Source of the DNA: a virus
Length of the DNA stretch: 37,419 nucleotides
Direction: 5' to 3' (one strand)
Virus genome (UHGV): UHGV-0125336
Below, one piece after another: positions 1-37,419 of this stretch. Under the pieces are notes generated by a model. It did no database searches. It was not told the origin of the DNA and saw only the letters and a list, made by a program, of their open reading frames with translations. The translations under genes were made by a program, and so were the position numbers. Numbering within the stretch: position 1 is the first letter of the stretch; each line of letters begins with the position of its first letter.

Positions 1-239
1 AAATCCTTTTATATCAAAAGATTAAACCACTATTATTTTCCTCAACAAGGATTTTTAACCCTTTTTCAGTCTCTGACAATCTAAGGCTCCTTTATCAACA
101 AACGCCCATTTGCAAACTGCTGTTTAATCTGAAAAAAAACATTAATAATCATACAGATAACAACATAACCATTTAGACGGGCAATACTGAAAAATTGTTA
201 TTCAGTATCGCCCTTTAAGCCGTTTCAGGCTATATAAAA

Positions 240-1244
240 TTAATCCCCCGTGGACACTGCGTGGACACTTACGCCACCTTTCAGCGGATTAAGGGCCACC
301 GCATCCTGCAGGTAATCCGGTGCAAAATGCGCATATGCCATTGTTTGCTGAATGGTTGCGTGACCAAGAATCTTCTGAAGCGCAATAATGTTTCCTCCGT
401 TCATCACAAAATGGCTGGCGAACGTATGCCGCAGCACATGTGCAGCCTGGCCTTTTGGTAAATCGGGCTTAACTCTTTTCAGCGCCAGGCAGAATTCCCG
501 GTACTTCACCTCAAACAAGCCGCCTGTTTCTCTGGTTTTGATCGCCTCACAAACTGCCTGCGAAATTGGCACTGTTCTCTTCCGGCCATTTTTGGTTTCA
601 AGAAACGTTACACGGTTATGAACTATCTGTTCACCACGAAGCTTACAAGCTTCACTCCAGCGCGCCCCTGTGCTTAAACACAAAAGCGCAACACGCCAGT
701 AGTCGCCCTCCAGTGTATCGAGCAATAGCGCCACTTCCTTCTGTGACAGGAACGCCATTTCTCGTGGAGATACATAAAGAATAGAAATTCCCCTTACTGG
801 ATGTTCTGCATCCCAAAGACCTATTTTTTTCAGCACGGTAAACATTCCGGATAACCGATTCATGTACCTGTTAGCAGATGACGGTTTCAATCCTTCAGCT
901 ATCTTTTGAGAACGCCACGCGATAATTTTCAGCTTATCAAGATCCACAGCCTGCATATCAGCGCCAAGCTCATTGATTATGTTGCGCAGTTGTTTTCGGT
1001 CTTCTTCCGCCTTACGCCTGTGCTGGCCGTGATACATCCACCACAACTCAAGCAAATCATTTAGCGTTCGACGATCACGGTAGCCCTGTATATATTCCCG
1101 CTTTTCAGCGTTCGCCATGATGTAGCGTTCAGTGGCCACCGCTACCGATTTTTTGTCAAATACCTTACGCACGCGCTTTCCCTTGCGTCCGTTCGGCCTG
1201 ATGTCCAGCAAATAACGACCATCTTCGAGCTTCTTAATCGACAT
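240..1244 (-). CDS. int: Tyrosine integrase, P2 Int-like (site-specific recombinase)
   Basis: Translation from ATG at 1244 (MSIKKLEDGRY...) matches P2 Int as recalled, including the C-terminal HxLRHTFASH...ILGH...YAHF catalytic region. GGAGGG RBS 8 nt upstream. The ORF-track start at 1259 is probably 5 codons too far upstream. Confidence 0.9.
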   Translation of the reverse strand: MSIKKLEDGRYLLDIRPNGRKGKRVRKVFDKKSVAVATERYIMANAEKREYIQGYRDRRTLNDLLELWWMYHGQHRRKAEEDRKQLRNIINELGADMQAVDLDKLKIIAWRSQKIAEGLKPSSANRYMNRLSGMFTVLKKIGLWDAEHPVRGISILYVSPREMAFLSQKEVALLLDTLEGDYWRVALLCLSTGARWSEACKLRGEQIVHNRVTFLETKNGRKRTVPISQAVCEAIKTRETGGLFEVKYREFCLALKRVKPDLPKGQAAHVLRHTFASHFVMNGGNIIALQKILGHATIQQTMAYAHFAPDYLQDAVALNPLKGGVSVHAVSTGD

Positions 1245-1340
1245 TACGAAGCCCTCCAATGAACCGCTCTACAATTTCTCCAGCCTCTTTCCAGCAATAA
1301 TCAGACCAGACAAAAAGCAGGTCTAACCAGTTTTCTGGCC

Positions 1341-1661
1341 TCAGCGGGATAATTTTTGGATTGTTTCGGTTGAAACGCGATCTCCCTCCGAATTGCAGGA
1401 ACCATCAAGAGAGAGAGCCGGAGAAATTTGCCCGACCTCCGGCATCGTTTCATCTGTTGATAACCAATAAGCATACTTCTTAAATTTAGGGTGTTTCGTA
1501 ACCTTAAGTAAGGCACCCTCTGTTACTTGCTTCCCCCTCACCTCATAGTTAGTTACCGTCCCATAAGGCAGCCCAACACAATCCGCAAACTCCTGGCGGG
1601 TCATACCTTCTGCTTCACGAATCAGGCGAAATTTTTCACCCATGCTTGACAAAGATGCCAT
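1341..1661 (-). CDS. C: Immunity repressor, P2 C-like
   Basis: Segment ...FADCVGLPYGTVTNYE...KFKKYAYWL...GQISPAL aligns with recalled P2 C (LADLTGVPYGTLSYYE...QFTKYTLWF...GQIAPAL). Placed between int and cox, divergent from cox as in P2. Start chosen at MASLSS; upstream ATGs at 1670 and 1715 are possible. Confidence 0.8.
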   Translation of the reverse strand: MASLSSMGEKFRLIREAEGMTRQEFADCVGLPYGTVTNYEVRGKQVTEGALLKVTKHPKFKKYAYWLSTDETMPEVGQISPALSLDGSCNSEGDRVSTETIQKLSR

Positions 1662-1720
1662 ATCGGGCATATCCTCCATCGCAACATGCCACATCGGGCA
1701 CAAACATAAAAACACTCAAA

Positions 1721-1750
1721 TAAGCCGATATAAGCCATTTTGAGCCATTC
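1721..1750. promoter_or_regulatory. Candidate operator: three direct repeats at exact 10-bp phasing in the C/cox divergent promoter region
   Basis: TAAGCCGATA (1721), TAAGCCATTT (1731), TGAGCCATTC (1741). Sits between the C start and the cox start, where P2 has Pe/Pc and the C operators. Confidence 0.4.
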
Positions 1751-1774
1751 GAACGAATTAGGGAGATTACCACA

Positions 1775-2062
1775 ATGAGCGAATCAGAGCTTGGGGGGTT
1801 CATTCAGGTAGCACCATATCCACTTGAAGCGGTGCCATATCAACTATTCGCCAAGATGATCGGCCGCAAGGAATCCACAGTCAGAACCATGATTGACGCA
1901 GCAAAGCTACCGACAATTGACTTTGTGAAACCAGGTTCAGTAAAGACGCGTGCATCAGAAAACTGGGTATATCTGCCAGCATTTAACGAAGGCATGCGCA
2001 AAGCGTTTTTTGAGCAACCGAAAGAACGCCGCGACGCATGGTTGTTGTGGCTGGGACTTTAG
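1775..2062 (+). CDS. cox: Cox-like excisionase/early regulator
   Basis: ...PYQLFAKMIGRKESTVRTMIDAAKLPTIDF...NWVYLPAFNEGMRKAFFEQPKERRDAWLLWLGL matches recalled P2 Cox (...PYQEFAKLIG...RRMIDKGKLPVIDM...YWVYLPAWNNG...RPKEIRDGWLMWLGL). Confidence 0.85.
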   Translation: MSESELGGFIQVAPYPLEAVPYQLFAKMIGRKESTVRTMIDAAKLPTIDFVKPGSVKTRASENWVYLPAFNEGMRKAFFEQPKERRDAWLLWLGL

Positions 2063-2068
2063 TCATAA

Positions 2069-2275
2069 ATGACCAGCCATATCATCAGCGCCATTCTGAC
2101 CCTTGTTTTTATTGAGATAGGCGTAATAGAGATCTATTTGTTTCGCAAGTTAACGGGACATGAAGAACGCTTTATTGAACTCAGCATTGAATATATCGCC
2201 GCTTATACCAAAGGACTTTTCCCGGCAGCTATTGGGGCGATGTTTATAGCGTTTGTTATCTGGTTTATCGGGTGA
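2069..2275 (+). CDS. Small hydrophobic (membrane) protein, unknown function
   Basis: 68-aa ORF directly after cox. Two hydrophobic stretches (ISAILTLVFIEIGVIEI and AAIGAMFIAFVIWFIG). No recognised family. Confidence 0.45.
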   Translation: MTSHIISAILTLVFIEIGVIEIYLFRKLTGHEERFIELSIEYIAAYTKGLFPAAIGAMFIAFVIWFIG

Positions 2276-2418
2276 GAAACCTGACAACCCACAACTACTG
2301 CAATGAGGGTAATTATGTGTGGCATGGACAAATTGGACCTTATGTTAATTGTAATACTATCAATTAACTTCGGTTACCTCTTAAGCGGCGCAATTCTCAT
2401 GTGCGGAGGCAAACGAAA

Positions 2419-2526
2419 ATGAACCAGCAGTCCGCAAAACGTGAAAACAATGCGATGCGATTTAATCGCAAATATTTTGAGTTCGGCCTCTATGCCGGAA
2501 TAATTAAATCTGTACAGAGTCTTTAA
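2419..2526 (+). CDS. Small ORF (35 aa), hypothetical
   Basis: ATG 9 nt after a GGAGG RBS (2405-2409). Stop sits 1 nt before the start of the next gene. Not in the ORF track because it is under 60 aa. Confidence 0.3.
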   Translation: MNQQSAKRENNAMRFNRKYFEFGLYAGIIKSVQSL

Positions 2527-2527
2527 C

Positions 2528-2869
2528 ATGAAACAGCAACGTAATTCACGCTTTCGCAATGGTGCAGAACGCCACGCTAACCGTTTTGCTACCAGTGCAT
2601 CACGCAGCAACATCCGCTACAGCCTGAGTGATACACACGCAACGCCGGATGGCTACCCAGTAAAACAAATCGGCGAGCATGCCTGGCTGATTGAGAAAGC
2701 TGGAATCGTGATCCACAAATGCCCACGCAATCCGTTTACCGGAAACCGCATTTTTGCTCTAAGCAGTGGCGACAATCAGTTCGGGCAGGATTTCACATTA
2801 TACGAAGCACTTCGCACGGTTGATCGTCTGCTTCGCGGGCAAAGTTTTATTAAACAGGCTGATTTATAA
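2528..2869 (+). CDS. Phage early protein, unknown function
   Basis: 113-aa ORF in the early operon between cox and A. No recognised family. Confidence 0.55.
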   Translation: MKQQRNSRFRNGAERHANRFATSASRSNIRYSLSDTHATPDGYPVKQIGEHAWLIEKAGIVIHKCPRNPFTGNRIFALSSGDNQFGQDFTLYEALRTVDRLLRGQSFIKQADL

Positions 2870-2879
2870 CAGGTGCTTT

Positions 2880-3167
2880 ATGACCAAAGACCATGCACAA
2901 GGTGTATTTATCCGTTTTATTGATTTTCGCGGTGAACTGTTATTACGTGCATCCGCTATTGACGGAGTAACTCCGGCGGGTAAAAACGGAGCCGACGAAG
3001 CCACTTACGTTTATCTGAACGGTACGCGACTGCTTTTGGAACTTCCGTACCAGACCGTACGAGAAATCATTAGCGAAGCTGAAAAGGCACGCCAGGTTAA
3101 TGGCGATGAACCCTATATCGAAATTATTTGTATGGATTCAGAAGCTGAAATACAGAAAGCAGATTAA
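2880..3167 (+). CDS. Phage early protein, unknown function
   Basis: The ORF-track frame 2766..3167 overlaps the previous gene. The first ATG clear of that gene is 2880 (MTKDHAQGVF...). Confidence 0.5.
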   Translation: MTKDHAQGVFIRFIDFRGELLLRASAIDGVTPAGKNGADEATYVYLNGTRLLLELPYQTVREIISEAEKARQVNGDEPYIEIICMDSEAEIQKAD

Positions 3168-3178
3168 AGGGCGTTGTG

Positions 3179-3421
3179 ATGGGCAAAGAATATAAAACTC
3201 TCATTAACAAAGCACTTGAGCGTTTTTATTTTCGCTTAAGTGCATCAGGCGCTCATGCTGAACGTGCGGCCCGTGACTCATTGACCAGAGCAATCCGAAG
3301 TCTGTATGACGTGGCTTTTTACGCTGATGATCTGGATGCACTTAACGAACTTTCCGAGCTGATCTGTGCCGCAGAGTGCGGGGAACATATTGAACCGTAT
3401 AAGCTGGGGAATATCGCATGA
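3179..3421 (+). CDS. Phage early protein, unknown function
   Basis: 80-aa ORF (MGKEYKTLINKALERF...) in the early operon. Confidence 0.5.
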   Translation: MGKEYKTLINKALERFYFRLSASGAHAERAARDSLTRAIRSLYDVAFYADDLDALNELSELICAAECGEHIEPYKLGNIA

Positions 3422-3531
3422 GTATATTTATCTCATGGCTTGTTCTGATTATTTCGGTGGCCTGCGCTATTGGGATTATGCGAATTATTCATTCAATAAA
3501 AAAGATTGAACGCTTTTTCACTGGCGAATAA
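3418..3531 (+). CDS. Small membrane peptide (37 aa), hypothetical
   Basis: ATGA start/stop overlap with the upstream gene suggests translational coupling. Single hydrophobic helix (IFISWLVLIISVACAIGIM). Under 60 aa, so absent from the ORF track. Confidence 0.4.
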   Translation: MSIFISWLVLIISVACAIGIMRIIHSIKKIERFFTGE

Positions 3532-3616
3532 CAGAGCAAATAAAACCACAGATTAAATAAGAAAATGTAAAACAATCCGCATTCGCGGAGGTATTCGCAC
3601 ACGCCAAGGAGGCGTA

Positions 3617-3820
3617 ATGGCAATTAAGCATTTTCCTGTCGTTCGTTTTACCTCCAGAGGGCGTGAATACGAAGTCGACGAACGCCTGATTACCACAATC
3701 GACAAACACCGTTCAGAAAAGGATGCACATCACATCTATCTCACTGACGGCACTTACTTCTGCGCCACGAATGTGGTGCGGGTGAACCTTATCCGACAGG
3801 TACAGGAGTCACGCAGATGA
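3617..3820 (+). CDS. Phage early protein, unknown function
   Basis: 67-aa ORF preceded by AAGGAGG. Confidence 0.5.
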   Translation: MAIKHFPVVRFTSRGREYEVDERLITTIDKHRSEKDAHHIYLTDGTYFCATNVVRVNLIRQVQESRR

Positions 3821-4062
3821 CCATTCTGGACTATATCGCCGCCAATCCGGGGTGTAGCGGTGGAGAAATCGCCGCAGCACTGAATACCCCAACCACAGCC
3901 ATTAATGTGGAGTTACGCCGACTCTGGCGCAGCGGTTCAGTCATAAGAAAAGAGCGCAAAACAGGCGGTCGCTTTTCTTACCAGATAAACCCGATGCCGT
4001 TCGGGTGCGGCAATCCACTTACCAACATGTTTAACCAGCTACTGAAGGAAGCCAGAGCATGA
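3817..4062 (+). CDS. Small phage protein, possible winged-helix DNA-binding fold
   Basis: MTILDYIAANPGCSGGEIAAALNTPTTAINVELRRLWRSGSVIRK resembles a wHTH pattern. Start overlaps the stop of the upstream ORF. Confidence 0.5.
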   Translation: MTILDYIAANPGCSGGEIAAALNTPTTAINVELRRLWRSGSVIRKERKTGGRFSYQINPMPFGCGNPLTNMFNQLLKEARA

Positions 4063-4358
4063 GCGCCATCAACCACCAGGAATTACGCGAACTGGCGACT
4101 GACCTGCAACGAATGGCAACGCCTCAAAAATTACTGGCGTTTCGCGCAATGCTCTCGCCGTCTGCTGTGCTGGCGCTGCTGGATGAGCTGGAGCACGCCA
4201 GAACCACACCTCTCGCCATTCGCCTGACGCTCCGTCATGAAATCGAGGATTTCTGCGCGACGTTGGAGGCGCCAGGCGAACCGGAAACGCCGGAAGCAAT
4301 ACAGCAAGAGCTGCTGCAACGCATTGACAAGGTTTTTGATTTTTTTCTGAACCACTAA
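4059..4358 (+). CDS. Phage early protein, unknown function
   Basis: 99-aa acidic, helical ORF. Start overlaps the upstream stop. Confidence 0.5.
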   Translation: MSAINHQELRELATDLQRMATPQKLLAFRAMLSPSAVLALLDELEHARTTPLAIRLTLRHEIEDFCATLEAPGEPETPEAIQQELLQRIDKVFDFFLNH

Positions 4359-4480
4359 GAAACCAGAACATGCACACACAAAAAAACCGCTTGCCATGCC
4401 GCAATCAGTCAGGTTACATTTCCGCTGCACCTCACAAAACGGGTGCCGGGTTTCGCAGCCTGCTGACTACACAAGCGCAC

Positions 4481-4502
4481 AACCGCGCCAGCGGTTTTTT
4501 TG
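4481..4502 (+). terminator. Candidate intrinsic terminator inside the early operon
   Basis: AACCGC-GCCA-GCGGTT hairpin followed by a T7 run, within the 320-bp non-coding gap 4359..4680. Confidence 0.4.
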
Positions 4503-4680
4503 TGCGTACTGTATTGCCACGTTTTTTTCGCGTCAGAATTATGGCGGGGCGTACGGGGCCGACTTCGGTCGGGCCGGGTTCTTGTGTAGCCGGTACTGCG
4601 AACCTCGTACGTCTCGCCACCCACAGTTTCGCAGCTCTGGATGGTGAGTTTTCACAACTTACTACACAAGGGGCCACACC

Positions 4681-4911
4681 ATGGCAAACCGCAAACCACA
4701 CCGCGCTATCGCGGAGCGTCGTCACATCCAGACTGAAATCAACCGCAGACTTTCCCGCGCATCACGCGTCGCGCAAATCATGCACATCAATATGCTGCAT
4801 GAGCGCAGCCACGCACTATCAAACATTTATTCCGCCTCTGTTTTCAGCTATCTGGCGGATGATCTGCACGAGCTTCAACAGCTCATCCAGCAGCAAAACA
4901 AACTCCATTAA
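4681..4911 (+). CDS. Phage early protein, unknown function
   Basis: 76-aa ORF with AAGGGG RBS 8 nt upstream. Confidence 0.5.
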   Translation: MANRKPHRAIAERRHIQTEINRRLSRASRVAQIMHINMLHERSHALSNIYSASVFSYLADDLHELQQLIQQQNKLH

Positions 4912-4983
4912 CTCCTGTTCCGGGCCTTTCCTGCACCTTGCGGCGGGAGGCCTTCGCACATCTGTAACAAGAGGATTGCCGCA

Positions 4984-5349
4984 ATGATTCTCGCCAACGA
5001 CTTTCTTGAATACCTGCTCAACACAGAACGTGATCTTGCCGCTCGCGTGCGTGATCGTTATGACATGTACCTGAAATCCCTGCCTGTACCGCAGCTCGCT
5101 GACGGAAAGATTGTTATTGATGGTCGCTACATGATTGACAGCCACGAGGGAAATTACAGGCTTTACCGCATTGAAGGTGGCACCCCGTCCGTTATTGGCA
5201 TTTACCAGCGCCCATCCACTGCAATCGTCGATGTGATTGCCGACAGCATCCGCATCACACATCGCCATGCCGACACAGAAGACACCGTGCTGGAAATTCA
5301 GCGGCTGGCTACAGTCTGCCGCGACACCCTGAATGGCATGACGAAGTAA
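4984..5349 (+). CDS. Phage early protein, unknown function
   Basis: 121-aa ORF immediately upstream of gene A. Confidence 0.55.
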   Translation: MILANDFLEYLLNTERDLAARVRDRYDMYLKSLPVPQLADGKIVIDGRYMIDSHEGNYRLYRIEGGTPSVIGIYQRPSTAIVDVIADSIRITHRHADTEDTVLEIQRLATVCRDTLNGMTK

Positions 5350-5355
5350 ATCACT

Positions 5356-8178
5356 ATGACGGCAGAGTACATCAGGGACTGGCAACAACCGCGCCACGCA
5401 GTGGGGCGTGAAGGAACGGGGATCCCCGCTCCTGAATCCGCGCTTTCCTCCTGGCTGGATGCCTACCGGGTAGAGAACGAGCACCGCCAGGAAATGGCTG
5501 ATGCGGCGTTCTCCGCAACGCTGCTGGGCAACCTGATTAATAAAAGCCTGGACGCACAGGAAAAACAGGACAAAACCATCACACTGGCAGGAGACGCCAG
5601 AAAACAGGCACGCGGCGCGGTGGATGAAGCCATGGCCTCGCTGCGCCTGCTGCCGTCCTATCTGCGCGATCCGCTTATTCGCCACCTCTCCTTCCTGCGC
5701 AAAAAACAGGAAGCCGATCGCCGGAAAGGCAAAAAGAGCTGGCAGGCTGAACACTACGCGCGCGGAACCCTGCGCAAAATATTCGAACGTCTGGATCGCA
5801 CTGACAGACGCTGGCTGACACCGGGTTATCGCTCCCTTGCCGGACGCGAACGCCTGGACGATTTGCTTTACCTGCCGCAGCTCAACAAACACCAGATACA
5901 GACGCTGGCCACCATGACGGCGGCGATGTTCAGCAGCACCTTCGAAAAACTCTGCGATGGCTTTGGCGCGACTGATGGCGAACTGACCATGGATGTAACG
6001 CTGAAGGCGTATCAGATGCTGGCCCGCATGGCGTTACACCTGCACGCCATGCCTCCACATTATGACGCACTGACAACAGACAAAGACCGGAGGAACGAAC
6101 CGGACACGGAGCTGCTGCCGGGCGCAATCCTCCGCCTGACCTGTGCGGAATGGTGGAAACGCAAACTGTGGCTGTTACGTTGCGAGTGGAGAGAAGAACA
6201 ACTCCGCGCCGCCTGTCTGGTTTCCAGAAAAACATCGCCCTATCTGAGCCAGGACGCGTTAAGCGAGTTTCGCGCACAGCGCGAGAAAACACGCGATTTC
6301 CTGAAAAGTTTCATGCTGGAAAATGAAGACGGGTTCACGATTGATCTCGAGACGGTGTATTACGCGGGAGTAAGTAACCCGGTTCACCGTAAGGCAGAAA
6401 TGATGGCCACCATGAAGGGACTGGAACTTCTGGCCGAAGCCCGTAGCGACAGAGCGGTGTTTCTGACCGTCACCTGCCCGTCAAAATACCACGCAACAAC
6501 GGAGAACGGTCATCCGAACCCCAAATGGAACGGGGCCACCATGCGCGACTCCAGCGATTACCTGGTTAACACGTTTTTTGCGGCAGTCCGCAAAAAACTG
6601 AACCGCGACGGCCTGCGCTGGTATGGCATCCGCACGGTGGAGCCTCACCATGACGGCACCGTGCACTGGCATATGATGGTCTTTGCTCATCCGGAAGAAA
6701 TCGACAGCATCGTGGCCATCACCCGCGATATTGCCATTCAGGAAGATCGTCACGAACTGGGCGATGATATTACTCCGCGCTTTAAGGCGGAGTATGTCGA
6801 CGGCTCAAAAGGCACACCAACCAGCTATATCGCGACCTACATCGGAAAAAACCTGGACAGCCGCGCCGTAGATGGCATCGACCCGAAAACGGGCAAGCCA
6901 CGCGTTGACCACGAAACCGGAAAATCAATGGCCGAGAGCGTGGAGCGCGCCATTGGCTGGGCGCGTCTTCATCGGGTCCGCCAGTTCCAGTTCTTTGGCA
7001 TCCCCTCCCGTCAGGTATGGCGTGAACTCCGCCGCCTTGCCAGCCAGATGGCACGCAACCCGGAAGGCCCGCAACGGCTGAAGGATGATGCAATGGATGC
7101 GGTACTCGCTGCCGCTGATGCCGGGTGTTTTGCCTCCTACATTGAAAAACAGGGTGGCGTGCTTGTTCCACGCAAGGACTACCTGATTCGCACCGCCTAC
7201 GACCTCGCAGATGAGCTGAACGATTACGGCGAACAGAGCGTACAGATTTACGGGATCTGGTCACCACTCATCGGGGAATCCTCCCGTGTGTGCACGCATC
7301 CGGATAACTGGAAGCTGGTAAGACGTAAACCGGAAGCGGAAGACAGCGCCCGCGAAAATGGTTTTGACCTTCAGGGCGGCCCTGCCGCCCCTTGGACTCG
7401 TGGCAATAACTGTCCCCGTGTACAGGAAACGGACAACAACGGGACAGAACAGCCGGAAGAACGGCCAGCACCGTGGCCGCAGCTTCCTGACGGCGTTGAC
7501 GTGAACGAATGGATGCGCTCACTGAAACGGCACGAACGCCGGGCGCTGATGCGTTCGCTTCGTGACAAACAGGCAAAAAACAGCAGTGATGAAATGCAGA
7601 GCTGGACACAGAGCCGCAAACAGCAGCGGCCTTTGCCTGATAACCACGAATTACTCGCTAAAGAATGGCGGGAATCTGCCGAATCTCTCGGCCTGCATAT
7701 CGGTGAACAGCAGATGCAGCACCTGTTACGGGGCGGCAGTCTGTACGTTGACGGCAGCATCATTGCACCGCAGGGATTTGAAATTGTACGCAAACCGGAT
7801 ACCCGACCGGACAGCCGAATCACGCAGCTCTGGCAGCGCCTGAGCCGTAACCACGGCGTAAGCAGTACGGAGATCCGCCATAACCCGGTCGCCAGCTATC
7901 TGGAACAGCTGAGGGCATCAGACCCCGAAGCCGCCGCACGCCTGGCATCCACACTTCAGCAAGACCAGAACACCATGAAAACACCCGTTACCGTGCTTTC
8001 TGACATGCTGCGCGCCATCCGCGACGCAGAGCACGCACAGAGAATCAGTGAAACCACTGAACGCGCCCGCCGCAAAGCAGACCTGCTGCGGGGTGGCCTG
8101 ACCAGTGGAAACAAAAAACAGACAGAAACGGGATTCACAAATCCCGTAAATGAGCAAAAAACGCGCCGCGATATATGA
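5356..8178 (+). CDS. A: Replication initiation endonuclease, P2 gpA-like (rolling-circle)
   Basis: 940-aa ORF in the A position. Contains an HHDGTVHWHMMVF metal-binding HxH-type motif and downstream tyrosines typical of HUH rolling-circle initiators. Confidence 0.9.
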   Translation: MTAEYIRDWQQPRHAVGREGTGIPAPESALSSWLDAYRVENEHRQEMADAAFSATLLGNLINKSLDAQEKQDKTITLAGDARKQARGAVDEAMASLRLLPSYLRDPLIRHLSFLRKKQEADRRKGKKSWQAEHYARGTLRKIFERLDRTDRRWLTPGYRSLAGRERLDDLLYLPQLNKHQIQTLATMTAAMFSSTFEKLCDGFGATDGELTMDVTLKAYQMLARMALHLHAMPPHYDALTTDKDRRNEPDTELLPGAILRLTCAEWWKRKLWLLRCEWREEQLRAACLVSRKTSPYLSQDALSEFRAQREKTRDFLKSFMLENEDGFTIDLETVYYAGVSNPVHRKAEMMATMKGLELLAEARSDRAVFLTVTCPSKYHATTENGHPNPKWNGATMRDSSDYLVNTFFAAVRKKLNRDGLRWYGIRTVEPHHDGTVHWHMMVFAHPEEIDSIVAITRDIAIQEDRHELGDDITPRFKAEYVDGSKGTPTSYIATYIGKNLDSRAVDGIDPKTGKPRVDHETGKSMAESVERAIGWARLHRVRQFQFFGIPSRQVWRELRRLASQMARNPEGPQRLKDDAMDAVLAAADAGCFASYIEKQGGVLVPRKDYLIRTAYDLADELNDYGEQSVQIYGIWSPLIGESSRVCTHPDNWKLVRRKPEAEDSARENGFDLQGGPAAPWTRGNNCPRVQETDNNGTEQPEERPAPWPQLPDGVDVNEWMRSLKRHERRALMRSLRDKQAKNSSDEMQSWTQSRKQQRPLPDNHELLAKEWRESAESLGLHIGEQQMQHLLRGGSLYVDGSIIAPQGFEIVRKPDTRPDSRITQLWQRLSRNHGVSSTEIRHNPVASYLEQLRASDPEAAARLASTLQQDQNTMKTPVTVLSDMLRAIRDAEHAQRISETTERARRKADLLRGGLTSGNKKQTETGFTNPVNEQKTRRDI

Positions 8179-8226
8179 AGCGCGCATAAAACAGGCAAAA
8201 ACGGGATTTCAGAATCCCGTAAACGA
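8115..8226. repeat. Two 39-bp direct repeats, each with a 7-bp inverted repeat (ACGGGAT-N6-ATCCCGT); candidate ParR-binding centromere/operator
   Basis: Copy 1 at 8115..8153 lies inside the A 3' end. Copy 2 at 8188..8226 lies between A and the parM-like gene. Palindrome centres are 73 bp apart (about 7 helical turns). Confidence 0.45.
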
Positions 8227-8254
8227 TTAATTAATCAACATAAGGAAAAGCGAC

Positions 8255-9214
8255 ATGAAAATTTGTATCGATGACGGCTCCACCAACATCAAGCTGGCAT
8301 GGACTGAGAACGGCGAACGCCGCAACGCCATCAGCCCGAACAGCTTCAAGTCGGAATGGTCTGCGCCGTTCGGTGGCACGCAGCCCGCGAACTACATGCT
8401 TGATGGCGTGCGCTATGGTTTTGATCCGGTCAGCGATCGCTTTGTCCAGACGACTGACACGCAATACCAGTACAGCGATGTGAATGTCATTGCCATTCAT
8501 CACGCGCTGGTCAAATCAGGCATCACGCCACAGGAGGTGGATGTGGTTGTCACCCTGCCACTGAGCGAGTATTTCGACACAAACGCACAGCCGGACATAG
8601 CCAACATCAACCGCAAAAAAGCGAACGTTATGCGCCCGGTGGAGTACCAGAACGGCGAAGCATTCACTATCCGTAACGTACGGGTTATGCCTGAATCCAT
8701 TCCGGCTGGCTTTAAGGCACTGGCTGACATGAGTCCGTTTGAATCCCTGCTGATTGTGGATTTAGGCGGAACCACGCTGGATGTGGCAAAGGTTCAGGGA
8801 CAACTGGCAGGTATCAGCCAGGTGTTTTGCGATCCACACGTAGGCGTTTCCCTGATGGCCGATGCCGTACTGTCGGTGATGGCCACTAACGGTATGCGTA
8901 CCAGTCACCACATCGCCAATACCATTATCGAACATCGCCATGATGAAGCCTGGCTGCGCCAGCACATCCACAATGACGCGCATTACGCCAGCCTGATGGC
9001 GGTTATTCGTGAAAAGGAAGAAACACTGAAACAACGCGTGATCCGCGCGCTGGCGGGTTTTTCGGGTTACGGGCGGGTGATGGTTGTCGGTGGCGGGGCA
9101 GAGATTGTGGCACCCGCTATCCGCGAAGCCTGCGGAGTTAATGCGACTTTCATCGCGGACGGGGTGCCACAGTTTGCTCTGGTTAATGGGCTGTACGCAA
9201 TGGGCAAGGAGTAA
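8255..9214 (+). CDS. parM: ParM/StbA-like actin-type segregation ATPase
   Basis: Collinear similarity to plasmid R1 ParM as recalled: N-terminal IDDGSTNIKL, YSDVNV..HHAL, KKAN, VMPESIPAG, DLGGTTLD, GVSL, VGGGAE, LVNG. Confidence 0.8.
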   Translation: MKICIDDGSTNIKLAWTENGERRNAISPNSFKSEWSAPFGGTQPANYMLDGVRYGFDPVSDRFVQTTDTQYQYSDVNVIAIHHALVKSGITPQEVDVVVTLPLSEYFDTNAQPDIANINRKKANVMRPVEYQNGEAFTIRNVRVMPESIPAGFKALADMSPFESLLIVDLGGTTLDVAKVQGQLAGISQVFCDPHVGVSLMADAVLSVMATNGMRTSHHIANTIIEHRHDEAWLRQHIHNDAHYASLMAVIREKEETLKQRVIRALAGFSGYGRVMVVGGGAEIVAPAIREACGVNATFIADGVPQFALVNGLYAMGKE

Positions 9215-9218
9215 ACCA

Positions 9219-9530
9219 ATGACGACACCAACCAGACGGATAAGTTTCTATCTGAAGCCCGCCGCCGTCAAGAACGAAGGCGAAGCATGCGCCTGGCTGG
9301 ACAGCCTTACACCAGAAGCCCGCAAAAGTGGTCAACGCGTGGCTTTTCTGGCCGGGCTGGCACTACTGAAAATGAATCCGGCAGAGGCTTACCGACTGGC
9401 TGCATGGGCTGATGATGAGGCGTTATCAATGACACAAACCAGGACAGAACGCCCCGCGTCACAGCCAGTATCAGCCGCACAGATAACCAGTCAGATGGCC
9501 GGAAATATCCGGGCGTTATTTCCCGAATAA
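9219..9530 (+). CDS. parR: ParR-like centromere-binding adaptor
   Basis: ISFYLKPAAV...LDSLTPEARKSGQRVAFLAGLALL...IRALFPE parallels recalled R1 ParR (IAFKLNPDV...LDSIPQGERSRLNRAALTAGLALY...LRSLFPK). AAGGAG RBS, 5 bp after parM. Confidence 0.6.
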   Translation: MTTPTRRISFYLKPAAVKNEGEACAWLDSLTPEARKSGQRVAFLAGLALLKMNPAEAYRLAAWADDEALSMTQTRTERPASQPVSAAQITSQMAGNIRALFPE

Positions 9531-9535
9531 CACAA

Positions 9536-9559
9536 CATCAGGGCGCATCCGCCCTGATG
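9536..9559. promoter_or_regulatory. Perfect 10-bp stem-loop between parR-like and the next gene
   Basis: CATCAGGGCG-CATC-CGCCCTGATG, 6 nt after the parR stop. No T-run follows, so it is a candidate operator or RNA structure, not a clean terminator. Confidence 0.35.
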
Positions 9560-9593
9560 ACTTTAACCCGGGAGCATAAACAAGGGGGACACA

Positions 9594-9926
9594 ATGCAAC
9601 ACATTGACAGAGAAAAAGCGCAGCGACTGATTGAGCGGATGGAAGCGCTGGCGAAAGAAGAAAATGTCAACATCCAAAAAATAGCTGAATGTGGCCAGAT
9701 AGTTCTTCGTCGTGAAAAAGACCTCAAACAACTGATGTCTGGCGAAACCAGCAAAACATGGACTTCAGGCGAGAAGACGGTTTATTGCAGCTTCTGCAAT
9801 AAATCCCAGTACGAAGTCACAAAGGTGATTGCCGGACCGTCTGTTTACATCTGCAATGAGTGCGTGGATTTGTGCAATGAAATTATCAGGAAAGAAGTGA
9901 CAGACAAAAAGGAAAAAAACGCATGA
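9594..9926 (+). CDS. Small protein with a C-terminal ClpX N-terminal zinc-binding-domain (C4) homolog
   Basis: The C-terminal 40 aa ([40 protein letters not shown]) is near-identical in pattern to the E. coli ClpX ZBD as recalled ([40 protein letters not shown]). No AAA+ domain follows. N-terminal 60 aa are helical and unrelated. Confidence 0.7.
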
Positions 9927-10237
9927 ACAGAAAACAGAAACAAGAGTTGAAATACTTCTTACGTAAAGAAATTGCCAGGCTTGAAGATGCAGAGTCACAA
10001 TCATCAGAAATTCCGTTCGGAATGGATATCAACGACGCCCGTATGCTCCAGGCATACCGCATAGCTCAGGCTGCACTACAGGCAAAACCGTCAGATGGAC
10101 TGGTTAGAGCAGTACATTTCTATGAACAGGTAAAGCGTGAGAATCCGCCAGTCGAAACCGGAGCATGGAAAGACGCTGTTGACTGGGTGCTCAAAGAGGC
10201 TTGCCAGTCTGTAAACATTGGCATCAAAGGAGAGTGA
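9923..10237 (+). CDS. Hypothetical protein
   Basis: 104-aa ORF. Start overlaps the upstream stop. Ends ...IGIKGE. Confidence 0.5.
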
Positions 10238-10239
10238 GA

Positions 10240-10731
10240 ATGCAAATTTCACCGGTTACTCTTCGTGTTGCGAAGGCGTTTATATCCAGACATCACCGAC
10301 ACAATAAACCCCCGGTGGGGCATAAATTCAGCATTGGTCTGAGAAATGATGCCGGAGAATTGATAGGTGTGGCGACAGCCGGTAGACCTGTTGCACGACA
10401 TTTGGACGATGGATTAACGCTTGAAGTAAATCGCACATGTACCACAGGAGAACGCAACGCTAACAGCGCGCTTTATGGTGCTGTCTGGCGGGCAGCAAAG
10501 GCTATGGGTTATCAACGTTGTATTACGTACACCCAGGCAGATGAATCAGGAGCATCTCTCCGCGCAGCTGGTTTTGTTCGTGTGAAAGAGCTTCCTCCAA
10601 GAAAAAGCTGGGCGGAATCAAGCGTCGCCCTGCGGAGTAAACGCGATCCGGTCGGAAACGGTGGTGTTCCTCGTGTGCTCTGGGAAATCAGGAGAATGAG
10701 TACCACTGGCATTCGCATCAAAGGAGAGTGA
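10240..10731 (+). CDS. Hypothetical protein
   Basis: 163 aa from ATG 10240, with AAGGAG RBS. Ends ...GIRIKGE. No motif identified with confidence. Confidence 0.5.
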   Translation: MQISPVTLRVAKAFISRHHRHNKPPVGHKFSIGLRNDAGELIGVATAGRPVARHLDDGLTLEVNRTCTTGERNANSALYGAVWRAAKAMGYQRCITYTQADESGASLRAAGFVRVKELPPRKSWAESSVALRSKRDPVGNGGVPRVLWEIRRMSTTGIRIKGE

Positions 10732-10732
10732 T

Positions 10733-10996
10733 ATGGCAACTTTGACAAAAAAAGAACAAGCATGGTTGAGCGAATTACAGGACGTTCTTGATCGCTGTCC
10801 ATCACCGAAAAAAATTGGTTTTTACACCATTGGCGATAAAAGCATTTACCTGTATGACCTGCGCCGCATGGATGAAATCATGGAGGCTCTTGATAATCGT
10901 TCGTCAATGGATTGGTGTGTTGCTGTCCATGATATGAATGCAGGGTTTGATGAAAAGATTTTGTTCCCCTCATCAGTTGAAAGCACAGCAGGATAA
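10733..10996 (+). CDS. Hypothetical protein
   Basis: 87-aa ORF starting 2 nt after the previous stop, behind the same duplicated junction sequence. Confidence 0.5.
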   Translation: MATLTKKEQAWLSELQDVLDRCPSPKKIGFYTIGDKSIYLYDLRRMDEIMEALDNRSSMDWCVAVHDMNAGFDEKILFPSSVESTAG

Positions 10997-11040
10997 GGAC
11001 CCAGCAAATATACACAACCTATAAAACACTAAAGCGCCTC

Positions 11041-11065
11041 AGGGGCGCTTTTTGTTTGCACAAAA
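11041..11065 (+). terminator. Intrinsic terminator closing the accessory operon
   Basis: AGCGCC-TCAG-GGGCGCT hairpin followed by TTTTTGTTT. Confidence 0.55.
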
Positions 11066-11091
11066 GTGCACAAATTTGCACAATTTTTTTG
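11065..11091. repeat. Three TGCACAA direct repeats at exact 10-bp phasing
   Basis: TGCACAA at 11065, 11075 and 11085, with a fourth copy at 11149. Candidate protein-binding array beside the cos region. Confidence 0.4.
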
Positions 11092-11099
11092 AACGACTT

Positions 11100-11507
11100 T
11101 TTACCCTTCCGGCCCGCATGGCGGCTGGATCCGTCAAGGATCCGTGCGTGCACAAAAAAACGCGCTTTTTCTGCGCGCAGGTGACGGGGGAACAGCCCGC
11201 GTTTCAGGGGGTAAATAGCATCCCCTGAACGATGTCGCAGCGACACAACAGAATGGCTGTATTTCTCACGCTGAGCGTGAAAAAGACGTGAGGGCTTTTG
11301 ATTTGATGGAGTGGAAGATAAGGCCGTCAAAATCGCACTGAGGCGGCGAGAACATGCAGTCAACGCGGTGGGATTGTGTAAGAGTCTGACTGTCGATGAT
11401 GGCAATCAGCAGGAAAGCATCGTGAAATTATCTGACTGATACAGGAGCTGGAGAGTCGGGGCATAAATTTTTTATGCCCCGGCGAAGCAGCAGACAAGCG
11501 AAGCGCG
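11100..11507. other. Putative cos / packaging region
   Basis: About 400 bp non-coding between the accessory operon terminator and the Q stop, matching the P2 cos position. GC-rich, several hairpins (11161-11180, 11202-11232, 11453-11478). Exact cohesive end not identified. Confidence 0.3.
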
Positions 11508-12554
11508 TCAGGATGTGGGCTGGGTGTCTAACAGTGCGTAAGGGTTAAAGCGGATCACCTCTTCGCCAAGCCAGTCATTGATGTGCTTCATGGCCTCCAT
11601 GACGGGCATCAGCTCGTTAATTGCGTAAACCCGCGCGGCCTTCTCCACATCACCAAACGCACTTTTTTCGCCCGGCATCGCCCCCATCAGTTGCGGCGGA
11701 ACGCGGTGCGCAGCCAGCACATCATCACGGGATGCCGCCTTAACATTCATGAACTCATCCTTTGCGGTGATCTGCTGGAACGGCAAAATTTGCACCCCCT
11801 CTTTGCCCCCGTTAGGCGCATGAATGAGCACGTTTTTAAACGCACCACCACCACGTGCCCCCTGTAGCGTTTCTTTCAGGGAGTCCATGCTTTCGCGGTT
11901 TACCTGCGCTGCACCGATGTAGATGATGCACCCGGCGTGGGATCCATTGTCGTAATACAGTTTTCTGAACATGTCCGCCGAATGAGACAGGCTGGCCGAG
12001 AGTAATGCGCCGAGATATTCCGGCATGCCGTAGATTTCCTGGTTAATGTCAGGATTCATCAGGTGGCACACTTTGCCAGGGCGAAACTGAAACGCGTCCT
12101 TGCCATCCTGCACATACCACCATGATTCAAGATCGCTTCCGCGTCGCATGTATTTCGCCAGGGCGTGCCGTAATTTAAGCGGTTCGCCGAGCATATTGCT
12201 TCGAAGCTCAAGGAATGCGTTACCGAACACAAACCAGTCCAGCGCCAGCGCCGAGAAATCCTGCCGGGAAAGCAACGGGTGCGGGATGTAGCAACCGAGT
12301 AATACATTGCGCTTAAAGTAAAGCGCAGACTGATGCCAGGACGTTTGCCGGGCAGCTCTTGCCAGACCGTACCAGTCCACCGGGGTTTCATACCACCGCC
12401 CGTTATCAGCACAGTACATATTGTCCAGCAGGTCATGCCCGGTCAGGCGATAAGGACCATCAAATGTGAATGCACTGAGCGATGATTCTTTCCTGAGCGC
12501 ATCAGCGAGATCAATGCGTGAACTCATGCGCACTTTTTTATTTTTTCTGCTCAT
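11508..12554 (-). CDS. Q: Portal protein, P2 gpQ-like
   Basis: 348-aa ORF with P2-typical position and orientation (Q and P leftward, divergent from O). Confidence 0.85.
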   Translation of the reverse strand: MSRKNKKVRMSSRIDLADALRKESSLSAFTFDGPYRLTGHDLLDNMYCADNGRWYETPVDWYGLARAARQTSWHQSALYFKRNVLLGCYIPHPLLSRQDFSALALDWFVFGNAFLELRSNMLGEPLKLRHALAKYMRRGSDLESWWYVQDGKDAFQFRPGKVCHLMNPDINQEIYGMPEYLGALLSASLSHSADMFRKLYYDNGSHAGCIIYIGAAQVNRESMDSLKETLQGARGGGAFKNVLIHAPNGGKEGVQILPFQQITAKDEFMNVKAASRDDVLAAHRVPPQLMGAMPGEKSAFGDVEKAARVYAINELMPVMEAMKHINDWLGEEVIRFNPYALLDTQPTS

Positions 12555-14305
12555 CAGAACTCCATAACCGTGAAACGCTCGTTTTCTCCTTCGCCGCCAA
12601 TCGGTTCGTTAATGACAGCAAGCATGGTTGCCCACGCAAGGTCGCCGTGGCTGATCCCCCTCGCACGGTCCGTTTCGTAAGTGATAAAGCCGCCCGGTGT
12701 TTTCACCTTACGCACGGCGTTAAAGGCCGCGACCAGCTCGCGTTCGGCGCGATCGTATTCCCACCGCCCGGCACGCATTATTTGCAGCATTTTCAGTACC
12801 AGCGACCGTTTTGATGACAGCGTGAAGGTGTACGGAATAGCGGCAGGGAAAAACCGTTTCACTATCTGATAAACAGCCTCCCCGTTCCCGCCCGTCACAT
12901 CAATGCCGATGTGTTCCACGTTGTAGCGACACGTGAACTCTTCAATGACTCTGGCCTGTTCTTCAAACTCCAGCCCCTGAACGCGTCGCGTCTCCACCGT
13001 TCGAAAACGGCCACCAGGAACAGCCGGAGGAACCACCACGGATACAGCGCCGCTGTCGCCGTTGCCACTGCTGCCGTTTGCGTCATATCCAATCCATACC
13101 GGACGATTTCCCATCGGGCGGGGAGCAAAAGGTTTCCAGTCTTTCCAGTCGTCGTATCCGTCAACACCGCAGCCAATCAGGATATTCAGGTTAAATGCCG
13201 ATTCCCCTTCGCGGACAAACTCACACATATAGAGATTGAGGAACTCGTCTTCGGTGTTTTCATCACGAATTTCGTCGATATCGGTGTGTTCCCAGCCGTG
13301 ATTAACCACATCTTCCAGCGTGACAATTTGCCGCCACGTCCGGTCAGGGCAGATAAGCCCGTTATGCAGCGTTTTCCAGTCCACAGAAAAACGCTGGCGT
13401 TTATGCGTGGCCTTTTTCTCGTTCCAGCGGTCGCCGTTCCAGTAGGCGTATGCCTCGTGCGTTTCGGTGGATGGCGTGGAGAAGTAGGTGCGCCGCAGTC
13501 CGCTGAGGGTTGCCATAGCGCCAGCCACTTTGCGCAGTTCAGCAAAGCGACTGACCCAGAAAAATTCATCAAAATAAAAATTGCCCGTATAGGACTGTGC
13601 CGACGCAGCAGAAGTGCCGAGAAAATGCAGCTCTGCGCCGTTGGAGAGGATGATTTTATCGCCCCCTTTCAGCTCCACATCAACTTCAGCCGCGGCCTTC
13701 TGAATAATGCTTTTAAACTGGAACGCCTGACGACGCGACGCAGACAAAAAAATCTGGTTACGCTGGTAAGGTTGCGCCACATCGTCACGCAGCGCCATCA
13801 GCAGCGCTTCCTGTGCAAAATACCAGGTCGCCCCAATCTGTCGGGATTTCAGGATCATCCTGTTACGTATCCCTGCTTCCCTGCAAAGGGTCAGGGAGTC
13901 AAACCAGCCCCGCTGATGCCACTCCAGCCTGCTGATGATTTTTTCCCGCAGTGCGGCAATCTGTTCCGGCGTGAAATGATTTTTAAGCTTTTTCGCCCGG
14001 CCTTTCTTTCCTGTGGCCGTCGCATCCGGCTGGCCATCATGCAGTTTTTTAAGCTGCCGGGTCAGCAGGTCTATTTCCTTGAAGTCACCACCTGTTTTAT
14101 TCTGTTTTTCAGTGAGCTGGATGAGGCGCGCATCGATGGACTGCGTGACACGCTGCACGGGTGGCGTTTCATCCCACTGGTCGCGTTTTTTCCACGCATA
14201 AATCGTGTTCGGGTTTATTCCCATCAGACGTGATATTTCTGCGGGCGGATAACCCTGCCAGTAAAGTTGCCGCGCACGCTGGCGCACAAAAGCGTCCTGA
14301 ATCAT
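12554..14305 (-). CDS. P: Terminase large (ATPase) subunit, P2 gpP-like
   Basis: 583-aa ORF immediately upstream of Q on the same strand. Confidence 0.9.
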   Translation of the reverse strand: MIQDAFVRQRARQLYWQGYPPAEISRLMGINPNTIYAWKKRDQWDETPPVQRVTQSIDARLIQLTEKQNKTGGDFKEIDLLTRQLKKLHDGQPDATATGKKGRAKKLKNHFTPEQIAALREKIISRLEWHQRGWFDSLTLCREAGIRNRMILKSRQIGATWYFAQEALLMALRDDVAQPYQRNQIFLSASRRQAFQFKSIIQKAAAEVDVELKGGDKIILSNGAELHFLGTSAASAQSYTGNFYFDEFFWVSRFAELRKVAGAMATLSGLRRTYFSTPSTETHEAYAYWNGDRWNEKKATHKRQRFSVDWKTLHNGLICPDRTWRQIVTLEDVVNHGWEHTDIDEIRDENTEDEFLNLYMCEFVREGESAFNLNILIGCGVDGYDDWKDWKPFAPRPMGNRPVWIGYDANGSSGNGDSGAVSVVVPPAVPGGRFRTVETRRVQGLEFEEQARVIEEFTCRYNVEHIGIDVTGGNGEAVYQIVKRFFPAAIPYTFTLSSKRSLVLKMLQIMRAGRWEYDRAERELVAAFNAVRKVKTPGGFITYETDRARGISHGDLAWATMLAVINEPIGGEGENERFTVMEF

Positions 14306-14459
14306 TGCTCCCCCTGAGTAATTACAGGAAGATTACCCGCGCGCGAAACTGTTCTCCTTAACCCCCTGTTCTGGCCGTTTTCTTACAACAAAAGCCCTTT
14401 GTATCAGCCTGTTACGCTTTGCCATCATGACTGAAGAACCAGTCAGAGGGGCAAAAACT

Positions 14460-15296
14460 ATGGCTAATGAAAAAAAGACATCCCGCAAAAAGTTTCGCGT
14501 GGCTGTCTCCGGTGTAACGGCAGACGGGCGCGAAATCAACGGCGACATGCTGAAAGCTGCCGCCACCAGTTATAACCCGTCCGTTTATGGTGCACGTGTG
14601 AATATTGAGCACATCCTGTCACCACTCCCCGGTAGCGAGTTTTCCGCTATGGGCGATGTTGTGGGGTTGAGCACCGAAGACATAACCGATGGCCCGCTGG
14701 CAGGCCGCACGGCACTGTATGCCGAAATTGAGCCGACCGCTCGCATGATGTCCCTGCTTAACGATGGTAAAAAAATTTACTCCAGTATTGAGCTGGAACC
14801 ACAGTCAACCATCACGGGAGGCCCTTACCTGCGCGGGCTGGCAATGACCGACACCCCTGCCAGCCTGGGCACGGAACGTCTGGCCTTTGCGGCACAACAA
14901 CGTATGCAACTGATGACATTCAACTGTCAGCAGGGAGACGTGGCGATGTTTACCGCCGCTATGGAGTCAGAACTTATCGAACTCACCGAACAACGTCAGG
15001 AAGAAGGCACCCAGTGGTTTAACCGCGTTATGGGGATTATTGGCCGTGGCCGCAAAGCGGATGACGCCAGTTTCTCCCGTATTCAGGAAGCGGTGGAAGG
15101 TGTCGCAACGTCACAGGCCGACATTATCGACCGTTTTAATGTGCTGGAAACCCGCCATCAGCAGGACAGCCAGAAAATCACTTTACTGACCACAGAGCTG
15201 GCAGCACTGAAGGAAAAACTGCGCACGCAGGACGGCGATCCGCAGAACCGGTTCACCGCAACAGGTGCAGCCTCCGACCAGCTGGCTGACTTCTGA
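14460..15296 (+). CDS. O: Capsid scaffolding protein, P2 gpO-like
   Basis: From ATG 14460 (MANEKKTSRKKFRVAVSGVTADGREI...) it resembles recalled gpO (MAKKVSKFFRIGVEGDTCDGRVI...), including TDxPASLGTE..L.F.AQQ. The ORF-track start at 14427 is likely too far upstream. Confidence 0.85.
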   Translation: MANEKKTSRKKFRVAVSGVTADGREINGDMLKAAATSYNPSVYGARVNIEHILSPLPGSEFSAMGDVVGLSTEDITDGPLAGRTALYAEIEPTARMMSLLNDGKKIYSSIELEPQSTITGGPYLRGLAMTDTPASLGTERLAFAAQQRMQLMTFNCQQGDVAMFTAAMESELIELTEQRQEEGTQWFNRVMGIIGRGRKADDASFSRIQEAVEGVATSQADIIDRFNVLETRHQQDSQKITLLTTELAALKEKLRTQDGDPQNRFTATGAASDQLADF

Positions 15297-15319
15297 TAAG
15301 ACAAAGGAGCAAATTTTTT

Positions 15320-16372
15320 ATGAATCTGGTGATGTCAGATATTACCCGCAACAAGCTGGGTTGCTATATGGCGCAGCAGGCGTCGCTTAACAATATCCCG
15401 GTTTCTGCACTGGTATCGCGATTTACCGTGGAACCCGCGGTGCAGCAGCGTTTTGAAAACGCCTCAAAGGAAAGTACCGAATTTACGAAAAGAATTAACG
15501 TGATCGGCGTGACCGACCAGAAAGGCGAAAAAATCCTCCTGGACACCACCGGGCCAATTGCACGCACGAATACCAGTTATGACGGCACAAAACGCCGTAA
15601 CCCGAATAACGTGGTTGATCTGAAAAACCGCAAATACCAGTGCGAACAGGTGAACTACGACACGTTTATTTCGTATCCGCAGCTTGATGCCTGGTCGGCA
15701 CACCCTGATTTTCAGTCCCGCATCAGCGCACAGATTGCCCGACAGGTGGCGCTTGACCGCATCATGATCGGTTTCAACGGCACGTCTCACGCGGATGAGT
15801 CCAACTTCAGCACCAACAAGCTGCTTCAGGACGTTAACGTGGGATGGCTGGAGCACATCAGAACCGACGCCAGCGAGCGCGTAATGAATGACGTGACACT
15901 GACCTCCCGCAACATGGACAACACTGTGGCGCACGCGGGTAGGTATGCGAATCCCGATGCTCTGGTACAGGATGCACGCTCATCCCTGCTGGATGAATGG
16001 CACAAGGAAGCTGACGACCTCGTGGTGATTATGGGGCGCAACCTGTTTAACTCGCTGCGTCTGCCCGTGCTGAACAGCATCAGCGGCCAGAATCCCAATG
16101 CGGAATTACTTGCCGGGCAGCTCATCCTGTCATCGCGCACCATTGGCGGGCTGGGCGTGTTCCTTGCGCCGTTCTTCCCGGATGCAACGATGCTGATCAC
16201 CTCGTTCAACAACCTGTCGATTTACTGGCAGAAAGGTTCAATGCGTCGCCTGATGAAAGACGAACCGGAATACAACCGCATCGCCACCTACCAGTCCATC
16301 AATGACGCTTATGTCGTTGAAGACTATGGCAAGTGCGCGATGGTCACTGGCCTGAAGTTCGCCGACAGCTAA
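15320..16372 (+). CDS. N: Major capsid protein, P2 gpN-like
   Basis: 350-aa ORF. ...RFTVEPAVQQ...ESTEFTKRINVIGVTDQKGEKI matches the gpN N-terminal region as recalled. Confidence 0.9.
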   Translation: MNLVMSDITRNKLGCYMAQQASLNNIPVSALVSRFTVEPAVQQRFENASKESTEFTKRINVIGVTDQKGEKILLDTTGPIARTNTSYDGTKRRNPNNVVDLKNRKYQCEQVNYDTFISYPQLDAWSAHPDFQSRISAQIARQVALDRIMIGFNGTSHADESNFSTNKLLQDVNVGWLEHIRTDASERVMNDVTLTSRNMDNTVAHAGRYANPDALVQDARSSLLDEWHKEADDLVVIMGRNLFNSLRLPVLNSISGQNPNAELLAGQLILSSRTIGGLGVFLAPFFPDATMLITSFNNLSIYWQKGSMRRLMKDEPEYNRIATYQSINDAYVVEDYGKCAMVTGLKFADS

Positions 16373-16417
16373 TCAACTCACGGCGGGCATCATACCCGCC
16401 TGTAACGGAGAGAAAAA

Positions 16418-17218
16418 ATGATTACTCCTGCACAGCAACACTGGCAGAACGTGATGGCACAGCGCGCAGGCCGGGCGAATGAAGGCGTGGACCACGCCGC
16501 GCGTACCGCGCATGAAGAGGTGCTGTATCGTCTGCGTCTGGCACAGGCCCGGCTTAAGGGCGTACAGGCCAGAAGCGCGAAAGCCGCCATCAAAAAAGAG
16601 TTATTGCCGGACTTTTCCGGCTGGATTGAGGGAACGCTGGAGGCTGACGGCGGGCAGCAGGATGAAGTGATTGCCACGCTGATGGTGTGGGCGATTGACT
16701 GCAGCGATCTTCCGCTGGCGCTGCGTATTGGTGCGTATGTGGTCCGTCACAACCTCATCATGCCGGATAACTTTGGCCGTACTGCTGCCACGGTACTGAC
16801 CGAAGAAATCTGCAATCCGGTACTGACGCAGGCCGGGACGGATGCCGACGCGGATTTGTCCGCCTTTATCGAACCACTGGACACCCTCCGGGAGATTGTC
16901 ACCGACCAGGACATGCCGGACGAAGTGCGCGCCAAATTATGCAAGGCGTGCGCCTTTGCCCGCCGTGGCCTGAGCGATGCGGACAGCATGGCCTCATCAC
17001 TGAAGCTGCTGCGCGAAGCGATGCACCTGAACCCGAACGCAGGTGTGAAACGCGAGATTGCAACCCTTTCCCGCGCCCTGAAAAAAGCTGATTCCGCAGC
17101 CGCACCAGAAGATGCCAGCACACCGCAGACGCAGGACGAAAGCAGCAAAAGTAAAAAGACAACGCGGAAGCCTGCAACACGAAAAACCACCGCGACGCAG
17201 AAGGCGAAGCGCGGTTAA
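16418..17218 (+). CDS. M: Terminase small (endonuclease) subunit, P2 gpM-like
   Basis: 266-aa ORF after N, with basic C-terminal tail. Confidence 0.8.
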   Translation: MITPAQQHWQNVMAQRAGRANEGVDHAARTAHEEVLYRLRLAQARLKGVQARSAKAAIKKELLPDFSGWIEGTLEADGGQQDEVIATLMVWAIDCSDLPLALRIGAYVVRHNLIMPDNFGRTAATVLTEEICNPVLTQAGTDADADLSAFIEPLDTLREIVTDQDMPDEVRAKLCKACAFARRGLSDADSMASSLKLLREAMHLNPNAGVKREIATLSRALKKADSAAAPEDASTPQTQDESSKSKKTTRKPATRKTTATQKAKRG

Positions 17219-17234
17219 CGACTGACCCCGTCAG

Positions 17235-17305
17235 CGGGCGGCGTGCGCGGTGTTCCGGTTTGACTCCGTGACCGTTTACACCGCGCACCCACCGCCCGAT
17301 TTTTT
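17235..17305 (+). terminator. Long imperfect hairpin plus T-run between M and L (possible attenuator)
   Basis: GCGGGCGGCGTGCGCGGTG (17235-17253) pairs imperfectly with CACCGCGCACCCACCGCCCG (17279-17298), followed by ATTTTTT just before the L RBS. Confidence 0.3.
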
Positions 17306-17310
17306 CAGGA

Positions 17311-17814
17311 GTGAACCCCATGAGTATGGTTGCCAGAACTGAACCCGGACCCGCAGAGGACGACATCACCGATACCGATGATGGTGATACCCGTATTTCA
17401 GCGGGCGCATTCTGGCCGGATATTGTGCTGCGTGAGCTGCGTCTGGCGATACGACTGCCGGGCCGTGTGACCACCTCCCGCCTGCTGCATACCGCCACCG
17501 GGGCCGTGGCACACGTTACCCGCGAACTGGAAGCGTGGCAGCAGGAACAGCAGGCGGCTGGCCATCAGACGCTGGCCGATGTTCCGGCACCCGTAATTAA
17601 CGGAGAAAGCGTCAATCTCTGGCACTGGCGCAATGCCGTTTATACCGCCACACGCGCCCTGATTCTGGAGCGTTACCGCGATGCGGACACAACGGACAAG
17701 GGCGACCGCCGGGCGGACGCACTGGATATACAGACATCGGATTTGTGGCGAGATGTGAGCTGGGCCATCTCTGACATTCTGTGCCGCCCGCGAATCTTTG
17801 CGGAGTTGTGCTGA
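17311..17814 (+). CDS. L: Head completion/stabilisation protein, P2 gpL-like
   Basis: 167-aa ORF in the L position. Confidence 0.8.
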   Translation: MNPMSMVARTEPGPAEDDITDTDDGDTRISAGAFWPDIVLRELRLAIRLPGRVTTSRLLHTATGAVAHVTRELEAWQQEQQAAGHQTLADVPAPVINGESVNLWHWRNAVYTATRALILERYRDADTTDKGDRRADALDIQTSDLWRDVSWAISDILCRPRIFAELC

Positions 17815-18014
17815 TGAAAGTGAAGGCACTGGAAGGCGACACCGTGGATTCGCTCTGTTTTCGGTACTACGGCACGACGCAGGGCGTCACCGAAAAGGTG
17901 CTGGATGCCAACCCCGGACTCTGTCAGCAGGTATTTCTGGACGCCGGGCAGGAAGTGGAGATGCCGGAGCCGGAGAAGAAGAAACGAGAAATGATTCAGT
18001 TGTGGGGGGAGTAG
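17814..18014 (+). CDS. X: Tail protein X-like (LysM-type)
   Basis: ATGA overlap with the L stop. MKVKALEGDTVDSLCFRYYG... start is typical of gpX. Confidence 0.7.
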   Translation: MKVKALEGDTVDSLCFRYYGTTQGVTEKVLDANPGLCQQVFLDAGQEVEMPEPEKKKREMIQLWGE

Positions 18015-18016
18015 TA

Positions 18017-18340
18017 GTGAGCACCATTCAAACAGGGATCACAGAGCAGGTTATTGCGTGGCTCTTTGACCACCTGCCAACGGTGTATGCAGCAGGCGCG
18101 GCGGTCAGCATTTCCGCGCTGATGAGTCTTTATGACGGACGAACGCTGGTTCAGACCGTAACGGGATCGCTGGCGTGCGGCGTTCTTGCCATGGCCGTGG
18201 CTGGGTCGTTGCGCTTCTTCGGAGTTCCTGAAGATGCCGTGACGTTTTTCGGCGCATCTATCGGTTTTATGGGCGCAGAAAAAGCACGCGACAAGATCAT
18301 TGCCGCCTTTAACCGCATAACCCAAAAGGGAGATGAATAA
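18017..18340 (+). CDS. Y: Holin, P2 gpY-like
   Basis: GTG start after a GGGGGGAG RBS. Hydrophobic TM stretches (AAGAAVSISALMSL and GSLACGVLAMAVAGSL). Sits in the lysis cassette. Confidence 0.6.
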   Translation: MSTIQTGITEQVIAWLFDHLPTVYAAGAAVSISALMSLYDGRTLVQTVTGSLACGVLAMAVAGSLRFFGVPEDAVTFFGASIGFMGAEKARDKIIAAFNRITQKGDE

Positions 18341-18394
18341 ATCGCAGGCTTAAAGCCGGTAATCACCATAAAAATCATTCACAGAGGTGACGAA

Positions 18395-18940
18395 ATGAAA
18401 TCGAAAGACGAAATTTTTGATGCCGTTCTTGGCAAAGAAGGCGGCTACGTCAATCACCCGGATGACAGAGGCGGTCCGACAAAATGGGGCATCACTGAAA
18501 AGGTGGCACGGGCGCACGGATACCGTGGCGATATGCGTGATTTAACGCGCGGACAGGCACTGGAAATCCTTGAAGCTGATTACTGGTACGGACCGCGTTT
18601 TGATCAGATAGCGAAGCTGTCCCCGGATATTGCCGCAGAACTGTGTGACACCGGAGTAAATATGGGACCGTCTGTGGCAACCAGAATGCTTCAGCGCTGG
18701 CTGAACGCATTCAATCAGGGCGGGAAACTGTATCCCGATATGGACACGGACGGACGCACCGGCCCACGCACGATTAACGCATTGCGTGCATATCTGGAAA
18801 AACGCGGTCGGGACGGCGAGATGGTGATGTTAACAGCACTGAACTGTACACAGGGTGAACGCTATCTGGAGCTGGCGGAAAAACGCGAAGCCAACGAATC
18901 GTTTGTCTACGGCTGGATAAAGGAACGCGTGGCAGCATGA
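18395..18940 (+). CDS. K: Endolysin (GH108-like N-terminus with peptidoglycan-binding C-terminus)
   Basis: EGGYVNHPDDRGGPTKWGIT motif near the N-terminus. Position after the holin. Confidence 0.8.
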   Translation: MKSKDEIFDAVLGKEGGYVNHPDDRGGPTKWGITEKVARAHGYRGDMRDLTRGQALEILEADYWYGPRFDQIAKLSPDIAAELCDTGVNMGPSVATRMLQRWLNAFNQGGKLYPDMDTDGRTGPRTINALRAYLEKRGRDGEMVMLTALNCTQGERYLELAEKREANESFVYGWIKERVAA

Positions 18941-19344
18941 AGTTATGGACTTCTCTGGGCGTCGCTTTTCTTCTGATTGCCGCATGGGGAACATCCATGC
19001 GTCTGTCGTGGTCGCTGGGCCGGGAGAACGCCAGAAACGAAGCGCAGGCCAGCACCCTGAAAAGTACCGCCGACACCCTGAATATCATCAGCGCCGGGGT
19101 ACAGGATATGCAGCAGGTGCTGGCGCAACTCCGCGTGGAAAATCAGCAACGCAATCAGGACGGAGAGGTAAGACGTGAACAGCTACGCAACGATATTGCA
19201 AAAGATGAATGCGCCCACGCTTTGCCTGACGCTCGTTTTACTGACAGGCTGCGCAGGCACGCAGAACGCGCCACTGCCAGCGCCGTCAGTCCGGCTTATA
19301 CCGCAGACGCTGACCATACCGGTAACGCCTCCCCCCTTCCCTGA
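18937..19344 (+). CDS. lysB: Inner-membrane spanin component, LysB/Rz-like
   Basis: N-terminal TM segment followed by a coiled-coil-rich region. Overlaps the endolysin stop. Confidence 0.6.
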   Translation: MKLWTSLGVAFLLIAAWGTSMRLSWSLGRENARNEAQASTLKSTADTLNIISAGVQDMQQVLAQLRVENQQRNQDGEVRREQLRNDIAKDECAHALPDARFTDRLRRHAERATASAVSPAYTADADHTGNASPLP

Positions 19345-19495
19345 CACTCCCACATGGGGAAATCTCGGTATATGGGGCGACCGCCTTCTGGATGCACTGG
19401 AAACCTGTAACGCGGATAAACGGGCCATTGAATTACTGGAACAGCGCAGGCTGCAACGACTGAACAACGAGGACAACAACCATGCTGAAAACTGA
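19205..19495 (+). CDS. lysC: Outer-membrane spanin lipoprotein, LysC/Rz1-like
   Basis: Begins inside lysB in another frame. Lipobox LLTGCAG followed by Pro-rich sequence. An upstream in-frame ATG at 19175 is also possible. Confidence 0.55.
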   Translation: MNAPTLCLTLVLLTGCAGTQNAPLPAPSVRLIPQTLTIPVTPPPFPDTPTWGNLGIWGDRLLDALETCNADKRAIELLEQRRLQRLNNEDNNHAEN

Positions 19496-19949
19496 TTCCC
19501 TGCGTGAAGCCATGACCCGTTCATGCCGATGGTGTCAGGCTAACCCGGAAAAATTCACCATTTTCGTGGAGAGCGGCAACATTGAAACGACCGGAGAAAC
19601 GCCCTCGTTTGTTTACCGCTATCAGATGGTGATGTTTGTCATGGATTACGCCGGAGAGCTGGACGACCTCACGCTGCCGCTGCTGGCGTGGTTATCCGAA
19701 AATCAGCCACAGTTGTTGCTCAATCCGGAGCGTAATCAGGACATCAAATTCTCCGCCGTTATCAATGACGATGACAGCGCCGATCTCCTGTTTACGCTCC
19801 CCCTGCGGGAACGCGTTCGCATCACGCGCAGCAGTCAGGGCACACCGCAGGCAGAACACCTGCCGGAGCCAAAACCCCGCCTGCCCTCTTCCGAAGGCGA
19901 CTGGTCGCATGTATTCCAGGATGTGACGTGGGGTGAAAGCGATGGATAA
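19482..19949 (+). CDS. R: Tail completion protein, P2 gpR-like
   Basis: 155-aa ORF in the R position. Confidence 0.8.
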   Translation: MLKTDSLREAMTRSCRWCQANPEKFTIFVESGNIETTGETPSFVYRYQMVMFVMDYAGELDDLTLPLLAWLSENQPQLLLNPERNQDIKFSAVINDDDSADLLFTLPLRERVRITRSSQGTPQAEHLPEPKPRLPSSEGDWSHVFQDVTWGESDG

Positions 19950-20577
19950 GGCATTCACCCGCGTGGATGAAACCTTTGAGGCCATCCGCGACAGCCTGAA
20001 TCAGCAGGCCATCAATAACATCGCCAGAAAGCTGGCACAGGATTTACGCCGCGCCCAGCAGGCACGTATCCGGTCACAGAAAGCGCCGGACGGGACCGCA
20101 TGGACACCACGCAGACGCCGCGTAACCCGGATACAGGAGCGCATTCGCTTTATCTGGAATAACGAAGCACGCACGCTGAAAAACTGGCATCACGACACGG
20201 GGAAATACGGGCGAACCATTACCGGGTGGGATGAGGATAAAAACAATATCCGCACGTTTTACCGGGATGACATCGACCGTTTTCTGGAAATACGCACCCG
20301 GCGCATCAACCAGGACAGCACAAAGCGCGTCCCCATGTTCGTAAAACTGCGCACCACCCGCTACCTGAAAGCACGAGCGGATGCTTCCGGTGTGACGGTG
20401 GGTTACAGCGGTGTGGCTGCACGTATTGCACGCGTTCATCAGTTCGGTGAGCGCGATCAGGTTGCGCCAGGCATTTTCACCGATTACCCGGTACGTGAGC
20501 TGTTGGGCATCAGTCAGGCAGATGAACGCCTGATTTATAACACGGTGCTGGGCCGGATTGCGGAGGCTGTACGGTGA
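19933..20577 (+). CDS. S: Tail completion protein, P2 gpS-like
   Basis: 214-aa ORF overlapping the R end. Confidence 0.8.
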   Translation: MKAMDKAFTRVDETFEAIRDSLNQQAINNIARKLAQDLRRAQQARIRSQKAPDGTAWTPRRRRVTRIQERIRFIWNNEARTLKNWHHDTGKYGRTITGWDEDKNNIRTFYRDDIDRFLEIRTRRINQDSTKRVPMFVKLRTTRYLKARADASGVTVGYSGVAARIARVHQFGERDQVAPGIFTDYPVRELLGISQADERLIYNTVLGRIAEAVR

Positions 20578-21155
20578 GCGCAGAACTCATGCGACTGCTG
20601 AGCAACATCATCCGCACCGGGATCATCTCTGAAGTTGATGAGAAGTCCTGGCGCGTGCGCGTTCGCAGCGGCGAACTGGAAACAGGCTGGTTGCGCTGGA
20701 ACACCACGCGCGCGGGAGCCTTCAATGTGTGGCTGCCGCCATCACCCGGCGAACAGGTGGTAATTGCCTGCATTGGCGGCAACCCGGAAACCGCCATGAT
20801 AATTGGCAGCCTGTGGAGTGATGCCAATCCGGCCCCCGGCAAAAGCCTGAAGGAAATCGTGGTCACAGCGCCTGACGGCGCGGTGTTCCGCTACGATGCG
20901 GACGCAGGTGCACTGAGCGCCACCGGAATCAGAACCGCCACCATTCAGGCCGGAACGGGCGTGACGCTGGACACCCCCACCGTCACCTGCACAAATCATC
21001 TGAAGACGGCAACGTTTGAGGTGACAGAAGGCGGAACCCTGAGCGGCAATATCTCGCACAGCGGCGGTGATTTCACCTCCAACGGTGTGACGCTGCACAC
21101 ACACAAACACAGTGGCGTGAAGAGCGGCGGCGACACCACAGGAGGCCCGCAGTGA
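20574..21155 (+). CDS. V: Baseplate spike/assembly protein, P2 gpV-like
   Basis: 193-aa ORF with GTG start overlapping the S stop. Confidence 0.8.
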   Translation: MSAELMRLLSNIIRTGIISEVDEKSWRVRVRSGELETGWLRWNTTRAGAFNVWLPPSPGEQVVIACIGGNPETAMIIGSLWSDANPAPGKSLKEIVVTAPDGAVFRYDADAGALSATGIRTATIQAGTGVTLDTPTVTCTNHLKTATFEVTEGGTLSGNISHSGGDFTSNGVTLHTHKHSGVKSGGDTTGGPQ

Positions 21156-21517
21156 GTGCACGTTTTCTGGGGATGAACCCCGAAGCCACCGGCACGCTCA
21201 GCGACACGGACCATCTGTGGAACAGCGTGAGGGATATTCTGCTGACACCGCTCGCCAGCCGGGTGATGCGCCGGGAATACGGCAGCCTGCTGCCGGATTT
21301 GCTGGATGCACCGATGAATGCCACAACCCGCCTTCAGTGCATGAGTGCCGTGGTGATTGCCCTGACGCAGTGGGAGCCGCGCATCGCCCTGAATGCCGTT
21401 GACATTCAGTGGGAGGCGGGCGGAAAAGCCGTTATCACCCTCACCGGCACACTGACAGAAAGCATGGAAACCGTACAGAACACACTGACACTCGGGAGCG
21501 ACAATGCCAGCCGTTGA
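21152..21517 (+). CDS. W: Baseplate wedge protein, P2 gpW-like
   Basis: 121-aa ORF with GGAGG RBS, overlapping the V stop. Confidence 0.8.
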   Translation: MSARFLGMNPEATGTLSDTDHLWNSVRDILLTPLASRVMRREYGSLLPDLLDAPMNATTRLQCMSAVVIALTQWEPRIALNAVDIQWEAGGKAVITLTGTLTESMETVQNTLTLGSDNASR

Positions 21518-22400
21518 CCTGTCGGAACTGCCGACACCACAGATTATTGAAACGCCGGATTTTGAAGTCATCCTGGAAGACGTAAAAGAAAGCATGATTA
21601 CGGCATTCCCGCAGACACAACAGGCTGCCGTCCGGTCAGCCATGGCGCTCGAGTCCGAACCGCTCACGGTCATCGCTCAGGCATTTGCACTGCGTGAGTT
21701 GCTGCTTCGCCAGCGAATTAATGAAGGGGCAGCGGCCTGTATGCTGAGCCATTCCACAGGTGACGACCTGGATAACCTCGCCGCCAACATGAACACCGCG
21801 CGACTGGTCATCACACCGGCCACGGACACCGCGGAGGCCGTCATGGAAAGCGACACAGCCCTGCGGCTGCGTGCACAGTCTGCGTTTGATGGCCTCAGCG
21901 TGGCCGGTCCCACCGGGGCGTATGAATATTTTGCCCGCAGTGCCAGCGGTCAGGTGGCGGACGCACGCGCTACCAGCCCCGCACCGGCGGAAGTGGTGGT
22001 GGCGGTGCTGTCCACGGAAGGCGACGGTACGGCGACCGAAGCACTCCTGACGACGGTCAGAAATGCGCTGAATGCCGAAGACGTTCGCCCGGTCGGTGAC
22101 CGTCTGACGGTGCAGAGCGCAGAAATCATCCGGTATCAGATTGATGCCCGGCTTTACTTTTATCCGGGGCCGGAGTCGGAACCTATCCTGAATGCCGCCA
22201 GAAACAATCTGGAAACCTGGCTTGCCGAACAGGGCAAAATCGGTCGCGATGTGGCGCTTTCCGCCATCATGGCCGCGCTGCATGTTCAGGGCGTTCAGCG
22301 CGTGGAACTGACCAGCCCCGCACAGAATATTGTTATCAGTGATGTGCAGTCAGCGTACTGCACATCGTTTTCGGTCAGCGCAGGGGGAACCAATGAGTGA
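21504..22400 (+). CDS. J: Baseplate protein, P2 gpJ-like
   Basis: 298-aa ORF in the J position. Confidence 0.85.
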   Translation: MPAVDLSELPTPQIIETPDFEVILEDVKESMITAFPQTQQAAVRSAMALESEPLTVIAQAFALRELLLRQRINEGAAACMLSHSTGDDLDNLAANMNTARLVITPATDTAEAVMESDTALRLRAQSAFDGLSVAGPTGAYEYFARSASGQVADARATSPAPAEVVVAVLSTEGDGTATEALLTTVRNALNAEDVRPVGDRLTVQSAEIIRYQIDARLYFYPGPESEPILNAARNNLETWLAEQGKIGRDVALSAIMAALHVQGVQRVELTSPAQNIVISDVQSAYCTSFSVSAGGTNE

Positions 22401-22932
22401 ACCGTCACTTCTCCCCCCTTCAGCCAGCGATTTCATGCGCTGCGTGGAGCGGGGGGCTACCCGGTTGTCAGCATTACCTGTCAGCCTTAATCAGCTCTGG
22501 GATCCTGACACCTGCCCGGTGGCCCTGCTGCCTTATCTGGCGTGGGCGCTGTCCGTGGACAGGTGGGATCGTGACTGGACGGAAGAAACAAAGCGCCAGG
22601 TGATCCGTGATGCCTGGGCAATCCACCGCCATAAGGGAACCATCAGCGCCATCAGGCGTGTGGTTGAACCCTTTGGCTATGTCATTAACGTGACGGAATG
22701 GTGGGAAACCGGCGATCCGCGAGGGACTTTCCGGCTGGACATCGGTGTACTGGATACCGGTATCTCCGCTGCGACCTATACCGAGCTGGAGCGCCTCATC
22801 GATGATGCCCGCCCGGTGAGTCGCCATCTTACCGGATTAAATATTGTGCAGGACATTTACGGGGATGTGTACGCCGGCGGGGCGGTATTTTGCGGCGACA
22901 CTATTGAGGTTTATCCGGGAGAGGTTGTCTGA
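22393..22932 (+). CDS. I: Baseplate protein, P2 gpI-like
   Basis: Start at MSEPSLLPP (22393), overlapping the J stop. The ORF-track start at 22330 is likely too far upstream. Confidence 0.75.
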   Translation: MSEPSLLPPSASDFMRCVERGATRLSALPVSLNQLWDPDTCPVALLPYLAWALSVDRWDRDWTEETKRQVIRDAWAIHRHKGTISAIRRVVEPFGYVINVTEWWETGDPRGTFRLDIGVLDTGISAATYTELERLIDDARPVSRHLTGLNIVQDIYGDVYAGGAVFCGDTIEVYPGEVV

Positions 22933-22934
22933 AT

Positions 22935-25781
22935 ATGAAATATGGTGCCATTATCACAGCGGCTGGCGCTGCCAGGCTTGCTGCAGCCACAACAGCAACA
23001 GGCCAGAAGCTGAACATCACTCACATGGCCGTGGGAGATGGTAATGGAAATCTCCCGGAACCATCGGCCTCACAGACCGCCCTGAACAATGAAGTCTGGC
23101 GCGGGACGCTGAATAAAATTACACAGAACAGCAAAGCGCCAAATCAGGTGATTGCGGAACTGGTTATTCCTCCGGAAGTTGGCGGCTTCTGGATGCGGGA
23201 GCTGGGGTTGTATGACGACAGCGGAACCCTGATTGCCGTCGCCAATATGGCAGAAAGCTACAAGCCGTTACTCGCCGAAGGTTCGGGGCGCTCAATGGTC
23301 TGCCGCATGTTCATCATCATCAGCGATATGAACGCGGTGAATCTGTCAGTGGACAGCAGCGTCATTGCCGCAACACAGGAATATGTTAACGAAGCCATCT
23401 CCGGCCTGCACCGCGCCATCATTGATGATGTGGTTCTTCAGCATAAAGTTGTCCACGATATTGACTACACCGGGATTTTTGACGGCGCGGATAAGATGAG
23501 CCAGGGGTTCTGTATCTGTGATACGCCGCAGGGAACCCGAATGTTTCTGCATCAGCCTGTATCGGGTGGCGTAAGGATTGTTGAAACGACATTTAACCCT
23601 GACGGAGAAAACGAAAACCCGACGGTCATTTCGTTTTCTCCCGTTTTCGCTGATATTGGTCACCAGAGTATCGGGGCCGTATGTGAAGACGGTCGCGTGA
23701 TGCTGTATACCCCGACCGCTGACGGCAAGGGTGTGAATATCATCAACTGGAATGGGGCTGACACCAGTCTGACAGATGTCACCCGTACGGAGATTTTCAC
23801 CTCTGACTTTTTTACCGGGGATGAAATTATAACGGTGGCATTGTCGGTAGACGGAAGCCTGTTGATTGTTCAGTCAAGTAATGAAGCCGTCCATCTTCAT
23901 TACAACAGGGATGACCGCCGCACAGTTTATGTTTTCGATCGCGCTTCTCTGACGTTTAAACACCGGATTTATCTGTCCACCCAGTCAATGGTGTCGCAGG
24001 CATTTCAGGGGATGGCCAGCGATGGTCATTATCTGTTTGCTTATTACGGTTATACAGGCGTATTTCTGACTCACCGCATTGTTGTATATAACCTGTCAAC
24101 GGGCGAAGTTGTCAGACAGTTCAATGTGGATGGCGTTCGTGCCAGGTATGGCCGCCAGAAAATGCTGGGGAATGCAGAGCTGGGGTATCCCGTTTTGCAG
24201 GAAGCCGAAGGGCTGGCTCTTCATAACGGAAAACTGTATCTGCTCGATATGGATTTCTGGTGTCAGACAGCCGATGTGGTTTCTTTTGAGGGGGCATACT
24301 TTGCAGCACGTGCAACAAATTTTTCTGGCCGTTCCCCGGTGAATCCATCTTACTGGACGCCTACAGCATATGGAACGGCGGCTGCAACGAAATATGATGC
24401 CACGAAGTCTTATACGTGTGGCGTGGCGACAAAACGCAGCAAAGCTGTGGTTTCCGTGGAGGCTTACGACGGCACAGGCTATCTGGTGGACTCCGGCGTG
24501 GCGTTTCCTGACAGCCATGCCAGCCTTTTTCTGAGTCCCAATGCTGTAAATATAGCCCTGTCACCCAATGAAGACTTCCAGGTGGCAGCCTATGAGCAGA
24601 ATCTGCGCTCGCATCGCCCGTTATTTGAGGTCAGAAAGGAGGCTCCGGATACAGACACTTCTGCTGCTGTTTTTCGTTTGTACGGGGATGCGTTCCGAAC
24701 CGGAGAATACACAGGCCGCTTCGTTCAGTGGAAACACCGACTGAACGCCGTGCACGATTGTCTGGAAATACGCGCTGACGTGGATTTGTTGAGCGGTGGC
24801 GGAATTAACCTTTACTCAATGAACGATACTCAGTCGGCGGGACGCACAAGGCTTTATTGCACCGATGGCAGTGAGACCTGGTCTGTATTATTGAGTCCGG
24901 TCTCGCCGTCATTTCATCCCGACCAGGACAAGGCAATGAATCTGGGGTCATCGCCAAATCGCTGGAATGTGGCATACCTGCAGGGCGTGAATATTAAATC
25001 GGATGACGAAACCCAGAAGCGCATGGCCATCAGCACCACGCTGAAGGCGGGAGCTTTCCAGGTATCAACAGCCGGGAATCTGGGTATTTATGACGATTCT
25101 GCTGACGCTTATGTAATTGCAGCCCGTAGTGACGGCACTGCATTCATGCAGATGGATACAGATATTAACGGTGCATTCCGGCCATCGGTTAACAATACCA
25201 GCGACCTGGGTGCGCCCAACAAAGCGTTCCGGAGCGTGTATCTCTGCAACTCGCCGACCGTTGTGTCGGATGCGACGTTAAAGGATACACCGCGCGATGC
25301 GACAACAGCCGAAAACGCGGCATTTGCAGAAATAGCACGACTTCCGGGCGTGTGGCGCTGGTTACAGAGAATTGAGGAGGAGGGCGAGGACGCGCGTCTG
25401 CACGCCGGGCCGACAGTCCAGGCCGCGATAGCGGTGATGGAGAAACACGGTCTGGACTGGCGGAAATACAGCGCATTTTGTCTGGATTCGTGGGAAGCGG
25501 AGGAGGCACAGTACGAAGATATGCCGGAAGAGTATGAAGATATTCCGGTTCAGCCTGCGATTTATTCGGATGAAGGGGAGCTGTTGAGCGGGACAACCCG
25601 TGTGCTTACCCGACAGGCGGAAAGGGTTCTTGTTCGCCCTGCAACCGAAGCAGGAAGCCGTTATCGCTTCCGGAAAGAGGAGCTTCTCTGGTGGTGTCTG
25701 CGTGCTGTTGTCAGCCAGGTGGATGCGCTGACAGAGAGCATCAGCGCACTTACCCGCCGTGTTGATTTACTGGAGGAATAA
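22935..25781 (+). CDS. H: Tail fibre, P2 gpH-like N-terminus with divergent receptor-binding region and C-terminal intramolecular-chaperone-like domain
   Basis: N-terminal 150 aa conserved gpH anchor. C-terminal 170 aa begin at SDATLKD (25263-25286) and show the auto-cleaving chaperone pattern (..VWRW.., ..GPTVQAAIAVMEKHG.., terminal coiled coil). Confidence 0.85.
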   Translation: MKYGAIITAAGAARLAAATTATGQKLNITHMAVGDGNGNLPEPSASQTALNNEVWRGTLNKITQNSKAPNQVIAELVIPPEVGGFWMRELGLYDDSGTLIAVANMAESYKPLLAEGSGRSMVCRMFIIISDMNAVNLSVDSSVIAATQEYVNEAISGLHRAIIDDVVLQHKVVHDIDYTGIFDGADKMSQGFCICDTPQGTRMFLHQPVSGGVRIVETTFNPDGENENPTVISFSPVFADIGHQSIGAVCEDGRVMLYTPTADGKGVNIINWNGADTSLTDVTRTEIFTSDFFTGDEIITVALSVDGSLLIVQSSNEAVHLHYNRDDRRTVYVFDRASLTFKHRIYLSTQSMVSQAFQGMASDGHYLFAYYGYTGVFLTHRIVVYNLSTGEVVRQFNVDGVRARYGRQKMLGNAELGYPVLQEAEGLALHNGKLYLLDMDFWCQTADVVSFEGAYFAARATNFSGRSPVNPSYWTPTAYGTAAATKYDATKSYTCGVATKRSKAVVSVEAYDGTGYLVDSGVAFPDSHASLFLSPNAVNIALSPNEDFQVAAYEQNLRSHRPLFEVRKEAPDTDTSAAVFRLYGDAFRTGEYTGRFVQWKHRLNAVHDCLEIRADVDLLSGGGINLYSMNDTQSAGRTRLYCTDGSETWSVLLSPVSPSFHPDQDKAMNLGSSPNRWNVAYLQGVNIKSDDETQKRMAISTTLKAGAFQVSTAGNLGIYDDSADAYVIAARSDGTAFMQMDTDINGAFRPSVNNTSDLGAPNKAFRSVYLCNSPTVVSDATLKDTPRDATTAENAAFAEIARLPGVWRWLQRIEEEGEDARLHAGPTVQAAIAVMEKHGLDWRKYSAFCLDSWEAEEAQYEDMPEEYEDIPVQPAIYSDEGELLSGTTRVLTRQAERVLVRPATEAGSRYRFRKEELLWWCLRAVVSQVDALTESISALTRRVDLLEE

Positions 25782-25783
25782 TT

Positions 25784-26068
25784 ATGGACTTAACCCCGGT
25801 GTTCCATGCACTTTGTGCGGTGGCCACTCAGTTTCTGGTAGGTCTTTTTACCGGAAACTGGGCTTACGGAGCGATAGCCGGTTGTACGTTCTTCATTGCG
25901 CGTGAACACACCCAGGCAGAATATCGCTGGATTGAAATGTTCGGGCATGGCAGGCGTATGAATATGCCGTGGTGGGGCGGTTTTGACCCACGCGCGTGGG
26001 ATATGGCAAGTCTGATGGATTTTGCAGTGCCGGTGGTGGCATGTCTGCTGGTCTGGCTGGTCGTATGA
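25784..26068 (+). CDS. Small two-TM membrane protein in the position normally held by gpG
   Basis: 94-aa ORF starting 2 nt after the H stop. Two hydrophobic segments. Not gpG-like. Confidence 0.5.
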   Translation: MDLTPVFHALCAVATQFLVGLFTGNWAYGAIAGCTFFIAREHTQAEYRWIEMFGHGRRMNMPWWGGFDPRAWDMASLMDFAVPVVACLLVWLVV

Positions 26069-26080
26069 CGTAGCAGGAAA

Positions 26081-26105
26081 CAGGGGGATTTGCCCCTGTT
26101 TTTTT
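26081..26105 (+). terminator. Intrinsic terminator of the H operon
   Basis: CAGGGG-GATTTG-CCCCTG hairpin followed by a T7 run. Confidence 0.55.
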
Positions 26106-26222
26106 GTTCAGAATGCAGCCTTCACCATTCGTCTCTAATCGTATTCAGTAATTCGCCCGCAGAAACAAACTAAAATTCATCCCCCACATCACGCCACTGA
26201 AAGCAGACGGTAAACTCCAGAT
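26106..26222 (-). pseudogene. Degenerate remnant of a gpU 3' end
   Basis: About 75-80% identical by eye to 26888..27010 (the intact U 3' end) in the same orientation. Reading frame preserved at the stop (RMVKAAF* versus KMATAAF*), but an in-frame TAG lies upstream. Confidence 0.6.
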
Positions 26223-26525
26223 TTTCAAACCAGCGTCAGAAGTATTTAAATGGCACCAGATGTAATATGCAGGCGATTAATATGGTGTGCTTAAAGATCA
26301 TAAAAGCGGGCAACATTAAAACTCCGGGCTGTGTAAATTACCGCCACTCATAATCAGAGATGAAAACAGAATTAAACTGGCGGCGTGGATTGTATACATA
26401 AAATAAGTTCAGTTGTTGACTTTCACTTCCGTGAGTTGATGAAGGTTATTACAATACACCGGTATGATCTCTCCTCCTTAAAAGGGAGGACTTTTCAGAA
26501 CGCAGAAATTATTTATAATCCCGTA

Positions 26526-26576
26526 GTGTTCTACACATGCCAACATTCTTTGCCCGCCCCGTGCGGGCTTTTTTTT
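26526..26576 (+). ncRNA. Candidate small RNA 1 (about 50 nt)
   Basis: Weak promoter (TTTTCA-N16-TATAAT, -10 at 26514-26519) upstream of a strong terminator (GCCCGC-CCCGT-GCGGGC plus T8, 26552-26576). No convincing ORF. Confidence 0.25.
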
Positions 26577-26666
26577 GCCATAAAGACACAGTAACAAACA
26601 GAATTGTAATCAGAGCAATAAAATCATGAAAAACATTTTCATTGATGACGATAACAATTAAAAATA

Positions 26667-26696
26667 TTGCATTAAATGATTCCCGTTCAATATAAT
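26667..26696 (+). promoter_or_regulatory. Sigma70-like promoter (TTGCAT-N18-TATAAT)
   Basis: -35 TTGCAT at 26667-26672 and -10 TATAAT at 26691-26696. Drives the short transcript ending at the 26740-26763 terminator. Confidence 0.45.
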
Positions 26697-26703
26697 CCCC
26701 CTG

Positions 26704-26763
26704 CAACCAGAAAAATTAAATCTTCACACAATGCATGTTGCCCTCTTTATGAGGGCTTTTTTA
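26704..26763 (+). ncRNA. Candidate small RNA 2 (about 60 nt)
   Basis: Between the TTGCAT/TATAAT promoter and the terminator GCCCTC-TTTAT-GAGGGC plus T6. No ORF. Shares a CACA-ATGC-TTGCCC motif with candidate 1. Confidence 0.35.
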
Positions 26764-26854
26764 TTTCCCGAATATCACCATTGCCATCATCGGGCGATTT
26801 ATATATAGTCAGAATGTATTGACAACATTTTGCTTCTTTTCCATGAAGGCCATA

Positions 26855-26886
26855 AGGGAGTGCTTTTTACACTCCCTCTTTTTTTA
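26855..26886 (+). terminator. Intrinsic terminator abutting the U stop codon
   Basis: AGGGAGTG-CTTTTTA-CACTCCCT followed by a T8 run. Plus-strand oriented. Confidence 0.6.
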
Positions 26887-26887
26887 T

Positions 26888-27352
26888 TCAGAATGCCGCT
26901 GTCGCCATTTTGTCTTTAAGCGTGTTCAGTAATTCGCCCGCAGAAGCAGACTGAAACCTCTCCCTCATATCCTCATCACACCGCTGAAAGCTGATGGAGA
27001 ACTCAATCTTTTTTGCCTTTCCGTAACGATCCAGTTCGGAGCGGGTGGTCTGTAATCCCGTAATCACGTACATTCCGTAAATCTGCCCCGTGCCATCAAT
27101 CAGCGGCCAGGGACATCCTGTGTAGGCCTGGGTGTTCAGTAGTGTCAGCGACACCTCACCGCCGGTAATTTCCGGGTACAGCAAACCGGACAGCGTGATC
27201 TGGTCATCACCTGCGCCGATATACTGCCAGGCCGCAGAGCGGTTAATGCGCTCATTTTTCACATGTCGCCATGTTTTGCTCTGCTGGATCTGCTGATGTG
27301 GCAGCGTGCGCAGCTCAAAAACAAACATGCCGTAGATCATCATCATGGTCAT
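26888..27352 (-). CDS. U: Tail protein, P2 gpU-like
   Basis: ...ITLSGLLYPEITGGEVSL...IDGTG... parallels recalled gpU (...VTLSGTLYPELTGGRLSL...IEGTG...). Confidence 0.85.
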   Translation of the reverse strand: MTMMMIYGMFVFELRTLPHQQIQQSKTWRHVKNERINRSAAWQYIGAGDDQITLSGLLYPEITGGEVSLTLLNTQAYTGCPWPLIDGTGQIYGMYVITGLQTTRSELDRYGKAKKIEFSISFQRCDEDMRERFQSASAGELLNTLKDKMATAAF

Positions 27353-27358
27353 GACTCC

Positions 27359-30199
27359 TCAATCTTTATCGTAAAAACTGCCACGCCCGACACGGGCGCG
27401 CCGTTCCATTTCTGCCCTGACCATTTCACCGACCAGTTTCGCCAGTTCGCGGGGATTCTGCGTAACAACGTTATGCAGATGAACATGAATTTCACCACCA
27501 AATCCGGAGGCAACAGGCTCCCGGTTACGGGAAGTTACAGGAACTGATGCCACTGGAGATCGTATGGCCTCCGCCACCGGGCGGGAGCTGGCCGCAACAA
27601 CAGGGACCAGCGCCGGAGGCAGCGGAGCCGGGACCACGGGTGTGATATTAATTGCGGGGGGCTTACTGACCTGCGCAATCTTCCGCTCCTGCCACTCCCC
27701 ACGAACGGCAAGTGCGCGGGGCAGGTTCTTAAAGACAATATCACCGGGGCCAATGCGTTTTTTCGTCTCATCAACCAGCTTACCTGTGTTATCAGCAATT
27801 TTGCTGAGTCTGCGCAGCGTACCGGTATTGCTGTCTGTGAGTGGTTTATTGTCTTTGGGTTTATCACCTCCCGTGCCATTGCCATTTTCCACAGGCTTCG
27901 GCGGATTGATTTTCGCCAGGTCCCCCTGAAGCAAGGCAACCTTGTCCTGAAGAATGGCCGCACGCTGTGCGTCTTCGATTTTCTTGCGCGCCCTTTCCGC
28001 TTCATCCGGAAGGACGCCAAGTTTTTCAAGTATCCACGCCAGCGTATCCAGCAACATTTTTGCAGGCGTCAGAACAAGCTGTAGCGCGCCACCAAGAGCG
28101 TTACCGAATATCTCGCCAGCACTGGTACATTTATCCAGCGTTTCCTTGCTGGACTCCATCGGTGACAGCAGCGATTTAAACCAGTTAAACACCTGGCTGA
28201 TCCCGCTTCCGATTGCGTCAAAAACAGGACCAAACCGTTCAAAGGTTTCACGCAACGGGTTCAGCCTTTCCATAATCCCGCTGAACACCCCGGCAAAAAA
28301 TGCCCTGATGGGATCCCAGTATTTCCAGATAAGAACGGCAGCTCCGGCAAGCGCAGCCACGATAAGACCAACCGGACTGAACAGCGCCCCGATAGCGCCT
28401 CCCAGCAAAGAAACGGAACCCGTCACCATTCCCCACAGCGCAGGCAACACCCTGACGACATTCATTGACCGGGTAAGAATGTCAAAACCAAGACGCAGGG
28501 TGGCCAGCTTCCCGTAAAGCACCCCAATAACCAGCGACAACGAGCCAATCGTTGCAGTCATTGCCAGCAACGCACCGCCTGCTATCAGTAGCTGGCGCGT
28601 CAGTACCGGATGGGCCTGCGCCAGCGAGGTGATTTTTTCAAGCACCCGCGTGAGCCACTGCGTGACAGAACGCAGCGGACCGTCAACCAGATCACTGATG
28701 CGAATACGAAGACCTTCCCATGCGCTGTCGAGATTTTTCAGGTCCCCATCAAGATTATCGGCCATTACTTTTGCAACGCGATCGGCCTCTCCCCTTGCCC
28801 CCTGCAATTCTCTGGTCAGTTTTTGCAGCTCTCCTGAACCAGCCGCCGCAACAAGCGTCTGCAAACCAACGAACGCCTCTTCTCCGGCGATGTCCTTGAA
28901 GAAGGAGACCTGGTCCACCTGTCCGTATTTTTGTGTCGCCTTATAGAGATCAAGCAGCACATCCTCCATCGGGCGCATTTTGCCTCTGGCGTCAGCAACT
29001 GACACCCCCAGCTCTTTCAGCGCATCAGCCGCAGCTTTTGGCGGTGATGCAAGGCGGGACAGACTTGCGCGCATGGCCGTACCAGCATCGCTTCCACGAA
29101 GACCATTATTGGCAAGCATCCCGGCCATGGCTGCCGCTTCTTCAAGACTGATACCAAGTTTTGCGGCAACCGGACCGGTATACTTCATGGTTTCGCCCAG
29201 CGCGCGTAAATCAGTATTGGTCCGGGTGAATGCCGCTGTCAGCGTATCGCCAACCCGGTCCATTTGATCGGCTGTCAGGTTGAACTGTGTGAGGATATTG
29301 GAGCCTATATCCGCCGTCTCGCCGAGTTCGACGCCACCTGCCAGCGCCATATTAAGAACACCGGGCAATGCGGCCTGAATGGCCTGCGGAGTAAAACCAG
29401 CCATTGCCAGAAAGCTCTGCCCACTGGCGGCATCACTCGCAGTAAACTGTGTTTCAGAACCAAGTTTTAACGCCTGCTCACGCAGCGCCTTAAACTGCGG
29501 GCTGTTTTTGTCGATTCGCGTCAGTGCCTGAACGCGGGACATCTCTTTGCCGAACCCGATCGCAGGCTGCAAAAAACGCCCGGAAGCATAGCCGCCAGCC
29601 GCTGCAGCACCAATTGCCAGCGCACCACCTGTTTTCAGTTTTCCCGCGGTTTCCTGCGCGCGCGAATACCGCTCACGCGCCCGCGTTACACGCGCAAGCG
29701 CCTGCCGTTCGCGTTCAAGCTGGTTGTTGTACTGTTCGGTGCGTCTGATGGCCTGCTGGATTGTGTTATCGCTGCCTGTCAGGGAAATGCCGTGGCGTTT
29801 CAGCTCTCCGCCAAGTTCCCGCATTTTCTGAATTTCCCGTGTGCGCGATTCATTCAGGCGTTCAAGCCGGGTGCTTAACTGCTGCATCAGCTTTTGTTGT
29901 TTTTCGCTGAGCACTGTACCCGTGCGTTGTAACTGATTAAGGGCGTTAAGCTGGCGTCGTGCTTTCACGATGCCAGCATCCGCTTTACTGACAGCGTCGC
30001 GGGCGCGCTCAAATGATCGCGCCTGACGCTCGAGATTTTTGATCGCCCCCTGCGTTCGCTGGATGGAGTCACCAAACTGCCCCATCAGGCGGCGGGCGTT
30101 TTCGGCAGGCCGGGTCAGCCTGTCAACGGCGCTGAAAGCGACCCGGATATCAAGAGTCTTCATTGTCTGCATTCCCGCTGCGAAGTGCCGCCCGCTCAC
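27359..30199 (-). CDS. T: Tail tape-measure protein, P2 gpT-like
   Basis: 946-aa ORF, helix-rich with Ala/Gly-rich hydrophobic central segments, between E/E' and U. Confidence 0.85.
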   Translation of the reverse strand: MSGRHFAAGMQTMKTLDIRVAFSAVDRLTRPAENARRLMGQFGDSIQRTQGAIKNLERQARSFERARDAVSKADAGIVKARRQLNALNQLQRTGTVLSEKQQKLMQQLSTRLERLNESRTREIQKMRELGGELKRHGISLTGSDNTIQQAIRRTEQYNNQLERERQALARVTRARERYSRAQETAGKLKTGGALAIGAAAAGGYASGRFLQPAIGFGKEMSRVQALTRIDKNSPQFKALREQALKLGSETQFTASDAASGQSFLAMAGFTPQAIQAALPGVLNMALAGGVELGETADIGSNILTQFNLTADQMDRVGDTLTAAFTRTNTDLRALGETMKYTGPVAAKLGISLEEAAAMAGMLANNGLRGSDAGTAMRASLSRLASPPKAAADALKELGVSVADARGKMRPMEDVLLDLYKATQKYGQVDQVSFFKDIAGEEAFVGLQTLVAAAGSGELQKLTRELQGARGEADRVAKVMADNLDGDLKNLDSAWEGLRIRISDLVDGPLRSVTQWLTRVLEKITSLAQAHPVLTRQLLIAGGALLAMTATIGSLSLVIGVLYGKLATLRLGFDILTRSMNVVRVLPALWGMVTGSVSLLGGAIGALFSPVGLIVAALAGAAVLIWKYWDPIRAFFAGVFSGIMERLNPLRETFERFGPVFDAIGSGISQVFNWFKSLLSPMESSKETLDKCTSAGEIFGNALGGALQLVLTPAKMLLDTLAWILEKLGVLPDEAERARKKIEDAQRAAILQDKVALLQGDLAKINPPKPVENGNGTGGDKPKDNKPLTDSNTGTLRRLSKIADNTGKLVDETKKRIGPGDIVFKNLPRALAVRGEWQERKIAQVSKPPAINITPVVPAPLPPALVPVVAASSRPVAEAIRSPVASVPVTSRNREPVASGFGGEIHVHLHNVVTQNPRELAKLVGEMVRAEMERRARVGRGSFYDKD

Positions 30200-30368
30200 G
30201 CCAGCTAACCACTTCGCCGGGCGTCATCATGAAGATTTCGGCGGGCGACCAGTTAAAAATGGCGGCAATATCCGCCACAAAGTCTTCTATGTGCTCAAAG
30301 CACACAACCGTGATCAGGCTTCCGTCGCCTGTTCGTTCTTCCCGCCAGAGTCCGCACCGCTCAAAAAA
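30150..30368 (-). CDS. E' extension, reached by programmed -1 frameshift from E (E+E' product)
   Basis: Minus-strand heptamer TTTTTTG (plus coordinates 30362-30368) lies in-frame in E as AAT-TTT-TTG. The -1 frame continues as ERCGLWREER... to a stop at 30150, as in P2 E/E'. Confidence 0.65.
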   Translation of the reverse strand, partial: FFERCGLWREERTGDGSLITVVCFEHIEDFVADIAAIFNWSPAEIFMMTPGEVVSWRERAALRSGNADNEDS

Positions 30369-30679
30369 TTTACGGCAACCACACATAACTGAATAAAGTC
30401 ACGGGATGCCATTTTTTTGATCGTCACTTCATCCAGTCGCGGTGATGTCACGCGTGACAGCAGCGTAAACATGGATTCCGCTTTCAGATTCAGCACATCA
30501 GACAGCGACAAATCTCGCAGAGATCCAGCCTGCTCAATAGCCCCGGTGATCTCCACATACGTGATTTTTTCGCCGCCTCGCTCAATTGGTTGGGTAAGTT
30601 TTACGCCACGCTCACTGGTTTCTTTCACAGTGTCAGTAACTACCGTGTTTTCGGTATCGATGTTTTTCGTCTCTTTCAT
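30314..30679 (-). CDS. E: Tail assembly chaperone, P2 gpE-like
   Basis: 121-aa ORF upstream of T. Contains the slippery site used for E+E'. Confidence 0.8.
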   Translation of the reverse strand: MKETKNIDTENTVVTDTVKETSERGVKLTQPIERGGEKITYVEITGAIEQAGSLRDLSLSDVLNLKAESMFTLLSRVTSPRLDEVTIKKMASRDFIQLCVVAVNFLSGADSGGKNEQATEA

Positions 30680-30733
30680 CAGGAAACTCCTTTCAGTCAG
30701 AGGCGACGCACTGCGCCGCCTGCATATTACTTA

Positions 30734-31246
30734 TCAGCCAAGCCCGAGCGCGGAACGGATGCGATCGGGCACAATGTCCTTGCCGTCCTTCCGGTAAATG
30801 AAGTTCAGCAGGTCAATCTCCCACAACGGGCGATCGTTAACACTCAGCTTGTAGTAGGTGTTTTTAATGGCGTAAGTGTGTGATGTGGCTTCGCCCTGTT
30901 TGGCTTCCCCCATATCAATTTCCGTCACACGTCCGCGCATTTCGACTTCATACAGGTCGCTTTCTGCATCGGTGTAGTATTCACCCGCAAAACGCAGCAG
31001 CGTGCCGTCAATCGTGCCGCCATACTTAAGGAACAGCTCACGAACTGCGCCCCCCATGACAAAGCTCGCATCAAGCGCGGAGTCGTCCAGACCGAGATCA
31101 ATACTTACCGCACCCATCATGCCACCACCCCGGTAGCTGTCGGTTTTGCGCGTCAGCTTAGGCAGAGTGACGGACGTCACCTTACCCACTTCGTTTTCAC
31201 CATCCACAAACAGCGTAAAAAAGCGAAGATGTTTTGGTACAGCCAT
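30734..31246 (-). CDS. FII: Tail tube protein, P2 gpFII-like
   Basis: 170-aa ORF immediately downstream of the sheath gene on the same strand. Confidence 0.85.
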   Translation of the reverse strand: MAVPKHLRFFTLFVDGENEVGKVTSVTLPKLTRKTDSYRGGGMMGAVSIDLGLDDSALDASFVMGGAVRELFLKYGGTIDGTLLRFAGEYYTDAESDLYEVEMRGRVTEIDMGEAKQGEATSHTYAIKNTYYKLSVNDRPLWEIDLLNFIYRKDGKDIVPDRIRSALGLG

Positions 31247-32430
31247 CAGGCACCTCCCAGCACCGCAAATGCGGGACCAAAGAATTCATCAGTAAACGAC
31301 TGGTAAAGCTCCATGTCTTCCAGCGGGGGAACAGGCGTATATTTGTAGCGAATACGCACGCGCCCCTGACGTAAATTCGTGGTGCCGTTATCCACCACGT
31401 CATACCAGCACGACGCCCCAATCAGTTTCCCGGCAGTAACCAGTGAATCCAGTTTTGCCCTGATGGCACTGATAACATCTTTCACGTTCGCAGGCGTCAG
31501 TGGACTGTCGATGGTTTCAAACTGCGCTTCCGCAATTGAATCAGCCAGCACCTGTGCGGTTCGGGTATACACCTCAAAGATGTAGGCGTTCGTTTCCGGT
31601 GTGCGGTTGCCCCAGAAGCGGAACCCGTTGCGACGAATAATGGTCGTGATTTCTTTGTTGTTGAGGCTGTTGGCATCACTGTCTTCGGCCTGCAACGACC
31701 AGAACACATGCCTGGACATCCCCAGCACATTTTTAACCGGAACGTTGGACAGCGATTTGTGCCAGCCCTGCTCATGGTCAATGTACGCACGAAGGCCGCA
31801 CGCATAGGCAGGCGCGGGGAACGTTTCGTTTTTGCCACTTTTCGGGTTGTAGGCGATGAAGTCCGGCCATAAGAGCATCACCTCACGTTCGTTGAATTTC
31901 TGGCGGTAGGTAATCGCCTCAGCCATCGTGTTACAGCCGTGACATGAGGCATACACAAACGCGCGCAGTTTACCCGCAATCACGCACAGGGATTTTGTTA
32001 CCGCCTCCGTGTCCAGCTCCGGCGCGGCCAGAATACGCGGACGGTATCCGATGCTTTCATCCTGCTCTGCAACAAGCAGCGCATACATCCCCGTATAGCT
32101 GCCGTCAGATTCAGAACCACCGATAACCAGTTGATCCTGCGTTTTTCCGTCTTCTTCTTTGTGTTCAGCCACGCGAACGACGATCACCTTTGTGCTCACC
32201 TGGTCTGCGATGGCCTTAAGCGCACGATAAAGCGTCCCCGTTGTTCCGCATTTTCCCAGCACGTCATTGACGCGGGTCAGCAGTGTGGGCTTGTTCAGCG
32301 GGAACAGCTCCGCATCCGCATCATCCGCCGTTGCCACGATACCGATAACACTGGAATCAACATCGTTAATCGCTGTTACCAGGTCGGTATTTTCCGTAAC
32401 ACGGGCACCATGAAAACGAGTTTCACTCAT
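31246..32430 (-). CDS. FI: Tail sheath protein, P2 gpFI-like
   Basis: ...DADAELFPLNKP...RAF.Y......EA..YRQ.F..RE.M..WPDF.A....EQGWHK(T/S)LSNV...FWGNRT...YTRTAQV...YTPVPPLE... matches recalled gpFI. Confidence 0.9.
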   Translation of the reverse strand: MSETRFHGARVTENTDLVTAINDVDSSVIGIVATADDADAELFPLNKPTLLTRVNDVLGKCGTTGTLYRALKAIADQVSTKVIVVRVAEHKEEDGKTQDQLVIGGSESDGSYTGMYALLVAEQDESIGYRPRILAAPELDTEAVTKSLCVIAGKLRAFVYASCHGCNTMAEAITYRQKFNEREVMLLWPDFIAYNPKSGKNETFPAPAYACGLRAYIDHEQGWHKSLSNVPVKNVLGMSRHVFWSLQAEDSDANSLNNKEITTIIRRNGFRFWGNRTPETNAYIFEVYTRTAQVLADSIAEAQFETIDSPLTPANVKDVISAIRAKLDSLVTAGKLIGASCWYDVVDNGTTNLRQGRVRIRYKYTPVPPLEDMELYQSFTDEFFGPAFAVLGGA

Positions 32431-32586
32431 AGCTTCAGCCCCTTGTATCCGTTAAATGATTCGGCAACAATCATCACCCACCACGCGCGTAATCTCACCC
32501 CTGCGCCGTTCTCCCGCCACGGCGACAACAAAAAGCAGTAACCCCCTACGCACGCACATGCGACCATGCCGCACAGGGAGGGAACA

Positions 32587-33697
32587 GATGACCGATACCA
32601 CCATGCAATTGCTCAGTCAGAGCACAGACCCCGTGAAAATGCCGGATTTTGATATTCTCGCGGAGGGGGAAACACTGTCCGGCGTGGCAGAGCGCCTGAT
32701 GAGCCTGTCACTGACCGACAACCGGGGATTTGAAGCGGACCAGCTCACCATCACGCTGGATGATGCGGATGGTCAGTTGCAGCTACCGCCACGGGGCGCG
32801 CGCCTGACGGTTCTCATTGGCTGGAAAGGAGAACCGCTGACAGAAAAAGGCACTTACATTGTTGATGAAATCGCACACGAAGGACCGCCGGACAGGCTGA
32901 CTGTTTCAGCCAGAAGCGCAGATTTTCGGGATGAATTTAACGTTAAACGTGAGGTGTCCTGGCATGATGTGACCGTTGAGCGCGTGGTATCCGCCATCGC
33001 TCATCGGTACGGTCTGAAACCACAAATCAGCGAAATGCTGATGGATATTGAAATCGACCACGCCGACCAGACCGAAGAAAGCGACATGTCCTTCCTTACG
33101 CGCATGGCGGAAATGCTGGGCGCAATCACTACGGTAAAAAGCGGTAATCTGTTATTCATCATGCCAGGCGGTGGCGTGAACGCACAAGGCCAGCCGTTGC
33201 CCTCGTTCGCCATCACGCGCAGCAGTGGCGATCGCCATCAGTTCCGCATTGCTGACCGCGAAGCGTATACGGGGGTACGCGCTTACTGGCTTGATCTTAA
33301 TTACGGGAAAAAGAAAAAAGTCAGCGTGAAACGCCGCAAACCGCCAAAACCCAAAAAGGAGAAAAGCAGCAGCCGTGAAGGTGATTATATGGAAGGCGCG
33401 GAAGGCAATGTGTTTGTGTTACGCAAGGCTTATCAGAACGAGCAGGCAGCAAGACGCGCAGCGGCGGCAAAGTGGCAGCAGCTACAACGCGGAGCCGCAT
33501 CATTTTCCATCACGCTGGCGCGTGGACGTGCAGAACTCTACCCCGAAATGCATGGCACGGTAACAGGATTTAAAAGCGAGATTGATAATCAGGACTGGAT
33601 TATTGCGAAAGCCGAGCACACCATTGATAACAGCGGCTTTACCACGCAGCTTGAGCTTGAAGCAAAAATCCCGGAATGGATAGCAGAAACAGAGTGA
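32587..33697 (+). CDS. D: Tail/late protein, P2 gpD-like
   Basis: ...LAEGETLSGVAERLMSLSLTDNRG.EADQL.I.L.D.DG.L.LP.RGARLTVLIGW.GE.LT... matches recalled gpD. Start at 32587 after an AGGGAGG RBS. On the opposite strand to FI. Confidence 0.85.
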
Positions 33698-33739
33698 GCA
33701 ACTTAGAATAGCGGCAGCACCACGTTAAGGGAGGTCGCT

Positions 33740-34000
33740 ATGTTCCGTTGTCCGCTTTGTGGCGCATCTGCCCGTATCCGCACCAGTCGTTCGGAAAATG
33801 ATTCAAACACCGTACGGAAAAAATATTACCAGTGTAACAACCTGGAATGCGGCATAAGTTTCTCAACACTGGAAGCTTTCCATAAATTCACATCGAAACA
33901 CGCCCCCGGCGTTCACTCTTCAGAAGGTATCCCGTGGCATGAGTTGCCAGCTTCACACAGGGGAAACAATCAGATGAGTTTGCCTTTACCTCAGAATTAA
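33740..34000 (+). CDS. ogr: Ogr/Delta-family zinc-finger late-gene activator
   Basis: MFRCPLCG...YYQCNNLEC: a CxxC...CxxxxC zinc finger at the N-terminus as in P2 Ogr (MFHCPLC...YHQCQNVNC as recalled). Longer C-terminal tail than P2 Ogr. Confidence 0.75.
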   Translation: MFRCPLCGASARIRTSRSENDSNTVRKKYYQCNNLECGISFSTLEAFHKFTSKHAPGVHSSEGIPWHELPASHRGNNQMSLPLPQN

Positions 34001-34190
34001 CAGGCAGAATTGCCGGAGTAACAAAAAAGCGATAGATTACGCGCGGGTGCCTTTCGGCTGATGGTCGGAGGGAATACCCGAAGGCCAGATGTGGAAAGGC
34101 CCCGGAAAACATTTCTGTTTAACCGAGGCCCTAACCGTCTAACCTTAGCAAGTGATAGGTTAGCGCCTCCCTGAAAAAGGAGCAAGCGCT

Positions 34191-34331
34191 ATGTCGCAAA
34201 AATCGCTTACGGCCATCACGTTCTGCGTGACGGCAATCCTCATCATCTGGATGCTGCACGGTTCGCTGTGCGAAATACGGATGAGCTTCTGGGGAGCGGA
34301 GTTTGCGGCGTTCTTACAGTGTAAGCAGTAA
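34191..34331 (+). CDS. hok: Hok/Gef-family type I toxin (46 aa)
   Basis: MSQKSLTAITFCVTAILIIWMLHGSLCEIRMSFWGAEFAAFLQCKQ: one TM helix, then the SLCEI motif and an AAFL.CK C-terminus, closest to HokA as recalled. SD AAGGAG (34177-34182) sits in a hairpin. A GNRA-loop hairpin follows the stop (34341-34362). Confidence 0.7.
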   Translation: MSQKSLTAITFCVTAILIIWMLHGSLCEIRMSFWGAEFAAFLQCKQ

Positions 34332-34393
34332 GGAAACCGCGACGGGGGAGCAATCCCCCGTCAATCGGTTGCCAGGGTAAGGTCGATAAGGCA

Positions 34394-34404
34394 CCCTATC
34401 TCAC
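34394..34404. repeat. Left target-site duplication (CCCTATCTCAC)
   Basis: Perfect 11-bp direct repeat of 35890..35900, immediately outside the left inverted repeat. Confidence 0.6.
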
Positions 34405-34545
34405 CAATGCCGTTCAGTTAGTTAAGGAATTGAGGTTCGATAGCCCGAACCTCGCGCAGAGGCAATATGACCGAAAGCCTGATTCCTTAATGCCCAAGAT
34501 GAGTCTCTATTCATAAAAGCGCTTAACTACTCGACATTGGCGGTG
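34405..34545. repeat. Left terminal inverted repeat (about 140 bp)
   Basis: Contains nested hairpins (TTAAGGAAT...ATTCCTTAA and GAGGTTCG-ATAGCC-CGAACCTC). Inverse match to 35750..35889. Confidence 0.6.
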
Positions 34546-34740
34546 TATCCCCCGCATTGTCTGAATGCCGCCTCTTACCTTTCGCGGTCAACTGACGACT
34601 TCTAGTTCTAGAACGCCTTGATTTTTTGTACTTGTACATTGAAAAATAACCATAAATTGTTAGCCTGTGCAGTAGACTCAGTGGCGGTAACTGGTCAGCA
34701 TGAAGTGTAAAGTGAATAACGAAGCTCTAAAATTATAGGG

Positions 34741-35574
34741 ATGGTCATGAATAATAAGCTAAAGGTAATTGAGTTAAATAGTCTTGATCTGTTTCGTAAA
34801 GAATTACTAACTACTATAAAGCCAGAGAAAGTAGAGAAATTACTTAGATGGTATCTTCAATCATATGGCGGTGTTAATTTCAAGTTCGGTTATGACAGAC
34901 CAATTTTTAGAGCGCGAAAGTGCCCAAATGAATGCGGATATAATAACATCAGTGAGATATATCCCCCTCCACCAGAAAAATGTAAAATAGGCCGAATGAA
35001 TGATGATGGACAAGCTATCTTCTATGGCGCTTATAGTATCGGAACAGCTTTAGCCGAAATTAATGCAAAAGAAGGGGATTATGTTCACATAGCTCACTTT
35101 AAGATGCCGGAAAATTCAGAGTCTGGAATGCGATGTTTTGCTATCGGTGAGGTCTTTAATGTGTATCACGGTGTAAATACAATTTCAATTGAAGTGTTTA
35201 ATGAAATTCGCGACATCATTAGCAGAATTGGTAAGGACGACATCCGAGCTTTGCTATCATATTTGTATATGGATGCCCTTTCTGCTGAGTTGCTTAATAG
35301 TATCAATGCCCATGAGGTAAATTATATTTACTCAAGAATTTTTTGCCGTCTTCTTCTTGATAAATACCCTGATGTTGATGGTCTTATTTATCCTAGCGCT
35401 AAAATAAAAGGGGCCTCAAATATCGCTTTGCGCACAGAAACAGTTAAATCGAGAATGCATTTAGTTGCTAATCTTGTGTTTAAAGTAAATAAAATTTATC
35501 CATATGGAATAGTAGATTTCAGTATAGTAAAACAAGCCAAAGGACATACATCAGATGGGCGCATCGTTTGGTGA
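34741..35574 (+). CDS. RES-domain-like protein (putative NAD+-targeting toxin fold) with an N-terminal extension
   Basis: KIGRMNDDGQAIFYGAYSIGTALAEI fits the RES pattern (G-R-W/M-N..G...Y.A.S...A..E), and DGLIYPSAKIKGASNIAL fits the second conserved block. No adjacent Xre/antitoxin-like ORF. AT-rich. Confidence 0.5.
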   Translation: MVMNNKLKVIELNSLDLFRKELLTTIKPEKVEKLLRWYLQSYGGVNFKFGYDRPIFRARKCPNECGYNNISEIYPPPPEKCKIGRMNDDGQAIFYGAYSIGTALAEINAKEGDYVHIAHFKMPENSESGMRCFAIGEVFNVYHGVNTISIEVFNEIRDIISRIGKDDIRALLSYLYMDALSAELLNSINAHEVNYIYSRIFCRLLLDKYPDVDGLIYPSAKIKGASNIALRTETVKSRMHLVANLVFKVNKIYPYGIVDFSIVKQAKGHTSDGRIVW

Positions 35575-35749
35575 GCCAAACTTTTAGTTAGCTGATTGAA
35601 AAACCGATGCGTCAGTTTGCACTGCATGTGGTGTATGGGAAGCGCGGGCTTGTAGTGCAGGTCATTTCAGAAGAAGCTAACGAGAAAGCTTAGACATACT
35701 GTGACTACTAAACAAGCAGAAAGCCCGTGTTTATGGGGGGCAATCCACA

Positions 35750-35889
35750 CAACAGGCGATGTCGATTAGTTAATACACTTGTATGAATAGAGACTCATTT
35801 TTGTGCATTAAGGAATCAGGCTTTCAGTCATCTTGCCTCTGCGCGAGGTTCGGGCTATCGAACCTCAATTCCTTAACTGAACTACATTG
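35750..35889. repeat. Right terminal inverted repeat (about 140 bp)
   Basis: Reverse complement aligns with 34405..34545, with a 4-bp indel and scattered mismatches. Confidence 0.6.
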
Positions 35890-35900
35890 CCCTATCTCAC
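35890..35900. repeat. Right target-site duplication (CCCTATCTCAC)
   Basis: Perfect 11-bp direct repeat of 34394..34404, immediately outside the right inverted repeat. Confidence 0.6.
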
Positions 35901-36087
35901 AGCTCTAAATGCAAAAATCCCATGAAACTGTGGGTATTTCATTACACACTGACACTGCTCTACCTTTCTATATGTATCACTCTAAACCAGTTAATCAATT
36001 GGCACTTATCAACAACAAAAAATCTGATAAAATCAAAATGTTTTGTAACAAATTTCAGCTTGTAGTGTTCCAAAGGAGACGGATTAC

Positions 36088-36420
36088 ATGGCATTAATCA
36101 AATGTCCTGAATGCCAGAAAGAGGTCAGCGATTCAGCATTATGTTGCCCTGCTTGTGGTAAACAACTGAAAAAACTTAAGCGTTCATTTTTTGGAAAACT
36201 CATTAAATGGGCTTTTATATTTTTTAATATTTTTATGATCTATACACTTTTAGTTGGACTAGGAGGCGCTGATGAAATAATAAACAATACCACATCCGAT
36301 GCCGAAAAAGCTGGGGCAGTTATTGGTACGGGCTTAGGTTTAATTGCCATTGGAGGCTTATGGGTTATTGGCGATATAATTATCGGAATTTTAGTGTTTC
36401 TTACTAAACCAAAGGGATAA
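36088..36420 (+). CDS. Zinc-ribbon membrane protein, unknown function
   Basis: N-terminal CPEC...CPAC zinc ribbon followed by two hydrophobic helices. AAGGAG RBS. AT-rich. Confidence 0.6.
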   Translation: MALIKCPECQKEVSDSALCCPACGKQLKKLKRSFFGKLIKWAFIFFNIFMIYTLLVGLGGADEIINNTTSDAEKAGAVIGTGLGLIAIGGLWVIGDIIIGILVFLTKPKG

Positions 36421-36424
36421 TAAA

Positions 36425-37318
36425 ATGAAAAATATGATTTTTTCTATAGGTGCATTATTTATATCAATTAGTGTACTGCCTGTTCACGCAGCAACTGAAC
36501 ATAAGAATTTCAATGCAGTGCTCCAGTGCCGAGCGATAGAAAACAATAAAGACAGACTTTCTTGTTACGATAAGTCAATACAACCGACTCGAACGAAAGT
36601 TGCTGAAAAATTTGAAAGCAGGGATCAATGCCCTGATGAGAAAGATGATGACAAACGTTTATCTTGTTATGATCGTTTTTTTTCTCCAACATTTACTCCA
36701 TCTGTAAACTCAAAATCTAAAACGGAAAAGCTAGTAACAACAGAGGCTCAGCAACCAAATCTTTCTGAAATATCTAAATGCCGAGCAGAAAATGATAAAG
36801 AAGCCAGACTAAACTGCTACGATAAACTATTCCCACAGAATGAAGCTGTTCAATCTGAATCACAATTAGAGAAAGCCACAGATGCAGGAAAATGGCACAC
36901 GTCCATTACTACATCGCCAATTGATGATTCGAAAAATGTAATTTTATCGTTAGAAAGTGATGATTATATCAGAACTCCATTTGGAGAAGCTGTTACTCCC
37001 ACTCTGTTTATAGCTTGCCGAGAAAAGAAAACCGAAGTATTTCTTAGTTGGGATGTATATTTAGGCCTTGAACAAACCAGCATGCTGTATCGTCTTGATA
37101 AACAGAAAGCAGTTGAAAGAAACTGGCTAATATCTACAGATACAAAGGCTGTTTTTTATAAAGGTAATGATATTGATTTCATAAGAAAACTTGCCAACTC
37201 ACATAAAATGTACACAAAAATAACCCCCTATAATGAAAGCCCTGTAAGTGCAACTTTCAATTTAAGCGGCCTGTCAAATGCACTAAAACCGCTTCAAGAT
37301 GCTTGTAACTGGAAATAG
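36425..37318 (+). CDS. Secreted protein with three 20-aa Cys-pair repeats, unknown function
   Basis: Signal-peptide-like N-terminus (MKNMIFSIGALFISISVLPVHAA). Repeats LQCRAIENNKDRLSCYDK, DQCPDEKDDDKRLSCYDR, SKCRAENDKEARLNCYDK. Starts 4 nt after the upstream gene. Confidence 0.6.
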   Translation: MKNMIFSIGALFISISVLPVHAATEHKNFNAVLQCRAIENNKDRLSCYDKSIQPTRTKVAEKFESRDQCPDEKDDDKRLSCYDRFFSPTFTPSVNSKSKTEKLVTTEAQQPNLSEISKCRAENDKEARLNCYDKLFPQNEAVQSESQLEKATDAGKWHTSITTSPIDDSKNVILSLESDDYIRTPFGEAVTPTLFIACREKKTEVFLSWDVYLGLEQTSMLYRLDKQKAVERNWLISTDTKAVFYKGNDIDFIRKLANSHKMYTKITPYNESPVSATFNLSGLSNALKPLQDACNWK

Positions 37319-37336
37319 TATATACCTCCCCAATAT

Positions 37337-37378
37337 CAGATGACAAAACGCCCGTGAAAACGGGCGTTTTGTCATCTG
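37337..37378. terminator. Perfect 18-bp-stem palindrome, candidate bidirectional terminator
   Basis: CAGATGACAAAACGCCCG-TGAAAA-CGGGCGTTTTGTCATCTG, with A/T runs inside both arms. Lies between the converging plus-strand operon and the minus-strand partial ORF. Confidence 0.55.
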
Positions 37379-37419
37379 TAACTCGAAAATGTGGTCATTG
37401 CGTGGACATACGATGATAT
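37372..37419 (-). CDS. Partial ORF (C-terminal 15 codons); possibly the 3' end of a second integrase gene
   Basis: Minus-strand translation ...ISSYVHAMTTFSSYR* resembles the int C-terminus in this window (...VSVHAVSTGD*). DNA 37392-37409 matches 251-268 at 15 of 18 positions. Too short to be sure. Confidence 0.2.
   Translation of the reverse strand: MSSYVHAMTTFSSYR

What the first reader, a model, noticed from the sequence alone, without database searches (positions are those of the whole stretch)
34394..35900. Transposon-like element with 130-bp inverted repeats and an 11-bp target duplication, carrying only a RES-like toxin gene
A perfect 11-bp direct repeat flanks a 1485-bp AT-rich insertion whose ends are long, structured inverted repeats. 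The single gene resembles a RES-domain NAD+-degrading toxin rather than a transposase, and no antitoxin gene is adjacent. This looks like a non-autonomous element moving a lone toxin cargo, inserted 63 bp downstream of a hok-like gene.
Basis: partly seen in the sequence, partly recalled or inferred. Interest (0 to 1): 0.7.

Follow-up and report, generated by a model that had tools for sequence, protein, structure and literature searches.

The report
IS4-ended cassette carrying RES toxin gene
A 1.5-kb transposon without its own transposase, with the end sequences of the IS4 insertion-sequence group, has inserted into a P2-like E. coli prophage carrying a stand-alone RES (NAD+-degrading) gene; it is real, of a known kind, and probably no longer mobile.

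Summary
An 11-bp direct repeat (CCCTATCTCAC) abuts a 1485-bp insert (34405-35889) with ~135-bp inverted arms. Related prophages have the uninterrupted site with one copy of the 11-mer. The termini (CAATGCCGTTCAGTTAAGGA) are those of the IS4 subgroup of the IS4 family: they match E. coli IS4, K-12 ISZ and metagenomic IS4-family elements that encode Nterm_IS4+DDE transposases. That subgroup makes 10-13-bp duplications. Each arm also ends internally in a second, decayed IS4-type terminus. The element therefore looks like two inverted ~135-bp MITE-like units flanking cargo, a mobile insertion cassette or miniature composite transposon. The ORF is a RES-domain protein, not a transposase: Pfam 4e-12, fold matches to NatT and ParT, catalytic residues intact, dN/dS 0.04-0.19. 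It belongs to a 275-aa subfamily that is always solitary, with no Xre antitoxin. A 2.4-kb relative (L069) carries a second gene, and the window copy has deleted it, leaving a 72-nt remnant. The same cassette clade sits at three different sites, all in phage genomes. In E. coli it occupies one site in 66 of 5426 genomes, and both terminal repeats carry mutations, so this copy is probably a fossil. Novelty: a new member of a known kind.

The parts
34394..34404 (.). Left copy of the 11-bp target-site duplication CCCTATCTCAC
   Evidence: Perfect repeat. A single copy is present in the empty sites L002, L003 and L004.
34405..34539 (+). Left arm: a 135-bp MITE-like unit bounded by an outer and an inner IS4-type terminus
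   Evidence: Inverted-repeat blocks. Matches the right arm at 120 of 137 aligned columns. RNA fold z-score -2.05.
34405..34428 (+). Outer left terminal repeat CAATGCCGTTCAGTTA[GTTA]AGGA, an IS4-subgroup terminus with a 4-bp internal duplication
   Evidence: Compared with IS4 IRL TAATGCCGATCAGTTAAGGA and with ISZ. The Enterobacter-type copies lack the GTTA insertion.
34520..34539 (-). Inner, decayed IS4-type terminus of the left arm (CAATGTCGAGTAGTTAAGCG on the minus strand)
   Evidence: 15/20 identical to the ISZ terminus. About 0.4 such matches are expected per shuffled 37-kb window. Homologous sites exist in L013 (16/20), L022 (15/20) and L069 (15/20).
34639..34666 (+). Candidate promoter of the RES gene: TTGAAA, 16 nt, TGtTAGCCT (extended -10)
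   Evidence: These are the only blocks upstream of the gene that stay invariant in the alignment across genera. This is inference; the simple consensus scan did not call it.
34747..35574 (+). RES-domain gene (275 aa, WP_001060550.1, annotated 'RES family NAD+ phosphorylase')
   Evidence: Pfam PF08808 4.5e-12. PGAP annotation. The AF2 model matches the RES toxins NatT, ParT, VPA0770 and P. putida RES. R55, R57, GRMN82-85, Y93, E104 and S217 are invariant. dN/dS is 0.04-0.19.
35622..35693 (+). Remnant (last 23 codons plus stop) of a deleted second cargo gene. The deletion junction is near 35620/35621.
   Evidence: Window 34405-35620 aligns to L069 612-1835, and window 35621-35891 aligns to L069 2733-3010. 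The remnant reads LHVVYGKRGLVVQVISEEANEKA*, against LHVVCGECGHVVQVISEEEADEKA* in L069.
35757..35889 (-). Right arm: a 133-bp MITE-like unit, inverted copy of the left arm
   Evidence: RNA fold z-score -2.69. The inner terminus at 35757-35776 matches ISZ at 14/20.
35870..35889 (-). Outer right terminal repeat CAATGTAGTTCAGTTAAGGA (two substitutions relative to the group consensus)
   Evidence: 16/20 to IS4 IRL, 17/20 to ISZ and 18/20 to the group consensus.
35890..35900 (.). Right copy of the 11-bp target-site duplication

Best explanation
The feature is a non-autonomous DNA transposon of the IS4 subgroup of the IS4 family. Two inverted ~135-bp MITE-like arms carry IS4-type terminal repeats and flank captured cargo, so it is a mobile insertion cassette or miniature composite transposon. 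An IS4-subgroup DDE transposase supplied in trans would bind the outer termini (CAATGCCGTTCAGTTAAGGA), excise the segment, and insert it at a target cut with an 11-bp stagger. Repair of that stagger gives the CCCTATCTCAC duplication. The cargo is a stand-alone 275-aa RES-domain enzyme that brings its own conserved upstream region. Its most likely role is to degrade NAD+ and act as a phage-borne abortive-infection or exclusion gene rather than as half of a toxin-antitoxin pair. The ancestral cassette was 2.4 kb and carried a second gene, which the window copy lost through an internal deletion of about 0.9 kb. In E. coli the cassette is now most likely immobile and is inherited with the P88-like (Xuanwuvirus) prophage. 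Shown here: the insertion, the duplication, the family identity of the ends, the absence of a transposase, the RES fold and catalytic motif, purifying selection, the deletion, and three separate insertion sites. Inferred: which transposase acted, the composite origin of the arms, the enzyme's activity, and any defence role.
For: Insertion: empty sites hold one copy of the 11-mer.

Family of the ends:
- The termini fit the published IS4-subgroup end consensus -AATR--------WTW---- and its 10-13-bp direct repeats (PMC2266710, Table 1).
- The Enterobacter-type copy matches IS4 IRL at 18/20 by my reading, and ISZ at 19/20.
- The K-12 IS4 copy has a 12-bp duplication and ISZ a 10-bp one.
- The terminal 21-mer occurs in 42 metagenome loci. 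Their interiors fall into many unrelated groups.
- Six of those loci have a 421-441-aa ORF just inside the terminus. The three I scanned (L056, L028, L067) are Nterm_IS4+DDE_Tnp_1 transposases. L056 is 26% identical to InsG (E 2e-37). It is a complete 1576-bp IS with a 10-bp duplication.

Non-autonomy: the only long ORF is RES.

Arms: inner IS4-type termini are conserved in all copies.

Mobility in the past:
- The exact terminus CAATGCC abuts three unrelated flanks: after hok in an E. coli P88-like phage, after the ogr terminator in Enterobacter-type P2-like phages (L013, L014, L025, L069), and next to a baseplate gene in L022.
- RES homologues outside this clade have no such termini.

Cargo: the RES evidence is. 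No Xre or DUF2384 neighbour appears in any locus.

Deletion of the second gene.

Fossil status:
- 66 of 5426 E. coli genomes carry the element, each with exactly two arm copies.
- All 30 listed full-length hits have the same hok-side and Zn-ribbon-side flanks.
- No copy was found on plasmids.
- Both outer termini differ from the consensus.
Against: - No cognate transposase or autonomous parent IS with these arms was found. A 20-mer from the arm gave only two chance hits in one genome per species. There were no solo arm copies in E. coli, plasmids or phages.
- The inner termini are weak (14-16/20), and arm similarity may run about 20 nt past them, so the 'two MITEs' reading is not secure.
- Whether IS4 InsG can act on these ends is untested. 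Full-length IS4 is present in 2480 of 5426 E. coli genomes.
- The E. coli target matches the YTAR-centred target pattern of the metagenomic relatives only loosely.
- RES activity, toxicity and any defence function are untested. The protein has no PADLOC or PHROG family.
Confidence: 0.8

Rival explanations
1. It is a single IS4-group insertion sequence whose transposase gene was replaced by RES (a classical one-IS mobile insertion cassette). On this reading the long arms are simply long ends of the parent IS, not two MITE copies.
For: The size of 1485 bp falls within the IS4-subgroup range of 1400-1650 bp. The arms contain an RBS-like GGAGG followed by ATG in the Enterobacter-type copies, as an IS left end would. 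Arm similarity seems to continue about 20 nt beyond the inner termini.
Against: The left and right ends of IS4, ISZ and L056 are alike only over about 20 bp, not 135 bp. Both arms carry the same left-end-like interior and an inner inverted terminus. The ancestral form is 2.4 kb with two unrelated cargo genes.
Confidence: 0.15
2. It is a cassette moved by site-specific recombination, with the 11-bp repeat as an att-like core rather than a transposition duplication.
For: Direct repeats at the boundaries of an insert in a phage accessory region are also produced by integrases. The Enterobacter-type copies sit at one conserved, palindromic site, the ogr terminator.
Against: The 11-mer does not recur at the other insertion sites. 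The termini are IS4-type inverted repeats that start exactly at the repeat boundary. The element encodes no recombinase. An 11-bp repeat fits the 10-13 bp of the IS4 subgroup.
Confidence: 0.03
3. The RES gene is the toxin of a degraded two-gene toxin-antitoxin or defence pair. The deleted downstream gene was its antitoxin or regulator, so the window copy is an orphan that must be silent or inactive.
For: RES is followed by the 292-aa gene in L069 and in L015-L018, outside the cassette. In Vibrio the same family precedes an ADP-ribosyltransferase toxin gene.
Against: The 292-aa family is much larger than the RES subfamily (at least 269 clusters against 45). It is solitary in the Pectobacterium and Pseudomonas islands, and in the Klebsiella island its only close neighbour is a convergently oriented reverse-transcriptase gene. 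RES lacks it in the Lelliottia, Citrobacter and E. coli ICE-like loci and in L013. RES stays intact, with motif residues conserved and dN/dS 0.12-0.19 between cassette copies with and without the partner. Stand-alone RES defence proteins are tolerated without an antitoxin (aRES preprint).
Confidence: 0.15

Closest known systems
IS4 (insG) and the ISZ remnant (insZ) of E. coli K-12; IS4 subgroup of the IS4 family (De Palmenaer et al. 2008, PMC2266710)
   Same: Terminal repeat sequence (CAATGCCGTTCAGTTAAGGA against TAATGCCGATCAGTTAAGGA and CAATGCCGATCAGTTAAGGA). Target duplication of 10-13 bp. Inferred cut-and-paste transposition by a DDE transposase.
   Different: No transposase gene. 135-bp inverted arms instead of terminal repeats of about 18-20 bp. 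Carries cargo.
Mobile insertion cassettes (MIC231 of Bacillus cereus with IS231 ends; the qnrD and qnrS2 cassettes), as cited in PMC2266710 and listed
   Same: IS-type ends flank passenger gene(s) with no transposase. A target duplication is present. Mobilisation must come in trans. MIC231 belongs to the same IS family.
   Different: Different subgroup (IS4, not IS231) and different host clade. The cargo is a RES enzyme. It resides in temperate phage genomes. Its arms look like whole MITE units.
Composite transposons bounded by MITEs, for example the TIME-bounded mosaic transposons (PMC4133298, abstract only). Tn10/Tn5-type composites of the IS4 family are a comparison from my own knowledge.
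   Same: Two inverted copies of a short IS-derived unit flank cargo, and the outer ends are used for transposition.
   Different: No solo copies of the arm unit were found anywhere. The inner termini are decayed, so the composite origin is inferred rather than shown.
aRES, stand-alone antiphage RES-domain proteins (Osterman et al. 2026 preprint, 10.64898/2026.01.28.702374)
   Same: A RES-domain protein with no operon partner, located in mobile or defence contexts of Enterobacterales. The expected chemistry is NAD+ breakdown to nicotinamide and ADPR-1''-phosphate.
   Different: aRES proteins are 300-600 aa and carry PF18870 as well as RES. This family is 275 aa, and PF18870 was not detected in any of 17 members. 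No defence assay exists for it.
RES-Xre type II toxin-antitoxin systems (MbcT-MbcA, PMC6436930; NatT-NatR, PMC11535050; ParT-ParS)
   Same: RES fold (Foldseek hits 8qnl, 6d0i, 9r35, 6gw6). Counterparts of MbcT R27, R47, Y58, E69 and S126 are conserved.
   Different: No Xre or DUF2384 antitoxin gene. The protein is about 100-120 aa longer, with an N-terminal helical hairpin and a three-helix insertion.

Membership tests
IS4 subgroup of the IS4 family (as an IS-derived element) | Terminal sequence fits -AATR--------WTW---- (PMC2266710, Table 1) | tested here: met
   CAATGCCGTTCAGTTA...: AATG at positions 2-5 and TTA at positions 14-16, on both ends.
IS4 subgroup of the IS4 family (as an IS-derived element) | Target-site duplication of 10-13 bp | tested here: met
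   An 11-bp duplication, with a single copy in empty sites.
IS4 subgroup of the IS4 family (as an IS-derived element) | Encodes a DDE transposase (Nterm_IS4 + DDE_Tnp_1, YREK motif) | tested here: not met
   The only long ORF is a RES-domain protein. The element is therefore IS4-derived and non-autonomous, not an IS.
Mobile insertion cassette (MIC) | IS-type terminal inverted repeats flank passenger gene(s), with no transposase and a flanking target duplication | tested here: met
Mobile insertion cassette (MIC) | Mobilised in trans by the cognate transposase | not testable with these tools
   Indirect support only: the same cassette clade sits at three different sites. Full-length IS4 is present in 46% of E. 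coli genomes.
MITE-bounded composite transposon | Each bounding unit has both terminal repeats of the parent IS | tested here: inconclusive
   Inner termini match at 14-16/20 and are conserved in position in all copies. Chance gives about 0.4 such matches per 37 kb. The matches are decayed, and arm similarity may extend past them.
MITE-bounded composite transposon | The bounding unit also exists as solo copies | tested here: not met
   None in 5426 E. coli genomes, in plasmids, in phages, or in one genome per species.
RES domain family (PF08808) | Profile match above the curated cut-off, with the R-E-S residues conserved | tested here: met
   46.7 bits against a cut-off of 23.2. R83 (in GRMN), E104 and S217 are invariant in 17 homologues. 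Fold matches to RES toxins.
RES-Xre type II toxin-antitoxin system | Adjacent Xre/DUF2384 antitoxin gene in an operon with RES | tested here: not met
   None in the window or in any homologous locus.
aRES antiphage system | Stand-alone RES protein not in an operon with a partner | tested here: met
aRES antiphage system | Length of 300-600 aa with both the RES and PF18870 domains (the preprint's operational definition) | tested here: not met
   275 aa. hmmscan finds no PF18870 in 17 of 17 members at E<=1. The preprint used HHsearch, which I could not run.
aRES antiphage system | Protects against phage by NAD+ depletion | not testable with these tools
   Needs plaque and NAD+ assays.

The most novel reading that the evidence does not exclude
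The cassette may be a phage-to-phage gene shuttle. On this reading, IS4-subgroup transposases resident in Enterobacterales chromosomes mobilise a MITE-bounded cassette that moves a short, stand-alone RES NADase between unrelated temperate phage genomes. All three known insertion sites are in phages. The RES protein would be a new single-gene abortive-infection system distinct from aRES. The widespread 292-aa Zn-ribbon gene that travels with it in some copies would be a second, undescribed defence-type module.
Probability: 0.25. Interest if true: 0.6.

Novelty: new member of a known kind. Interest (0 to 1): 0.4.

Why it matters
It gives a concrete, sequence-level example of how an accessory ('moron' or defence-type) gene enters a temperate phage genome: by transposition of a cassette that borrows an IS4-type transposase, not by illegitimate recombination. 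The empty site, the occupied site, a larger ancestral form, a one-ended form and a 71-bp scar are all available for comparison. It also flags a compact, always-solitary RES subfamily and a widespread 292-aa Zn-ribbon protein as candidates for testing in phage defence. For annotation, it shows that IS4-type termini can be used to find non-autonomous relatives that transposase-based IS finders miss.

Tried and rejected
- **Diverged transposase?** Rejected. The ORF matches Pfam RES, its fold matches RES toxins, and it has no DDE or Nterm_IS4 signal.
- **11-mer part of a longer host repeat?** Rejected by the empty sites.
- **Other copies of the arms.** None in E. coli beyond this locus and none on plasmids. 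Phages gave only Xuanwuvirus P88_4B11. A 20-mer scan of one genome per species gave two chance hits.
- **Weak 32-mer matches.** One scan listed 30 extra E. coli genomes with weak matches. I repeated it at E<=1 by mistake and lost them, so they remain unexamined.
- **Inverted repeats or IS4-type termini around RES homologues in other genera.** None.
- **Known RNA families in the region.** Only the sok-like hit.
- **Defence-system and phage-family libraries.** No hit for RES or for the second cargo.
- **PDB sequence searches for RES.** No hit, by sequence or by profile. Only the fold search worked.
- **Fold search for the 292-aa protein.** Nothing significant.
- **The 71-bp scar in complete E. 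coli genomes.** Absent.
- **Genes next to other metagenomic termini.** A mix of transposases and ordinary host genes, which says nothing about other cargo cassettes.
- **Right end in L013 and L025.** Absent. In L022 the contig ends at the RES stop codon, so the right end cannot be seen.
Full report
**1. The observation**

The window is a complete P2-like prophage of Escherichia coli. It runs from an integrase at 240-1259 to gpD, ogr, hok/sok and a short AT-rich accessory region at the right end. It is almost identical to the phage record Xuanwuvirus P88_4B11.

The reported feature is present exactly as described.
- CCCTATCTCAC occurs at 34394-34404 and at 35890-35900.
- Between the two copies lies a 1485-bp segment (34405-35889).
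- The ends of that segment are inverted repeats. The repeat consists of blocks of 78, 24 and 16 nt at 88-96% identity, broken by small indels. Over arms of 135 and 133 bp, 120 of 137 aligned columns match.

An 11-mer repeated once in 2.5 kb is not remarkable by itself. What makes it a target-site duplication is the empty site.
- I joined the two flanks into one 600-nt query. It matched as one contiguous place in 168 complete E. coli genomes.
- I aligned three of them, which lie at two different chromosomal positions. Each has a single CCCTATCTCAC with hok on one side and the Zn-ribbon gene on the other.

**2. What family the ends belong to**

- **E. coli IS4 and ISZ.** The termini read CAATGCCGTTCAGTTA(GTTA)AGGA on the left and CAATGTAGTTCAGTTAAGGA on the right. 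The IS4 copy of K-12 ends in TAATGCCGATCAGTTAAGGA and TAATGCCAGTCAGTTAAGCA and is flanked by a 12-bp duplication. The K-12 ISZ remnant ends in CAATGCCGATCAGTTAAGGA and CAATGCCGTTCACTTAAGAG with a 10-bp duplication.
- **Published family definition.** The revision of the IS4 family defines the IS4 subgroup by ends of the form -AATR--------WTW---- and direct repeats of 10-13 bp (PMC2266710). Both criteria are met here.
- **Metagenome scan.** A scan for the terminal 21-mer gave 42 loci. Nearly all begin (C)AATGCCGTTCAGTTAAGGAAT and then continue into several unrelated interiors.
- **Transposases at those termini.** Six loci have a 421-441-aa ORF just inside the terminus. The three I scanned carry Pfam Nterm_IS4 plus DDE_Tnp_1. 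One is 26% identical to IS4 InsG (E 2e-37).
- **Complete and miniature relatives.** L056 is a complete 1576-bp IS with a 10-bp duplication. L030 and L031 hold a 639-bp derivative without a transposase-sized ORF and with a degenerate 11-bp duplication.

The sequence at the ends of the window element is therefore the conserved transposase-recognition end of a broad IS4 subgroup. An 11-bp duplication is what that subgroup produces.

**3. Anatomy of the arms**

- Each arm ends, on its inner side, in a second IS4-type terminus in the opposite orientation. In the window these are at 34539 (minus strand, CAATGTCGAGTAGTTAAGCG, 15/20 to ISZ) and at 35757 (plus strand, 14/20). Homologous sites in L013, L022 and L069 score 16/20, 15/20 and 15/20. 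Shuffled windows give about 0.4 such matches per 37 kb.
- Each arm thus has the anatomy of a ~135-bp MITE. The whole element has the anatomy of a miniature composite transposon with inverted bounding units.
- The arms fold moderately better than shuffles (z about -2 to -2.7 in four of five arms). In four of the five predicted folds the terminal AAGGAAU segment pairs with a downstream AUUCCUU.
- In the Enterobacter-type arms a GGAGG followed by ATG lies inside this structure. This resembles the left end of an IS up to its transposase start codon. That last point is inference.
- I found no solo copies of the arm anywhere. The composite origin is therefore likely but not proven. The rival is a single IS with long ends whose transposase gene was replaced.

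**4. Evidence that it moved**

Relatives of the same cassette, with RES 89-91% identical, occur at other sites.
- In Enterobacter-type P2-like prophages (L013, L014, L025) the left terminus follows the ogr terminator directly...CCGCAAATGCGG|CAATGCC.
- In viral contig L022 the left terminus abuts a different sequence next to a baseplate gene of a different phage.
- L069 holds a complete 2397-bp version with both arms. It sits at the same ogr junction as L013 (96 of 108 flank positions identical). There, however, the right arm is next to ogr. This means either the interior was inverted between the arms or the element inserted a second time into the same palindromic target.
- RES homologues at 57-83% identity in Lelliottia, Citrobacter, an E. 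coli ICE-like region and elsewhere have no inverted repeats and no IS4-type termini. The capture of RES by these ends therefore defines one recent clade.

All three insertion sites lie in phage genomes.

**5. State of the E. coli copy**

- The arm sequence occurs in 66 of 5426 complete E. coli genomes, always exactly twice. All 30 listed full-length hits include the same hok-side and Zn-ribbon-side flanks.
- Both outer termini depart from the otherwise invariant consensus. The left has a GTTA duplication inside the repeat. The right has CC changed to TA.
- The two arms of one element are more alike (87.6% in E. coli, 81% in L069) than E. coli arms are to Enterobacter-type arms (73-78%). Both E. 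coli arms share an 11-nt deletion. This points to concerted evolution.
- One metagenome contig (L063) has the same site and the same duplication, but only a 71-bp remnant. The two termini are joined at the GAGGTTCG...CGAACCTC palindrome. No complete E. coli genome has this form.
- Full-length IS4 is present in 2480 of 5426 E. coli genomes. A related transposase is therefore often available, but nothing shows that it acts on these ends.

I conclude that the window copy is probably a fossil that now travels with the prophage.

**6. The cargo**

- **RES identity.** The ORF (34747-35574, 275 aa) matches Pfam RES at 4.5e-12 and is annotated by PGAP as a RES family NAD+ phosphorylase. An AlphaFold model (pLDDT 78.6) finds the RES toxins NatT, ParT, VPA0770 and P. 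putida RES as its best PDB matches.
- **Catalytic residues.** R55, R57, G82-R83-M84-N85, Y93, E104 and S217 are invariant in 17 homologues. I map them to MbcT R27, R47, Y58, E69 and S126, of which R27, R47 and Y58 are essential for toxicity (PMC6436930). The mapping comes from motif context, not from a structural superposition.
- **Selection.** dN/dS is 0.04-0.19 in all comparisons, including between cassette-borne copies.
- **No antitoxin.** No locus has an Xre or DUF2384 neighbour. The absence of an antitoxin is therefore a property of this subfamily.
- **Candidate promoter.** Homology with non-cassette relatives starts about 125 nt upstream of the start codon. The invariant upstream blocks are TTGAAA and TGtTAGCCT, 16 nt apart. 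I read them as an extended -10 promoter (inference).
- **Precedent.** A 2026 preprint shows that stand-alone RES proteins (aRES) defend E. coli against phages by converting NAD+ to ADPR-1''-phosphate. Those proteins are 300-600 aa with an extra PF18870 domain. This family lacks that domain in 17 of 17 members. It works like aRES at best and does not meet that definition.

**7. The lost second gene**

- Window 34405-35620 aligns to L069 612-1835, and window 35621-35891 aligns to L069 2733-3010. The 0.9 kb missing from the window encodes a 292-aa protein with a C-terminal CxxC...CxxC zinc ribbon. The window keeps only its last 23 codons and stop codon (35622-35693).
- That protein has no Pfam or PADLOC family and no significant fold match.
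- It belongs to a large, strongly conserved family of at least 269 clusters.
- It is solitary in the Pectobacterium and Pseudomonas islands. In the Klebsiella island its only close neighbour is a convergently oriented reverse-transcriptase gene. It follows RES only in L069 and L015-L018. In Vibrio it precedes an ADP-ribosyltransferase toxin gene.

I treat it as a second cargo gene. A role as a RES regulator is a minority possibility.

**8. Verdict**

The element is a non-autonomous IS4-subgroup cassette. That kind is known (mobile insertion cassettes and MITE-bounded composites), and the cargo type now has an experimental precedent. I rate it a new member of a known kind and of moderate interest. 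Its main value is as a well-documented case of a defence-type gene delivered into phage genomes by transposition.

Noticed in passing
L063:2960-3040 (metagenome contig OLNN01001643.1), homologous to window 34394-35900: Same insertion site and same 11-bp duplication, but the element is reduced to 71 bp. The two outer termini are joined at the GAGGTTCG..CGAACCTC palindrome. This is a deletion scar that looks like a tiny MITE. It is absent from all 5426 complete E. coli genomes.
   Followed up: yes
L069:1930-2808 (remnant at window 35622-35693); relatives in L015, L077, L081, L085 and L089: A 292-aa protein with a C-terminal zinc ribbon, 56-63% identical across distant Proteobacteria, in at least 269 clusters. 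It has no Pfam, PADLOC or PDB-fold match. It is solitary in the Pectobacterium and Pseudomonas integrative islands. It is next to a convergently oriented reverse-transcriptase gene in Klebsiella and next to an ADP-ribosyltransferase toxin gene in Vibrio. It may be an undescribed defence-type gene.
   Followed up: partly
L076:1927-2906 (E. coli K-12 ISZ, insZ pseudogene): The K-12 ISZ remnant has termini nearly identical to the cassette consensus (CAATGCCGATCAGTTAAGGA and CAATGCCGTTCACTTAAGAG) and a 10-bp duplication. A one-mismatch 22-mer match to the cassette terminus occurs in about 2000 E. coli genomes, and in the K-12 genomes I checked it falls at the ISZ locus.
   Followed up: partly
Metagenome loci L026-L067: IS4-subgroup elements share the invariant terminus CAATGCCGTTCAGTTAAGGAAT but have unrelated interiors. 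Their flanks show a YTAR motif at positions -7 to -4, which suggests a centred palindromic target. L030 and L031 carry a 639-bp derivative without a transposase.
   Followed up: partly
window 34045-34331: A hok/sok-type locus lies just upstream of the insertion. The hok ORF matches Pfam HOK_GEF (4e-7). The sok-like RNA scores 43.6 bits in Rfam, below the gathering score of 59.
   Followed up: no
window 36088-37318: Two AT-rich accessory genes sit at the prophage end: a zinc-ribbon membrane protein (phrog_6586) and a VasI/TagO-like protein (Pfam VasI 7e-26, below the NCBIfam cut-off). Both are part of the packaged P88-like phage genome.
   Followed up: no
window 37337-37378: An inverted repeat with 18-nt perfectly complementary arms and a 6-nt loop (AGATGACAAAACGCCCGTGAAAACGGGCGTTTTGTCATCT) lies directly after the VasI-like gene. 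It looks like a bidirectional terminator.
   Followed up: no
L068:20343-21169 (phage record LR595891, Xuanwuvirus P88_4B11): In the deposited phage genome the RES ORF is annotated as two CDSs, split near codon 74. This is either a frameshift or a sequencing error in that record.
   Followed up: no
L003:4422-5444 (E. coli strain 504211): A related prophage with the empty site carries an extra 340-aa gene between gpD and ogr. This is another variable accessory position in this phage group.
   Followed up: no
L013:4868-6226: In the Enterobacter cloacae prophage the cassette has lost its second gene and its right arm. In their place is unrelated DNA with a 225-aa coiled-coil-like ORF. The result is a one-ended remnant.
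   Followed up: partly

Follow-up and report, generated by a model that had tools for sequence, protein, structure and literature searches.

The DNA analysed here (37,419 nucleotides, referred to below as the window) is a complete P2-like (Xuanwuvirus/P88-like) prophage. It spans attL to just before attR, because an exact 55-bp repeat at positions 1-55 (the attL core, unstranded) recurs right after the window end, as attR, in E. coli AVS0969 (positions 9821-9875 of locus L001, whose offset to the window is 27599). The last conserved P2 core gene ahead of the variable cargo region is an annotated ogr/Delta-like late activator on the plus strand (33740-34000; L001 6141-6401), and it is followed on the same strand by two items of neighbouring cargo. 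One is a hok/sok-type toxin-antitoxin (34045-34331), which combines an Rfam sok match (34045-34204) of 43.6 bits, under the gathering threshold of 59, with a Hok/Gef CDS annotated at 34191-34331 (L001 6592-6732). The other is a gene for a RES-domain protein (34741-35574; PF08808, 46.7 bits), bracketed by an inverted repeat of ~115 bp (34405-34519 and 35778-35889; labelled I1, I2 and I5, 88-96% complementary). The final cargo of the prophage is a pair of genes, ORF1 and ORF2, with 100 bp between the end of the pair and attR. The original prediction had placed this pair next to toxin genes in DNA that looked horizontally acquired, and both points are borne out: Pfam, annotation and Rfam confirm hok/sok and the RES-domain gene as its neighbours, and the DNA is a whole P2-like prophage.

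ORF1 (36088-36420; 110 aa) and ORF2 (36425-37318; 297 aa) both lie on the plus strand with only 4 nt between the ORF1 stop and the ORF2 ATG, the co-oriented, closely spaced two-gene unit that had been described, and the AT-richness attributed to it also holds, with a G+C content of 36% in the cassette versus 52% for the whole prophage. A scan predicts a sigma-70-like promoter for the cassette at 36006-36033 on the plus strand (TTATCA-16-TAAAAT, with a TG upstream). A TTGTCA-16-TAAAAT element is conserved 5′ of the zinc-ribbon gene in Klebsiella, Enterobacter and plasmid copies, where it comes after the ogr-terminator hairpin. Beginning 19 nt past the ORF2 stop is a terminator-like hairpin (37337-37378, unstranded), a perfect 19-bp inverted repeat with a 4-nt loop and a GC-rich core, followed by TTTTG; a simple terminator scan of the window did not have this hairpin among its calls. 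The marks of a moron are all present, namely a predicted promoter and a terminator-like hairpin of its own, atypical G+C and variable presence among near-identical phages. By its sequence, the pair qualifies as a moron, a self-sufficient cargo cassette with promoter, genes and terminator, at the variable ogr-att end of the prophage. With the consensus promoter as our sole basis, we infer that the cassette is expressed in the lysogen from its own sigma-70-type promoter.

ORF1 is the zinc-ribbon protein with two transmembrane (TM) helices that had been read from the sequence earlier. The zinc ribbon (residues 1-31, predicted to be cytoplasmic) carries CPEC...CPAC at residues 6-23 and is matched by zinc-ribbon Pfam models at E 3e-5. 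Hydrophobicity marks TM1 (~38-60) and TM2 (~77-105) on either side of a short periplasmic loop (~61-76), and the protein ends in a C-terminal TKPKG tail. The structure model has two long helices (34-66 and 71-105), and positive residues border both cytoplasmic ends of the TM hairpin, with a predicted N-in/C-in topology. A sequence search of ORF1 against PDB chains returned only matches with E > 1. Residues 28-109 align with positions 2-84 of the 86 in the DrpB model NF038392 at 18.7 bits (E 0.0016), under the curated cut-off of 50 bits, and the same model is matched at E <= 0.01 by 30 of 37 ORF1-family members (best 7e-7), all under the cut-off; BLASTP of ORF1 against K-12 DrpB gives E 7e-5. 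The alignment pairs T106 of ORF1, a position that hardly varies in its family, with T89 of DrpB, a residue needed for Rcs induction (PMC11709261), and T106, P108 and K109 are each at least 90% conserved in the ORF1 family. The DrpB arrangement of two TM helices with conservation at the end of TM2 (PMC7648144) is also predicted for ORF1, with cytoplasmic termini, a short loop and a conservation peak at the TM2 end. In multicopy, DrpB activates Rcs via the periplasmic domain of RcsC and induces Psp, and the protein is located at the septal ring (PMC11709261, PMC7648144). Taken from NCBIfam, BLASTP and precomputed PF28000 'weak' flags, and involving TM segments whose similarity can be inflated by composition, this link suggests that the membrane part of ORF1 is a remote homologue of DrpB (YedR).

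ORF2 is the secreted protein with three Cys-pair repeats of the original prediction. By direct inspection of the sequence, its N-terminus is a Sec-type signal peptide (MKNMIFSIGALFISISVLPVHA, followed by AT; residues 1-22, cleavage after VHA; 36425-36490, plus strand) that has no lipobox. The motif C-x9-L-(S/N)-C-Y-D-(K/R) is present in exactly three copies, at C35, C69 and C119, each in a Cys hairpin encoded on the plus strand. Hairpin 1 (residues 27-56, C35/C47; 36503-36592) and hairpin 2 (residues 61-90, C69/C81; 36605-36694) are delimited from the motif and the AF2 model, and hairpin 3 (residues 111-140, C119/C131; 36755-36844) from the motif and comparison with homologues. AF2 models hairpin 1 as a helix-turn-helix (residues 29-51, pLDDT ~80); hairpin 3 is the copy common to all 1-repeat relatives and T6SS VasI. 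The Cys hairpin is also present on phospholipase A1 and Sel1-repeat proteins. Chance does not account for the motif: C, R, L, C, Y and D are the same in all three copies, each of which is retained in every full-length 3-repeat homologue and matches N-terminal positions of the Pfam VasI model (three stretches).

The C-terminal domain of ORF2, which the original prediction could not place, is a VasI (PF11319)/IalB-like beta-sandwich (residues 155-297, 143 residues and then the stop; 36887-37318, plus strand) with a conserved Cys pair, C198/C294. ORF2 is a member of PF11319 (91.4 bits, E 7e-26; gathering threshold 26.5): residues 118-296 form the best stretch and span model positions 1-184 of 184, and two more stretches correspond to the extra hairpins, the Cys repeats being the N-terminal module of the VasI family, triplicated in ORF2. 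The modelled fold is a beta-sandwich of the IalB type, fold-search matches are IalB and a flagellar ring component, and BFVD structural neighbours include uncharacterised proteins of T4-like phages (RB16, KP15, Aeromonas 65.2). A sequence search of ORF2 against PDB chains gave nothing meaningful (a tubby-related protein, E 0.047). The model suggests a Sec-exported soluble periplasmic protein in which the beta-sandwich sits on three hairpins joined by disordered linkers, with the hairpins probably stapled by putative disulfides; four disulfides in all are predicted. Both products are predicted, from the signal peptide, the TM stretches and the conserved Cys pairs, to be envelope-bound, as had been supposed. 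Relatives of ORF2 carry one, two or three Cys hairpins, and the hairpin is a mobile, separable and tandemly expandable periplasmic module.

Of the 5426 complete E. coli genomes, 237 (~4%) have the pair. The carriers listed show no evident leaning towards a pathotype, their sources being wastewater, pond water, livestock, a dog and humans. It is present in the phage records Xuanwuvirus P884B11, phage 500465-2, Citrobacter phage Shae_phiSM and PhiR44_2, and the cassette or a close variant occurs in many Klebsiella, Enterobacter, Salmonella and Citrobacter prophages. Nearly all related loci have the cassette downstream of ogr, and in the enterobacterial contexts examined the pair adjoins ogr at the prophage end in all but two. 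On viral contigs, the zinc-ribbon gene lies directly upstream of the VasI-like gene on the same strand in 66 of 79 cases and is absent in 13, and 14 of 38 zinc-ribbon genes occur without VasI. The identities of ORF1 and ORF2 co-vary across 108 loci (r = 0.95). Between phages with gpD at least 97% identical, the zinc-ribbon protein is 82-100% and the VasI-like protein 88-100% identical, and in some of them, with gpD 98% identical, the cassette is swapped for a 42%-identical 2-repeat VasI that has a different partner, made up of a zinc ribbon and a TM2 domain. The hhalign comparison of the ORF1 family with this TM2-domain partner aligned the zinc ribbon only, and the membrane parts of the two partners are therefore analogous, not homologous. 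The 2-repeat VasI genes are also found alone or convergent to their neighbour, and on the evidence of gene content the zinc-ribbon partner is dispensable in evolution. Frameshifted copies of the cassette are retained in prophages with no other damage as well as on a plasmid remnant, and a decayed copy is carried by the ETEC virulence plasmid pCss165.

The ogr-att stretch corresponds to a third P2 hotspot from iLund4u (10.1101/2024.10.15.618418), and the largest survey does not place it among the defence-rich P2 hotspots (PMC13586616). Assignment of the pair to the classical P2 defence hotspot is rejected, as the old/tin 'TO region' of P2 lies between gpA and gpQ (PMC9122126); the relevant site is the less studied stretch from tail/ogr to CI (10.1101/2024.10.15.618418).

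We propose that the cassette serves lysogenic conversion at the level of the envelope, shielding the lysogen from incoming phages and perhaps from other contractile injectors, a proposal to which we give an even chance. The lysogen would transcribe the cassette from its own promoter and so make two envelope proteins. ORF1 would span the inner membrane by its DrpB-like two-helix hairpin, with the zinc ribbon on the cytoplasmic side, and would act as an accessory membrane partner that could, like DrpB, couple to the Rcs/Psp envelope-stress circuits or the divisome. The effector or binding module in the periplasm would be ORF2; the two proteins may be in contact. Counting for this explanation are the prophage location, autonomy, fast evolution, envelope signals, gene linkage, the SDIC4B precedent and the DrpB link, and counting against it are the silence of PADLOC and PHROG, the dissimilarity to SDIC4B, the non-hotspot site, the dispensable partner, the sub-cut-off DrpB score and the consensus promoter as the sole sign of expression in the lysogen. 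In PADLOC-DB v2, no model matches ORF1 and ORF2 has only a chance-level match to Cas1e (E 0.046), and the two proteins belong to PHROG families 6586 and 1848, both of 'unknown function'. A literature search on the protein accessions found no paper, and TagO/VasI is absent from the main text of Rousset 2022 and of the 2026 NAR P2/P4 survey. The exclusion-type role suggested in the original prediction is still the most plausible reading; its companion suggestion, a lysozyme inhibitor, is rejected for want of both family and fold support, as Ivy, MliC/PliC, PliG and LprI are absent from the Pfam search of ORF2 even at E <= 1 and no lysozyme inhibitor is among its listed fold matches.

The RefSeq name of ORF2, TagO/VasI, implies a phage-derived T6SS accessory that modulates assembly or firing of the host T6SS. 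This we consider unlikely, true though it is that ORF2 belongs to PF11319 over the full model and has the same architecture as the T6SS VasI of E. coli EDL933 (WP_000088854.1; 26% identity over 195 aa, E 4e-11). Against the TIGR03360 equivalog, ORF2 scores 79.9 bits and falls short of the cut-off of 124.2, as do phage-type relatives at 35-57 bits, whereas the genuine EDL933 protein scores 257.4. In the EDL933 reference layout, vasI lies between tssH and tssA in the T6SS cluster, whereas a tblastn search with 14 core proteins of the EDL933 T6SS turned up no T6SS gene within 4-10 kb of the ORF1/ORF2 relatives at ~208 loci, a ClpB-like AAA+ match being the sole exception, and none of the non-enterobacterial relatives scanned for neighbours is in a T6SS cluster. 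The T6SS label on ORF2 thus looks like an over-transfer. Canonical VasI/TagO is itself listed as 'function unknown' (PMC13584744, PMC6653060), and because of this the pair has not been assigned to a characterised housekeeping family, the outcome that the original prediction had named as its refutation. A helper of the lytic cycle, in tail penetration, DNA ejection or lysis timing, seems similarly improbable. It would suit genes that are co-oriented with the tail operon and in most loci lie directly 3′ of ogr on the same strand, and ORF2 has structural neighbours in lytic T4-like phages; yet near-identical phages lack the cassette or carry a different, convergent version, which rules out a core function, and the cassette has its own promoter past the ogr terminator and is frameshifted in prophages that are otherwise intact.

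Somewhat less doubtful, though still improbable, is a modulator of envelope physiology that is not a defence, in which ORF1 would act like multicopy DrpB on Rcs/Psp or the divisome and ORF2 would tune it from the periplasm, altering capsule, biofilm or division to the benefit of the lysogen or of prophage maintenance. The DrpB-like membrane domain with its conserved Thr, and the effects of multicopy DrpB described above, speak for it, but the relationship is distant and scores under the cut-off, DrpB has no zinc ribbon, and 13 of the 79 VasI loci do without the zinc-ribbon gene. Because Rcs activation is itself expected to protect against phage or T6SS, this explanation overlaps with the main one. 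A host-interaction or virulence factor analogous to IalB (invasion-associated locus B) of Bartonella is very improbable. A PF06776 match limited to ORF2 residues 223-289 (E 0.0012) and the decayed copy on pCss165 point towards it, but the match, at 19.4 bits, is under the gathering threshold of 22.1, the listed carriers are without obvious pathotype bias, and ORF2 is expected to stay in the periplasm, because it has no export signal beyond Sec.

Protection at the envelope, the reading that we prefer, also has a bolder form, which we regard as a long shot: a phage-borne member of the VasI family, held in the periplasm by its multiplied Cys hairpins, would, with its DrpB-like partner, constitute a new kind of envelope immunity that either intercepts contractile injection machines, both myovirus tails and T6SS spikes, on their way between the two membranes, or triggers Rcs on their arrival. 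If this holds, T6SS VasI/TagO would work by engaging the tube or spike in the periplasm, and the C-x9-RLxCYD hairpin would serve more generally as an anchor in that compartment. Recognising the Cys hairpin as a module might warrant defining it as a separate domain and might also help explain canonical VasI/TagO. Databases tag the cassette 'type VI secretion system-associated', against both context and curated cut-off, and correcting this label would keep genome surveys from calling a T6SS falsely. As a compact candidate that is readily cloned, the cassette may also offer an envelope-level function of prophages from an experimentally unmined P2 cargo site.

Among known systems, VasI/TagO (TIGR03360; also V. 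cholerae VC_A0118) shares with ORF2 its Pfam family and, in the same order, a signal peptide, a C-x9-RL-x-CYD hairpin and a beta-sandwich with a C-terminal C-x-W. The differences are that ORF2 has three hairpins where VasI/TagO has one, that ORF2 and its relatives at the ~208 loci are never found in a T6SS cluster, and that ORF2 is carried on P2-like prophages with a zinc-ribbon membrane partner. IalB (PF06776; PDB 3dtd) is more distant, with only 14-17% identity to ORF2 and no Cys hairpins. DrpB has the N-in/C-in two-helix topology and short periplasmic loop of ORF1, together with a conserved T-(R/K)-P-(K/R) tail that includes the Thr needed for Rcs induction (PMC11709261), whereas ORF1 adds an N-terminal zinc ribbon, is encoded by a phage, has a periplasmic partner linked to it, and scores far under the 50-bit cut-off.

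SDIC4 of Serratia resembles the cassette in being an operon of two genes, the key one of which encodes a small Sec-exported protein. That protein, SDIC4B, is secreted, is described as having a VasI fold and gives 10-200-fold phage protection; it is central to the defence, its partner alone giving no protection, and the system occurs mainly in Enterobacteria and is called not T6SS-linked by its authors (10.1101/2024.01.28.577318). For comparison, SDIC4A and SDIC4B were translated from the preprint's plasmid sequences; neither has a Pfam match or a VasI hit, and SDIC4B against ORF2 gives a BLASTP E of 50 and, against the ORF2 family, an hhalign probability of 0.2%. Identity with SDIC4 is rejected on this lack of sequence similarity, and for the same reason the SDIC4B precedent rests on the authors' statement of its fold. 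SDIC4B moreover has no Cys hairpins, its partner SDIC4A is secreted and not a zinc-ribbon membrane protein, and the locations differ, SDIC4 being found beside BrxR in LptG-YjiA islands of the chromosome and the cassette in P2-like prophages. The superinfection-exclusion envelope proteins T4 Imm/Sp, P22 SieA and T5 Llp are small membrane or periplasmic cargo products. Although no sequence relationship with the cassette was detected, they resemble it as small envelope cargo with its own promoter and terminator and an atypical G+C content.

The AT-rich cassette consists of two plus-strand genes, a zinc-ribbon (ZnR) gene (ORF1, 36088-36420, 110 aa) and a VasI-like, TagO-labelled gene (ORF2, 36425-37318, 297 aa), which the ORF listing and raw sequence place in the same orientation, 4 nt apart and each behind a Shine-Dalgarno-like purine run, with a G+C content of 36% vs 52% for the whole window. 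A closely spaced, co-oriented, AT-rich pair had been proposed at the outset, and this description holds. The ORF2 product has a classical N-terminal Sec signal peptide, which ends VHA/A and lacks a lipobox, and carries exactly three copies of a Cys hairpin, C-x9-L-(S/N)-C-Y-D-(K/R), at C35, C69 and C119, confirming a secreted protein with three Cys-pair repeats. The original prediction had found its C-terminal domain impossible to place; here it is placed, as residues 118-296 span the whole of Pfam VasI (PF11319; 91.4 bits, threshold 26.5), and the two extra hairpins re-match the first positions of the same model. ORF2 is a clear member of this family, whose canonical TagO/VasI proteins have no known function (PMC13584744, Box 1; PMC6653060). 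In the family alignment, a further Cys pair inside the VasI domain, C198/C294, is also conserved. The product is predicted to be soluble and periplasmic, with disulfide-type hairpins on flexible linkers joined to a conserved beta-sandwich.

The VasI assignment raises the question of whether ORF2 belongs to a type VI secretion system (T6SS). The genuine T6SS VasI of E. coli EDL933, encoded between tssH and tssA, scores 257 bits against TIGR03360 (equivalog cut-off 124.2 bits), while ORF2 reaches 79.9 and its phage-type relatives 35-57, and ORF2 is 26% identical to the EDL933 protein. T6SS core genes were absent from approximately 208 loci around ORF1 and ORF2 relatives in tblastn searches with 14 EDL933 core proteins, the lone match being ClpB-like. 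Because the score falls below the cut-off, identity is low and T6SS neighbours are missing, ORF2 belongs to a paralogous branch of the VasI family that phages carry; its 'T6SS-associated' name is a transfer below the curated threshold. DUF1311/LprI-family genes lie near both the canonical EDL933 vasI cluster (L049, 17166-17615) and an orphan Photobacterium VasI-like gene (L013, 9097-9513), a proximity that may be coincidental.

The hairpin also occurs apart from the VasI domain. A profile built from the three ORF2 hairpins, searched against 1.84 billion representative proteins, recovered stand-alone arrays of four to six tandem copies joined by Pro-rich linkers, copies that close Sel1-repeat and pentapeptide-repeat proteins, and a copy N-terminal to a phospholipase A1 (PF02253, 277 bits); C-x9-RLxCYD occurs in these settings in P0152, P0155, P0158, P0161, P0166 and P0171. 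The hairpin is therefore a periplasmic module that can exist separately and multiply in tandem. It seemingly has no model of its own in the Pfam copy searched, where only the first ~30 VasI positions match it. Hairpin number is the only difference between the three length classes of ORF2 homologues, with three in proteins of ~297 aa, two at ~250 aa and one at ~205-220 aa.

The ORF1 product carries an N-terminal CPEC-x10-CPAC motif, with several zinc-ribbon Pfam models matching just under threshold (E 3e-5), and hydrophobic stretches at residues 38-60 and 77-105, modelled by AlphaFold2 as two long helices (mean pLDDT 77); the anticipated zinc ribbon and two transmembrane helices are both present. 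Lys/Arg-rich segments before TM1 and after TM2 would make the N- and C-termini and the zinc ribbon cytoplasmic, leaving a periplasmic loop of ~15 residues, and the product is predicted to be an inner-membrane protein. Its family is narrow, comprising Enterobacterales and one Haemophilus. The membrane part is a remote homologue of DrpB/YedR, a small divisome protein of E. coli. Of 37 members of the ORF1 family, 30 match NF038392 (DrpB, NCBIfam) at E <= 0.01 (best 7e-7), all under the 50-bit cut-off and covering almost the entire model. BLASTP aligns ORF1 with K-12 DrpB over 90 residues at 27% identity (E 7e-5), and the hhalign match to DrpB as a single sequence is a weak one (16% probability). 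Multicopy DrpB induces Psp and activates Rcs, the latter through the periplasmic domain of RcsC; of the residues tested, only the mutation of T89, in the C-terminal YTRPR, abolished Rcs induction (PMC11709261). The alignment counterpart of T89 in ORF1 is T106, and T106, P108 and K109 are conserved in >= 90% of the family. This likeness, with the Rcs-critical threonine retained, offers a mechanistic handle on the cassette.

The window is a complete prophage, since its first 55 bp (1-55) recur directly past its end in E. coli AVS0969; an integrase occupies its left end, and the interior carries gpA, portal, terminase and tail genes. At the cassette end the order is gpD, ogr, hok/sok, RES-domain gene, ORF1, ORF2 and attR. 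The expected toxin-gene neighbourhood is therefore found: a hok/sok-type toxin-antitoxin (34045-34331; Rfam sok 43.6 bits, short of the 59-bit gathering score) directly 3′ of ogr, and a 277-aa RES-domain protein gene (34741-35574; PF08808, 46.7 bits; RefSeq 'RES family NAD+ phosphorylase') with no obvious adjoining Xre-type antitoxin gene. An inverted repeat of ~115 bp (34405-34519/35778-35889, 88-96% complementary) flanks the RES-domain gene, its left arm just 3′ of hok, and the matches of phage 500465-2 and plasmid copies to the window start only at ~35890/~35973; the RES cassette may owe its place between hok and the ZnR-VasI pair to an insertion or an inversion. Annotation of P884B11 splits the RES-domain gene into gp33/gp34, which suggests a frameshift. 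Elsewhere, the classical gpA-gpQ hotspot (8255-10731) contains genes for an actin-like partition ATPase, ParM (274 + 230 bits), and for a StbB-like protein of plasmid stability, a plasmid-style segregation module inside an integrated P2-like phage. A protein with a ClpX-type zinc finger and a weakly Mom-like one are encoded there too. Between gpU and a small ORF after the tail-fibre gene, roughly at the site of P2 Z/fun cargo, lie ~820 bp of AT-rich DNA (26069-26887; 41% G+C in the 26-27 kb bin) whose largest ORF is <= 69 aa.

A promoter scan predicts a sigma-70-like promoter 5′ of ORF1 (TTATCA-16-TAAAAT, with TG), kept as TTGTCA-16-TAAAAT in Klebsiella, Enterobacter and plasmid copies 3′ of a hairpin resembling the ogr terminator, and a perfect 19-bp hairpin lies 3′ of ORF2. 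By its conserved predicted promoter and 3′ hairpin, the pair is a classical moron. It is 99.5% identical to gp36/gp37 (annotated hypothetical) of Xuanwuvirus P884B11 (Peduoviridae), has ~92%-identical copies in phage 500465-2, Citrobacter phage Shae_phiSM and PhiR44_2, and is carried by 237 of the 5426 complete genomes of E. coli. Where gpD is >= 97% identical between phages, ZnR identity ranges over 82-100% and VasI over 88-100%, unless the cassette has been exchanged for another. Across 108 loci, the two genes vary together in identity (r = 0.95). The cassette is shown to be autonomous, AT-rich, fast-evolving cargo at a variable end of P2-like prophages.

We inspected the genomic contexts of six representative ORF2 homologues. 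Klebsiella 3-repeat, Klebsiella 1-repeat and Enterobacter 1-repeat forms follow ogr and a 110-aa zinc-ribbon gene at a P2-like prophage end; the 2-repeat forms of E. coli and Salmonella, likewise located at a prophage end, are convergent to ogr-hok, the former adjoining a different zinc-ribbon and TM2-domain protein and the latter standing alone. The Photobacterium locus is neither phage nor T6SS. In viral contigs, where most VasI-like genes lie at a contig end, 66 of 79 directly follow the ZnR gene in the same orientation. VasI comes next after 24 of 38 full-length ZnR genes, while the other 14 precede unrelated small secreted proteins or stand alone. In more distant phages, ZnR/DrpB-like genes precede small signal-peptide proteins of non-VasI type, some Cys-rich (L077, 4001-5017; L081, 2864-3625; L086, 4001-4680), which suggests that the membrane partner is conserved and its periplasmic partners can be exchanged. 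Frameshifted copies exist. In IMG/VR contigs L149 and L155-L159, copies 87-95% identical to ORF2 are apparently frameshifted in the hairpin region, their intact frame beginning only ~250 nt past the ZnR gene, which indicates occasional decay. A decayed ogr-hok-ZnR-TagO remnant of a P2-like phage end, with TagO split into two ORFs, is found at 89% identity on 11 IncF virulence plasmids, as on ETEC plasmid pCss165 (L048, NC_022333.1, 6344-8360). In Shewanella pneumatophori (L028, 3490-17140), a 1-repeat VasI-like gene sits amid a RecD-like helicase, a TerB-N/TerB-C protein and a BrxC/D-type ATPase, in what looks like a defence island.

How might such a cassette serve its host? It would be expressed in the lysogen and alter the envelope to the lysogen's advantage, most plausibly by hindering superinfecting phages or other injectors. 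We draw this from the kind of locus, the diversification and swapping of the cassette, and the precedent of SDIC4B, from a two-gene Serratia anti-phage system, which is secreted, VasI-fold according to its authors, not T6SS-linked and protects 10-200-fold without its partner (10.1101/2024.01.28.577318). As to the locus, P2 is reported to have a third hotspot, lying between a tail protein and CI (10.1101/2024.10.15.618418). Against protection stand the undetectable homology between SDIC4B and ORF2, the lack of a PADLOC match to the cassette, the evolutionary dispensability of the partner gene, and the largest survey, in which the ogr-att site is not among defence-rich hotspots (PMC13586616). 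On balance, envelope-level protection or lysogenic conversion has about an even chance of being the role, and the hypotheses are clear and cheap to test.

The cassette is not a new kind of element, because its genes already have annotations and belong to a known family. What appears previously undescribed is a prophage VasI clade distinct from the T6SS equivalog and carrying one to three mobile Cys-hairpin copies, its regular pairing with a zinc-ribbon and DrpB-like membrane protein, and the moron organisation of this pair at the ogr-att end.
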